Assembly (NCBI GenBank): GCA_050298595.1 | Contig: JBNKUM010000113.1 | Span: forward strand, 1 to 27,974 | Length of the DNA stretch: 27,974 bases | Origin: Gammaproteobacteria bacterium | Lineage (GTDB): Bacteria; Pseudomonadota; Gammaproteobacteria; GCA-001735895 | Reading direction: 5' to 3' | Notes under the pieces: model-generated | Told to the model about the DNA's origin: nothing | Seen by the model: only the letters and a program-made list of their open reading frames with translations | The model's database searches: none | Part shown: piece by piece, positions 1 through 27,974 of the stretch | Position numbering within the stretch: the stretch's first letter is position 1 | Layout: each line of letters opens with the position of its first letter | Program-made: the position numbers and the translations under genes

Positions 1-50
1 CGACCCCCGGCGTGACAGGCCGGTATTCTAACCAACTGAACTACCACTCC
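1..50 (-). tRNA. tRNA-Asp (GTC), 5' part; 3' end runs off the window
   Basis: Reverse complement reads GGAGTGGTAGTTCAGTTGGTTAGAATACCGGCCTGTCACGCCGGGGGTCG: D-arm plus anticodon arm with GTC. Confidence 0.95.
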
Positions 51-61
51 TAATTTGAAAC

Positions 62-137
62 TGGTGGGTGCTGCAGGGATCGAACCTGCGACCCTCGCCT
101 TGTAAGGGCGATGCTCTCCCAGCTGAGCTAAGCACCC
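62..137 (-). tRNA. tRNA-Val (TAC)
   Basis: 76 nt, GGGTGCTTAGCTCAGCTGGGAGAGC...CTTACAA...GGTTCGATCC...CACCCACCA: full cloverleaf with encoded CCA. Confidence 0.97.
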
Positions 138-145
138 GAGTGTCG

Positions 146-185
146 AAGGCGCAGGATTCTACATCTTCTTTTTTCACTTTACCAG
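146..185 (-). promoter_or_regulatory. Probable sigma70 promoter of the tRNA-Val/Asp unit
   Basis: Minus strand TAGAAT (156-161) followed by a GC-rich discriminator CCTGCGCC, typical of stable-RNA promoters. The -35 is poor. Confidence 0.5.
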
Positions 186-274
186 CTTTTATTGCAGGAA
201 AATTTGAAGAATTAATCTGGATGGTTTTGCAGGTAATAGTTTAGCCAGCTGAGTGTGTCCTGAGCTTATCAGAT

Positions 275-332
275 AAAAAAGGAGGCAAAGCCAGATCTAA
301 AAACCTGATGGCAATATCGATTGGCTTTGCCT
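275..332 (-). terminator. Probable intrinsic terminator of the aer-like gene
   Basis: 11-bp inverted repeat AGGCAAAGCCA (283-293) / TGGCTTTGCCT (322-332) followed on the minus strand by a T run. The loop is unusually long. Confidence 0.5.
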
Positions 333-347
333 GTAGTTCACCCATTA

Positions 348-1919
348 TCAGGAGCGGAAACGACGGATTAGATTATCAAGCTCCAGTGACATGTGGTGAA
401 TATCTTCCGACAGGCTGGCGGTTTCCTCTGACTCTTTCTTGAGCAGCACAGCAGAATCACTAATGTGATGCACATTGTGCGCGATCTCGCCGGATACAGT
501 ACTTTGCTCTTGCACCACTGAGGCAATACCGTGGTTCATCGCATCCAGCTGTTCGACCATGCTAAATATTTCGTCTAACTGCTGGCCTACCTCCTGCGAT
601 TGCTCAGCACTATTATCAGCCACACGACGACTGCTACGCATAGCCTCGGCCGCACTACGTGCACTCGTTTGTAGTCGTTCAATGGTTTTCTGTATCTCCT
701 CTGTCGAGTCATGGCTACGGCTGGCCAGAGTCCGTACTTCGTCGGCCACTACAGCAAATCCCCGGCCTTGCTCGCCCGCCCGTGCAGCCTCAATCGCGGC
801 ATTTAGCGCAAGCAGGTTGGTCTGCTGAGCAATCTCACGGATCACCACCAGTACTGCATCGATCGAGACGCTATCCTGTTCCAGATCGACCATCATCTCA
901 GTGACCGTATCGACTTCACTGGCTACCCGATCAGTACTGGAGAGCGCGCCTTCGAGGGCTTTTTTTCCCTGCTCGGCAAGTGAACGTGCAGCGCGGGCTT
1001 TATCTGAAACGTCAGAGGCGTTACGAGAAATCTCTGCTACGCTGGCTGACATTTCTTCCATCGCTGCCGCCAGCATGGAGATTTCCTGTTGCTGGCTATC
1101 TACCGCAGAGGTCATTTCACTGGAGACCTGTTTACCCTGTGCGACCTTTCTGTCCATGGTCGATACCGCGTGGGAGACGCGTCCAAGTATAGTGCGTAGA
1201 CGCGACAGCTGGCTGAGTTGACCCAGGCGAATAGCACCAAGATCGTCGGTGCGCCCGCTGTAGACAAGGCTGTTGACATGGGAGGTGAAAACGTTGCGTG
1301 CTTCATCGGCAATACCACGCAGGGGAGAAAGCATAACGGTTACCGTGCTGCTGGCTATTACTGCGGAAACCAGCCAGGCCGTTGCAGTCCAGCCCCAGCT
1401 CAACAGGCCGTTTACTGCCAATGCTGCAAAGATGATGCTAAGTGAGGCACAAAGGAATATCGACATTTTAAAGCTCAGTGATAAGTTGAGTCTTGCGAAC
1501 AGGCCTGGACGGTTATCAAGCAGTTGTTTATAGAGTTTACTGGCGCGCTGCACATCCTCAGCGCGCGGAGCAAATCGCACCGATTCATAGCCGACGATCG
1601 CATCGTTTTCGAAAACAGGTGTCACATAGGCATCGACCCAGTAATAATCACCATTCTTTGTTCGATTCTTAACAATCCCCATCCATGACTTTCCCGCTTT
1701 GAGGGTGTCCCATAACTCCTGGAAGGCGGCAGGCGGCATGTCTGGATGGCGCACAATGTTGTGACTGGAACCGATCAGCTCTTGCTCATCGAAACCACTA
1801 ATTTCAACGAAAGCCTGATTGCAATGAGTGATCCTGCCTTTTAGGTCTGTTGAAGAAATCAGTTCCTGATTGTGGTTAAGTTTTACCTCCCTGTTCGTTA
1901 CTGGCAAATTAATTTTCAT
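348..1919 (-). CDS. aer: Aer-type aerotaxis receptor (PAS domain, membrane anchor, methyl-accepting chemotaxis domain)
   Basis: N-terminal PAS with NxAFx[14 protein letters not shown] and [10 protein letters not shown]; hydrophobic segment; MCP hairpin [37 protein letters not shown]. Confidence 0.9.
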
Positions 1920-2625
1920 ACTAAAAATCTCATAACCTGAGCGAATAATCTCAACTCAAATTTGTTGTTCTGCATTGTTGAAAAAAAAGCGACAGCAAAC
2001 TACAGGAAAAATTTGTGTCGGGATTTCGCATAGCCCGTCAAGGTTTTTGACAGATTGGCCCCCAAATGTGCCGAAGTGAGCTATGTTTCACCTTCATCCT
2101 TGATTACGTGAGCTTACTGGTGAACTAAAACATAATAACACAGGTGGATATGCCAATGGGCTATACTGAGAATAGTAGCCATAGTCCCTGTCGTCAATAC
2201 GTTGTTTGTAAGTAATCTGTGATCCACTGCTCACTGCAAAATCTACTCTCGATTTTATCAGAATTTGGTGGTTTGCGAGCTGTCTCTGAGTTCCCATACA
2301 GATAGTAGGGGTGATGAAAAAACACTATTGGTAGTGGAGTGTTATTCATCAAAGTGAATACAAATATCTAATTTATTTCCCCTGAGAATTTAAATATCTA
2401 GAATAGTTATTAGTTTTTTTCTAAACGAAAACAGTGTCGAGTTTCGACTGCAGTTTTTACAAATGTAGATCAATAATCTGTTACTGAATAAAGCTGAGAT
2501 GGAAAGAGCGGATAGTGAACAGGGCAAAAGAATTTTAAGTGTCGGTTGACCAGAGGTGGCAATTACGCGATGCTTCACCTATAAAAACTACAATATACTT
2601 CCTTTTAAACTACCAGGAGTTTGTC

Positions 2626-3153
2626 ATGTTCTCGAAAATTATTCTCGCTACTGATGGTTCCGATCACGCGAATAATGCATTAAAAATTGCCATTGATATG
2701 GCGCTTAAATATGAATCTGAACTTACAATCGTCCATGTTTTGACTCATGATCATCCCTCAGAGGAAATGGAGCGAATGATCGAGGTTGAACATCTGGATA
2801 AGGGCTTTTCACCTACACATACTCATGATGATGTTAATCGCATTGCAGACACTCTTGCCAGACGTAGCCTGTTGCGTAGCGGCGACCAGGAAGCTCGAGT
2901 GATCACCGTGATTGGGGAGCAGATTCTTAAAGCTGCTAATCATATGGCTCATGATGCTGGATTAAAGAATGTGCGTACGGAAATTCATGCGGGTGACTAT
3001 GCCAATGCGATACTTGATGTGGCTGATAAGAAGCAGGCAGATATTATTATCATGGGCAATCGAGGATTGAGTCCTTTAAGGGGGTTTGTCACAGGTAGTG
3101 TTTCACATAAGGTTGCTCAAAGGGCTAAATGCTCGGTATTAACGGTTAAATAG
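2626..3153 (+). CDS. Universal stress protein (UspA family, ATP-binding type)
   Basis: MFSKIILATDGS start after an AGGAG RBS (2615-2619); C-terminal DIIIMGNRGLSPLRGFVTGSVSHKV matches G-2x-G-9x-G(S/T). Confidence 0.92.
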   Translation: MFSKIILATDGSDHANNALKIAIDMALKYESELTIVHVLTHDHPSEEMERMIEVEHLDKGFSPTHTHDDVNRIADTLARRSLLRSGDQEARVITVIGEQILKAANHMAHDAGLKNVRTEIHAGDYANAILDVADKKQADIIIMGNRGLSPLRGFVTGSVSHKVAQRAKCSVLTVK

Positions 3154-3293
3154 AGTTGTGATTTAAAACTTATTTTTAATGCTAATGTTTTGGTAAACCT
3201 GATGAGCAGCTTTCGGCTATAAGGGGCGGGTAGCTTAGCCCGGGCTAATTGTTCCTGGTGCTGTTTATCAGGTTTTTGTTGGGCGGGATAAAT

Positions 3294-3503
3294 TCAGTCA
3301 AGTCTTTCCATGTCATCACTGTCCTCTTTTTTCTTATGAATCTTATCCTTATCTATCTCGCCTGATGCTGGGGTACGATTAGTGCCGGTAACAGGATATC
3401 CATCAGTAGATGCACACCCTGCCATGAATAGCAAAGTACTCAGAAATAATGCTGCAAATAATGCTTTGAGTTTTTTTATTAGCACTTCCAGGTATCTCCT
3501 CAT
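3294..3503 (-). CDS. Small putative lipoprotein
   Basis: Basic N-terminus, hydrophobic stretch and lipobox-like FMAG|C. The start overlaps the stop of the upstream gene (ATGA). Confidence 0.6.
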   Translation of the reverse strand: MRRYLEVLIKKLKALFAALFLSTLLFMAGCASTDGYPVTGTNRTPASGEIDKDKIHKKKEDSDDMERLD

Positions 3504-4372
3504 TTGATTTGCTTAATAGCCCATTTAAAATCGACTCCTGCAGATATGGAGCTGTGGTTTAGTGGCTGGTAATCCAGATCGCTGAATTTATCACTCACAC
3601 TAATCAGCGCATTATAAAAATACTGCGCATCCTGCTGATTTTGAAGCAAGGAGCTAAATCTTAAACCATTACGCGCGATGTTCCACTGGAAGGGCTCTGC
3701 CTGCAAGGTGATTTTACTGTTAGGTATATAGTTTGACTGCCTGAGATATTGAAGCACATCGTGGTCGCTGCTGCGTTGCTCCTGCACTACCGCATTCAGA
3801 TAACAGGCGAGGATATTGTGCCGCGCTTTATAAAGATAGCTGGCTCCTATCGGTTCCCGGTTGTGCTGGTTATATTTTTCTATGGCGCTAACGCTGGTTT
3901 GATAATAATCAATAGCCTGTTGTTTGGTTTTGTTAAGCTCAAGGCGCAGGCCGTTATCGCGCAGGGTTGGTATACGGTCAAAATGAATATTACCCAGCAA
4001 CCAGGAGATACGAGCTATACGCAGAAGATCCTGTTCATTTTCACGCTTTAGCTGTTGGCATAAAAAAAATTGCAGGTCTTCGATATCTTTATCCAGCGTG
4101 AGATGTTTTTTGCATCTCGCCAGGTTGTTATAAAGACTCATCAGGCAGTTGATCTCTTCTGGAAAGGGATCGGGAAAGTATTGCGTATGCAGTTGATTGA
4201 TAAGCCGGGTCACGTGAGTAGTCGGCTTTTTGTGGGGTTGCCGATAGTGACTGTAGAGTGTTTTTTCATCCATCCCACCCTGATGAACCCGGTCTATTTC
4301 AGATAGAAAATGATCCCAGGTCCACCCCGGCTGGCGTTTCAGTCGATGGATCTGGTTGAATACTGTTGTCAT
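3500..4372 (-). CDS. Hypothetical protein, possible N-terminal HTH-like domain with helical (TPR-like) C-terminus
   Basis: 290-aa ORF. N-terminal LKRQPGWTWDHF...MDEKTLYSHYRQP resembles an XRE-like HTH; later WLLGNIHF..AIDYYQTS resembles a helical repeat. Confidence 0.6.
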   Translation of the reverse strand: MTTVFNQIHRLKRQPGWTWDHFLSEIDRVHQGGMDEKTLYSHYRQPHKKPTTHVTRLINQLHTQYFPDPFPEEINCLMSLYNNLARCKKHLTLDKDIEDLQFFLCQQLKRENEQDLLRIARISWLLGNIHFDRIPTLRDNGLRLELNKTKQQAIDYYQTSVSAIEKYNQHNREPIGASYLYKARHNILACYLNAVVQEQRSSDHDVLQYLRQSNYIPNSKITLQAEPFQWNIARNGLRFSSLLQNQQDAQYFYNALISVSDKFSDLDYQPLNHSSISAGVDFKWAIKQIK

Positions 4373-4547
4373 GCCAGTATTAGCCTGTATCGCCCGACAG
4401 ATTGAGTTGAATTACTACTCATAGTCCCTGGTTACCACATTTTATGATTAATTTGAAGCCCATTTTAGATCACTTGTTGCCTAACGACTAGCACTCCTGA
4501 GCTTCTATTGTAGCCCTGTCTTCATTATTCATTCAGGAGTTAATAGC

Positions 4548-6068
4548 ATGTTAAATTTACACAAAATCAAAACTACAGGACTTGCTCTGTTAGCGGCTTC
4601 GATAAGCGTACTGAGTGCCTGTGCTACAAGTGATCCAGGCCCCTACAGTTCACAGCCCAGTCCAGTCGTAGCAACAGCAACTGGAGAAAACTATTCTACC
4701 CTGCGCGAAAATCAGCTACTCAGGGTAAACAATGAGCCCGTTAGTACATTCAGTATTGATGTAGATACAGCCGCCTATGCCAATGTACGCAGGTTTATCA
4801 ACAATGGCTACCTGCCACCGCAAGACGCCGTGCGTATTGAAGAGATGATCAATTATTTCGACTACGACTATCCGGCAGCAGAGTCAGCGGATGAACCGTT
4901 TCGTATTATTTCTGAGATCGCCCCTACACCCTGGAATAGTGGTAGTTATCTGTTACATATCGGCATCAAGGGCTACCAGCCGCCACAGACTGAACAGCCT
5001 GCGCGCAATCTGGTATTTCTGCTGGACGTTTCTGGTTCTATGGATGCGCCAAACAAACTGGAGTTACTCAAAAAGTCACTACGCCTGCTGGTCAACCAGC
5101 TCAGCATGCGTGACCGAGTAGCGATTGTGGTGTATGCAGGAACCTCCGGAATTGTATTACCTTCTACACCTGGTAACCAGCGTCGCGAAATTATTCTGGC
5201 TCTGGAAAATCTGAGTGCTGGTGGTTCTACCAACGGTGGTGCTGGTATTGAGCTGGCTTATTCAATCGCTCAGCAAAACTATATCAAGGGTGGGATTAAC
5301 CGAGTGATCCTCGCGACTGATGGTGATTTCAATGTTGGTTCTTCAAATACAGATGAGTTAACACAGCTGATCAAACAGAAAAAACGTTCCGGAGTTGCAC
5401 TGACTGTGCTTGGCCTGGGTATGGGTGACTATAATGATCAGATGCTGGAAGAGATATCCAATGCAGGAGATGGGAATGCTGCGTATATAGATACGTTACA
5501 GGAAGCACAAAAGGTTCTGGTGCAGGACCTTGGCAGCACATTACAGACGATTGCACGTGATACCAGGATTCAGCTTGAATTTAATCCTGAAAAGGTGAGT
5601 AGTTATCGCTTAATCGGTTATGAAAACCGCATGCTCCACACAGAAGATTTCAAAAATGATCGCGTCGATGCTGGTGATGTTGGTGCTGGCCATACGGTCA
5701 CTGCACTGTATGAAATCACATTAAAAGATAGGCTACGTTACCAGGCAGCGCAAACTGTACAGAATATATTTAATAACGAACTCGCCTACCTGAAGCTGCG
5801 CTATAAAAAACCGAATGAGAGTAACAGTCGTGAAATTGTGCATGCCCTGTCTGCGCAGGATGTACAAATAAATCTGTCAGCAACTTCGGATAACTTCCGA
5901 TTTTCAGCAGCTGTTGCAGCGTTTGGCCAGCTACTAAGAAGCGGCGACCAGGTGGGGGACTTTTCTTTGACTGAGGTTGAGACTCTGGCCCAGCAAAGTC
6001 GTGGCGTCGACAGATTTGGTTATCGCAGTGAATTTGTAAAGCTGGTTCGCCTGGCAGAATCGCTATAG
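4548..6068 (+). CDS. YfbK-like von Willebrand factor A domain lipoprotein (DUF3520-type C-terminus)
   Basis: AGGAG RBS; lipobox VLSA|C; STFSIDVDTAAY and RIEEMINYF motifs; MIDAS DVSGSM; LATDGDFNVG; YRLIGYENR. Confidence 0.92.
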   Translation: MLNLHKIKTTGLALLAASISVLSACATSDPGPYSSQPSPVVATATGENYSTLRENQLLRVNNEPVSTFSIDVDTAAYANVRRFINNGYLPPQDAVRIEEMINYFDYDYPAAESADEPFRIISEIAPTPWNSGSYLLHIGIKGYQPPQTEQPARNLVFLLDVSGSMDAPNKLELLKKSLRLLVNQLSMRDRVAIVVYAGTSGIVLPSTPGNQRREIILALENLSAGGSTNGGAGIELAYSIAQQNYIKGGINRVILATDGDFNVGSSNTDELTQLIKQKKRSGVALTVLGLGMGDYNDQMLEEISNAGDGNAAYIDTLQEAQKVLVQDLGSTLQTIARDTRIQLEFNPEKVSSYRLIGYENRMLHTEDFKNDRVDAGDVGAGHTVTALYEITLKDRLRYQAAQTVQNIFNNELAYLKLRYKKPNESNSREIVHALSAQDVQINLSATSDNFRFSAAVAAFGQLLRSGDQVGDFSLTEVETLAQQSRGVDRFGYRSEFVKLVRLAESL

Positions 6069-6423
6069 CCATACATATAAAAGGGTTTAAGACACCACTG
6101 ATGTGTGTATATTGTCTCTGGCACACAGGCTGATGCGCACAGCGTCGGGTGGGGGTGAAAATCCTGGAAATCAACTGAAAGCCACCGGTTTCAGAGTTAT
6201 TTCAGTCTGTACAGTGAATTTTGTGCAAAAAAATTGTGCAAAAAAAGAGCTGGAACTCCGGAATTTTTTTATTTGTTTGTGTTTTAATTAGTGGCTGCCA
6301 TGTCTATAGATGGCTTTTTGTGAAGATGAATCGGTAAAAGAGTCCGTTTTCCAGACTCGAGATCTTATATTTCCGGAGCCGGGGAATTCAACACTTGGTA
6401 CAATTTTTCGTTGTGTTCATAAA

Positions 6424-7470
6424 ATGATTACTCTTGGATTACTTGGGTTTGATGCGGCATTGGTCAAATCCTTATCGATAGCCCTTAGCAGTCGGGCAGC
6501 AAAAGTCTGTCAGTATGTCGAGCCGGAAGCGGCTTCGGTGGTGTTGGTTGATATTGATAATCTGCAGGATCAAAATGCCTGGAAACAGTTAAAAGATGCA
6601 TGCTCATCAATATTTATAGCCGCTTCTCAAAACCTCACACTACCGGCGGGATATGAACAGGACTTTGTTTCAGTTATTGCTAAGCCAATACGTTTTACAG
6701 CGATGCTTGCGTCGGTAAAAGCTGCTGTAGCCAGTGGGCAGGAGTCAGCCCAATCTCTAAATAACACCTCGATGGTCGCGGATTTGATCGATAGCGGGCG
6801 GATGCGCCGTAATTCTGAGGTGCTGCGTAGCCAGGCAGAGATTGATCCAGATAACTTCCTGTTAGGGTTTGTGCTGAATTCAGTGCAACTCAATTCAGCT
6901 GATCATTACCGTTATATCTGTCTTGATGAAGGTCATCCCCGTAATGATGGGCAATGGTTAGTGATCGATAAACGATTGGGCAGAGTTTATCTCAGTATCA
7001 ATGCGAAGGTGATTAGCCATACTGCAATTATGGATTTTTCACAGCATGGGGTCATTGAGCAGTGGATTAATTCCAGTCAGCTGGCTGAGCTTAAATCCAG
7101 AGCTGTGCAGAATATTCCCGTTGAAGAGTTTATCTGGGTATTGACCAGGGACACGGTTCGTAATGCACGCCTTATGAACTTTGATACTGAAAAGCGTTAT
7201 CGGCTTAAATGCTGGCCGAACTTAACCTGTTACGCCACTGGTAATCAGGATGTTGCAATAGCCAGTTTCTGGGCTGAAAGTAATGCCAGTGCGGTTGAAC
7301 TGGCTACTAGCCTGGGTATGACGCTTAATGACGTCCTGCCTTTTGCTACTTGTTGTTTTACCTGTGGTTTGCTCGAGCCAGTTGATAAACCTGTGGCGAT
7401 GACCACCCGTAAACCGAAAACAGGCTTTAACAAGGTGTTATCTATGATTTTGAAAAAACTGGAAAGTTGA
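6424..7470 (+). CDS. Receiver-like domain protein with C-terminal PATAN/DUF4388-like and winged-helix region (partner of MglA-like GTPase)
   Basis: REC-like VVLVDID and IAKP; C-terminal RLKCWPNLT and ASAVELATSLGMTLNDV..GLLE; terminal amphipathic helix. ATG 6424 is preferred over 6310 on domain start only. Confidence 0.65.
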   Translation: MITLGLLGFDAALVKSLSIALSSRAAKVCQYVEPEAASVVLVDIDNLQDQNAWKQLKDACSSIFIAASQNLTLPAGYEQDFVSVIAKPIRFTAMLASVKAAVASGQESAQSLNNTSMVADLIDSGRMRRNSEVLRSQAEIDPDNFLLGFVLNSVQLNSADHYRYICLDEGHPRNDGQWLVIDKRLGRVYLSINAKVISHTAIMDFSQHGVIEQWINSSQLAELKSRAVQNIPVEEFIWVLTRDTVRNARLMNFDTEKRYRLKCWPNLTCYATGNQDVAIASFWAESNASAVELATSLGMTLNDVLPFATCCFTCGLLEPVDKPVAMTTRKPKTGFNKVLSMILKKLES

Positions 7471-7473
7471 GCT

Positions 7474-8013
7474 ATGCGCAAGGGTAATTTAAAAATAGTT
7501 TTCGCCGGTTCTATTGGTGCAGGTAAAACGACAGCTATTCAGTCGGTTAGTGATGTTGAAGTGGTACATACTGAGGAAATGGCCACCGATGATGTGAAGC
7601 AGATGAAGGAAACAACCACCGTTGCCATGGACTACGGCCAGATGATTCTCGAAGACAAAACCCTGTTGCATTTGTACGGAGCGCCAGGGCAGGGGCGGTT
7701 TGATTTTATGTGGGAGATACTGTCGCTTGGTGCACTGGGGGTGATCGTTCTGATTGATGCGGCAAGTTCTGATCCGTTTGCCCAGATTGATGCCTATATG
7801 ACAGGTTTTGAGCAACAGCTACGAGAGCGAACTATGGTCATTGGTCTTTCGCGTACTGACCTTAATGAACAGTTCCAACTGGATGAATATCGCAGTTATA
7901 TCTGTCGATATGATCAAAGTATCCCTCTGCTCACTGTCGATACCCGTCAGCAGCAGCAAGTTAGAGTTCTGGTGAGAGTTCTGTTACACCGAATAGATCC
8001 CTGGTTGGTGTAG
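7474..8013 (+). CDS. MglA-like (conservon CvnD-type) small Ras-like GTPase
   Basis: G1 GSIGAGKTT, switch I TTVAMDYG, G3 YGAPGQGRFDFMW, G4-like SRTD, G5-like VDTR. Confidence 0.9.
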   Translation: MRKGNLKIVFAGSIGAGKTTAIQSVSDVEVVHTEEMATDDVKQMKETTTVAMDYGQMILEDKTLLHLYGAPGQGRFDFMWEILSLGALGVIVLIDAASSDPFAQIDAYMTGFEQQLRERTMVIGLSRTDLNEQFQLDEYRSYICRYDQSIPLLTVDTRQQQQVRVLVRVLLHRIDPWLV

Positions 8014-9327
8014 ATGATGTATTCTTCAGAGATTAATTTACTATCGCTAAGAGATTTTGGTGTTAATTTCGGAAAGCGTAAAATTCTCACCGGGATTAAT
8101 CTGGATATAGGCGATAAGGGGATTACCCATTTGCTAGGGCCCTGCGGAGCCGGAAAATCTACTTTGCTCAGGTCCCTGGCCGGCCTTAACGATTTGTCTT
8201 CTATGTACCAGCCGCAGGGTACAGTGTTTTACAAGGGTGAGGCTCTGGGTACTCTTGATCGTCCCTTGATGATGGAGCAAAAACCTTCCGGGCTGTTGAA
8301 TAATATATTTAACAGTATTTTAACTCTTCTGCCAGAAAGGGGCTCGCTGAGCGCCCGTCAACAAATTGATCTGGTCGATCGTCTGTTGCGACAATATGGT
8401 TTGTCTCACTTAGTCAATAGCTTGAGTACGCCATTAACCCAGTTATCGCTAGCTGATCGACGCAGTGTTCTTATACTGGGGCTAGTGGTCACCGCACCGG
8501 AAATGATTATGCTGGATGAGCCGACTGCTAATATGCCAGAGGATGATGCCAGGGTGGTGCTTGATTTGATCAGACTTGTGGCCGAATTGCGCTCTGTCTT
8601 GCTGGTTCAGCACAATCAGGAATATGTCAAATATCTGGGCGGCAACGCGATATTGATTGCCGGGGGGACGATTCAGGAAGAGGCTACAGCGCAAAAATTA
8701 CTGACAGAACCCGTTTCCGCAGCCGGACAGGAATTCGCGGGAAGTGGTACCTGTGCCGCACCTAGTCCGGATACTGACCCTGAAATGCTGGACGAGGCCT
8801 TTGTCGCAAGGTACAAACCGGTCGTTCGTGAACTGGAGAAACAACCCAGAATTATACCATTTGGTCCGCAAGGTTTTCGTTGGGTAGAGCGTGAAAAGCT
8901 CGCGGCCACACCCAGGCCGGGTATAGGGGGAGATATGGAATATGATTTAAAGGCGCTTGCCAGAGTCAAAATTGATTATCTGGTGTCACTCGAGGAAATT
9001 ATGCCGCTGCAAGAGGCTGACACTGCTGAATATAATATATCACTGTACCATTTACCAACGGTTGATATGGGCGTACCTGAGATGGATGAAACGCTGACAT
9101 TAAATCGTGCGATGCATCAATGGCTGAAGCAGGGCAAGCGAGTTGCTGTGCATTGTAAGGCCGGTCTCGGTCGTACCGGTACCATGTTGGCGGCTTATTA
9201 TATTTTAAAGGGCATGAGTGCTGCGGATGCCATGCAGAAACTTCGTCTTGTGAATCCGCGCATGATTCAATCTGGTGAGCAGGAAAAGTTTCTGTTCGAT
9301 TATTCCGATTATATTGCTGCAATTTAA
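8014..9327 (+). CDS. ABC-type ATPase domain fused to a dual-specificity/CDC14-like Cys phosphatase
   Basis: Walker A GPCGAGKS, Q-loop, degenerate signature LSLAD, Walker B IMLDEP, H-loop VQHN; C-terminal PTVDMGVP loop and HCKAGLGRTG (9151-9180). Confidence 0.88.
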   Translation: MMYSSEINLLSLRDFGVNFGKRKILTGINLDIGDKGITHLLGPCGAGKSTLLRSLAGLNDLSSMYQPQGTVFYKGEALGTLDRPLMMEQKPSGLLNNIFNSILTLLPERGSLSARQQIDLVDRLLRQYGLSHLVNSLSTPLTQLSLADRRSVLILGLVVTAPEMIMLDEPTANMPEDDARVVLDLIRLVAELRSVLLVQHNQEYVKYLGGNAILIAGGTIQEEATAQKLLTEPVSAAGQEFAGSGTCAAPSPDTDPEMLDEAFVARYKPVVRELEKQPRIIPFGPQGFRWVEREKLAATPRPGIGGDMEYDLKALARVKIDYLVSLEEIMPLQEADTAEYNISLYHLPTVDMGVPEMDETLTLNRAMHQWLKQGKRVAVHCKAGLGRTGTMLAAYYILKGMSAADAMQKLRLVNPRMIQSGEQEKFLFDYSDYIAAI

Positions 9328-9521
9328 AAAAGGAAGTCAAGTGATTTATTTATCTATAAATACAGTGACCGTTCATGCAAAAAAACAAAATATAGATGAA
9401 AAAAATTTTTTTTTGTATTCTATAATTACTGATTCGTTTCTGTGTAAAGTTTTCTTCTACTTTGAAGTTAATTTTACTCAGCCGGATATCACCCAATATT
9501 TTAGTAACCAGGAGTCCTAGA

Positions 9522-9923
9522 ATGTCTTTAGATGTAGAAGTACAAAATTCAATTGCCACTATCCCTGAATGTATTGCTGCCGGTTATGTCGATGTCGGCA
9601 CCGGTATGCTGTTAAGTATAAAATCTGTCGACTCTCATCCCGGAGAAGTGATGGATCTGTTAGCGGCCGCAACCGGTGATCTCTTTCAGGGGCCTAATGT
9701 CGTAGCTATTGAAGATATCTTTAAAAAGGCTCGTGGTTCAAATGATCAGGGTCATTACTTTCAGGAAATGGTTGTGCTCAGTGATAATCTTGTGCATGTT
9801 TTTCTACGGGGAAAGACTTACACTGAACATGTTGTAGTATTTGTTTGCCGTAAATCAGTCAATCTGGGAATGGCATTAACCAAGGCTAGAATGGCTGCGC
9901 CTAAACTGGAAGCTGCACTTTAA
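9522..9923 (+). CDS. Divergent roadblock/LC7-like protein, paralog 1
   Basis: ATG after an AGGAG RBS (9510-9514); 133 aa; helix/strand pattern fits a roadblock fold; clear paralog of 10215-10649. Confidence 0.7.
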   Translation: MSLDVEVQNSIATIPECIAAGYVDVGTGMLLSIKSVDSHPGEVMDLLAAATGDLFQGPNVVAIEDIFKKARGSNDQGHYFQEMVVLSDNLVHVFLRGKTYTEHVVVFVCRKSVNLGMALTKARMAAPKLEAAL

Positions 9924-10214
9924 TCTCCTGGGCTGTCATTTCGCGTGGCTTGCCATGTGAGAATAAGGATGTTTCTATGGGAGTCTTAAGATTCCCGTGA
10001 AACTCCTAAGACACCTCTTATCAATATGATGTATCTGTGGCACATAGTTTAATGCGCAATCAGGTCACAGCTTGGCGCACACGCGTCTGCCTGGGAAGAA
10101 GTTGTAATGATTAGCACAGAGACATTACATACAGATCAGAGAAGTCCTAAGCAAATATCCCGTCCGCTTGCGAGGGGGGATGTATAGCTTTAAATGGGTT
10201 GAAAAAACGTTCCT

Positions 10215-10649
10215 ATGTCATTAAAAAGTCAGTTGTATAAGTCGATAAGAGGAATGCCTCTATGTATTGCAGGCGGGTATATCGATCTTGACAATAAAAT
10301 ACTGCTAGATATGTTGACGAGAGGGCCAGAGTCCAAGGAGATGCTGCCGCGACTGGTTGGTATCACAGAGGATTTATTTCAGGGTTCGAATGTAAAGATG
10401 ATTGAACAGATTTTTAATAAATCTCGAGGCGTACAAGATCGTGGCCGACATTTATTTCAGGAAATGGTGGTTATGAATGAGGATTTGATTCACGTTTTTA
10501 TTCGCGGAAAAACATTTAATAATCATATTGTCACCTTTATTTTTGAAGGTAAGATGAATATGGGGTTGTCACTGTCAAAATCACGTAAAGAAATACCCTT
10601 GCTGGAAGATGAAGTGGCATTATTGCGTATGCAAAATCGAAAACTTTAG
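10215..10649 (+). CDS. Divergent roadblock/LC7-like protein, paralog 2
   Basis: Shares CIAxGYxD, DLFQGxNV, IExIFxKxRG, FQEMVV and HVFxRGKT with 9522-9923. Confidence 0.7.
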   Translation: MSLKSQLYKSIRGMPLCIAGGYIDLDNKILLDMLTRGPESKEMLPRLVGITEDLFQGSNVKMIEQIFNKSRGVQDRGRHLFQEMVVMNEDLIHVFIRGKTFNNHIVTFIFEGKMNMGLSLSKSRKEIPLLEDEVALLRMQNRKL

Positions 10650-10670
10650 AATTATTGAGATTTAGCTAAA

Positions 10671-11039
10671 GTGGCGTATAAACTAAATGTAATCAATAAA
10701 ATACTGGGTGATTTTGTCATTAGTTCTTCCAGTATTCAGGCTGCCGCAGTGATGACTCGTGACGGTCACCTTATCGCTTCTAATCTAGATGCTGGTGTGG
10801 ATGGTGATCGCTTAAGTGCTATTTCAGCTTCGCTATTATCGCTAGCTGATCGGGCCACTCAGGATGTACAACAGGGTATTTTGAAACAGGTGCTTATCGC
10901 TAATAGTGATGGCTTTATCCTCATGCTCAAAGTAGGCGAAAACGCCGTACTTTCAGTAGTTTCAGAAGCTAGTTCCAGCCTGGGCATGTTATTGCACGAG
11001 GCAAATAAATCCGCCGCCATTCTGGCTCATTTAATTTAA
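10671..11039 (+). CDS. Roadblock/LC7 (MglB-like) protein
   Basis: 122 aa with AAAVMTRDGHLIAS, DRLSAISASLLSLA, GILKQVLI...GFILM and SLGMLL, the classic roadblock signature. GTG start. Confidence 0.88.
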   Translation: MAYKLNVINKILGDFVISSSSIQAAAVMTRDGHLIASNLDAGVDGDRLSAISASLLSLADRATQDVQQGILKQVLIANSDGFILMLKVGENAVLSVVSEASSSLGMLLHEANKSAAILAHLI

Positions 11040-11063
11040 GCACAGATTGCTTTGCTACTGCAT

Positions 11064-12620
11064 ATGACAACAATCTATTTTGAAAATGATTCTTTCGAAT
11101 GCCGTGATAATGAATCGGTTCTGGATGCATTACTCAGACAGGGCAGGGAGATTCCTTTTTCATGTCGCAATGGAGTCTGCCACGCCTGCCTGATGCGTGT
11201 GGTCGAAGGCGCTCCTGGAGAGTCTGCACAGAAAGGATTATCTCAAGGTTTATTGCAGAAAAATTATTTTCTGCCCTGCCGTTGCCGTCCGGATAAAGAT
11301 TTGACTATTGCGTTACCGCGTTCTGCAGATCTAAGTTGCCTGGCAATTGTACAGGGAAAGCAACAACTGAATGATCAGGTCTGGCGTTTTGAGATAGAGC
11401 CCTCGGTTGAATTGTTTTATCACGCTGGCCAGTTTATTAGTATCAAAAATCCGCAAGGCGTAGTGCGTAGTTATTCAATCGCCAGTGTGCCGCAGCAGGA
11501 TTATTTTCTTGAACTGCATATTAATCGTCATGATCAAGGGCAAATGAGTCGATGGTTGATTGATGAGGTTGAAGTGGGAGATGAAATTCAAATAATCCGC
11601 CCAGAGGGCAATAATTTTTACCAGGCTGGGCAACAAACACCTTTGTTGCTGGCAGGTACTGGAACGGGTTTGGCTCCATTAATCGGTATTGCGAGAGACG
11701 CCCTGTATTCCGGGCATCAGGCAGCGGTTCATCTTTATCATGGAGCTGTTGATAAGCATGGGCTTTATTTACAGGAAAGTTTACGCAGTCTGGAACAGAC
11801 GTTTGAGACTTTCCATTTCCATCCCTGCGTTATTAATGAGCAAAGTATTCAACAGGCGATTTCAGCACAGCATGTTTCACTATCTGGCTGGCAAATTTAT
11901 ATTGCAGGAAATCCACTGCTGGTAACCTCAGTAGCTGAGCAGGCGCAGCAACTGGGCGCTGACGAATCAGCAATTTTTAAAGATCCTTTTACCCTCAGTG
12001 AAATCACTGGAACAGATGACTACACTGATGTTAGCGAACAAAATAATCGTCAGCCTCAGGAGATGGCTTATCCGCCCCCGGATACTGAACTCTGGCAAGC
12101 TCTGGGTGAGGGTGAAATACTTAAAAGGATTCTCGATGATTTTTACGATGCAGTATTTGAGGACCCGGTAATGTCTCCGTACTTTCATAACTCGACCAAG
12201 ACTCGAGCGAAAGAAAAGGTTTACTCATTTTATCGACGTTTATTTTCCGGGGAGCGAGTTTATTTCGGTGACAGGCCGCGCAATGCACACCACTGGATGG
12301 TGATTAGCGATGAGGTGTTTAACTATCGCGAAATCTTGCTCAAAAGCTTTATGCAGAAACATGGATTAAACGATGCAATGATCACTCGTTGGCAGGTTCT
12401 TGAAGAATTGTATCGTCCTGATATTGTAAAAACCAGGGCGAGGGGACGCATGGTCGGCGATATCGAAACTCCGGCAGAAGGTTACGGCAAGATCACATTA
12501 AGTGTTGCCGGTATGTGCGATGCATGCCATGAAGAAATTGATACGGGAACAGAAGTGGTTTATCACTTGCGCACAGGTGAGCTATTCTGTGCGAATTGTT
12601 CGGCCAGCAGACACTGTTGA
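11064..12620 (+). CDS. Multidomain oxidoreductase: [2Fe-2S] ferredoxin, FAD/NAD(P)H FNR module, group I truncated globin and CxxC...CxxC ribbon
   Basis: CRNGVCHAC..C; RSYSIAS, GQMS and GTGLAP; globin LWQALG..DDFYDAV..PYF..RNAHHW; terminal CDAC (12516) and CANC (12588). Confidence 0.82.
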   Translation: MTTIYFENDSFECRDNESVLDALLRQGREIPFSCRNGVCHACLMRVVEGAPGESAQKGLSQGLLQKNYFLPCRCRPDKDLTIALPRSADLSCLAIVQGKQQLNDQVWRFEIEPSVELFYHAGQFISIKNPQGVVRSYSIASVPQQDYFLELHINRHDQGQMSRWLIDEVEVGDEIQIIRPEGNNFYQAGQQTPLLLAGTGTGLAPLIGIARDALYSGHQAAVHLYHGAVDKHGLYLQESLRSLEQTFETFHFHPCVINEQSIQQAISAQHVSLSGWQIYIAGNPLLVTSVAEQAQQLGADESAIFKDPFTLSEITGTDDYTDVSEQNNRQPQEMAYPPPDTELWQALGEGEILKRILDDFYDAVFEDPVMSPYFHNSTKTRAKEKVYSFYRRLFSGERVYFGDRPRNAHHWMVISDEVFNYREILLKSFMQKHGLNDAMITRWQVLEELYRPDIVKTRARGRMVGDIETPAEGYGKITLSVAGMCDACHEEIDTGTEVVYHLRTGELFCANCSASRHC

Positions 12621-12651
12621 ATAGATATTTTCGCAGGGTTCAGCTTGCAGC

Positions 12652-12685
12652 AATACTCCGTCAGCTTGCTGCGGGGTTGTTTATT
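12652..12685 (-). repeat. Palindromic REP/IS200-IS605-end-like repeat, copy 1
   Basis: Reverse complement AATAAACAACCCCGCAGCAAGCTGACGGAGTATT matches 20372-20405 at 31/34 positions. It forms a hairpin between convergent genes. Confidence 0.75.
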
Positions 12686-12687
12686 AG

Positions 12688-13368
12688 TCAGGACTCATCT
12701 TTATAAGCTAACCAGATCGTATGTCTGGCTCCTTTTTTACCATGTGCATAAATCTTCTTCTCTTCAACCCTTAAACGGCAGGATTTCAGTAATTTATTAA
12801 ATTTGGGGTCAGTTACAGCAGACCAATAGCTGACAATGCCTTTAGGTTTGAGTGCTGTGCGTACACAATGTATGCCTGCGGCTGTATACAACCAGTCGTT
12901 ACTTGTTTTGGTTAGCCCATCAGGACCATTGTCTACATCCAGAGCGATCACATCGTAACAGGCCTTCTGGACACGTAATATTTTCCCTACATCAGTAATA
13001 TGGACTCGTGTACGTTGATCATTGAGTGGATATCCACTGATAGCACCCAGCGGTCCTCGATTCCATTCAACCACTTCAGGAATTAATTCCGCTACATCGA
13101 CCACAGCCTGTGGCCCGACATGAGCCAGTACAGATGCCAGAGTAAAGCCCATGCCCAGGCCACCAATTAAAATCTGGGGCGCTTCAGGGTTTTTCAGTGC
13201 CTGACAGGGTAAATAACCTAATGCATCCTCAGAACCGTGTTGGCGGGTATTCATCAACTCAATGCCACCCGATATCTTGATATGAAAATCATCCTTGTCC
13301 TGGAATAACATTAATGTTTTCTCAGAACCCGGTATTGGAGCCGTGCCTAATTGGTTCCAGTGACGCAT
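12688..13368 (-). CDS. Spermidine synthase-like class I SAM-dependent methyltransferase
   Basis: ILIGGLGMGFTL, VAELIPEVVEW and DVIALDVDNGP. ATG 13368 is preferred over TTG 13389. Confidence 0.8.
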   Translation of the reverse strand: MRHWNQLGTAPIPGSEKTLMLFQDKDDFHIKISGGIELMNTRQHGSEDALGYLPCQALKNPEAPQILIGGLGMGFTLASVLAHVGPQAVVDVAELIPEVVEWNRGPLGAISGYPLNDQRTRVHITDVGKILRVQKACYDVIALDVDNGPDGLTKTSNDWLYTAAGIHCVRTALKPKGIVSYWSAVTDPKFNKLLKSCRLRVEEKKIYAHGKKGARHTIWLAYKDES

Positions 13369-13714
13369 GCTTATTAAATCCGTAAACAATGGAAACAGGG
13401 GTTATAAGGGTAAATGGCGATGGCGTCTACGTAATATTTTTATTAAAGGATGCTAATTATTAACCACGAATAAGGGCAGGATGCCTGTAATTAGAGCAAC
13501 GCAGGAACAGTTGCCGAGAACACAAAGTGCACGATGATAGATGTTTTATTCGAGCTTTATCTTTTGACAGTGGACTATTTATTTGAGTTAGACCCCACAA
13601 GTGATGCGGTTAGCAAAGCTCACTACATCCTGCGAAATTAATATTCAATTGCGATGACTGGATTATCAGGGCGCCTGTGCTGGCAGCTTAGACGCTGATA
13701 TTTTGCCATTAGAG

Positions 13715-13800
13715 GCACTTATAAATTCTTGCATCCCTTTTACGATATTTCATTAAGCAATTATCATAAGATGATTTTATAAATTCGACAGCGTAGACTC
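13715..13800 (+). promoter_or_regulatory. Putative xylA promoter / XylR-binding region
   Basis: AT-rich stretch upstream of xylA with direct repeat TTATAAATTC (13719-13728 and 13777-13786). Assignment to XylR rests on context only. Confidence 0.3.
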
Positions 13801-13836
13801 AGTCGTTAATCTAAGTTACTTAACATGAGGCTAAAT

Positions 13837-15171
13837 ATGGCTACTGATTTCTTTACTCTGGATAAACCTGTTACTTACGAAGGCCCCGACACGGAAAATC
13901 CATTTGCTTTCCGTTGGTATGATGCCAAACGTGAAGTTCTGGGTAAACCGTTGGCCGAGCATCTGCGCTTCGCGGCCTGTTACTGGCATACCTTTTGTTG
14001 GAATGGTGCGGATGTTTTTGGGGAAGGTCCATTCGGACGTCCCTGGATCGATTCCTCACTGGAGCCGATGCAGGCAGCCAAACAGAAACTGGACGTGGCT
14101 TTCGAATTCTTTAGCAAGCTCGGGGTTCCTTATTACTGTTTTCATGATCGGGACATCGCGCCAGAAGGTTCTAGTGTCGCGGAATCTCGTTCTAACCTTG
14201 AGCAGATGACCGATCTGGCGGGTGAAAAAATGCAACAGTCTGGCGTCAAGTTGCTATGGGGAACTGCCAATCTGTTCAGCAACAAGCGCTACGCTGCAGG
14301 GGCATCGACCAATCCAGACCCCGAGGTGTTTAGCTTCGCTGCCCAGCAGATTAAGAATGCCATAGATGCAACCCATAAACTCGGCGGACAGAATTATGTG
14401 TTATGGGGTGGACGCGAGGGTTATGAAACCCTTTTAAATACCGATCTGAAACGGGAAGCAGACCAGTTTGGGCGCTTTCTGTCGATGGTTGTGGAGTATA
14501 AACACAAGATTGGTTTTACTGGAACATTGCTCATAGAGCCGAAACCACAGGAACCTACCAAACATCAGTATGATTATGATACGGCTACCGTTTATGGCTT
14601 TTTGCAACGCTATGGACTGGAAAAGGAATATAAGGTTAATGTCGAAGTTAACCATGCAACGTTGGCAGGACACAGTTTTCAACATGAAGTCGCGCTCGCG
14701 TCATCGTTAGATTTTCTCGGCAGTGTCGATGCCAATCGCGGTGATTACCAGAATGGCTGGGATACCGACCAGTTCCCGAACAGTGTCGATGAGCTGGCCT
14801 TAGCCTGCTATGAAATTATTCGCGGTGGTGGCTTTGCAACCGGGGGTTTTAATTTCGACGCCAAGTTACGCCGCCAGAGTCTCGATCCCATGGACCTGTT
14901 CCACGGCCACATCGGTGGTATGGATGTTATCGCGCGCGCTTACCTGATTGCTGCCGAGCTGTATCAGAAGAATAGTCTGCAGAGCTTTGTCGATGAGCGT
15001 TACAGTGGCTGGCAAAGTGGCATTGGGGCGGAAATCCTCAGCGACCAGCATGATCTGAGCAGCCTGGCCAGCTATGTTGAGCAACAAAACCTTGACCCGC
15101 AACCCGTCTCTGGGCGTCAGGAAATGCTGGAGAATAGGGTCAATCGCGCCATTGAATCGTTAAAAAACTAA
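13837..15171 (+). CDS. xylA: Xylose isomerase (class II)
   Basis: [39 protein letters not shown] and NFDAK motifs. A GAGG RBS favours ATG 13837. Confidence 0.97.
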
Positions 15172-15188
15172 ATGCGGAAATCAACATC

Positions 15189-16682
15189 ATGATGTATGCA
15201 GGTATCGATTGTGGCACCCAGGGAACCAAGGTCGTCATCTATGATGCCGACAGTCATCAGGTTTTGTCTCAGGGTTATGCCGAGCATGAGCTAATCAGTG
15301 ATGAATCGGGCACCCGAGAACAGCATCCAGACTGGTGGACTGGTGCGCTGATTGCTGCTTTTGCCCAGGCCCTGGCATCACCCAAAGTCGACGCGGCTGC
15401 CATTGTCGCGCTTGGGGTTTCCGGCCAGCAGCATGGTCTGGTGGTACTGGATGAAAAGGATCATGTAATCCGTCCGGCCAAACTGTGGTGTGATACCTCC
15501 ACCTACCTCCAGACCGAGCAACTGGTTAAAGCTCTGGGCGGTAAGTCTGCTGTGATCGATGAGATCGGTTTGACCATCCTGACCGGTTATACGGCATCCA
15601 AGCTGTTGTGGCTGAAGCAGCATGAGCCCGAAAACTTTGCACGCATCCGCAGTATTCTGCTACCCCACGATTATCTAAATTTCTGGCTCACTGGTGAAAA
15701 AACTGCCGAGTATGGCGATGCTTCTGGCAGCGGTTTTTTTGATATCCGCAAGCGTTGCTGGTCCGAAGCGGTTCTTCAGCAGATCGATAACAGTGATATG
15801 TTGTTATCCGCCTTGCCCCGTCTGTTGACTGCCGATGAAGCAGCTGGCCAGTTAACCGATAAAGCAGCCAGGTCGCTTGGTCTGAAGCCCGGTATTCTGG
15901 TGTCCAGTGGTGGCGGTGACAATATGATGGGCGCGATTGGTACTGGCAATGTCAGCCCTGGGCATATCACGATGAGTTTGGGTACATCGGGTACCTTGTA
16001 TGCTTATATGCAGCAGCCCTGCATAGACCCTGAGGGGCTTGTTGCAGCTTTCTGCTCCAGCAATAATGCCTGGCTTCCACTGATATGCACTATGAATGTG
16101 ACCAATGTTACCTCGGGTTTTCAGGGCTTATTGGGCTACGATCATGATCGCTTTAACCTGGCGTTACAGCAGACAACGGTCGGAGCCAGTGGCTTGACTA
16201 TGGCTCCATTCTTTAATGGCGAAAGAACTCCAGATCTGCCTTCAGCACGCGGTAGCCTGCTCGGTATCGATAGCACAAACCTGACGCCTGATAATCTGTG
16301 TCGTGCAGCAGTCGAAGGCGTCAGCTTTGGCCTGCGCTATGGTCTCGAGCTGTTCGAAACCAATGGCCTGGATGCAAAACGCATTCGCTTGATTGGTGGT
16401 GGTTCTAAAAGTTCTGCCTGGCGCCAGATCATCGCCGATATGATGAACACAACGGTCGAAGTTCCGCTGGAGCCCGAAGCAGCAGCACTGGGTGCGGCGC
16501 TGCAGGCGCAATGGAGTCATAGTCGAGCTGGCGGCAATGCTGCCACCCTGGGAGAAATATGTTCTGACGGTGTCAAACTTGATGCGGGTCTGCAATGTGA
16601 GCCGGACTCGCGCAATGCTGATCGTTACCAAGAGGTTTACCAGCGATATCTCGAAAGTCGACAAACGATTTACCAGGTTTAG
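15189..16682 (+). CDS. xylB: Xylulokinase (FGGY family)
   Basis: GIDCGTQGTK, SGQQHG, PAKLWCD, GGGDNMMGAIGTG, NGERTP and GGGSKS; directly follows xylA. Confidence 0.95.
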   Translation: MMYAGIDCGTQGTKVVIYDADSHQVLSQGYAEHELISDESGTREQHPDWWTGALIAAFAQALASPKVDAAAIVALGVSGQQHGLVVLDEKDHVIRPAKLWCDTSTYLQTEQLVKALGGKSAVIDEIGLTILTGYTASKLLWLKQHEPENFARIRSILLPHDYLNFWLTGEKTAEYGDASGSGFFDIRKRCWSEAVLQQIDNSDMLLSALPRLLTADEAAGQLTDKAARSLGLKPGILVSSGGGDNMMGAIGTGNVSPGHITMSLGTSGTLYAYMQQPCIDPEGLVAAFCSSNNAWLPLICTMNVTNVTSGFQGLLGYDHDRFNLALQQTTVGASGLTMAPFFNGERTPDLPSARGSLLGIDSTNLTPDNLCRAAVEGVSFGLRYGLELFETNGLDAKRIRLIGGGSKSSAWRQIIADMMNTTVEVPLEPEAAALGAALQAQWSHSRAGGNAATLGEICSDGVKLDAGLQCEPDSRNADRYQEVYQRYLESRQTIYQV

Positions 16683-16751
16683 GCCGCTATATCAGTAGCA
16701 GATTACTTACAAGTTCGGATTGCTTTGAATTGAAAAGAACAGGAGCGTGCT

Positions 16752-17753
16752 ATGTTAAAACCAGATGAGTTTAATTGGGGAATCATAGGGCCGGGACGTA
16801 TCGCCCGCAAATTTGCCAAAGGGTTACAGGTTATTGATGATGCCTGCCTGTATGCCATCGCCAGTAACAGCCTACAACGTGCACAGCAGTTTGTTGATGA
16901 TATCGGGCCAGTAGAAAAGGTCTACAAAGATTACCAGCAACTGGTATCCGATCCGAAAATCGATGCGATTTATATTTCAAATCCTCACCGCTATCATTTC
17001 GACACGGTTGCCCTTTGTCTACAGGCAGGCAAGCCGGTGTTATGCGAAAAACCGCTGACAGTTACAGCTAGTGAGAGTGAGGCGTTGTTTAAGCTAGCCG
17101 CAGAAAAGCAGGTGTTCCTGATGGAAGGTATGTGGACACGCTATCTGCCTGCCTGGGTTCAGGCGAAACAATGGATCGATCAGGGACGAATCGGGGAGGT
17201 GAGGGTGATGGTTTCGACCTTTGGTGTACAGATACCGCGCGAAGCGGATGATCGCTGGCTCAACCGCGAATCTGCCGGAGGGGTGCAATTGGATATGGGA
17301 GTCTATAATGTGGCTATGAGCCAGTTCATCATGCAGCGGGATCCGAAATCGATTGTTGCCGACGGCTGGATCGGCCACACCGGGGTTGATGAGCGGACCA
17401 GTGCATTATTGAATTATGGCGGCCCAGTCAGTATGTACACCTGTAACTTCCAGGTTGATACGGAAAACGATTTCATCATTTATGGTAGCGAGGGCAGAGT
17501 CCGGGTAGCGCCGAATTTTTGGGAATCTACGGGTGCCAGCCTGATACTGGATAATGGAAGCTATGAAACCTTTGAACAGTCTTTTCGTGCCAGTGGTTTC
17601 GAATATGAAGCCGAAGCGGCCATGCAATCGATTCGCGAAGGAAAACTGGAAAACGATATCATGCCGTGGAGGCACACGCTCGGAAATATGCGCGCCATAG
17701 ATGACGTACTTGGGCAGTTCGGCATGGATTATCCATTCAGTGCTCGTGTATGA
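16752..17753 (+). CDS. Gfo/Idh/MocA oxidoreductase (possible D-xylose 1-dehydrogenase-like)
   Basis: WGIIGPGRIA, LCEKP, FLMEGMWTRYLP and DMGVY; AGGAG RBS. Confidence 0.88.
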   Translation: MLKPDEFNWGIIGPGRIARKFAKGLQVIDDACLYAIASNSLQRAQQFVDDIGPVEKVYKDYQQLVSDPKIDAIYISNPHRYHFDTVALCLQAGKPVLCEKPLTVTASESEALFKLAAEKQVFLMEGMWTRYLPAWVQAKQWIDQGRIGEVRVMVSTFGVQIPREADDRWLNRESAGGVQLDMGVYNVAMSQFIMQRDPKSIVADGWIGHTGVDERTSALLNYGGPVSMYTCNFQVDTENDFIIYGSEGRVRVAPNFWESTGASLILDNGSYETFEQSFRASGFEYEAEAAMQSIREGKLENDIMPWRHTLGNMRAIDDVLGQFGMDYPFSARV

Positions 17754-17852
17754 CCGAACAGAGGTAATTCCTCGCTGGATTACTCTGTTGTTGATGTTTT
17801 GTATAGCATACGTAAACTTGATGCCCGGAGGATAGTTGGATCATACTGCGGG

Positions 17853-19037
17853 ATGTTCGAGAAAAGATATAAAATCAATTTACTATTCAATGCCAGTAAG
17901 GTTTATGACCGTCGAATTATCGAAGGCATAGGTAGTTATTTTCAGGCCAGTCATTGCGACTGGGATATCTATGTTGAGGAAGATTTTCGTTTACGCATCC
18001 GCAATATCAAGGACCTTAGTGGCGATGGTATCATCGCCGATTACGATAATCCGGAAGTTGTAGATGCCTTACAGGATTGCAGCATGCCGGTGATGGGGAC
18101 TGGCAGTTCTTACTCCGATCCTGCTGAATATCCAGATGTGCCTTATTTTGCGACCGATAATGTAGCTCTGGTCGCTGCCGCTTATGAGCATTTAATCAAC
18201 AAGGGCCTGCAACGTTTCGCCTTCTATGGTTTGCCCGATAACCCGATGTATCGTTGGGCGCAGGAAAGAGAAAAGGCATTTTACGATCTGTCTGAGCGTA
18301 ATGCTTTTCCGCATAGTGTTTATCGTGGTTATGTAACCACGCCGGACAATTGGCAGTGCTCGTTGCGCGAGCTTGGCGAATGGGTTCAATCCTTACCTCA
18401 ACCGATTGGTATTGTTGCCGTGACCGATGCCAGGGCTCGCCATATTCTGCAGATTTGCGATCACCTGGGGATAATGATTCCCGATCAAATTAGCCTGATT
18501 GGAATTGATAATGAGGAATTGACCCAGTATCTTTCCCGTGTTTCATTGAGCTCAGTCGAACAGGGCTGCCAGCAGATGGGGTATCAGGCAGCCAAACGCA
18601 TGCATGCGATCCTGTTGGGTAAAAAACAGGCGTCAAACGAACCGGTGCTGATCCCTCCAAGCGGAGTTGTTGAACGTCAATCTTCCGATTTTCGCGCATT
18701 GCTGGACCCTAATGTCATCAAGGCAACCCATTTCATCCGGCATAACGCCTGTCGCGGGATCAAGGTCTCTCAGGTGGTTGATTATGTGGGTATTTCGAGG
18801 TCCAATCTGGAAACCCGATTCCTGGACGAATATGGTCATTCAATGCACACCGAGTTACACCAGACCAAGTTTAACCATGCCAGGAACTTGCTGGAAAACA
18901 CTAATATCCCAATACCGGAAGTCGCAGATATCTGTGGCTATCATTCCACTCAGTACCTGTACACGGTGTTTCGCCGAGATCTGCAAACCACGCCCAGGGA
19001 ATATCGTTGTATGAAACGGGAACAAAAAGAAACATGA
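17853..19037 (+). CDS. xylR: Xylose operon activator (LacI-like sensor domain plus AraC HTH)
   Basis: MFEKRYKINLLFNASKVYDR and WDIYVEEDF resemble the E. coli XylR N-terminus; AraC region ISRSNLETRF...VADICGY..QYLYTVF...TTPREYR. Confidence 0.93.
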   Translation: MFEKRYKINLLFNASKVYDRRIIEGIGSYFQASHCDWDIYVEEDFRLRIRNIKDLSGDGIIADYDNPEVVDALQDCSMPVMGTGSSYSDPAEYPDVPYFATDNVALVAAAYEHLINKGLQRFAFYGLPDNPMYRWAQEREKAFYDLSERNAFPHSVYRGYVTTPDNWQCSLRELGEWVQSLPQPIGIVAVTDARARHILQICDHLGIMIPDQISLIGIDNEELTQYLSRVSLSSVEQGCQQMGYQAAKRMHAILLGKKQASNEPVLIPPSGVVERQSSDFRALLDPNVIKATHFIRHNACRGIKVSQVVDYVGISRSNLETRFLDEYGHSMHTELHQTKFNHARNLLENTNIPIPEVADICGYHSTQYLYTVFRRDLQTTPREYRCMKREQKET

Positions 19038-20365
19038 AATCCATTAGCTGCTTTTCATTTACGGTCCTTATCGCCAACTTTGCGTTCAGTCTATTTACGC
19101 AGAATCTGCGGGCTGATATCGAACTGCCATCGCCTGAGATTGATTTTCCTGAAGTTGATATGCAAAGGGTGAAACTGGGTCGTTTGTTGTTTTATGACCC
19201 TGTCCTTAGTGGCAATCGAGAGCAGGCCTGTGCCAGCTGCCATCACCCAAAATTTGGCACTTCAGATGGTTTATCGCTAGGCCTGGGAGATGGCGCAACT
19301 GGCCTGGGTAGCAATCGAGTCGTTGATGATAAAAACATGCCAGAGCAGCGAGTCGGACGAAATTCGCCAGCACTGTTTAATCTGGGCGCGAAGCAGTTCA
19401 CCTCACTTTTTCATGATGGCAGGCTGGAGATCGATCCAGATAAACCTAACCATCTACGCTCCCCACTGGGTGCAGACATGACCTCGGGTTTTTCCAGCCT
19501 GTTATCAGCGCAAGCGATGTTTCCAGTTCTGGCCGCGGATGAAATGGCGGGGCATTATAGTGAAAGCGATGTATCTAAAGCGGTGCGCATGGGCATGCTA
19601 ACCCAAAACGGTGGAGCCTGGGATCTTCTGGCTAGCCGGGTGCAAAATATTCCCGAATACCGTAAGGCCTTCAATTCGATTATTGGCAAAGAGACTGCTA
19701 TCAGCTTTTACAATATCTCAAATGTAATCGCAGACTTCATCTCCTACGAATGGAGAGCTGATAACAGTCCGTTCGATAAATATCTAAGGGGCCAGAGTGC
19801 GCTGGGTGAACGAGCCAGTCAGGGCATGCAACTATTCTATGGCAAGGCAGGATGCGTAAGTTGCCACAGTGGTGTATTGCAAACCGACCATCGTTTCCAT
19901 GCCATTGCCATGCCACAGTTCGGACCTGGTAAAACCGGACGATTCGAAGACCACCAACGCGATACCGGACGTTTCAGGGTTACCGGCAACCCAGAGGACA
20001 AGTATAAATTCCGAACCCCCAGCCTGCGCAATATCGAACTGACAGCACCTTATGGCCACACAGGTGCCTACCCGACACTTGAAGGGGTGATCCGTCATCA
20101 TCTTGATCCGATCAAATCTCTTTACGCTTATTCACGCGATAAGGCGCTCCTGCCCAGGCTGCCTGTTAACAACGACTGGAAAATTATGGATGATAAAAAC
20201 GAAATGGCGGATATTGCTGCCGCAAACGAACTTGAGCCGGTGCAGCTGAGTGATCAGGAAGTGGAGTCTCTGGTCCAGTTTATGTATGCACTAACGGATC
20301 AATCCAGCAAAAAAGGACGGCTGGGTGTTCCGCAAGAGGTTCCGAGTGGTCTAGCTGTTGAGTAG
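19034..20365 (+). CDS. Di-heme cytochrome c peroxidase / MauG-like periplasmic protein
   Basis: Signal peptide; LGRLLFYDPVLSG; CASCH and CVSCH heme motifs; RNSPAL; FRTPSLRN..TAPYGHTG. ATGA overlap with the xylR stop. Confidence 0.9.
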   Translation: MKSISCFSFTVLIANFAFSLFTQNLRADIELPSPEIDFPEVDMQRVKLGRLLFYDPVLSGNREQACASCHHPKFGTSDGLSLGLGDGATGLGSNRVVDDKNMPEQRVGRNSPALFNLGAKQFTSLFHDGRLEIDPDKPNHLRSPLGADMTSGFSSLLSAQAMFPVLAADEMAGHYSESDVSKAVRMGMLTQNGGAWDLLASRVQNIPEYRKAFNSIIGKETAISFYNISNVIADFISYEWRADNSPFDKYLRGQSALGERASQGMQLFYGKAGCVSCHSGVLQTDHRFHAIAMPQFGPGKTGRFEDHQRDTGRFRVTGNPEDKYKFRTPSLRNIELTAPYGHTGAYPTLEGVIRHHLDPIKSLYAYSRDKALLPRLPVNNDWKIMDDKNEMADIAAANELEPVQLSDQEVESLVQFMYALTDQSSKKGRLGVPQEVPSGLAVE

Positions 20366-20371
20366 GAAACA

Positions 20372-20482
20372 AATTAATAACCCCGCAGCAAGCTGACTGA
20401 GTATTAAGTTGAGTTCGCTCGCTTAGCGTAGCTCAACAGGTTTATATCGCCCCAAGGGGGAGGGGAATTAAACCCTTAGAGA
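20372..20482. mobile_element. Small non-autonomous palindromic element (REP/IS200-IS605-end-like)
   Basis: About 110 bp with three hairpins (CCCCGCAGCAAGCTGACTGAG; GTTGAG..CTCAAC; CCCCAAGGGG..GGGGAATTAAACCC). The left hairpin recurs at 12652-12685. Confidence 0.6.
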
Positions 20483-20922
20483 TGCCTCCATCGGCTATGG
20501 TTGTCATGGGTACACAGCCATACAGTACTTGATGGGTTTTGATTACCGGAACAAAACGCTCTGTATCACTGGGATTTCCCTTTTCAATCATCAGCACGCT
20601 GATCAAACCGCTGTTATCGGTAGCCAAATTGATCTTGTGGCCATAGTCAATGATCGGCCAGAATATGCAACCGTCACTGAGCAGCTGACTGTCTGATGGC
20701 GATGCGATGTTGCTCTTTACTACGGTGCTATCCATGCGTAGACGACCCACATTCAACAGCCCACGCTCAAATACCATAACGCCCAGTAATTTAAATACGG
20801 CTTGTAGCGTTTGGGTCGTATTCGTCGGATGTTGCCGCTCAGTGCCGATTTGTCCGGATGACTATCTCTCTTTAAATTATTTTCTTATTTTTCAGTAGGT
20901 TGGGAGTTTATGAGTGGGCGCT
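20483..20922 (-). pseudogene. Degraded DDE transposase remnant (ISNCY/IS5-like)
   Basis: RMDSTVVKSNI, YGHKINL..GNPSD and ADGG motifs. Upstream KSALSGNIRRIRP is in a different frame from TLQAVFKLL (frameshift near 20812). Internally deleted and cut after ADGG. A possible terminal repeat lies near 20895-20922. Confidence 0.75.
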
Positions 20923-22104
20923 AAATAAGTATATTTAGTAAACTGCTATTGTAATTTCGTCACTGCAATTTGTGATTTCAGGTAGCAAACCTCGACAATA
21001 CCAGGGTGTTCTCAGCAAGGCGTATCCATTTTAAGTAAAGACAGAATATGCGCCTTAAATAAGGAATGATAATCGTATAAATTCAAATACCGAATGCTGT
21101 TGGATGAATTATCACGCAGAAAATTCCCTGAAAATGTTGTTAAATATGTCACTAAATGTTTACGTTAGCATGGCTTTATGGGGTGATTATTGAGCAGAGT
21201 TTTATAGTATTTAGCAGTCATTTATCGCTCTGTGTTAGCAAGATAGAAAAAAAGGGGGCTGAGCTAATGTGATGCGCGATTTAAGGCTTTATTTCTGGTG
21301 AATCTGAAATGTTTGGCAGTTATGCAAAGCGCGATTTGACATGTCTTAAAACCACTGGTCTACAGACAAATTTCAGCCTTTCTTCGATTTCTGATAATAG
21401 AAGTCAGTCTGAATCTCCTCCGAAAATGTTTATTGAAAAATCTGATTTTAAGGGTGACCGGCGTGAATAGGGTCGCTTAAGATTTGTGTGAAAAGTCTCA
21501 AAATAATTTCTAGTTATCAAGTAATCAGGTGTTTTTCATCAAAAATATCATTGATATTTTAAATGTTGAACATTTGATTATTGAATTCAATGTAAAGCGC
21601 TAACTGCTCTGAATATGGACTTTAAACGCGTTTTTTTTGGCATAAAAAATAGTCTCAGGCCAATAGATTATTAATAGTGCTGGCTCTGTATTTAAAGGGG
21701 GCGGTGTGAGATGCGCGTGTTTAAAAACAACAATTAGAGTATATGTTTGCCATGAGTTGATGGGCATAAAAACAACCCGGGTAAATATATAGTTAACGAG
21801 GGAGTAAAAGGGGGCGGAGAGAAATAGGTGAGTTTATTTTATCAGGCATGATCTTATCGGCGTGAATATTCATATAAATATCCAGACTTGAATTAAAGGG
21901 TGGAGTGGATATACTTCCAAAAAAGTTGCATTTGACAACTTATTTAGAGGGGCGGAAATAGCCGATTTCACTCTGGTTTATGCAGGCATGCCAGCTAAAC
22001 GGATGAATGATGCATTGATGATGGCAAATAGATATTTCTATAGCCACGATCCTGCCATGTTTGTTTCATGTGAAAAAATAATGAGACCTAAAGAGGGGCA
22101 CACC

Positions 22105-23133
22105 ATGGGAATAAATTCGAAAAAATTCTGGCTTTTTGGCATTCTTGCCGCTTTATTACTGCTGCCAAGCATAAGTCATGCTCATAAACCATTTGAACGG
22201 ATTGTTGTATTCGGTGACAGTCTGTCCGATCCGGGAAATGCATTTTATCTGTCCGGCAGGAATCTTAAGCCACCCTACGATACCCTTGATGCCTTTTTAA
22301 TACCCGATGCTCCCTATGCAAAAGGAAGAAATCATTTTAGTAACGGAGCTACCTGGATTGAGCGATTGGCCAAAGAAATGGATCTGAAAGACAGTGCAAA
22401 ACCGGCATTCAGGGGAATGAATACAGGCAGGTTGAAAAACACAAACTACGCAGTTGGTGGTGCGCGTGCACATGAAAATGGGATTGATGTTAATTTGACT
22501 GCTCAGATCAATGCCTTTTTTGCTGATGCTCAAGGTGTGGCGTCTGAGGATGCCCTTTATGTGATTGCACTGGGTGGAAACGATGTGCGGGATGCTGTAG
22601 CGGCATTATCAATTGACCCAACAGGCCGTGCCAGTGGCGAGATAATTGGTAGTGCAATAATGACAATATCCGATAGTATCTTTGCGCTATATAACAGTGG
22701 CGCAAGGAAGTTTCTAATTGCCAATTCCCCAGACCTTTCTTTGACTCCGGCACTTCAGTCACTTGATCTATTGATGCCTGGCGCATCATTCGCGGCAGCA
22801 CTGACCTCTGACCAGTTTAACAATGAACTCGATAAGTTGCTTGATTTACTCAGTGTTTCTTTACCTGGTCTTGAAATATCTAGACTTAATTTTTATCAGG
22901 GCTTGCATGACATTGTAGCTAACCCGGATCAATACGGCCTGATAAATGTGCAGAATGCTTGCGTGATGCCGAATCAAGCACCATTTGTCTGTGAGAAGCA
23001 AGATCGATATCTGTTTTGGGATGGTATCCATCCGACAAGAAAAGTGCATCGTATTTTGGCCGGTATTGCAGCAAAAATTATTACCCCTGCTTCAAATCAT
23101 AATGCCGATTGCAACTTAAAGGTGAGAAGATGA
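22105..23133 (+). CDS. Secreted SGNH/GDSL hydrolase (lipase/esterase)
   Basis: AGAGGGG RBS, signal peptide ending SHA|H, blocks FGDSLSD, NYAVGGA, GGND and FWDGIHP. Confidence 0.92.
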   Translation: MGINSKKFWLFGILAALLLLPSISHAHKPFERIVVFGDSLSDPGNAFYLSGRNLKPPYDTLDAFLIPDAPYAKGRNHFSNGATWIERLAKEMDLKDSAKPAFRGMNTGRLKNTNYAVGGARAHENGIDVNLTAQINAFFADAQGVASEDALYVIALGGNDVRDAVAALSIDPTGRASGEIIGSAIMTISDSIFALYNSGARKFLIANSPDLSLTPALQSLDLLMPGASFAAALTSDQFNNELDKLLDLLSVSLPGLEISRLNFYQGLHDIVANPDQYGLINVQNACVMPNQAPFVCEKQDRYLFWDGIHPTRKVHRILAGIAAKIITPASNHNADCNLKVRR

Positions 23134-24365
23134 ATAAATGTCAACTTACAGTCATTGCAGCGACATTTATGGTCGCAACGCAAGTAGATGCTATTGATCT
23201 AGGCTATGGTGTCAATTTCAAAGCATTTGGCACTTTGGGCCTGGTATACAGTGATATTGATGGAGCGGATTACGTAACCAGTACCCATACTCAAGCCATT
23301 GGCGCGGGTCGCACGGATGCGGTAAGTTATGATGTTGACAGCAAACTGGGCGCGCAGTTCGATTGGCAAGCCAGTGAAAAGATCAGTCTTTCTGCACAAT
23401 TTTTATCGAAGCAGTATGAGAATAAAACCTGGGCAACACGAATCGAATCGGGTTTTCTCAAATATGAGGTAACACCCGAACTCGATATCCGTGTTGGGCG
23501 AATCCGTCCACCTGTGTTCAATCTTTCAGATTTTCTTGATGTTAACTTTGCAAACCCGTGGGTGCGTCCACCCATCGAACACTACTCTTTAGTCCCCTTC
23601 ACCTACATGGATGGTGCTGACCTGCTGTGGCTAACACAAAGCGGAGATATCTCGTGGCTTGTCCAGCCATACATTGGACAGACCAAAGTGGACAATGCGT
23701 GGGACAACACCAATGACTCGACAGTAGTCGGACTTAATGTCAGGGCGGGACAGGGAGACTTTACGTTTCGTGCTGGGTACGCGCTGAACCGTTTTCGAGT
23801 AACCGGTCCTACCATAGATTATGCGCTTGGTAATTTGCAGATGCTGTGTCAGGTTGATCCGGTTGCCTGTGACGTAATGCGTGATATAGATGGCAATGAT
23901 TCGCAAGCTACCTATCTCTCCTTGGGAGGGAGTTGGGATAATGGTGATTATTTCGTATTAGGTGAATGGAGCAAGACGATGCTGAATGTGGATTTCTTCC
24001 CGGAAATGCAATCCTGGTACCTGTCAGGTGGGGCCAGGATCGAATCCTGGACACCCTATATAACCTATGCGAAGGGTAAAGACTCCTCGTCTATCTTTAA
24101 CGATAGCTCCATAGCTGACACCAACTACATCATAAACGAGATGCACAATGGTGTGATGCAAGGCCAGCATAGTATTGCATTGGGTGTACGATATGACATC
24201 ATGCCAAACATGGCTTTGAAAGCCCAATGGGATCGTATAAAGACTGATTGTAGAGACTCCCAGCCAGATACATGCGCTGGTGTGTTCGCAAATAAAGTGA
24301 AAAGTTTCAGAGATGAGCCTCATGATGTTGACGTCATCAGCCTCTCTATCGATTTTATTTTCTAA
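23130..24365 (+). CDS. Outer-membrane porin-like beta-barrel
   Basis: Signal peptide (VDA|I), FGTLG, SKLGAQ, PWVRPPIEHY, alternating beta-strands, C-terminal IDFIF. ATGA overlap with the GDSL gene. Confidence 0.8.
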   Translation: MNKCQLTVIAATFMVATQVDAIDLGYGVNFKAFGTLGLVYSDIDGADYVTSTHTQAIGAGRTDAVSYDVDSKLGAQFDWQASEKISLSAQFLSKQYENKTWATRIESGFLKYEVTPELDIRVGRIRPPVFNLSDFLDVNFANPWVRPPIEHYSLVPFTYMDGADLLWLTQSGDISWLVQPYIGQTKVDNAWDNTNDSTVVGLNVRAGQGDFTFRAGYALNRFRVTGPTIDYALGNLQMLCQVDPVACDVMRDIDGNDSQATYLSLGGSWDNGDYFVLGEWSKTMLNVDFFPEMQSWYLSGGARIESWTPYITYAKGKDSSSIFNDSSIADTNYIINEMHNGVMQGQHSIALGVRYDIMPNMALKAQWDRIKTDCRDSQPDTCAGVFANKVKSFRDEPHDVDVISLSIDFIF

Positions 24366-24383
24366 TACACCGGAGTAATAACA

Positions 24384-24806
24384 ATGAACGTATCGTATAA
24401 GGCAACTCTTATTTTACTCCTCTCTGTTTTCTTTACCTGTGCCAGAGCAGACGTTGTGGTGGTGGTCAGCGCCACTTCAAGCGTTGACAGCCTGTCTAAG
24501 GATCAGGTGTCCGATATCTTTCTGGGTAAAACATCCTACTTTCCCAACGGAACTAAGGCAATCGCGATTGATCAGAAGGATGATTCGCGAGAATGGATTG
24601 ATTTCTACAAAAAAGTATGCGGAAAGAGTAGCAGTCAATTGAAATCATACTGGGCCAAACTTATCTTTTCGGGTAGAAAACAGCCCCCCAAGCAGCTCGC
24701 GGATAGCGCTGAGGTAAAAAAATCTGTTTCGTCGAATCCGAGTAAGATTAGTTACATTGCTGAAGAGGCTGTAGATTCATCCGTAAAGGTGGTGCTGAAA
24801 CCTTGA
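24384..24806 (+). CDS. Small periplasmic binding-protein-like protein (often annotated as phosphate ABC substrate-binding-like)
   Basis: GGAG RBS, signal peptide ARA|DVVVVVS, IFLGK, YWAKLIFSG and ISYI motifs; typical partner of this porin type. Confidence 0.8.
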   Translation: MNVSYKATLILLLSVFFTCARADVVVVVSATSSVDSLSKDQVSDIFLGKTSYFPNGTKAIAIDQKDDSREWIDFYKKVCGKSSSQLKSYWAKLIFSGRKQPPKQLADSAEVKKSVSSNPSKISYIAEEAVDSSVKVVLKP

Positions 24807-25104
24807 ACCAGGTGTTGTGTAACAACGTATAAATGGGTACATATGATAGGCCAACAAATGCTCCAATGTGCCATTTATACGTTATACCACGCTAGATTCC
24901 ACAAGTTTCACCGCAGACACCTGACTTAAGGTTAAAGCAAATGTCGCATTTTCCATGCCTAATTGGATGAGTTTTGAAATGCTAGATGAATTTTTGAAAA
25001 ATTCCGATATACCCCACGACGTTGTCGTTCTTTTTAAGAGAAAAGAGCGTTCAAATGGTGACGCGGGAATTTCCACAAATCTATGTTAAATTGGTGACTC
25101 TAAG

Positions 25105-27210
25105 ATGGATATCCCAGGATATAAATTAGGCCGAGAGTTTGCCGATGGAGAGTATTGCAGAGTTTTCAATGCACTGGACCTGAGCAATCATAAAACCGTT
25201 AATATACAGGTATTTGATTCCTCTCTTATCGCAAATCCGGCATTTTCAACCCAGTTCAGAAATGTCACCAGTAAACTGGTGGGCACCAGTTTTGGAATCA
25301 TGGCACCGTTTCTTCAGGCTGAGATATCAAACCAGGCCTGTTACGTGGTTTCTCAATACTTTCCCAATTCTCAGCAATTATCCGCTACCCCGCCAACTTT
25401 GACCAGACGTCAGATTCTGAAATTTGCTCTACAACTGGCGAAAACCCTTGACCAGCTACATTTAGCAGGCCTAGTTCATGGCGGTATTGAATACAGCTCC
25501 CTCTACTTTAAGGCTCCCGATCAGTTAATGTTAAAGCCTGTGATCCTGCAGAGATTAATACCGACGCTACGACCAATAACCTTCAAGTCGCTGGATCAGT
25601 CGCAAAAACGATACCTGGCCCCTGAAGCTAGTAAAGGTCTGACACCGGCAACTGATTTTTATGCACTTGGCGTACTGCTATATCAACTGATTTTTGGCTC
25701 TCTCCCCGTAGAGAAGACAGACGCCAGGCTGTTCCAGGAATGGCCATCCACAGGTGATATTAAGGACTTGAAAGTTTTTTTTATAAAACTGCTCGCCCAC
25801 GATCCTGGTCAAAGGATCCAGAGTCTTAATCAATTCACCGAGGCGCTAGAGCAATGTGGTATCGACTTACTCAAATTGGCACCCACCGTTTCTAAAACCA
25901 CAGCTGTCCAATACGACAGAGCTAATCATAACAAAACTGCTTCTCGCTCATTTTCGAAGTGGATGGTTCTCACTGCCAGTTTGGCTGTGATCGCTCTGAC
26001 TGGCACACTCATTTTGTTGCCATCTCATGAGGAAGCACAACAACAACCGGTCCTTGAGGAAGCACAACAACAGTCAGCTCTTGATGAAGAAGCACAGCAA
26101 CAGTCAATTTTTGACGAAGCAAAGCAACAGCGAGAGCTGGAGGATGCATCAGAGGTGGCGGCCTCTGCTGACACAACGAACGTAGAAAAAAAAACGGTTG
26201 AACAGCCCTCCGCCGACACCTTTACGAAAATAGAGATGACCGAGGCTGAGCCCTCTGTCGAAAACCTGTACCAACAAGCTTTGACCCAAGTGGAGACGAA
26301 CCCTGAAGCCGCATTGCAGATCGTAAATGATTTACTAGAACAAAAACCTGCCGATATCGCGTCATTAAAACTGAAGCAACAGATTGAAAAGGAGTTAGAG
26401 ATACGCTCGCTAATCAATACGGCAGAGCAGCAATTGAAAGAACTAAAACTGCTTGATCCCGATGGGGACAACGCCTATGAATCTTACCAGACGGTGGCTG
26501 GAATGCTATCCTCAGATGATGAGCGGGTACGTAGTGGATTCACTCATATTGCCGCCGCCTACCATGCCCTGGCCGAAAATCTATTTAAAGAAGAGCGTCT
26601 CGACAAGGCGCTGGAACGTGTTGAGCGGGGTCTATCCGTCAAGGACGATTATGCCCCGTTACTTAAGCTTCGCATTACTATCAATGAGAAAAAAAATGAG
26701 TTGCAGCGTAAATTAAAACTTGCAAAACTGGAGAAACAGCGCGAACAAGAAATACAAAAAATGCTGGAAAATCAGCAACGACGGGAGGAACAGCGACTTC
26801 GGATAAAGAAAGAGCAAGCGGCGTTAGAACGGAAGCGTCAGAAGGAAGAAAAAGCCAAAAGATTAGCACAACAAGTTAAAGAAAAAGAGTTAGAATCAAT
26901 TAAACAAAGTAAAGTCGATGCTTTGTTGAAATCGGCCAACGATCATCTCAAAACCGGTCGGCGAACGTTGAAAAAAGTATTTGCTGCTCACATCGACTAT
27001 GATGAGCTGCAAAAACTGAATTCCACAAGCCAGAGAGTTACCGAGTTAAAGGAGGCGCTTATCAATGCCTATATGTTACTTTCCGAAAGGCAATCTAATG
27101 ACAAACTCTATAAGTTAGCCATTCAAGCCATTAAGCAGGGCGTTCAAATGAGCCCTGAAGACAAAAAACAATTGCAGATCAGATCACAGCTCTCTTTTTC
27201 AACTTTTTGA
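25105..27210 (+). CDS. Membrane-anchored Ser/Thr kinase-like protein (probable pseudokinase) with TPR-like and coiled-coil C-terminus
   Basis: MDIPGYKL start, YLAPE, TDFYALGVLLYQLIFG and DPGQR retained; catalytic motifs degenerate; TM WMVLTASLAVIALTGTLILL; EQK-rich coiled coil. Confidence 0.8.
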   Translation: MDIPGYKLGREFADGEYCRVFNALDLSNHKTVNIQVFDSSLIANPAFSTQFRNVTSKLVGTSFGIMAPFLQAEISNQACYVVSQYFPNSQQLSATPPTLTRRQILKFALQLAKTLDQLHLAGLVHGGIEYSSLYFKAPDQLMLKPVILQRLIPTLRPITFKSLDQSQKRYLAPEASKGLTPATDFYALGVLLYQLIFGSLPVEKTDARLFQEWPSTGDIKDLKVFFIKLLAHDPGQRIQSLNQFTEALEQCGIDLLKLAPTVSKTTAVQYDRANHNKTASRSFSKWMVLTASLAVIALTGTLILLPSHEEAQQQPVLEEAQQQSALDEEAQQQSIFDEAKQQRELEDASEVAASADTTNVEKKTVEQPSADTFTKIEMTEAEPSVENLYQQALTQVETNPEAALQIVNDLLEQKPADIASLKLKQQIEKELEIRSLINTAEQQLKELKLLDPDGDNAYESYQTVAGMLSSDDERVRSGFTHIAAAYHALAENLFKEERLDKALERVERGLSVKDDYAPLLKLRITINEKKNELQRKLKLAKLEKQREQEIQKMLENQQRREEQRLRIKKEQAALERKRQKEEKAKRLAQQVKEKELESIKQSKVDALLKSANDHLKTGRRTLKKVFAAHIDYDELQKLNSTSQRVTELKEALINAYMLLSERQSNDKLYKLAIQAIKQGVQMSPEDKKQLQIRSQLSFSTF
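26029..26147 (+). repeat. Intragenic tandem repeat of 27-30 bp encoding EEAQQQxxL(D)
   Basis: EEAQQQPVL EEAQQQSALD EEAQQQSIF DEAKQQREL; DNA unit GAGGAAGCACAACAACA repeated with progressive decay. Confidence 0.85.
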
Positions 27211-27875
27211 AAATGGCTTCAACTTGATTCATAAGGACTTCGTCAAGTAATTTGGGCTTAGGTTTATATTTCAATCTGGATTCCGTATCGTTAAGCCTTG
27301 ATCTGCACCAACGCAAACGTATTACAACAGGTCTAACTGCGGATTCCAGATTAAAAACTATCGGCAAAATATTGGAGGCGAAAGTTTTCTGCCCGTCAAC
27401 GATTAATCCATTCCCACTCTTCTAGCCCTGCAAGATATTGCCCCACATTGAGCAGCAGCTCCAATTCGTTAAGTAATCAGGGTACAAATTAAAGTATTAG
27501 ATCGATCTGAATAAAGGGGTTTAGATGGTTTTAAAGGTTTTCAATTTCGATTTTCTTGTCTCTCTCCGATTTGAGGGCCTACCTTTATTTTCGGACATAT
27601 GGTCGATTAGCATCTAGAGTTCTTGATCTAAGTTGAGGTTTAGATTCATCTTATATATCGCTGACAGCACCCAAATAGAAGATTTTGTTATCAACAAAAT
27701 ATCTTGTAATCATTAATATTGATACGTCTTTAATCCATCAATAAGATGTAATTTTTTTAGTTGAAGATAACTTGATCATGCTTGATATGATGAGTTAATT
27801 CACGCAAATTTTTCATAACCACCATTTTTTTCGAATTTAATTTTACTGAGGTTAATGCTTGAGGTTAGAAAATTT

Positions 27876-27974
27876 TCAGTTTTGCATTTCAATCTTAAGT
27901 CGATGAATCACATCCTTAAGCTCATTGATATTTACAAACTTAATGTATCTGCTATTCGGTTTGTTGAGCAGGTT
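27876..27974 (-). CDS. Possible 3' end of a gene entering from beyond the window
   Basis: Open minus-strand frame from the window edge, NLLNKPNSRYIKFVNINELKDVIHRLKIEMQN*. No motif recognised. Confidence 0.3.
   Translation of the reverse strand, partial: NLLNKPNSRYIKFVNINELKDVIHRLKIEMQN

Follow-up and report, generated by a model that had tools for sequence, protein, structure and literature searches.

The window analysed here, 27,974 nucleotides of a gammaproteobacterial contig (JBNKUM010000113.1), contains a cluster of seven genes at 6424-12620, all on the + strand. The first, g1 (6424..7470, 348 aa), encodes a REC-like domain with a putative wHTH, and is followed by a small GTPase of the MglA/CvnD type (g2, 7474..8013, 179 aa) and a fusion of an ABC ATPase with a Cys-based phosphatase (g3, 8014..9327, 437 aa). 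Downstream lie a predicted roadblock-fold protein (g4, 9522..9923, 133 aa), its paralogue (g5, 10215..10649, 144 aa), a canonical, MglB/CvnB-like Roadblock/LC7 protein (g6, 10671..11039, 122 aa) and a ferredoxin-FNR-truncated haemoglobin protein with a Cys4 tail (g7, 11052..12620, 522 aa). An earlier note on this DNA had described six co-oriented genes, the first three tightly packed. All six open reading frames were found on the + strand. As claimed, g1 and g2 lie 3 nt apart and g2 adjoins g3 directly (0 nt), and the spacings that follow are 194 nt (g3/g4), 291 nt (g4/g5) and 21 nt (g5/g6). The coordinates held for five of them, while the start of the fourth was corrected to 9522, and the proposed extent (6424-11039) left out the conserved seventh gene, which starts 12 nt past the end of g6. 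No protein kinase is encoded within 6424-12620, in agreement with that note.

The start of g4 was placed at ATG 9522, which is preceded by AGGAG and gives the 133-aa protein of public gene calls, and the TTG of the longest open reading frame at 9462 was set aside. For g1, an alternative ATG at 6310 is disfavoured, since a start at 6424 is common to five of six close homologues (alignment A4) and the REC fold sets in at residue 2. Promoter-like sites (14 vs 13.4 in shuffled sequence) and terminator-like sites (8 vs 6.8) were not in excess. Further downstream, 6.4 kb from g7, the window encodes a di-haem cytochrome c peroxidase.

The GTPase, the REC-like/wHTH protein and the canonical Roadblock protein

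The GTPase g2 matched PF03029 (4.1e-13) and Ras (1.2e-6) in Pfam, and its closest solved relative is MglA (1.2e-3). Its motifs are GxxGxGKT in G1, A-P-G-Q without the Asp in G3, SRTD without the Lys in G4 and DTR in G5. Among 68 distinct family members PGQ is present in all 68, the G4 position is occupied by R (50), H (9) or Q (5), and the G5 residues D, A and R are found in 68, 54 and 67. The Roadblock protein g6 matched PF03259 Robl_LC7 (3.6e-11), and its family profile aligned with the solved Roadblocks 7f8m (1.3e-27), 9jue (1.9e-23) and CvnB5 3leq (9.1e-15) and more weakly with LAMTOR2 (~1e-4) and MglB (2.6e-4).

Neither Pfam nor NCBIfam returned a match for g1, which belongs to a family of 2274 representatives (50% identity) at E<=1e-3. 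Its AF2 model (pLDDT 78.8) predicts a REC fold for residues 1-105 (VIA Z 10.6, rmsd 2.6 A over 103 residues), for which the Foldseek matches were PmrA receiver domains. In 60 family representatives the REC hallmark residues are kept to differing degrees (D10 in 48, D43 in 46, D45 in 52, S68 in 35 with T in another 5, K87 in 53, P88 in 60). A conserved middle alpha/beta domain (~140-250) precedes a C-terminal region that opens with an invariant W264-P265 (WPNL) motif, and the protein ends in an amphipathic helix. The C-terminal region is a putative wHTH, as judged only from a predicted helix-helix-helix-strand pattern and a Phyre2 statement in PMC4316618.

Published neighbourhoods of Group 3 MglA proteins consist of a REC-like/wHTH protein of unknown function, MglA and one or two MglB (PMC4316618). 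This description matches the motifs of the GTPase and its REC-like/wHTH neighbour, and g1, g2 and g6 (Module A) are therefore assigned to the Group 3 MglA systems of beta/gamma-proteobacteria, which have been described computationally and are uncharacterised. A relationship to MglA/MglB and to conservon-type G-protein modules, suggested earlier from the sequence, was borne out by comparison. Homologues of g1 also precede the GTPase in distant loci; g1 corresponds to the protein called "conserved unknown" in Group 3 systems and is likely the DNA-binding output of Module A.

The ATPase-phosphatase fusion and its roadblock-fold partner

The fusion g3 joins a soluble PstB-like ABC ATPase (residues 1-245) to a DUSP23-like dual-specificity phosphatase (residues 285-430) with the active site HCKAGLGRTG. 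In Pfam it matched PF00005 (5.8e-15), PF22784 PTP-SAK (1.8e-16), PF22785 "Polymorphic toxin system, DSP-PTPase" (1.2e-15) and PF00782, and its PDB matches included 25xa_A (9.1e-20), DUSP23 (4e-14) and PstB structures. Relatives numbered 1342 at E<=1e-3 among 8000 candidates scored. Across 65 distinct fusions, Walker A, Q89 (Q-loop), D168-E169 (Walker B) and H200 (H-loop) of the ABC half and D351 (general acid), H380-C381-x-A-G-x-G-R-T-G, Q419 and Q423 of the phosphatase half are at least 95% conserved, consistent with both catalytic centres being active. The LSGGQ signature is lost in these sequences, and therefore a canonical ATP-sandwich dimer may not form.

Neither g4 nor g5 had a Pfam match. 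The AF2 model of g4 (pLDDT 87.6, pTM 0.81) has the topology a-b-b-a-a-b-b-b-a, and Foldseek matched it to 3kye (E 1.4e-7, TM 0.72-0.79), MglB (TM ~0.7), LAMTOR2 and Asgard roadblocks, all at TM 0.65-0.8; on this model g4 has a roadblock fold. With 1922 homologues and 64-100% identity among the 120 matches listed, g4 is the best-conserved part of the cluster. Its paralogue g5 is 44% identical and has the conserved residue at each of the 15 columns that are invariant among g4 proteins, and the pair g4+g5 occurs, among the genome loci, in the window and in two genomes of the same genus (L085, L086) only, while separate tandem duplications of g4 were seen in L141, L142 and L191. The gene identities proposed earlier were confirmed by Pfam for g2, g3 and g6, by the REC model for g1, by the fold of g4 and by the paralogy of g5. 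The "expanded set of roadblock proteins" does comprise three genes, but these are three different things: the canonical g6, the module-specific g4 and the genus-specific duplicate g5.

Among 80 g4-anchored metagenome loci, many of them near-copies of one another, the fusion is present in 64 and absent with room to see it in one, the other 15 being cut (64/65 decidable). Conversely, g4 accompanies the fusion in 13 of 14 fusion-anchored genome loci, as scored with HMMs trained partly on these same loci, and in the fourteenth the sequence stops 353 nt past the fusion (13/13 decidable). In a class sample of 401 genomes g4 was found in six, the same six that carry the fusion. The pairing of fusion and g4 is near-obligate in both directions.

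The GTPase is found with the fusion in 11/14 genome loci, directly before it, and in 13/19 well-flanked metagenome loci, and a g6-type Robl in 10/14 and 11/19. This neighbourhood survey, set beforehand as a possible refutation of a GTPase/roadblock link, thus found the fusion beside roadblock-fold genes almost always and beside the GTPase in most loci. The order g1-GTPase-fusion-g4-Robl-g7 recurs in Moraxellaceae, Comamonadaceae, Gallionellaceae, Sphaerotilaceae and other genomes of the class, where the fusion is just 33-41% identical to that of the window, and in many metagenome contigs; such recurrence across distant genomes and metagenomes puts the arrangement far outside what chance would give. 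In six of the 19 well-flanked metagenome loci, and in L002, L006, L007 and G257, the fusion+g4 pair has no GTPase, g1 or Robl beside it. Such stand-alone pairs occur in Myxococcales and Acidobacteriota loci, and the genes that flank them vary between loci and are not conserved. In a tree of the fusions, none of the 25 rows of one clade (SH-aLRT 100) is GTPase-linked, against 26 of the 27 rows of another (SH-aLRT 98). The fusion and g4, often joined by g7, form an uncharacterised Module B that also exists alone, and the cluster is a composite cytoplasmic signalling system of the two conserved modules. The view of the phosphatase fusion as a simple GTPase accessory was not sustained, as its obligate partner is g4.

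These distributions bear on the reading suggested first, a conservon-like switch centred on the GTPase, with the three roadblock proteins as its GAPs/GEFs and the ABC::phosphatase as an output or reset that replaces the histidine kinase. The tight packing of g1, GTPase and fusion and the position of the GTPase immediately before the fusion fit such a switch, as do the coupling of one MglA to two MglB clades in Group 3 (PMC4316618), the conservons, where a phosphotransfer enzyme accompanies GTPase and Roadblock protein, and the REC-like domain of g1, which retains Asp, Ser/Thr and Lys-Pro where phosphorylatable receivers have them. However, the GTPase-free pairs form a clade of their own, and, with the GTPase family roughly tenfold commoner than the fusion (60/400 vs 6/401 class genomes), the majority of these GTPases function in its absence. 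Many fusion-linked g1 proteins (124-255 aa in L003, L005, L095, L087 and L004) moreover have no REC domain, and no Cys-based PTP is known to act on phospho-Asp. We regard the GTPase-centred switch as doubtful.

Perhaps the phosphatase is instead the toxic effector of a biological-conflict system, restrained by the NTPase and the roadblock proteins and freed by an invader or stress signal. Its match to PF22785 and PF22784, the label "phosphatase domain-containing putative toxin" given to the family in database sources and Atlas clusters, and a patchy distribution (4/14 genomes of the genus, 6/401 of the class) point this way. Yet the high identity among the g4 homologues listed and the uniform, not diversifying, conservation of both enzyme centres are at odds with it, as is the signalling type of the proteins that accompany the phosphatase (REC-like, wHTH, globin). 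PADLOC returned a generic ABC match only (mad3, 1.3e-14) and none for the other six proteins, and genes for secretion, trafficking, immunity or mobile elements are absent from the window. A conflict system is thus improbable. It is harder still to believe that the ABC domain serves a PstB-type transporter or Pho signalling, with the phosphatase scavenging phosphate and the GTPase link incidental. PstB is the best NCBIfam match of g3 (TIGR00972, 5.2e-27) and recurs among its PDB matches, a Na/Pi cotransporter adjoins one stand-alone locus (L209), and generic Group 3 operons include a PhnD-like binding-protein gene. The PstB score, however, is 94.8 bits, far under the cut-off of 343, and the loss of LSGGQ, the varying neighbours of stand-alone pairs and a conserved partner that is a roadblock-fold protein all speak against a transporter, as does the lack of any permease or binding-protein gene beside the fusion in the window or the 14 genome loci.

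The haemoglobin protein and the proposed signalling route

In g7 a 2Fe-2S ferredoxin domain is combined with FNR-like domains for FAD and NAD and with a group-1-like truncated haemoglobin, and a CxxC...H...CxxC tail closes the protein (Fer2 2.3e-15, FAD_binding_6 1.2e-10, NAD_binding_1 2.4e-8, Bac_globin 2.1e-7). Its globin part aligns with THB1 (1.4e-6) and HbN. In 38 relatives, F364 and Y365 (B9-B10, protein numbering) are identical in all, H413 and H414 of the proximal His region in 38 and 37, and the tail cysteines C489, C492, C513 and C516 in 38, 38, 37 and 37. A homologue is present in 11/14 genome loci and 14/19 well-flanked metagenome loci, and g7 is the likeliest candidate for the input of the cluster; since it is absent from the other three and five, there must be inputs besides haem sensing. 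A precedent is HGbRL, a natural globin-Roadblock/LC7 fusion which PMC4476040 describes as a putative globin-coupled sensor.

The cluster probably links O2 or NO sensing to protein dephosphorylation and gene control. For the route itself, in which a haem-based gas or redox input would reach an ATP-gated phosphatase and a GTPase/wHTH output by way of roadblock adaptors, we see an even chance. The haem of g7, supplied with electrons by its own NAD(P)H-FAD-2Fe2S chain, would report O2, NO or redox state and hand this state on to the roadblock-fold proteins. Roadblock proteins serve MglA and Rag GTPases as dimeric platforms, and those encoded here could likewise set the nucleotide state of P-loop NTPases, g6 that of the GTPase g2 and g4/g5 that of the ABC domain in g3. 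Binding or hydrolysis of ATP in that domain would then gate the phosphatase, which may dephosphorylate some phosphoprotein or small molecule, while g2 would control g1 and hence transcription. In the literature searched no characterised system of this composition was found, as had been supposed, although its G-protein part had already been described as Group 3 MglA (PMC4316618). The combination of a GTPase switch, an ATPase-phosphatase, three roadblock-fold adaptors and a truncated haemoglobin is conserved yet unstudied.

Alternatively, g7 could be a self-sufficient, flavohaemoglobin-like NO dioxygenase or peroxidase, with neighbours that regulate it or protect from nitrosative or oxidative stress; a redox-sensitive phosphatase Cys, for example, could be the actual sensor and g7 the effector enzyme. 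The whole NAD-FAD-2Fe2S-haem chain lies on one polypeptide, truncated haemoglobins are commonly paired with FNR-type reductases as the usual NO dioxygenase design (PMC3820574), 20 of the 39 cluster globins are long, and the peroxidase gene downstream would suit this role. The other 19, however, are short (Fer2+globin or globin only), without the FNR or both reductase parts, and retain the globin and the Cys4 tail, and the window encodes no NsrR- or NorR-type regulator that responds to NO. A purely enzymatic g7 therefore appears unlikely, even more so than the GTPase-centred switch, although under the favoured sensing route g7 may also turn over NO, as pairs of truncated haemoglobin and reductase do. 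Generic Group 3 loci have the order g1-like, GTPase, ~215-aa protein, Robl, and in the four operons tested the neighbour of Robl is a Protoglobin in three and a PAS protein in one. These unrelated sensor-type proteins occupy the place that matches that of the g7 haemoglobin, which argues for a sensing role.

Components of the cluster

Seven co-oriented ORFs on the + strand make up the cluster: the six described in the earlier note are all present, and a seventh, absent from that note, extends it. The first, g1 (6424-7470), encodes a REC-like protein with a putative wHTH and lies 3 nt from g2 (7474-8013), the gene of an MglA-like GTPase, which directly abuts g3 (8014-9327; 0 nt between them), encoding a fusion of an ABC ATPase with a Cys-phosphatase. 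There follow g4 (9522-9923; after 194 nt), whose product is a roadblock-fold partner of the fusion, its paralogue g5 (10215-10649; after 291 nt), the canonical Roadblock/LC7 gene g6 (10671-11039; after 21 nt) and, as the last of the cluster, g7 (11052-12620; after 12 nt), encoding a Fer2-FNR-truncated haemoglobin (trHb) protein. An in-frame ATG exists upstream of g1 at 6310, yet the start at 6424 is common to five of six close homologues, and counted from it the predicted receiver fold begins at residue 2. The longest ORF of g4 opens with TTG at 9462; an AGGAG precedes the ATG at 9522, and public gene calls give 133 aa. Promoter- and terminator-like sites were not commoner than in shuffled sequence, nothing of note appeared among repeats in 9300-10250, and no mobile-element genes lie within the cluster region.

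The fusion joins an ABC_tran domain (5.8e-15) to a DSP-type phosphatase (PF22784 1.8e-16, PF22785 1.2e-15, DSPc 5.2e-11), with 61 bits for PF22784 and 42.9 bits for PF00782 against cut-offs of 27 and 33.5. Its P-loop, HCKAGLGRTG, has the HCx5R(S/T) form of phosphatases together with the general-acid D351, and the ABC part carries Walker A, Q-loop, Walker B with the catalytic Glu, and H-loop. At least 95% of 65 distinct fusions keep Walker A, Q89, D168-E169-P170-T171, H200, D351, Q419 and Q423 as well as the loop H380-C381-x-A-G-x-G-R-T-G. The LSGGQ signature is absent, being replaced by LSLAD in the window and by the consensus L-[PST]-x-x-x-Q-R, with no Gly-Gly, in the family. Nearest among solved structures to the phosphatase domain are a "dual specificity phosphatase family protein", DUSP23 and SsoPTP. 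By sequence, atypical DSPs (DUSP23/VHZ, SsoPTP; PF22784, PTP-SAK) share with the g3 phosphatase an HCx5R(T) P-loop, the general-acid Asp and a DSP fold that is small and of a single domain; the g3 phosphatase differs from them in its fusion to an ABC ATPase and in having a roadblock-fold protein as partner. The ABC domain is closest to PstB, which could suggest a part in phosphate transport; the match, however, lies far under the PstB model's cut-off, and permease or substrate-binding genes are neither present in the window nor conserved beside the fusion in other loci. In the linker between the two domains, C247 (within G-[ST]-C-x-x-P-S-P-D) is kept in 57 of 65 fusions, and it is pure speculation to name it a candidate redox-control partner of the catalytic Cys. 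Cys-based phosphatases are classically redox-sensitive, which would fit a redox theme.

The earlier note had listed three roadblock-type proteins, a number that holds (g4 by fold, g5 by paralogy, g6 by Pfam and profile); they are nevertheless of two kinds. Canonical g6 matches PF03259 (Robl_LC7) at 3.6e-11, and its family profile finds the solved Roadblocks 7f8m (1.3e-27), CvnB5 (3leq, 9.1e-15) and MglB (2.6e-4). Neither g4 nor g5 has a Pfam match, the g4 profile found nothing significant among sequences of solved structures (best E 0.18), and hhalign of g4 against the g6 family gave 82.5% probability over only 52 C-terminal columns. The roadblock fold of g4 was settled by structure instead: the model (30 sequences; pLDDT 87.6, pTM 0.81) has the roadblock topology a-b-b-a-b-b-b-a and superposes on Streptomyces Roadblock/LC7, MglB, LAMTOR2 and Asgard roadblocks (E to 1.4e-7, TM ~0.65-0.8). 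The product of g5 is 44% identical to that of g4 and keeps all 15 invariant family columns. The best-conserved component of the cluster is g4, with 64-100% identity among the 120 matches listed; in the same distant loci, fusion proteins are only 33-41% identical. A complex prediction for the fusion with g4 (score 0.00, mark 0.32) counts neither way. As to copy number, a second canonical Roadblock lies downstream of the globin gene in L146, L147, L152, L155, L166-L168, L172, L176, L178 and L184 (loci from other genomes or metagenomes), the window's genus has the g4 duplicate where many full clusters have this second Roadblock, and independent tandem duplicates of g4 occur in L141, L142 and L191.

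The Group 3 GTPase module

Together, g1, g2 and g6 form what is here called Module A. The P-loop small GTPase g2 (PF03029 4.1e-13, Ras 1.2e-6) reads SRTD at G4 and DTR at G5; in its family, 68 distinct members show [TA]-P-G-Q at G3, R50/H9/Q5 at the G4 position and D68/A54/R67 at G5. Group 3 MglA systems, as set out in the available text of the 2014 survey (Wuichet & Sogaard-Andersen, PMC4316618), are nearly confined to beta/gamma-proteobacteria and consist of a conserved unknown protein, an MglA homologue with a G4 that lacks Lys and a DAR G5, and one or two MglB homologues, the unknown protein being REC-like at its N-terminus and wHTH-like at its C-terminus by Phyre2. Judged by these published features Module A fits Group 3, and it is on them that membership rests, since our GTPase tree covers this family only. 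As far as the accessible parts of PMC4316618 and of the account of the Snodgrassella mgl genes (PMC11112851) describe them, Group 3 systems have the same gene set as g1, g2 and Robl, a non-canonical G4, a DAR-type G5, one or two Roadblock/MglB proteins and the same taxonomic range. The coupled MglB is represented by g6 through PF03259, and by g4 and g5 through fold or paralogy. In contrast to Group 3, the cluster has the ABC::phosphatase gene and g4 between the GTPase and the MglB-like gene, has a trHb fusion gene after the latter, and lacks the second protein of ~215 aa found in generic loci, i.e. Group 3 loci without the fusion.

No Pfam family matches g1. Its AlphaFold2 model (14 sequences; mean pLDDT 78.8) consists of an N-terminal alpha/beta domain (1-105), a middle alpha/beta part, a C-terminal three-helix-plus-strand part and a terminal helix. 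The N-terminal domain has a receiver fold (VIA Z 10.6, rmsd 2.6 Å over 103 residues against KdpE and ArlR), and Foldseek returned PmrA receiver domains at TM 0.57-0.66; as both searches were filled by receiver domains, they reached the REC part only, and the putative C-terminal wHTH is judged from predicted secondary structure. Hallmark positions are largely kept among 60 family representatives (D10 in 48, D43 in 46, D45 in 52, S68 in 35 with T in a further 5, K87 in 53, P88 in 60), so the receiver domain could be phosphorylatable. The family comprises 2274 representatives at 50% identity, and its members stand upstream of the GTPase in generic loci too. DUF742 (PF05331, CvnC) had no match in g1 and one among 60 family members, at 1.4e-4, a faint hint of kinship between the C-terminal domain of g1 and CvnC.

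Thirteen generic loci (L127-L139) were compared. In 11 of them a g1-like protein (335-465 aa), the GTPase and a Roadblock of ~120 aa occur together, and most of the inspected loci among these eleven also encode the ~215-aa protein, which has no Pfam match; in L138 the GTPase alone was detected. A 316-aa protein of L139 (7892-8842), with Robl_LC7 at residues 214-292, takes the place of the ~215-aa protein and the 120-aa Roadblock, and may be a fusion of the two. The gene adjoining the Roadblock gene was tested in four generic operons: it encodes a Protoglobin-family protein of 185-196 aa in L128, L136 and L137 (E 7e-26 to 1e-20) and a stand-alone PAS protein of 156 aa in L127. Different small sensor domains therefore recur at one operon position. 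Sensor globins in Group 3 operons go without mention in the text of PMC4316618 available to us. In L127, a PhnD-like 'Phosphonate-bd' protein is encoded downstream and a 249-aa weak-TPR protein upstream.

A second GTPase, 73% identical to g2, is encoded in the window's own genome (G000:C12:32885-33415; L126 7883-8422), with no g1, roadblock or fusion gene nearby, 660 nt downstream of a Hanks Ser/Thr kinase (Pkinase 1e-54) that looks active from its HRDLKP and DFG motifs. Orthologues of this kinase, 82-91% identical, occur in three same-genus genomes that have the cluster; of two genomes without the cluster, G004 gave no match and G013 only one at 34% identity. The GTPase adjoins the kinase in none of the three same-genus relatives, and the kinase was for this reason dropped as a component of the system.

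Distribution of the fusion and a possible haem input

A neighbourhood survey seeded on the fusion yielded 14 genome loci (7 + 3 + 4 from three scans; the first contig scan drew generic ABC patterns, and 7 of its 80 returned loci held true fusions). Roadblock-fold and GTPase genes co-occur with the fusion, as the earlier note would have it: g4 homologues in 13 of the 14 loci (the remaining contig ends 353 nt after the fusion), the GTPase and g7 homologues in 11 each, and g1 and Roadblock in 10 each. Conversely, among 80 g4-anchored metagenome loci the fusion is present in 64, absent despite sufficient room in one (L217) and undecidable in 15. Nineteen metagenome loci have at least 4 kb on each side, and in these the GTPase and g1 are found together in 13 with neither in the other six, Roadblock in 11 and g7 homologues in 14; many metagenome loci are near-copies of one another, and the HMMs were partly trained on the genome loci.

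In the Gammaproteobacteria sample, the GTPase family is present in 60 of 400 genomes, and the fusion in at least 5 of 400, a floor as four candidates per genome were scored. Six of 401 genomes have g4, namely the five fusion-positive genomes and G257, which was missed by the fusion count; there the fusion adjoins g4 with no other cluster part within 6-8 kb. Within the window's genus 4 of 14 genomes carry the fusion, and none of 27 other family and class relatives searched gave a match. The fusion family reaches 1342 proteins at E<=1e-3 among 8000 candidates examined, with named sources in Gammaproteobacteria, Burkholderiales-type genera, Myxococcota and Planctomycetota. Patchy occurrence, together with Pfam and database names, is what the idea of a conflict or toxin system draws on. 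PF22785 matches the phosphatase, and PADLOC gave a generic ABC match for g3; against this idea, PADLOC found nothing specific and left the remaining six proteins without a match, and conservation across the proteins is uniform, with no sign of diversification. No trafficking or immunity genes were seen in the window.

Where fusion and g4 stand alone, their neighbours vary from locus to locus. In a tree of 66 fusions, a clade of 25 rows (SH-aLRT 100) has no GTPase-linked rows, and 26 of the 27 rows of another (98) are GTPase-linked; the window's lineage sits on a long branch. On the GTPase tree (78 rows, 68 distinct sequences) it takes 7 changes to account for the fusion-linked label, of which well-supported branches force at least 5, and the label is clustered, not one clade. 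Two label errors limit that tree to the clustering statement: L133, where a generic double-ABC protein passed the threshold, was labelled fusion-linked, and L160, a short g4-linked contig, generic. The stand-alone pairs weaken the reading of the earlier note, a conservon-like switch centred on the GTPase. Our own reading is that the ABC::PTP-roadblock unit, with or without trHb, is the older and more widespread element and that beta/gamma-proteobacteria joined it to their Group 3 operons; the trees, being unrooted, fix neither the direction of such events nor how many there were.

Among the partners of the g3-g4 pair, the globin protein ranks third in constancy. Pfam orders the domains of g7 as Fer2, FAD_binding_6, NAD_binding_1 and Bac_globin. 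The globin (PF01152, 31.6 bits, cut-off 21) aligns with group 1 truncated haemoglobins (THB1 at 1.4e-6; also HbN), and its features are those of truncated (2-on-2) haemoglobins, with predicted haem binding: all 38 relatives have the same residues at F364 and Y365 (B9-B10), and H413 and H414, in the proximal His region, are identical in 38 and 37. Four cysteines of a CxxC...CxxC tail are identical in 38, 38, 37 and 37 of the 38. Across 39 cluster globins, about 20 are long (reductase and globin), 9 intermediate (Fer2 and globin) and 10 globin-only, classes that are rough, being judged from stop-to-stop ORFs.

Plain NO detoxification is a rival account of g7. The long forms fit it; the reductase-less forms and the PAS and protoglobin analogues of generic operons do not. 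In NO dioxygenation, trHbs typically depend on reductases of the FNR type (PMC3820574, available text), and g7 may therefore be at once a sensor and a consumer of NO. HGbRL of Methylacidiphilum, in which a globin and Roadblock/LC7 are naturally fused, was crystallised and proposed as a globin-coupled sensor (PMC4476040, available text). Haem or gas input is thus our best guess for the system, by analogy with HGbRL and the trHb-FNR design and in view of partner constancy and the Protoglobin/PAS position. Tentatively, and at a probability we would put well below even, the cluster may encode a signalling device in which the trHb, with or without reductase, senses O2, NO or redox state and switches an ABC-gated Cys-phosphatase via a roadblock adaptor, coupled to a bacterial G protein. 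[quoted passage not shown]

Many bacteria have small Ras-like GTPases that go with roadblock proteins, and inputs or outputs for these are known to us only from polarity in Myxococcus and from a few conservons of Streptomyces and Mycobacterium. The cluster offers two handles on Group 3 systems, a probable input in the haem protein and a probable enzymatic output in the phosphatase. The two- or three-gene module of ABC::PTP, roadblock and optional trHb spans at least Pseudomonadota, Myxococcota, Acidobacteriota and Planctomycetota, and its well over a thousand database members, labelled "putative toxin", include no studied one. If the trHb-roadblock-phosphatase device were true, the pairing of roadblocks with NTPases would no longer be confined to GTPases but would take in an ABC ATPase, and bacteria would have a G-protein pathway that receives a gas signal and has both dephosphorylation and transcription as outputs. 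Eukaryotes use the roadblock adaptor fold in Ragulator and dynein, and regulation of an ABC ATPase by a roadblock-fold protein would widen the partner range of this ancient fold.

Related systems and surrounding genes

Actinobacterial conservons (CvnA-D; mfp operon) resemble the cluster in a CvnD-like GTPase, a CvnB-like Roadblock, a small helix-turn-helix-like partner and an operon-like arrangement. They differ in that the window has no CvnA-type histidine kinase (no HATPase or HisKA in scanned ORFs) and CvnC is not matched by g1; the cluster moreover adds a phosphatase, an ABC domain and a globin, and belongs to another phylum. With Myxococcus MglA/MglB it has in common a small Ras-like GTPase whose G3 lacks Asp and, as regulator, a dimer of roadblock fold, g4 superposing on MglB and g6 matching it by profile. 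However, similarity to MglA is weak (1.2e-3), the G4 and G5 motifs differ, and no RomR/RomX, Frz or motility genes lie near the cluster. Nothing found for the cluster implies a role in polarity or motility.

HGbRL, in the available text of PMC4476040 a putative gas sensor coupling a haem globin to Roadblock/LC7, comes from a genome with an MglA/MglB-like pair as well and is one polypeptide with a 3-on-3, HGbI-related globin; here, in contrast, the globin is 2-on-2 and belongs to a protein of its own that carries reductase domains, linked to the roadblock proteins only as a gene neighbour. Like the flavohaemoglobins and trHb+FNR NO dioxygenases described in the accessible part of PMC3820574, g7 joins a haemoglobin to an NAD/FAD reductase of the FNR family. 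Flavohaemoglobin (Hmp) has an N-terminal 3-on-3 globin followed by the FNR-like part, whereas g7 has the reverse order and a truncated-type globin, adds a plant-type 2Fe-2S domain and the conserved Cys4 tail, and half of its cluster relatives lack the reductase; a match of g7 to the model for NO-inducible flavohaemoprotein is confined to the reductase part (102-268; 1.7e-19, 70.1 bits, cut-off 432).

The earlier note's statement that it knew of no characterised system of this composition agrees with the literature searched: no paper was found in which an ABC::phosphatase is partnered by roadblock, GTPase or trHb proteins, although the supplementary neighbourhood tables of PMC4316618 may list some of the genes. 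By term counts, the available texts of PMC4316618 and PMC11112851 do not mention a phosphatase, nor that of PMC4316618 a globin. The G-protein half is of a known but uncharacterised kind, for which functional data are limited to Tn-seq and colonisation for Snodgrassella mglB (PMC11112851) and the literature searched held no biochemistry; that literature yielded neither the ABC::phosphatase-roadblock-trHb half nor its combination with the GTPase module.

Genes flanking the cluster encode a chemoreceptor, Usp, a VWA/YfbK protein, a spermidine-synthase-like protein, sugar-catabolism proteins, an XylR-like regulator, a cytochrome c peroxidase and a GDSL lipase; the ORF domain scans, in agreement with the earlier note, placed no protein kinase in the cluster region. 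The VWA/YfbK gene (4548-6068), located upstream of g1, shows synteny with G001, a genome of the same genus (locus L085, E 1e-293), and lies outside the cluster in distant loci. Rfam returned two tRNA matches at 1-137 and nothing else; both genes lie on the - strand at the window start, one complete (65-137) and one cut (1-50). The stretch 21001-22000, just upstream of the GDSL-lipase gene, holds no long ORF and has a GC content of 0.363 (~0.45 elsewhere) and a GC skew of 0.229. Co-oriented with the cluster and 12.5 kb downstream of g7, a gene at 25105-27210 (+) encodes a protein of 701 aa whose N-terminal domain resembles protein kinases (Pkinase 3e-8, 33.8 bits, cut-off 31.7) and which may be a pseudokinase because HGGIEY replaces HRD in the catalytic-loop region. 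A hydrophobic segment follows in this protein, and then a long Glu/Lys/Gln-rich, coiled-coil-like region; the AT skew at 26001-27000 is 0.30.

Follow-up and report, generated by a model that had tools for sequence, protein, structure and literature searches.

In the MglA-MglB polarity switch of Myxococcus and Thermus (PDB 3t12, 6h5b), an NTPase works together with a Roadblock regulator, a logic that recurs in the locus described here. Group 3 MglA systems of beta- and gammaproteobacteria consist of a conserved protein, MglA, and one or two MglB homologues, and their MglA lacks the Lys of the [NT]KxD motif at G4 and carries DAR at G5, as described by Wuichet & Sogaard-Andersen (2014, PMC4316618). 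In the actinobacterial conservons (CvnA-D), as far as summary descriptions of them go, an ATP_bind_1/MglA-type GTPase and CvnB-like Roadblock proteins likewise share one operon. Transporter-type ATPases can dock on non-membrane or small alpha/beta proteins, as do PhnK (C-P lyase), SufC, SmsC, and MlaF (with the STAS partner MlaB). These four keep the canonical signature motif, and to our knowledge none of them carries a fused phosphatase.

The window that we analyzed, one whole contig of 27,974 bases, contains an operon in which a 386-aa protein, a small GTPase, an ABC ATPase-phosphatase fusion, three Roadblock-type genes, and a Fer2-FNR-globin-Cys4 gene follow one another in this order:

6310..7470, + strand: conserved upstream protein of the GTPase operon, 386 aa; no Pfam or NCBIfam match
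7474..8013, + strand: MglA/CvnD-like small GTPase, 179 aa; ATP_bind_1 4.1e-13, Ras 1.2e-6 (Pfam)
8014..9327, + strand: ABC ATPase-phosphatase fusion, 437 aa; continuous open frame
9522..9923, + strand: sm153, predicted Roadblock/MglB-fold protein, 133 aa; constant partner gene of the fusion
10215..10649, + strand: sm153 paralogue, 144 aa; 43-44% identical to sm153
10671..11039, + strand: canonical Roadblock/LC7 (MglB-type) protein, 122 aa; Robl_LC7 3.6e-11 (Pfam)
11052..12620, + strand: Fer2-FNR (FAD/NAD)-truncated globin-Cys4 ribbon protein, 522 aa; Fer2, FAD_binding_6, NAD_binding_1, Bac_globin (Pfam)

The stop codon of the GTPase (TAG, 8011-8013) abuts the ATG of the fusion at 8014, and a scan of positions 6000-12800 for promoters and terminators returned 14 and 8 sites, versus 13.4 and 6.8 expected, which is not informative. 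Judged by the published description (PMC4316618), the operon appears to be of the Group 3 MglA type in both its composition, which is matched by the genes at 6310-7470, 7474-8013, 9522-9923, 10215-10649, and 10671-11039, and its G4/G5 motifs: The GTPase, which among solved proteins matches T. thermophilus MglA best (1.2e-3), reads GLSRTD without the Lys at G4 and VDTR at G5 (consensus of 26 sequences: G..R, VDAR). The taxonomic range given for Group 3 systems in that paper also agrees with that of the fusion loci. The window nevertheless differs from the systems described in PMC4316618 in having three MglB/Roadblock genes rather than one or two, and about a third of the fusion loci, unlike Group 3 systems, come without the GTPase. 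The main text of PMC4316618 contains 0 mentions of a phosphatase and describes no ABC partner or globin, although its supplementary table S2 may list them. Compared with the conservons as summarized in the descriptions available, the window has neither a CvnA histidine-kinase-like gene nor a DUF742 gene; the ABC-phosphatase and the globin stand in their place, and the phylum is a different one.

In loci L094 and L095 and in seven metagenome loci, a homologue of the 386-aa protein immediately precedes the GTPase, and at nine further loci an ORF of ~206 aa occupies the same position and matches the C-terminal half of the 386-aa protein (hhalign probability 99.6%, E 8e-25), whose nearest named cluster in the Atlas is PatA_N at 0.78, which is a lead only. 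The canonical Roadblock protein finds its solved relatives in an Asgard Roadblock protein (7f8m, 3.6e-16) and in CvnB5 (3leq, 1e-7).

The fusion gene itself had been read by a first-pass annotation of the sequence as an orphan ABC ATPase with a degenerate signature, joined to a CDC14-type phosphatase and serving as a nucleotide-dependent switch or energy sensor that would gate a protein or lipid phosphatase, rather than as a transporter motor. Its domains and motifs are laid out as follows:

8014..8754, + strand: PstB-derived nucleotide-binding domain (by sequence and model), residues 1-247
8137-8163, + strand: Walker A GPCGAGKST, residues 42-50
8278-8280, + strand: Q-loop, Q89
8443-8457, + strand: degenerate signature position LSLAD, residues 144-148
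8509-8523, + strand: Walker B MLDEP (D168-E169), residues 166-170
8605-8616, + strand: H-loop VQHN, H200
8869..9327, + strand: predicted Cys-based atypical dual-specificity/tyrosine phosphatase domain, residues 286-437
9061-9078, + strand: general-acid loop VDMGVP, residues 350-355; D351 at 9064-9066
9151-9180, + strand: phosphatase P-loop HCKAGLGRTG, residues 380-389; nucleophile C381, Arg R387

Every motif that the annotation had listed is present in the sequence, and the domain-architecture search that it had proposed placed both ABC_tran and DSPc above the Pfam cutoffs. ABC_tran (PF00005) covers residues 25-172 at 56.5 bits (cutoff, 25) and PTP-SAK residues 286-426 at 61 bits (cutoff, 27), while the phosphatase part also matches Tc-R-P, DSPc, and Y_phosphatase; PF22784, PF22785, and PF00782 score 61, 58.4, and 42.9 bits against cutoffs of 27, 27, and 33.5, respectively. 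The ATPase domain ends in an invariant G245-x-C247 motif, and a conserved linker, G-x-C-x-x-P-S-P-D, connects it to the phosphatase. In the AF2 model of the whole protein (pLDDT 92.7), the pTM of 0.88 and the confidently predicted linker blocks (83-92) point to a fixed arrangement of the two domains.

The fusion belongs to a widespread bacterial family that is not described in the literature that we searched, where a full-text search returned no paper on ABC+DSP fusions and nothing on Roadblock proteins combined with a globin or a phosphatase. The family counts at least 118 full-length homologues (118 among the best 120 matches) and extends over Gamma- and Betaproteobacteria, Myxococcota, Planctomycetota, and Acidobacteriota; Microbulbifer rhizosphaerae, Oceanobacter mangrovi, and Hyalangium gracile are among the species that carry it. 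It is sparse, being present in ~1.5% of the sampled genomes of the class. The class-level search at E <= 1e-40 found 5 of 400 genomes but not G234, although the fusion is encoded there too, so that the prevalence figures are floors. Scanning contigs with the fusion alignment was swamped by the Walker A pattern: Only 6 of the 80 loci kept were true fusions, and the 74 left out comprised 73 ordinary ABC genes and one phosphatase standing alone (L070).

In an alignment of the query with its 118 homologues (119 rows), G42, G47, K48, S49, Q89, D168, E169, and D351 are present in every row, as is H380-C381-x-x-G-x-G-R-T-G (HCxAGxGRTG), and the H-loop H200 is kept in 118. Such invariance makes the motifs more than chance. 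Both domains evolve under constraint, with Q419, S420, and Q423 of the phosphatase invariant or at least 95% conserved, while the third position of the P-loop varies between K, R, and L (63, 48, and 7 rows). The residues for binding and hydrolyzing ATP are intact in the fusion, as are the catalytic residues of the phosphatase. The change of LSGGQ to LSLAD, seen in the first pass, is confirmed at residues 144-148, and the degeneracy extends to the whole family: The 119 sequences have L in 112, then P in 64 or S in 32, then L in 92, followed by variable positions (consensus L-P/S-L-x-x), and LSGG[QE] occurs in 1 of 133 ABC-carrying representatives.

PstB, the ATPase of the PstSCAB phosphate importer, is the best match to residues 1-245 both as a sequence family and in structure. 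The top Foldseek matches of the ATPase domain are E. coli PstB chains (9k3s_C and 9k3x_C; 1.1e-16, TMt 0.83-0.85), and the best NCBIfam match is PstB TIGR00972, at 94.8 bits versus an equivalog cutoff of 343.2, which is not reached. The fusion and PstB have in common the Walker A and B motifs, a Q-K-P Q-loop, an H-N-x-Q H-loop, and a C-terminal tail, and by sequence and model the domain is best described as PstB-derived. It departs from PstB in carrying LSLAD (in the family, L-P/S-L-x-x) in place of LSGGQ, in the phosphatase fused to its C terminus, and in having no pstSCA genes nearby. PhnK, SufC, SmsC, and MlaF are all among the structural matches of the domain.

The phosphatase is of a different kind than first proposed. 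The first-pass annotation took HCKAGLGRTG for the P-loop sequence of eukaryotic CDC14, one residue away from HCKAGKGR in PTEN, and CDC14 shares the Cys-based PTP fold and a very similar P-loop with the fusion. However, CDC14 ranked only 12th in a PDB sequence search with the phosphatase domain, at 5e-9 and over just ~80 residues around the P-loop, behind 11 solved sequences that include 25xa (1e-20), DUSP23 (5e-15), SsoPTP (1e-13), ShufPTP, Tk-PTP, and receptor PTPs. Even when the P-loop segment alone served as the query, receptor PTPs and 25xa outranked CDC14B (9th), so that HCKAGLGRTG is not diagnostic of CDC14. The N-terminal DSPn domain that completes the two-domain core of CDC14 has no Pfam match in the fusion, and with this absence and the 11 better-scoring structures, we rejected a CDC14-type identity. 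The domain is instead predicted to be a single atypical DSP of ~150 aa, closest to DUSP23/VHZ and archaeal PTPs. DUSP23/VHZ, Sulfolobus SsoPTP, and PDB 25xa, which among solved proteins match the full length of the domain best, share with it an HCxxGxGRTG P-loop, a general-acid Asp, and an E-Q-E stretch near the C terminus; in contrast to the fusion, where the domain sits behind an ABC ATPase, they are stand-alone proteins of ~150 aa. The general-acid loop upstream of the P-loop was correctly picked out in the first pass: D351 is present in all 119 sequences, and T-V-D-M aligns with I-P-D-F of DUSP23, which carries its loop Asp.

Nor is the ATPase an orphan, as had been supposed, since it has a near-obligate partner gene for a Roadblock-fold protein and, in the window, also an abutting small GTPase. 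The partner, sm153, has its true start codon (ATG) at 9522, and an AGGAG lies 8 nt before it. It belongs to no Pfam family, and Robl_LC7 (PF03259) gives no match even at E 10. The AF2 model of sm153 (pLDDT 91.4; topology a-b-b-a-b-b-b-a) nonetheless indicates an MglB/Roadblock fold: Its top Foldseek matches are the Roadblock/LC7 protein 3kye and MglB (3t1r, 3t1s, and 3t12; E 1.6e-7 to 1.6e-6, TMq ~0.7), Roadblock/LC7, MglB, MglC, and LAMTOR lead the 118 PDB matches at E <= 0.001, and hhalign aligns it to the Roadblock family with 78% probability (E 1.7e-5). It thereby shares the fold of the regulator in the MglA-MglB switch, at only ~14-20% identity to MglB and with conserved Cys and His residues of its own (C17, H39, and C109). 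The sm153 family is large (1922 clusters at 90% identity) and extremely conserved (mean column identity, 67%).

Gene linkage between the fusion and this Roadblock-fold protein is near-obligate. All 10 genome loci anchored on the ABC-PTP gene have an sm153 homologue close to the fusion; conversely, the fusion was found in 36 of 36 metagenome loci anchored on sm153 (at least 1.7 kb on both sides), directly adjacent in 35. In a 401-genome sample of the class, 6 genomes match sm153 strongly, and each of them has the fusion beside it. This linkage holds across phyla and gene orders. Second copies of sm153, like the paralogue of the window, were also seen in loci L098, L099, and L160.

The GTPase and the globin protein are less constant. 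The surroundings of the fusion include a GTPase at 8 of the 10 genome loci (phmmer) and at 15 of 22 large metagenome loci, the remaining 7 lacking both GTPase and Roadblock protein; the globin-Cys4 part is likewise present in 15 of these 22 loci and absent from 7. Since each is missing from 7 of 22 large loci, neither is an input general to the family. In the tree, a GTPase-less clade (25 rows; support 99/98) is set off from a second set (26 rows; support 94/79) that holds the GTPase-linked loci and the window protein, whose long branch (2.11) makes its own placement soft. The window and one of the two clades have a Group-3-MglA-type operon, usually with the globin-Cys4 protein. In the GTPase-less clade, unlike in MglA-MglB, the only NTPase beside the Roadblock protein is the ABC ATPase.

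On these data, the locus probably encodes a cytoplasmic nucleotide-switch signaling module with a phosphatase output. The links between its members are genomic, and binding, ATP dependence, and phosphatase activity are predicted. In such a module, a soluble non-transport ABC ATPase and an active-looking Cys phosphatase would work with the dedicated partner encoded at 9522-9923. The PstB-derived domain would bind ATP, perhaps also hydrolyze it, as a switch, now without the LSGGQ motif by which two such domains usually close into a head-to-tail dimer. The rigidly packed phosphatase domain, together with the Roadblock partner, would then report the state of the ATPase, with the partner acting as MglB-type proteins do on small GTPases of the MglA type. 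As its output, the module would dephosphorylate a substrate, for which the DUSP23/SsoPTP-like domain makes phosphotyrosine or a small phosphoester most likely. Where present, the GTPase and the globin/Fer2-FNR protein may serve as upstream inputs, possibly for O2, NO, or redox state.

A metabolic or housekeeping phosphatase that acts on a small phosphoester (a nucleotide, inositol phosphate, or NADP-like compound), with the ABC domain as an ATP sensor or inert scaffold and the neighbors merely co-regulated, is unlikely. In its favor, many enzymes of the PTP fold have non-protein substrates, the fusion matches Pfam PTP-NADK at 8.7e-8, and its relatives match PTPlike_phytase. Nor is a kinase conserved near the fusion: Among 14 metagenome loci, no protein kinase recurs beside the module and only histidine kinases appear (L123 and L160), and the kinase-like ORF of the window (25105-27210) is 16 kb away. 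But the best solved relatives are protein phosphatases, and the near-obligate linkage to sm153 across phyla and gene orders, together with its extreme conservation, is more than co-regulation usually produces.

We give only a small chance to the fusion being a transporter ATPase that docks on a permease encoded elsewhere (for instance PstCA), or that pairs with a canonical ATPase contributing the signature, so that the phosphatase would be tethered to a transporter. PstB is its best match in sequence and structure, the catalytic Glu, H-loop His, PstB-like Q-loop, and Walker A/B motifs are as in working transporter ATPases, and ABC transporters do include heterodimers with one degenerate site. 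Yet the PstB score lies far under its cutoff, the fusion is no more than ~33% identical to the ABC ATPases encoded in its own genome, and the constant neighbors are soluble switch proteins. In agreement with the first-pass annotation, which had found no permease or binding-protein gene in the locus, Pfam searches of 22 ORFs of the contig found no permease or solute-binding gene, and no ORF has more than two hydrophobic segments. Nor does a permease recur near the 24 other loci: None is conserved in the 10 ABC-PTP-anchored genome loci, and in the 14 metagenome loci (110 flank ORFs), an ABC-transport component lies within 6 kb in 4, each time from a different family and never adjacent. Because of the family-wide loss of the signature, the lack of a conserved permease, and the constant cytoplasmic switch neighbors, it is very unlikely that the ABC domain is a transporter motor, and the earlier claim to this effect gains support from these three observations, if indirectly.

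The chance is slimmer still that the fusion is a toxin or a conflict or defense effector, which is what its name in databases, "phosphatase domain-containing putative toxin", suggests. Both NCBI and UniRef names use the term, and Pfam matches Tc-R-P, the polymorphic-toxin DSP-PTPase, at 1.2e-15; the name, however, derives from the domain match only. PADLOC gave generic ABC matches for the fusion (mad3, 1.3e-14) and nothing for six neighbor genes, Pfam and the metagenome flanks revealed, in the fusion and its neighbors, no domain for secretion, immunity, or toxin delivery, and the flanks consist of housekeeping genes that differ from locus to locus. That the fusion stems from misassembly or faulty gene calling, or is a singleton, the outcome that would have undone the first reading, can be dismissed outright, as the frame is continuous, the same architecture recurs in 118 homologues on many contigs and in several phyla, the ABC domain is present in 133 of the best 150 representatives (50% identity) of phosphatase plus linker, and the AF2 model shows two confident domains.

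Within the preferred reading of a signaling module, one may go a step further, to a possibility that we regard as tentative and on balance doubtful: that this is a first ATPase-Roadblock switch, in which sm153 acts on a signature-less ABC ATPase, with a tyrosine-phosphatase output and redox, O2, or NO sensing. The ABC-Roadblock pair would then be the whole switch in the GTPase-less clade, whereas in the window another switch, based on GTP, would be coupled to it. C17, H39, and C109 of sm153 could be sensor residues, Cys247, an invariant linker residue that may lie next to the catalytic Cys381, could take part in redox control of the phosphatase, and the co-encoded globin-Cys4 protein, with or without Fer2-FNR, could sense O2, NO, or redox state.

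If the switch reading is true, then an ATPase of the transporter type has come to serve as a cytoplasmic signaling switch that is wired directly to a Cys-based phosphatase, and Roadblock/MglB proteins, known for their action on small GTPases, also regulate an ABC ATPase. Group 3 MglA systems, for which no output is known, would gain a concrete enzymatic one, along with a candidate gas or redox input. All of the components are small and soluble, which puts the hypothesis within direct reach of experiment. On the side of that candidate input, the C-terminal part of the globin protein (residues 337-519) recurs in the clusters, sometimes as a separate gene of ~211 aa, and its globin-Cys4 part carries a conserved N-A-H-H-W and four Cys.

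The ORF at 8014-9327 (+), from a source genome of 5.49 Mb in 119 contigs, encodes 437 residues in which an ABC ATPase is fused to a Cys-based phosphatase, and this fusion gene was found to be near-obligately linked to a gene for a 133-residue protein of the Roadblock/MglB fold, to which we refer as the "partner." The two genes sit in an operon with the following order:

6310-7470: 386-aa unknown protein
7474-8013: small GTPase, whose stop codon abuts the fusion ATG
8014-9327 (+): ABC ATPase-phosphatase fusion
9522-9923 (+): partner
10215-10649: paralogue of the partner
10671-11039: canonical Roadblock/LC7 protein
11052-12620: 522-aa Fer2-FNR-truncated-globin-Cys4 protein

The linkage holds from either gene. 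Anchoring on the fusion (six genome-contig loci and four genomes of the class sample), we found a partner homologue in 10 of 10 loci, directly downstream in 9. A metagenome scan anchored on the partner kept 80 loci, and the 36 loci with at least 1.7 kb on each side all contained the fusion, adjoining the partner in 35; in locus L107, the two lie 4 kb apart. Two loci (L151 and L158) fell outside the 1.2-kb phosphatase criterion solely through a longer linker, and the 15 loci without a phosphatase match each end early on one side. In the class sample of 401 genomes, a strong partner match occurred in six (G234 included), with the fusion alongside in 6/6. The first-pass annotation had called the ABC ATPase an "orphan," a description that these counts do not bear out.

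Within the fusion, residues 25 to 172 match ABC_tran in Pfam (56.5 bits versus a cutoff of 25), and residues ~286 to 430 match Cys-based phosphatase families, each above its cutoff (PTP-SAK, 61 bits; Tc-R-P, 58.4; DSPc, 42.9; Y_phosphatase, 37.1). All motifs named in the first-pass annotation were found in the sequence:

residues 42-50: Walker A, GPCGAGKST
residue 89: Q-loop, Q89
residues 144-148: LSLAD in place of LSGGQ
residues 166-170: Walker B, MLDEP
residue 200: H-loop, H200
residues 350-355: VDMGVP
residues 380-389: P-loop, HCKAGLGRTG

Because AF2 models the entire protein, linker included, with confidence (pLDDT 92.7, pTM 0.88, linker blocks 83 to 92), a fixed packing of the two domains is predicted. 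The linker between them has an invariant G245-x-C247 and then a P-S-P-D-like stretch (residues 243 to 253, window 8740-8772). Cys247, invariant in this G-x-C-x-x-P-S-P-D motif and beside the catalytic Cys381, could be a regulatory Cys near the Cys-based active site.

Judged by its sequence, the fusion is a soluble protein whose Cys-phosphatase site is complete and whose ATP-binding and hydrolysis site lacks only the trans-acting signature. We consider it rather probable that the module forms a nucleotide switch, in which the ATPase domain would act as the switch and not as a motor, the partner would regulate it or read it out in the way that MglB-type proteins serve MglA, the phosphatase would provide the output, and the GTPase and the globin/Fer2-FNR protein would serve as inputs. 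The finding is real, widespread, and uncharacterized, and would belong with non-transport ABC ATPases and with switch systems that pair an NTPase and a Roadblock protein; a full-text literature search found no paper on the ABC-phosphatase architecture or the gene set.

The ATPase domain derives from PstB. Its best NCBIfam model is TIGR00972, at 94.8 bits against a curated cutoff of 343 (next model, 65), its top Foldseek match is Escherichia coli PstB (9k3s_C, E 1.1e-16, TMt 0.83), and the alignment shows a Q-K-P Q-loop and an H-N-x-Q H-loop stretch common to both. In canonical ABC proteins, the LSGGQ signature clamps ATP across a head-to-tail dimer. Across a 119-sequence fusion alignment, G42, G47, K48, S49, Q89, D168, and E169 occur in 119/119 rows and H200 in 118, and conservation of F19, probably the A-loop aromatic, is 95% or more. 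At the signature position, L (112 rows) is followed by P (64) or S (32), then L (92), variable residues, and Q/R-R; at the first Gly position of LSGGQ, Gly is outside the six commonest residues of these rows. A search with the phosphatase and linker (residues 240 to 437) against 1.84 billion 50%-identity representatives yielded 968 proteins at E <= 1e-10; an ABC domain is present in 133 of the 150 best, and LSGG[QE] in only 1 of those 133. This conservation pattern indicates that the residues for ATP binding and hydrolysis were kept, and the signature motif lost, throughout the history of the family.

A transporter ATPase with a distant permease would be an unlikely alternative to the switch. 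ABC-transport components lie <6 kb away in 4 of the 14 large metagenome loci in which flanks were scanned with Pfam (110 ORFs, of 169 in all 22 large loci): a nitrate-type BPD_transp_1/NMT1_2 set (L105), a MacB/HlyD set (L111), a PBP_like_2 protein (L115), and an ABC exporter (L144). These are of differing families, and none adjoins the fusion. The earlier remark that the locus lacks a permease or binding-protein gene was borne out across the whole contig, where Pfam matched neither among the ORFs of the 27,974 bases and each ORF has two hydrophobic segments at most. The other contig ORFs encode an MCP, Usp, a VWA/YfbK protein, a spermidine-synthase-like protein, xylose-utilization genes, cytochrome c peroxidase, a GDSL lipase, a kinase-like protein, and several proteins without a family.

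The phosphatase consists of one small domain of the atypical DSP/PTP kind. Over the whole domain, its closest solved relatives are 25xa (1e-20), DUSP23/VHZ (5e-15), SsoPTP (1e-13), ShufPTP, and Tk-PTP; C381, R387, and D351 are invariant in the fusion alignment, completing the catalytic residues, and the loop Asp of DUSP23 aligns with D351. The "CDC14-type" label of the first-pass annotation had to be dropped, since CDC14 ranks only 12th (5e-9; PTEN, 1e-8, both aligning only around the P-loop), CDC14B ranks 9th, behind receptor PTPs and 25xa, when the P-loop segment alone is searched, and Pfam finds no DSPn domain in the fusion. The DUSP23/SsoPTP-like domain suggests phosphotyrosine or a small phosphoester as candidate substrate. 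No conserved kinase was seen beside the module in the flanks examined. A metabolic phosphatase, a less likely reading than the switch, would fit a small phosphoester; the near-constant Roadblock-fold partner fits the switch. A toxin, a very unlikely reading, is what one database name implies ("putative toxin," beside "ATP-binding cassette domain-containing protein" and "atypical dual specificity phosphatase"), and PADLOC returned generic ABC matches only for the fusion and none for its neighbors.

An assembly artefact or singleton, which the first-pass annotation had allowed for, fails on the breadth of the family: querying 5.8 billion proteins gave 1342 matches, and among the best 120, 118 are 400 to 520 aa long and cover the whole query at 35 to 96% identity, the other two (359 and 267 aa, from contigs of 1407 and 901 bases) being left out as fragments. 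The domain-architecture search suggested there likewise finds the pairing recurring, in the 133 representatives described; the 17 without an ABC domain are mostly 135 to 277 aa or tandem phosphatases. Carriers include Oceanobacter mangrovi, Microbulbifer rhizosphaerae, Marinobacter, Reinekea, Polaromonas, Xenophilus, Hyalangium gracile, a Planctomycetales bacterium, and a Thermoanaerobaculia MAG. Longer forms (676 to 1180 aa) have an N-terminal extension without a Pfam family; in P0186, P0191, and P0201 (1122 to 1180 aa), 250 to 450 aa of no known family precede the ABC domain. P0123 (603 aa) and P0242 (506 aa) are arrays of two to four phosphatase domains of the same subfamily without an ABC domain.

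The partner, listed as an ORF at 9462-9923, starts at the ATG at 9522, as homologue alignment and an AGGAG 8 nt upstream indicate. Its 133 residues match no Pfam family even at E 10, and its 1922 clusters (E <= 1e-5) are, where named by a source, "hypothetical protein"; the sequence is extraordinarily conserved, with column identity averaging 67% in an alignment of 74 sequences from several phyla. The AF2 model (pLDDT 91.4, topology a-b-b-a-b-b-b-a) matches Roadblock/LC7 3kye, MglB (3t1r, 3t1s, 1j3w, 3t12), an Asgard Roadblock, MglC, and LAMTOR proteins (E 1.6e-7 to 1.7e-5, TMq 0.6 to 0.7), and comparing the partner's profile with that of the canonical Roadblock family gives a probability of 78%. 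Conservation of C17, H39, and C109 is 90% or higher, and all three are missing from a distant relative (L004:9528-9935). The subfamily's conserved Cys/His set (C17, H39 in V-D-S-H-P, C109, also H78 and H92) is unusual among Roadblock proteins; as C17 starts strand 1 and C109 ends strand 5, the two could form a disulfide or metal site. Together with Cys247 of the fusion and the co-encoded globin-Cys4 and Fer2-FNR domains, C17, H39, and C109 suggest that redox, O2, or NO may control the Cys phosphatase through the ATPase-Roadblock switch.

The wider operon resembles the Group 3 MglA systems of beta/gamma-proteobacteria, described as an unknown protein (REC-like N terminus, wHTH-like C terminus), MglA, and one or two MglB (PMC4316618); operon make-up and GTPase motifs agree with that description, and the main text of that paper nowhere mentions a phosphatase. 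The GTPase is MglA/CvnD-like (ATP_bind_1 and Ras matches in Pfam; best solved relative, Thermus MglA), with a G4 of GLSRTD, lacking Lys, and a G5 of VDTR versus the family consensus VDAR. Nine further loci have, upstream of the GTPase, a ~206-aa gene that corresponds to the C-terminal half of the 386-aa protein (hhalign 99.6%). The 22 large metagenome loci (at least 5 kb upstream and 4 kb downstream) contain the fusion in 22, GTPase in 15, Roadblock in 14, globin-Cys4 in 15, and Fer2-FNR in 14, with neither GTPase nor Roadblock in 7. A maximum-likelihood tree of 52 fusions places 25 rows without GTPase or Roadblock in one clade (support 99/98), the other set of 26 rows (94/79) including the GTPase-linked loci and the window's fusion, a long branch. 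By these counts and the tree, the fusion and its partner make up the universal core, to which the GTPase set and the globin are often added.

Gene order inside the module is not fixed, since arrangements differ in L120 and L171: the partner directly follows the GTPase in both, and L171 has the fusion upstream of the unknown protein, not between GTPase and partner. Distant partner relatives (28 to 32% identity) exist without the fusion in L178, L179, and L180 (G261:C37); the order in L180 (GTPase, Roadblock, partner-like gene) resembles a plain Group 3 layout with two MglB genes. Of the 522-aa protein, the C-terminal globin and four-Cys ribbon are what recurs, in some cases as a separate gene, and their conserved N-A-H-H-W stretch could hold the proximal His. 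In one lineage, a conserved ~200-aa ORF without a family (L101:10551-11174; same position in L104, L105, L107, L115, L128, L129, L143, and L149) follows the globin gene and precedes a second canonical Roadblock gene; hhalign finds it unrelated to the 386-aa protein (probability 2.8%). Two AT-rich gaps in the otherwise tightly packed gene row, 9328-9521 (194 bases) and 9924-10214 (291 bases), precede the partner gene and its paralogue, respectively, and could contain internal promoters or regulatory sites; a promoter and terminator scan of 6000-12800 gave sites at background level.

A 701-aa ORF 16 kb downstream (25105-27210, +), with a weak protein-kinase domain (Pkinase 3e-8) and not seen conserved with the module, is a possible source of phospho-substrates. 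Nitrate-assimilation-type genes lie nearby in L101 (1389-4067), L105 (1180-4695), and L160 (3209-3838 and 11115-11966), including a molybdopterin nitrate-reductase-like gene with Fer2_BFD, an NrtA-type binding protein and permease, and REC-ANTAR regulators, which hints at a nitrogen-oxide theme compatible with the globin.

Follow-up and report, generated by a model that had tools for sequence, protein, structure and literature searches.

The window, by which we mean the whole stretch of 27,974 nucleotides analyzed here, encodes a protein of 518 aa that joins a ferredoxin, a flavin reductase, a truncated haemoglobin and a small cysteine knuckle in one polypeptide, at the end of a run of genes for a small-GTPase system (Table 1). 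The open reading frame could extend at most to 11052..12620, with an alternative TTG start at 11052; the ATG at 11064 gives an N-terminus that agrees with those of the homologues (alignment A1). Full-length homologues number in the hundreds in beta- and gammaproteobacteria, and the gene is a real, widely conserved bacterial gene, not an oddity.

Table 1. The fusion gene, its domains and the operon genes that precede it in the window
Coordinates	Strand	Feature	Evidence
6310..7470	+	First operon gene, 386 aa, no Pfam family	Found in 30 of 49 clustered loci; weak Response_reg match of a homologue
7474..8013	+	MglA/CvnD-type small GTPase, 179 aa	Pfam ATP_bind_1 (E 4.1e-13) and Ras (E 1.2e-6); alignment A5
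8014..9327	+	Fusion of ABC-type ATPase (N-terminal) and Cys-dependent dual-specificity phosphatase	Pfam
9522..9923	+	Small conserved protein "unk153", first paralogue	tblastn
10215..10649	+	Second "unk153" paralogue, 144 aa	Clusters together with 9522..9923
10671..11039	+	Roadblock/LC7 (MglB-type) protein	Pfam Robl_LC7 (E 3.6e-11)
11064..12620	+	Whole gene: Fd-FNR-truncated haemoglobin-Cys knuckle protein, 518 aa	Pfam, homologues, alignment
11064..11333	+	Plant-type [2Fe-2S] ferredoxin domain, residues 1-90	Pfam Fer2, invariant columns, PDB ferredoxins
11349..11633	+	FAD-binding beta-barrel of the FNR module, residues 96-190, R135-S-Y-S138	Pfam FAD_binding_6, Foldseek
11640..11993	+	NAD(P)H-binding domain, residues 193-310, G200-T-G-L-A-P205, AGNP 281-284	Pfam NAD_binding_1, invariant columns
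11994..12077	+	Acidic linker, residues 311-338, variable	pLDDT, gapped columns in A1
12078..12434	+	Group I (N-type) 2/2 haemoglobin domain, residues 339-457	Pfam Bac_globin, PDB profile, Foldseek
12471..12617	+	C-terminal 4-Cys knuckle, residues 470-518	Invariant columns, secondary structure of the model

The order of domains had been read from the sequence alone as ferredoxin, FNR, truncated globin and CxxC ribbon, and all four modules were recovered by Pfam, profile and Foldseek comparisons. Pfam placed Fer2 at residues 10-76 (E 2.3e-15, single sequence), FAD_binding_6 at residues 103-186 (E 1.2e-10), NAD_binding_1 at residues 198-291 (E 2.4e-8) and Bac_globin at residues 343-435 (E 2.1e-7, 31.6 bits against a cut-off of 21). 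The domain and fold matches of this protein are far beyond chance. Every motif picked out in the first-pass annotation (the [2Fe-2S] cysteines, the FAD and NAD(P)H motifs, AGNP, FY, the CD1 Phe, NAHH and the CxxC pairs) is present, and almost all of them show no or hardly any variation among 35 homologues.

In the ferredoxin domain, which PDB ferredoxins match with E 1e-11 to 1e-13, the ligand cysteines C34, C39, C42 and C72 are present, and C74 is invariant as well among the 35 homologues. The same alignment shows R135, S136 and S138 of the FAD motif to be invariant, together with G282 of the AGNP that replaces CGP in the NAD(P)H-binding domain. The best Foldseek matches of the FNR part are GcoB, CarAd, BenC and T4moF (5ogx, E 8.7e-25; 7c3a; 1krh; 4wqm). 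Residues 1-310 are thus classed as a complete Fd-FNR reductase of the BenC/GcoB/T4moF class, with predicted NAD(P)H, FAD and [2Fe-2S] sites. The class IB/III oxygenase reductases (BenC, GcoB, T4moF, CarAd; PRK05713) have the Fer2-FAD-NAD order, the motifs and the fold in common with this part. However, those enzymes serve separate oxygenase partners, whereas here the acceptor globin is fused to the reductase. At the level of families, every equivalog cut-off was missed: the best NCBIfam model, PRK05713, reached 171 bits against a cut-off of 338, and BenC 136 against 430.

The linker that follows differs in length among homologues, is poorly conserved and has a pLDDT below 50 at residues 312-329. 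Behind it lies the globin; the span first annotated as such, 12085-12425, corresponds to residues 341-454 and falls inside the domain as now delimited. A profile of residues 335-518 (A2) matched group I truncated haemoglobins in the PDB without gaps (3aq5, E 2.7e-12; 1idr, E 3.6e-9). Overall, group I chains gave E 2.7e-12 to 2.2e-7, compared with 3.4e-4 for the best group II chain (YjbI) and 0.047 for group III. A structure model of the same residues (pLDDT 85.1) superimposed on 1dlw, 1idr and 3aq5 with TM scores of 0.81-0.88 and an rmsd of 1.8-2.0 A over 114-115 residues (Foldseek), and group II and III chains again ranked below group I. On this profile and model evidence, the domain is assigned to the group I (TrHbN/T1) truncated haemoglobins, with a predicted 2-on-2 fold.

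When the globin is aligned, without gaps, with HbN and the Tetrahymena trHb, B9-B10 falls at F360-Y361, CD1 at F374 and F8 at H409 (in NAHH); the other assigned positions are E7 (A382), E11 (V386) and G8 (R422). H409, F374 and F360-Y361 are invariant in both the 35-sequence and the 37-sequence alignments. Across five architectures, and in proteins with as little as 43% identity, there is no variation at His F8, Phe CD1 or Tyr B10 or in the basic pre-F segment. Every haem-binding determinant that can be tested is kept, and the globin is predicted to bind haem. Group I truncated haemoglobins usually have an apolar residue at G8 (Val, Ile or Leu) and Gln at E11. In this family G8 is an invariant Arg, not an apolar residue, and is family-specific; E11 is Val in the window protein and Gln or Val across the family, with Gln common. 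The Gly-Gly hinge motifs (AB and EF) expected of group I in the available text of PMC4720485 are absent, with a single Gly at each site (E-G350; T-G396-E). The same text characterizes group IV (Q) by His E7 and Trp/Phe G8, neither of which occurs in our family, and assignment to that group was ruled out. The "novel haemoglobin" of Acinetobacter (PMC11836069), which has a 3/3 globin and a dead FAD domain, bears no relation to this family.

The C-terminal knuckle reads C485-x2-C488, Y500-H-x-R-x-G505, C509-x2-C512, with four invariant cysteines and a 20-residue spacer, and is modelled as strands followed by a helix that begins at the second CxxC. Two CxxC pairs are what a rubredoxin, zinc ribbon or treble clef uses to hold one metal ion, and the knuckle may likewise carry Zn or Fe. 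Its similarity to known folds is weak (FYVE, E 0.005; RING, E 0.39; profile A2 against the PDB). A single-sequence PDB search with the knuckle gave nothing significant (best E 0.43), and a search of the ESM Atlas returned only clusters of its own globin family, with scores of at most 0.78. The 4-Cys knuckle was found only on the globin type of this family. Copies of the fusion gene that stand alone, outside the operon described below, keep the knuckle too, so it is not merely a docking device for the GTPase system.

The design had been called a reversed flavohemoglobin, and as an analogy of architecture this holds: in flavohaemoglobin (Hmp/FHb), too, a globin and an FNR-type FAD/NAD(P)H reductase that re-reduces its haem form one polypeptide, and the FNR part matches Hmp (1gvh, E 3.2e-13, residues 107-254). 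As a statement of ancestry it fails, since the NCBIfam Hmp model reaches 70 bits, on residues 98-264 of the FNR part only, against a cut-off of 432, and the protein is not a member of that family. Hmp carries an N-terminal 3/3 globin and has neither an Fe-S domain nor a knuckle, whereas in the window protein the order is reversed, the globin is C-terminal and of the 2/2 group I type, and a [2Fe-2S] cluster (predicted to lie between flavin and haem) and the Cys knuckle are added; unlike Hmp, the gene lies in a GTPase operon. The parts resemble instead a gene pair of trHbN and Fd-FNR reductase. In the available text of Rodionov 2005 (PMC1274295) and of PMC3820574, Legionella glbN-lpg2536 is such a pair, predicted to be NsrR-controlled and NO-oxidising. 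It has the same kinds of part (a group I trHb and a 2Fe-2S/FAD/NAD(P)H reductase) but in two genes, whereas in the window protein they are fused in the order reductase to globin, the globin has the Cys knuckle and Arg G8, and the gene belongs to a GTPase operon instead of the NsrR regulon. A genome from the window's own family likewise has separate, paired genes for trHbN and an Fd-FNR reductase (L091), and the globin there shares 25% identity with that of the fusion. Our literature search found no description of a fusion of an Fd-FNR reductase with a truncated haemoglobin.

Upstream of the fusion gene, the first operon protein has no Pfam match itself; a homologue has a weak Response_reg match (E 0.027), and the corresponding upstream protein at locus L095 matches DUF742 (E 7.4e-5). 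The GTPase carries G1 (GPVGAGKTT) and G3 (GTPGQERF) motifs, a G4 without Lys (TRTD) and a G5 of the form D156-x-R158; the consensus of 20 operon GTPases reads GVTRTD, with D156-x-R158 invariant. The next protein combines ABC_tran (E 5.8e-15) with PTP-SAK (E 1.8e-16) and DSPc (E 5.2e-11) matches, and its phosphatase part, at residues of about 286-434, contains HCKAGLGRTG. The small protein "unk153" is the most conserved in the operon, with 60-98% identity across loci. It is possibly a divergent MglB/Roadblock protein, as a comparison of its alignment with that of Roadblock by hhalign suggests (67.6% probability, over the C-terminal 36 columns only). The Pfam names PTP-SAK and "polymorphic toxin" phosphatase raised the possibility of a defence system, which was rejected: PADLOC recognized only a generic ATPase (mad3, E 1.3e-14) and gave no match for the other six operon proteins. 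As the first-pass annotation had stated, the fusion gene starts 24 nt after the Roadblock gene (stop at 11039, ATG at 11064), and it is this gap that suggests co-transcription of the two at this locus. A scan of positions 5900-13900 gave 15 promoter-like sites against 15.8 expected and nine terminator-like sites against 7.3, with no excess of either.

By its G4 and G5 motifs and its Roadblock gene, we assign the operon to the Group 3 MglA-type systems. In the available text of Wuichet and Sogaard-Andersen 2014 (PMC4316618), these comprise an unknown receiver-like/wHTH partner, an MglA with a deviant G4 and a D-A-R-like G5, and one or two MglB/Roadblock proteins. The window operon has the same GTPase motifs and an MglB/Roadblock gene, begins with a conserved protein (the product of 6310..7470) that may correspond to the receiver-like/wHTH partner, and occurs in the same taxa. 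It differs in having an ABC-ATPase/phosphatase and a haem protein, neither of which figures in that description; the words ferredoxin, phosphatase and globin are absent from its main text. The operon also resembles the conservons, actinobacterial G-protein operons in which, according to the available text of PMC13343842, the fifth and last gene encodes the P450 CvnE or the GAF protein CvnF, both thought to be sensory inputs that act on the ATPase-bearing component. In both cases a small GTPase and Roadblock operon ends in a haem- or ligand-binding accessory gene. The conservons, however, belong to another phylum and have a histidine-kinase-type ATPase and a P450 where the window has an ABC-ATPase/phosphatase and a 2/2 globin predicted to be self-reducing, and the sensory role of CvnE is itself a proposal.

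The first-pass annotation had further suggested that the fusion could supply a redox input to the GTPase system, and had named conserved adjacency as a check on this linkage, which we carried out and which favors it. Each scan covered the 80 loci most similar to the query, and the linked fraction may be lower in more distant members. The full fusion was present in 48 of the 80 genome loci. Among 36 fusion loci in genomes with at least 4 kb upstream, 32 carry at least three of the four core genes, and in 29 of the 36 the core genes lie upstream, on the same strand and within 7 kb. Their order is receiver-like protein, MglA-type GTPase, ABC-ATPase/Cys-phosphatase, one or two small proteins, Roadblock and then the fusion gene. 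In metagenomes, 27 of 34 loci with enough flank (at least 3.5 kb upstream) have the operon (21 of 24 for the Fd-FNR-globin form and 6 of 10 for an Fd-only form without FNR, with two core genes in three more), and since MAGs and metagenome contigs overlap, these counts are not independent of those from genomes. By comparison, only one of 32 genome loci with the Fd-FNR part alone, without globin, has any core gene nearby. An example of a ferredoxin-globin-knuckle protein is CLH62_20355 of Marinobacter guineae, a cultured host, with 286 aa. In one genome (G096), the operon itself contains, between the genes for the small protein and Roadblock, a reductase-less gene of 215 aa that encodes globin and knuckle. 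The globin-knuckle module, not the reductase, is the operon-linked part, and the electron donors attached to it are interchangeable (none, CDGSH, Fer2 or Fer2-FNR). Operons without a globin also exist (G316 and G234, with GTPase, ABC-phosphatase and small protein). Literature searches found no paper joining Roadblock, GTPase and truncated hemoglobin, and no relevant paper linking MglA/Roadblock with a tyrosine phosphatase and an ABC ATPase in gammaproteobacteria.

At first pass the Cys phosphatase of the GTPase system was expected to be sensitive to oxidation, and natural phosphatase-globin fusions lend independent support to its being the target of the redox input. In seven protein clusters, of 337-362 aa, the globin-knuckle module is attached directly to a dual-specificity phosphatase domain, with no reductase. 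The phosphatase domain of these proteins shares 36% identity (E 4e-26) with residues 287-434 of the ABC-phosphatase protein of the window, and HC-x5-R, FY, the CD1 Phe, HH, Arg G8 and the four cysteines are invariant in them. No such fusion was found in the two genomes of loci L050 and L024, nor in 351 genomes of the phylum of G401; in both searches the phosphatase and fusion genes were separate. A complex prediction of the GTPase, Roadblock and small protein with the globin-knuckle, a set that did not contain the phosphatase protein, scored 0.19 against a mark of 0.32, which gives no verdict on binding either way. The phosphatase-globin proteins follow the logic of the globin-coupled sensors (S-family), in which a haem globin controls a signalling output; those sensors, however, have an N-terminal 3/3 globin, whereas the globin of our family is C-terminal and 2/2 group I. 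The available part of a 2020 review (PMC7475203) lists bacterial chimeric T globins for groups O and P only.

The surroundings of operon-less copies point to NO chemistry, as they stand by Rrf2/NsrR-type regulators and operators. At two of six operon-less loci an Rrf2 regulator is encoded divergently (L044, E 1.7e-38; L055, E 6.5e-34), and another of the six (L026) adjoins a NirK-like copper oxidase. The published 19-nt NsrR consensus occurs with at most two mismatches at only six sites in 774 kb, two of which precede operon-less fusion genes, by 53 and 125 nt. The window has no site at this threshold; its five sites with three mismatches are roughly what a background of 92 per 774 kb would give, and there were no matches, at up to three mismatches, to a 23-nt version of the motif. 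NsrR control of the window gene was rejected.

We propose that the fusion gene probably reports nitric oxide or oxygen within the GTPase/phosphatase operon. In the specific form of this reading, to which we give a probability of roughly 0.55, the protein is a self-resetting haem input for NO and/or O2 to a Group 3 MglA GTPase/phosphatase system. The globin-knuckle would serve as the haem-based input, sensing NO, O2 or both as a matter of redox state; its state would change when a ligand binds, or when NO dioxygenation leaves the haem ferric; the phosphatase-bearing protein, and hence the GTPase switch, would read that state; and the fused reductase would restore ferrous haem one electron at a time, giving a self-resetting sensor tied to the NAD(P)H pool. 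The first-pass suggestion of a haem enzyme or sensor that is self-sufficient agrees with the complete reductase and the retained haem determinants, both deduced from the sequence. The fusion probably shares its chemistry with the stand-alone paralogues, which would handle NO, given that they are under NsrR-type control. A more far-reaching claim, held only tentatively, is that the globin-knuckle is the first bacterial T-family group I haemoglobin to act in signalling, where it would control a Cys-dependent phosphatase in a small-GTPase pathway, either allosterically on NO/O2 or through reactive oxygen or nitrogen species made or removed at the catalytic Cys.

The main rival is a plain NO dioxygenase, in which oxy-ferrous haem converts NO to nitrate, the reductase recycles the haem and the operon reflects co-expression only, with no signal. 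It would account well for the Rrf2/NsrR-type regulators and the NirK-like gene beside stand-alone copies, and for the separate trHbN and Fd-FNR pair in the window's own family, like the pair predicted to oxidise NO in Legionella. Tyr B10 and Gln E11 have roles in the NO-dioxygenating HbN, and the family keeps the former and commonly has the latter. Phylogeny is also on its side. In a quick tree, operon-linked and operon-less fusion genes are intermingled, and one MAG holds a near-identical sister pair, one of each; the tree needs four changes for five stand-alone rows, which 69 of 500 shuffles matched, so there is no clean split into clades. Because the two kinds of copy interleave, no sensor-specific change is visible in the operon copy, and it may therefore simply be the same NO-consuming enzyme. 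However, a signalling operon that ends in a stress enzyme in most species would be unexpected, as would a reductase-less globin inside the operon or a phosphatase-globin fusion without a reductase, and the window has no NsrR-type site with at most two mismatches. We regard a plain NO dioxygenase as unlikely, yet clearly ahead of the remaining alternatives.

Improbable, by our estimate, is a controlled oxidant generator, in which the NAD(P)H-FAD-FeS-haem chain would make superoxide, peroxide or peroxynitrite beside the phosphatase Cys as a reversible off-switch under GTPase control; such a device would be a bacterial counterpart of the eukaryotic Rac/NADPH oxidase/tyrosine-phosphatase axis. In its favour, the protein has the layout of an FNR-type dehydrogenase that supplies electrons to a haem, this layout is conserved next to a small GTPase and a Cys-x5-Arg phosphatase, and the natural phosphatase-globin fusions could be read in the same way. 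Haem enzymes acting on anionic oxygen species typically have an Arg of the kind that is invariant here at distal position G8. But Tyr B10 normally stabilises bound O2 and would be expected to hold it, not to release it; the phosphatase-globin fusions have no reductase of their own; the NO-linked regulation of the paralogues suits NO consumption better; and the proposal is purely inferential.

Somewhat less probable still, the protein might work as an oxygenase or peroxidase on a small organic substrate, and would then make or destroy a signal molecule of the system, as has been speculated for the P450s of conservons. The class of reductase, which serves oxygenases such as GcoB, BenC, T4moF and CarAd, the P450 in last position in conservons and the unusual Arg G8 would all fit, but the pocket is that of a small 2/2 haemoglobin, the context of the paralogues is NO-related, and clustering of 49 loci revealed no conserved substrate-related genes nearby. 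The modest single-sequence Pfam score of 31.6 bits might suggest that the globin has degenerated into a scaffold without haem, which would leave the protein only a ferredoxin reductase with an adaptor at its C-terminus, but this is very improbable in view of the invariant His F8, Phe CD1, Tyr B10 and basic pre-F segment across five architectures and of the ungapped fold match.

Group 3 MglA systems are widespread in beta- and gammaproteobacteria and, in the available text of PMC4316618, have no known input signal. The fusion supplies a candidate input, an NO/O2 haem protein, together with a candidate target, the ABC-ATPase/Cys-phosphatase. If the self-resetting input is confirmed, haem-based sensing would extend to the truncated-globin family, with a natural "self-resetting" design, and phosphatase control by the globin-knuckle would offer a prokaryotic parallel to the eukaryotic circuit of small GTPase, NADPH oxidase and tyrosine phosphatase, of which the window protein would be a self-powered version. 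Even if the protein is an enzyme only, it would represent a second, independently assembled answer to the flavohaemoglobin problem, with modular donors. The hosts include sulfur- and iron-oxidising and methane- and methanol-using bacteria of oxic-anoxic interfaces, where gradients of NO and O2 decide behaviour.

The open reading frame of the fusion spans 11052..12620 (+) and opens with TTG; we took the internal ATG at 11064 as the start, giving 518 residues, because it coincides with the N-termini of homologues. The first-pass annotation had placed this ATG 24 nt after the Roadblock gene, and the Roadblock end at 11039 bears this out. All the fusion motifs that it had listed, from the [2Fe-2S] cysteines to the terminal CxxC pairs, are present, as judged by Pfam domains (see table) and an alignment of 35 homologues, in which the four cluster Cys, R135/S136/S138 and G200-T-G-L-A-P205 are invariant or nearly so. 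The nearest NCBIfam model to residues 4-309 is 'iron-sulfur-binding ferredoxin reductase' PRK05713 (171 bits, cut-off 338), followed by BenC, MmoC and AntC, each below its cut-off. By sequence, the closest solved chains to the reductase half are GcoB (5ogx, E 2.5e-25), T4moF (4wqm) and BenC (1krh), and a fold search with the full-length model led back to these reductases (5ogx, E 8.7e-25, followed by 7c3a, 1krh and 4wqm). Flavohaemoglobin (1gvh), in contrast, matches only the FNR part (residues 107-254, E 3.2e-13). The model has a pLDDT of 83.5 and a pTM of 0.50, so the domains are good and their mutual arrangement is unreliable. Judged from its sequence, the reductase half is a complete one-electron donor that runs from NAD(P)H through FAD to [2Fe-2S]; donors of this type normally work for oxygenases that are separate proteins.

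Domains of the fusion, architectures sharing its globin and knuckle, and examples of the upstream Cys-rich protein
Feature	Position or length	Support	Remark
Fer2	residues 10-76	Pfam E 2.3e-15	first of four fusion domains
FAD_binding_6	residues 103-186	Pfam E 1.2e-10	second of four fusion domains
NAD_binding_1	residues 198-291	Pfam E 2.4e-8	third of four fusion domains
Bac_globin	residues 343-435	Pfam E 2.1e-7, 31.6 bits (cut-off 21)	fourth fusion domain
Fer2-FNR-globin-knuckle	about 520 aa		architecture of the window's fusion
Fer2-globin-knuckle	about 280-310 aa		without FNR
Fer2-unknown-globin-knuckle	about 375-400 aa		
CDGSH-globin-knuckle	270-289 aa		P0202, P0433
Globin-knuckle alone	about 195-215 aa		NCBI name 'group 1 truncated hemoglobin'
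Phosphatase-globin-knuckle	337-362 aa		seven clusters
Cys-rich PF03692 protein	L007:9497-9898		
Cys-rich PF03692 protein	L012:9320-9694		
Cys-rich PF03692 protein	L013:354-806		12 other loci besides

Residues 335-465 alone match Chlamydomonas THB1 (E 1.1e-6), M. tuberculosis HbN and further group I chains. A profile of residues 335-518 from 37 family members aligns without gaps to group I truncated haemoglobins, including Tetrahymena 3aq5 (E 2.7e-12; profile 8-121, chain 6-119) and HbN (E 3.6e-9), versus best E-values of 3.4e-4 for group II and 0.047 for group III. The model of these residues (pLDDT 85.1, pTM 0.67) superposes on 1dlw, 1idr and 3aq5 with target TM-scores of 0.81-0.88 and an rmsd of 1.8-2.0 Å. 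The gapless alignments to HbN, together with the HbN residue numbering, assign B10 to Y361, CD1 to F374, E7 to A382 (Leu in most members), E11 to V386 (Gln or Val in the family), F8 to H409 and G8 to R422. Y361, F374, H409 and R422 are invariant both in the 35 fusion homologues and in the 37-member set. The family departs from textbook group I in having one Gly at each Gly-Gly hinge site and an invariant Arg at G8, which in group I globins is normally a small apolar residue. Together, the two halves are predicted to carry electrons all the way to a haem-competent globin of group I.

The final ~50 residues hold C485-x2-C488 and C509-x2-C512. The ferredoxin-FNR form keeps the four Cys, D486, Y500-H501, R503 and G505 of its tail without exception; of these, the four Cys, D486, H501 and R503 are still invariant in the broader set. 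The model gives short strands and then a helix opening at the second CxxC. The family profile matched known fingers weakly (FYVE, E 0.005; RING-H2, E 0.39), a single-sequence PDB search with the tail returned nothing significant, and an ESM Atlas search with the knuckle returned only clusters of its own family. We call the tail a treble-clef-like putative metal knuckle; it occurs solely attached to this globin.

A word-indexed protein search found 1939 proteins at E <= 1e-3 among 8000 scored candidates. The best 120 have 507-553 aa, 43-100% identity (query included) and 97-100% query coverage; 118 carry a precomputed PF01152 match and some are named 'ferredoxin-NADP reductase/ferredoxin/truncated hemoglobin YjbI' by the JGI pipeline. 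The architecture is already visible to automatic annotation. An exhaustive search with the globin-knuckle profile yielded 1545 representatives at E <= 1e-3, 327 at E <= 1e-10 and 106 at E <= 1e-30. Several architectures share the globin and knuckle, which are therefore the conserved core. The electron donor is interchangeable and, where present, nearly always offers a predicted [2Fe-2S] centre. The matches listed for the profile also include very long proteins built of repeated truncated-haemoglobin units, with as many as 12 tandem matches in one protein (P0241 with 1882 aa, P0242, P0300 and others).

All of the best 80 of 532 confirmed genome loci (48 with the full fusion, 32 with the ferredoxin-FNR protein only) were searched by tblastn with the window's neighbouring proteins. 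The link to the GTPase operon proposed in the first-pass annotation is upheld as a conserved adjacency: where a fusion locus has 4 kb or more of upstream flank, at least three of the four core genes (GTPase, ABC-ATPase/phosphatase, the small protein unk153 and Roadblock) are present in 32 of 36 cases, the exceptions being L024, L026, L044 and L050. In 29 of these 36 loci the core genes are upstream, on the fusion's own strand and no further than 7 kb away; the operon is downstream on the opposite strand in L005 and L006 and rearranged in L019. Where the upstream flank is shorter than 4 kb, 7 of 12 fusion loci have at least one core gene upstream. Core genes occur in one of the 32 globin-less loci (L029), in which a GTPase, Roadblock, small protein and ABC-phosphatase-like gene lie within 10 kb upstream of the ferredoxin-FNR gene, an arrangement that may be a coincidence or a variant system.

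When all open reading frames of 49 loci were clustered, the canonical order proved to begin with the 386-aa protein, followed by the GTPase, the ABC-phosphatase, one or two copies of unk153, Roadblock and finally the fusion. In 15 loci the fusion is immediately preceded by a ~134-aa CxxCxxCC Cys-rich protein (PF03692, putative Zn/Fe chelating, E down to 3.7e-7), which may be a further redox partner; the window lacks it. Three loci have a PAS-GGDEF-EAL protein inserted between Roadblock and the Cys-rich protein (L012:7221-9293, L053:7442-9511, L072:5312-7417), which hints at a c-di-GMP output in some species. In the window, a PAS-domain methyl-accepting chemotaxis protein of Aer-like architecture (348-1919, -) lies 4.4 kb upstream of the operon, and a related protein is near the fusion in L053 and L083. 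The universal stress protein (2539-3153, +) and VWA/YfbK (4548-6068, +) genes, also upstream, are not part of the conserved operon because only the closest relative, L003, shares them.

The operon GTPase has G1 GPVGAGKTT, G3 GTPGQERF, a G4 without Lys (TRTD) and a D-x-R G5. Its motifs, the taxa, the first protein and the pattern of one or two MglB proteins are in line with the 'Group 3 MglA' systems described by Wuichet and Sogaard-Andersen (PMC4316618), whose main text mentions neither ferredoxin, phosphatase nor globin. The unk153 paralogues of the window (9522-9923 and 10215-10649, +) belong to a family of roughly 133 aa that Pfam does not cover. This family, better conserved than any other operon protein (60-98% identity across beta- and gammaproteobacteria), resembles the Roadblock alignment over the last 36 columns only (hhalign 67.6%) and may represent a divergent second clade of MglB in Group 3 systems. 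The window gene 8014-9327 (+) encodes a soluble PstB-like ABC-type ATPase fused to a Cys-x5-Arg dual-specificity phosphatase, with no transporter partner nearby. This fusion is conserved in 33 of the 49 clustered loci, and we found no described function for it. In the globin-less operon of L095 (G316:C1), the gene before the GTPase (12618-13163, -) matches DUF742 (E 7.4e-5), the CvnC family of actinobacterial conservons, and may be an evolutionary link from the G-protein systems of proteobacteria to those of actinobacteria.

Among 400 genomes drawn evenly from the window's class (one not scored), five have the globin-knuckle (G000, G096, G140, G276, G294) and six a close form of the small protein (G000, G096, G140, G276, G316, G234). 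G140, G276 and G294 are apparently the same records as L053, L073 and L026 and thus add no evidence. In G096 the operon itself contains a reductase-less 215-aa globin-knuckle gene, flanked by the genes for the small protein and Roadblock. No globin accompanies the ABC-phosphatase and small protein of G316 and G234, of which G316 has the GTPase as well; the more distant, simpler GTPase-Roadblock operons L098, L100 and L101 have unk153 and lack both phosphatase protein and globin. A metagenome scan seeded with a ferredoxin-globin-knuckle protein gave 80 loci (43 ferredoxin-FNR, 18 ferredoxin-only, 4 globin-only, 15 cut at the 5' end), which are not samples independent of the genomes, since metagenome contigs and MAGs overlap in origin. 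Among loci with 3.5 kb or more upstream, at least three core genes are present in 21 of 24 ferredoxin-FNR and 6 of 10 ferredoxin-only cases; the other ferredoxin-only loci have two (L107, L113, L118) or none (L150). Three of the four globin-only loci have at least one core gene. The globin-knuckle is a fixed member of the Group 3 MglA/phosphatase operon.

It is also fused directly to the phosphatase. In seven clusters (P0328, P0389-P0394; 51-57% identity to P0328) a dual-specificity phosphatase, with a Met start at its domain in six of them, is joined to the globin-knuckle; all seven keep HC-x5-R, FY, Phe CD1, HH, Arg G8 and the four Cys. This phosphatase matches residues 287-434 of the window's ABC-phosphatase (36% identity over 148 residues, E 4e-26). 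Fusion of proteins that are separate elsewhere is classic evidence of joint action.

Six fusion loci are without the operon (L010, L024, L026, L044, L050, L055). A divergent Rrf2-family regulator gene adjoins the fusion in L044 (E 1.7e-38) and L055 (E 6.5e-34), and a NirK-like two-domain copper oxidase and a cytochrome c adjoin it in L026. The 774 kb of all 49 loci were searched with the NsrR consensus that Rodionov et al. published (PMC1274295). Only six sites had at most two mismatches, two of them upstream of operon-less fusions (53 nt in L044, 125 nt in L010) and none in the window; L055 has a three-mismatch site at -89. These free-standing paralogues are under NO-type regulation. A quick maximum-likelihood tree scatters the operon-less copies and makes L055 the sister of L007, the operon-linked copy from its own MAG (SH-aLRT 82). 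The same protein is therefore used in two settings, within an NsrR-type regulon and as part of the operon. An old NO-related prediction for a separate glbN-reductase gene pair (PMC1274295) agrees with this, and a similar pair is found at L091, in a genome of the window's own family.

We favour, at a probability of roughly 55%, the reading that the fusion is a haem-based input to the GTPase/phosphatase system. The haem would react with NO and O2, either by simple binding or by NO dioxygenation that leaves ferric haem; the phosphatase-bearing protein would sense the state of the globin-knuckle, the GTPase switch would sense it through that protein, and the reductase would reset the haem. The closest precedent is the actinobacterial G-protein operons, which end in a P450 or GAF accessory gene; these accessories were proposed as sensory inputs onto the ATPase-bearing component (PMC13343842). 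Given the NO-type regulation of the operon-less copies, a co-expressed NO dioxygenase with no signalling role is the leading alternative, and we consider it rather unlikely beside the phosphatase fusions. That the fusion generates oxidant acting on the catalytic Cys is improbable, and that it is a small-molecule oxygenase, for all the kinship of its reductase, slightly more so. A haem-free scaffold is very improbable for a globin whose F8 His is invariant.

We found no literature on the biochemistry of the fusion or on its link to a GTPase/Roadblock/phosphatase operon, and the catalogue of Hade et al. (2017) may list the architecture; a 2020 review still gives bacterial chimeric T globins for groups O and P only (PMC7475203). 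We place the fusion with two known kinds, the self-reducing haemoglobins and the haem accessories of bacterial G-protein systems. The new, testable content lies in the operon link and the phosphatase fusion.
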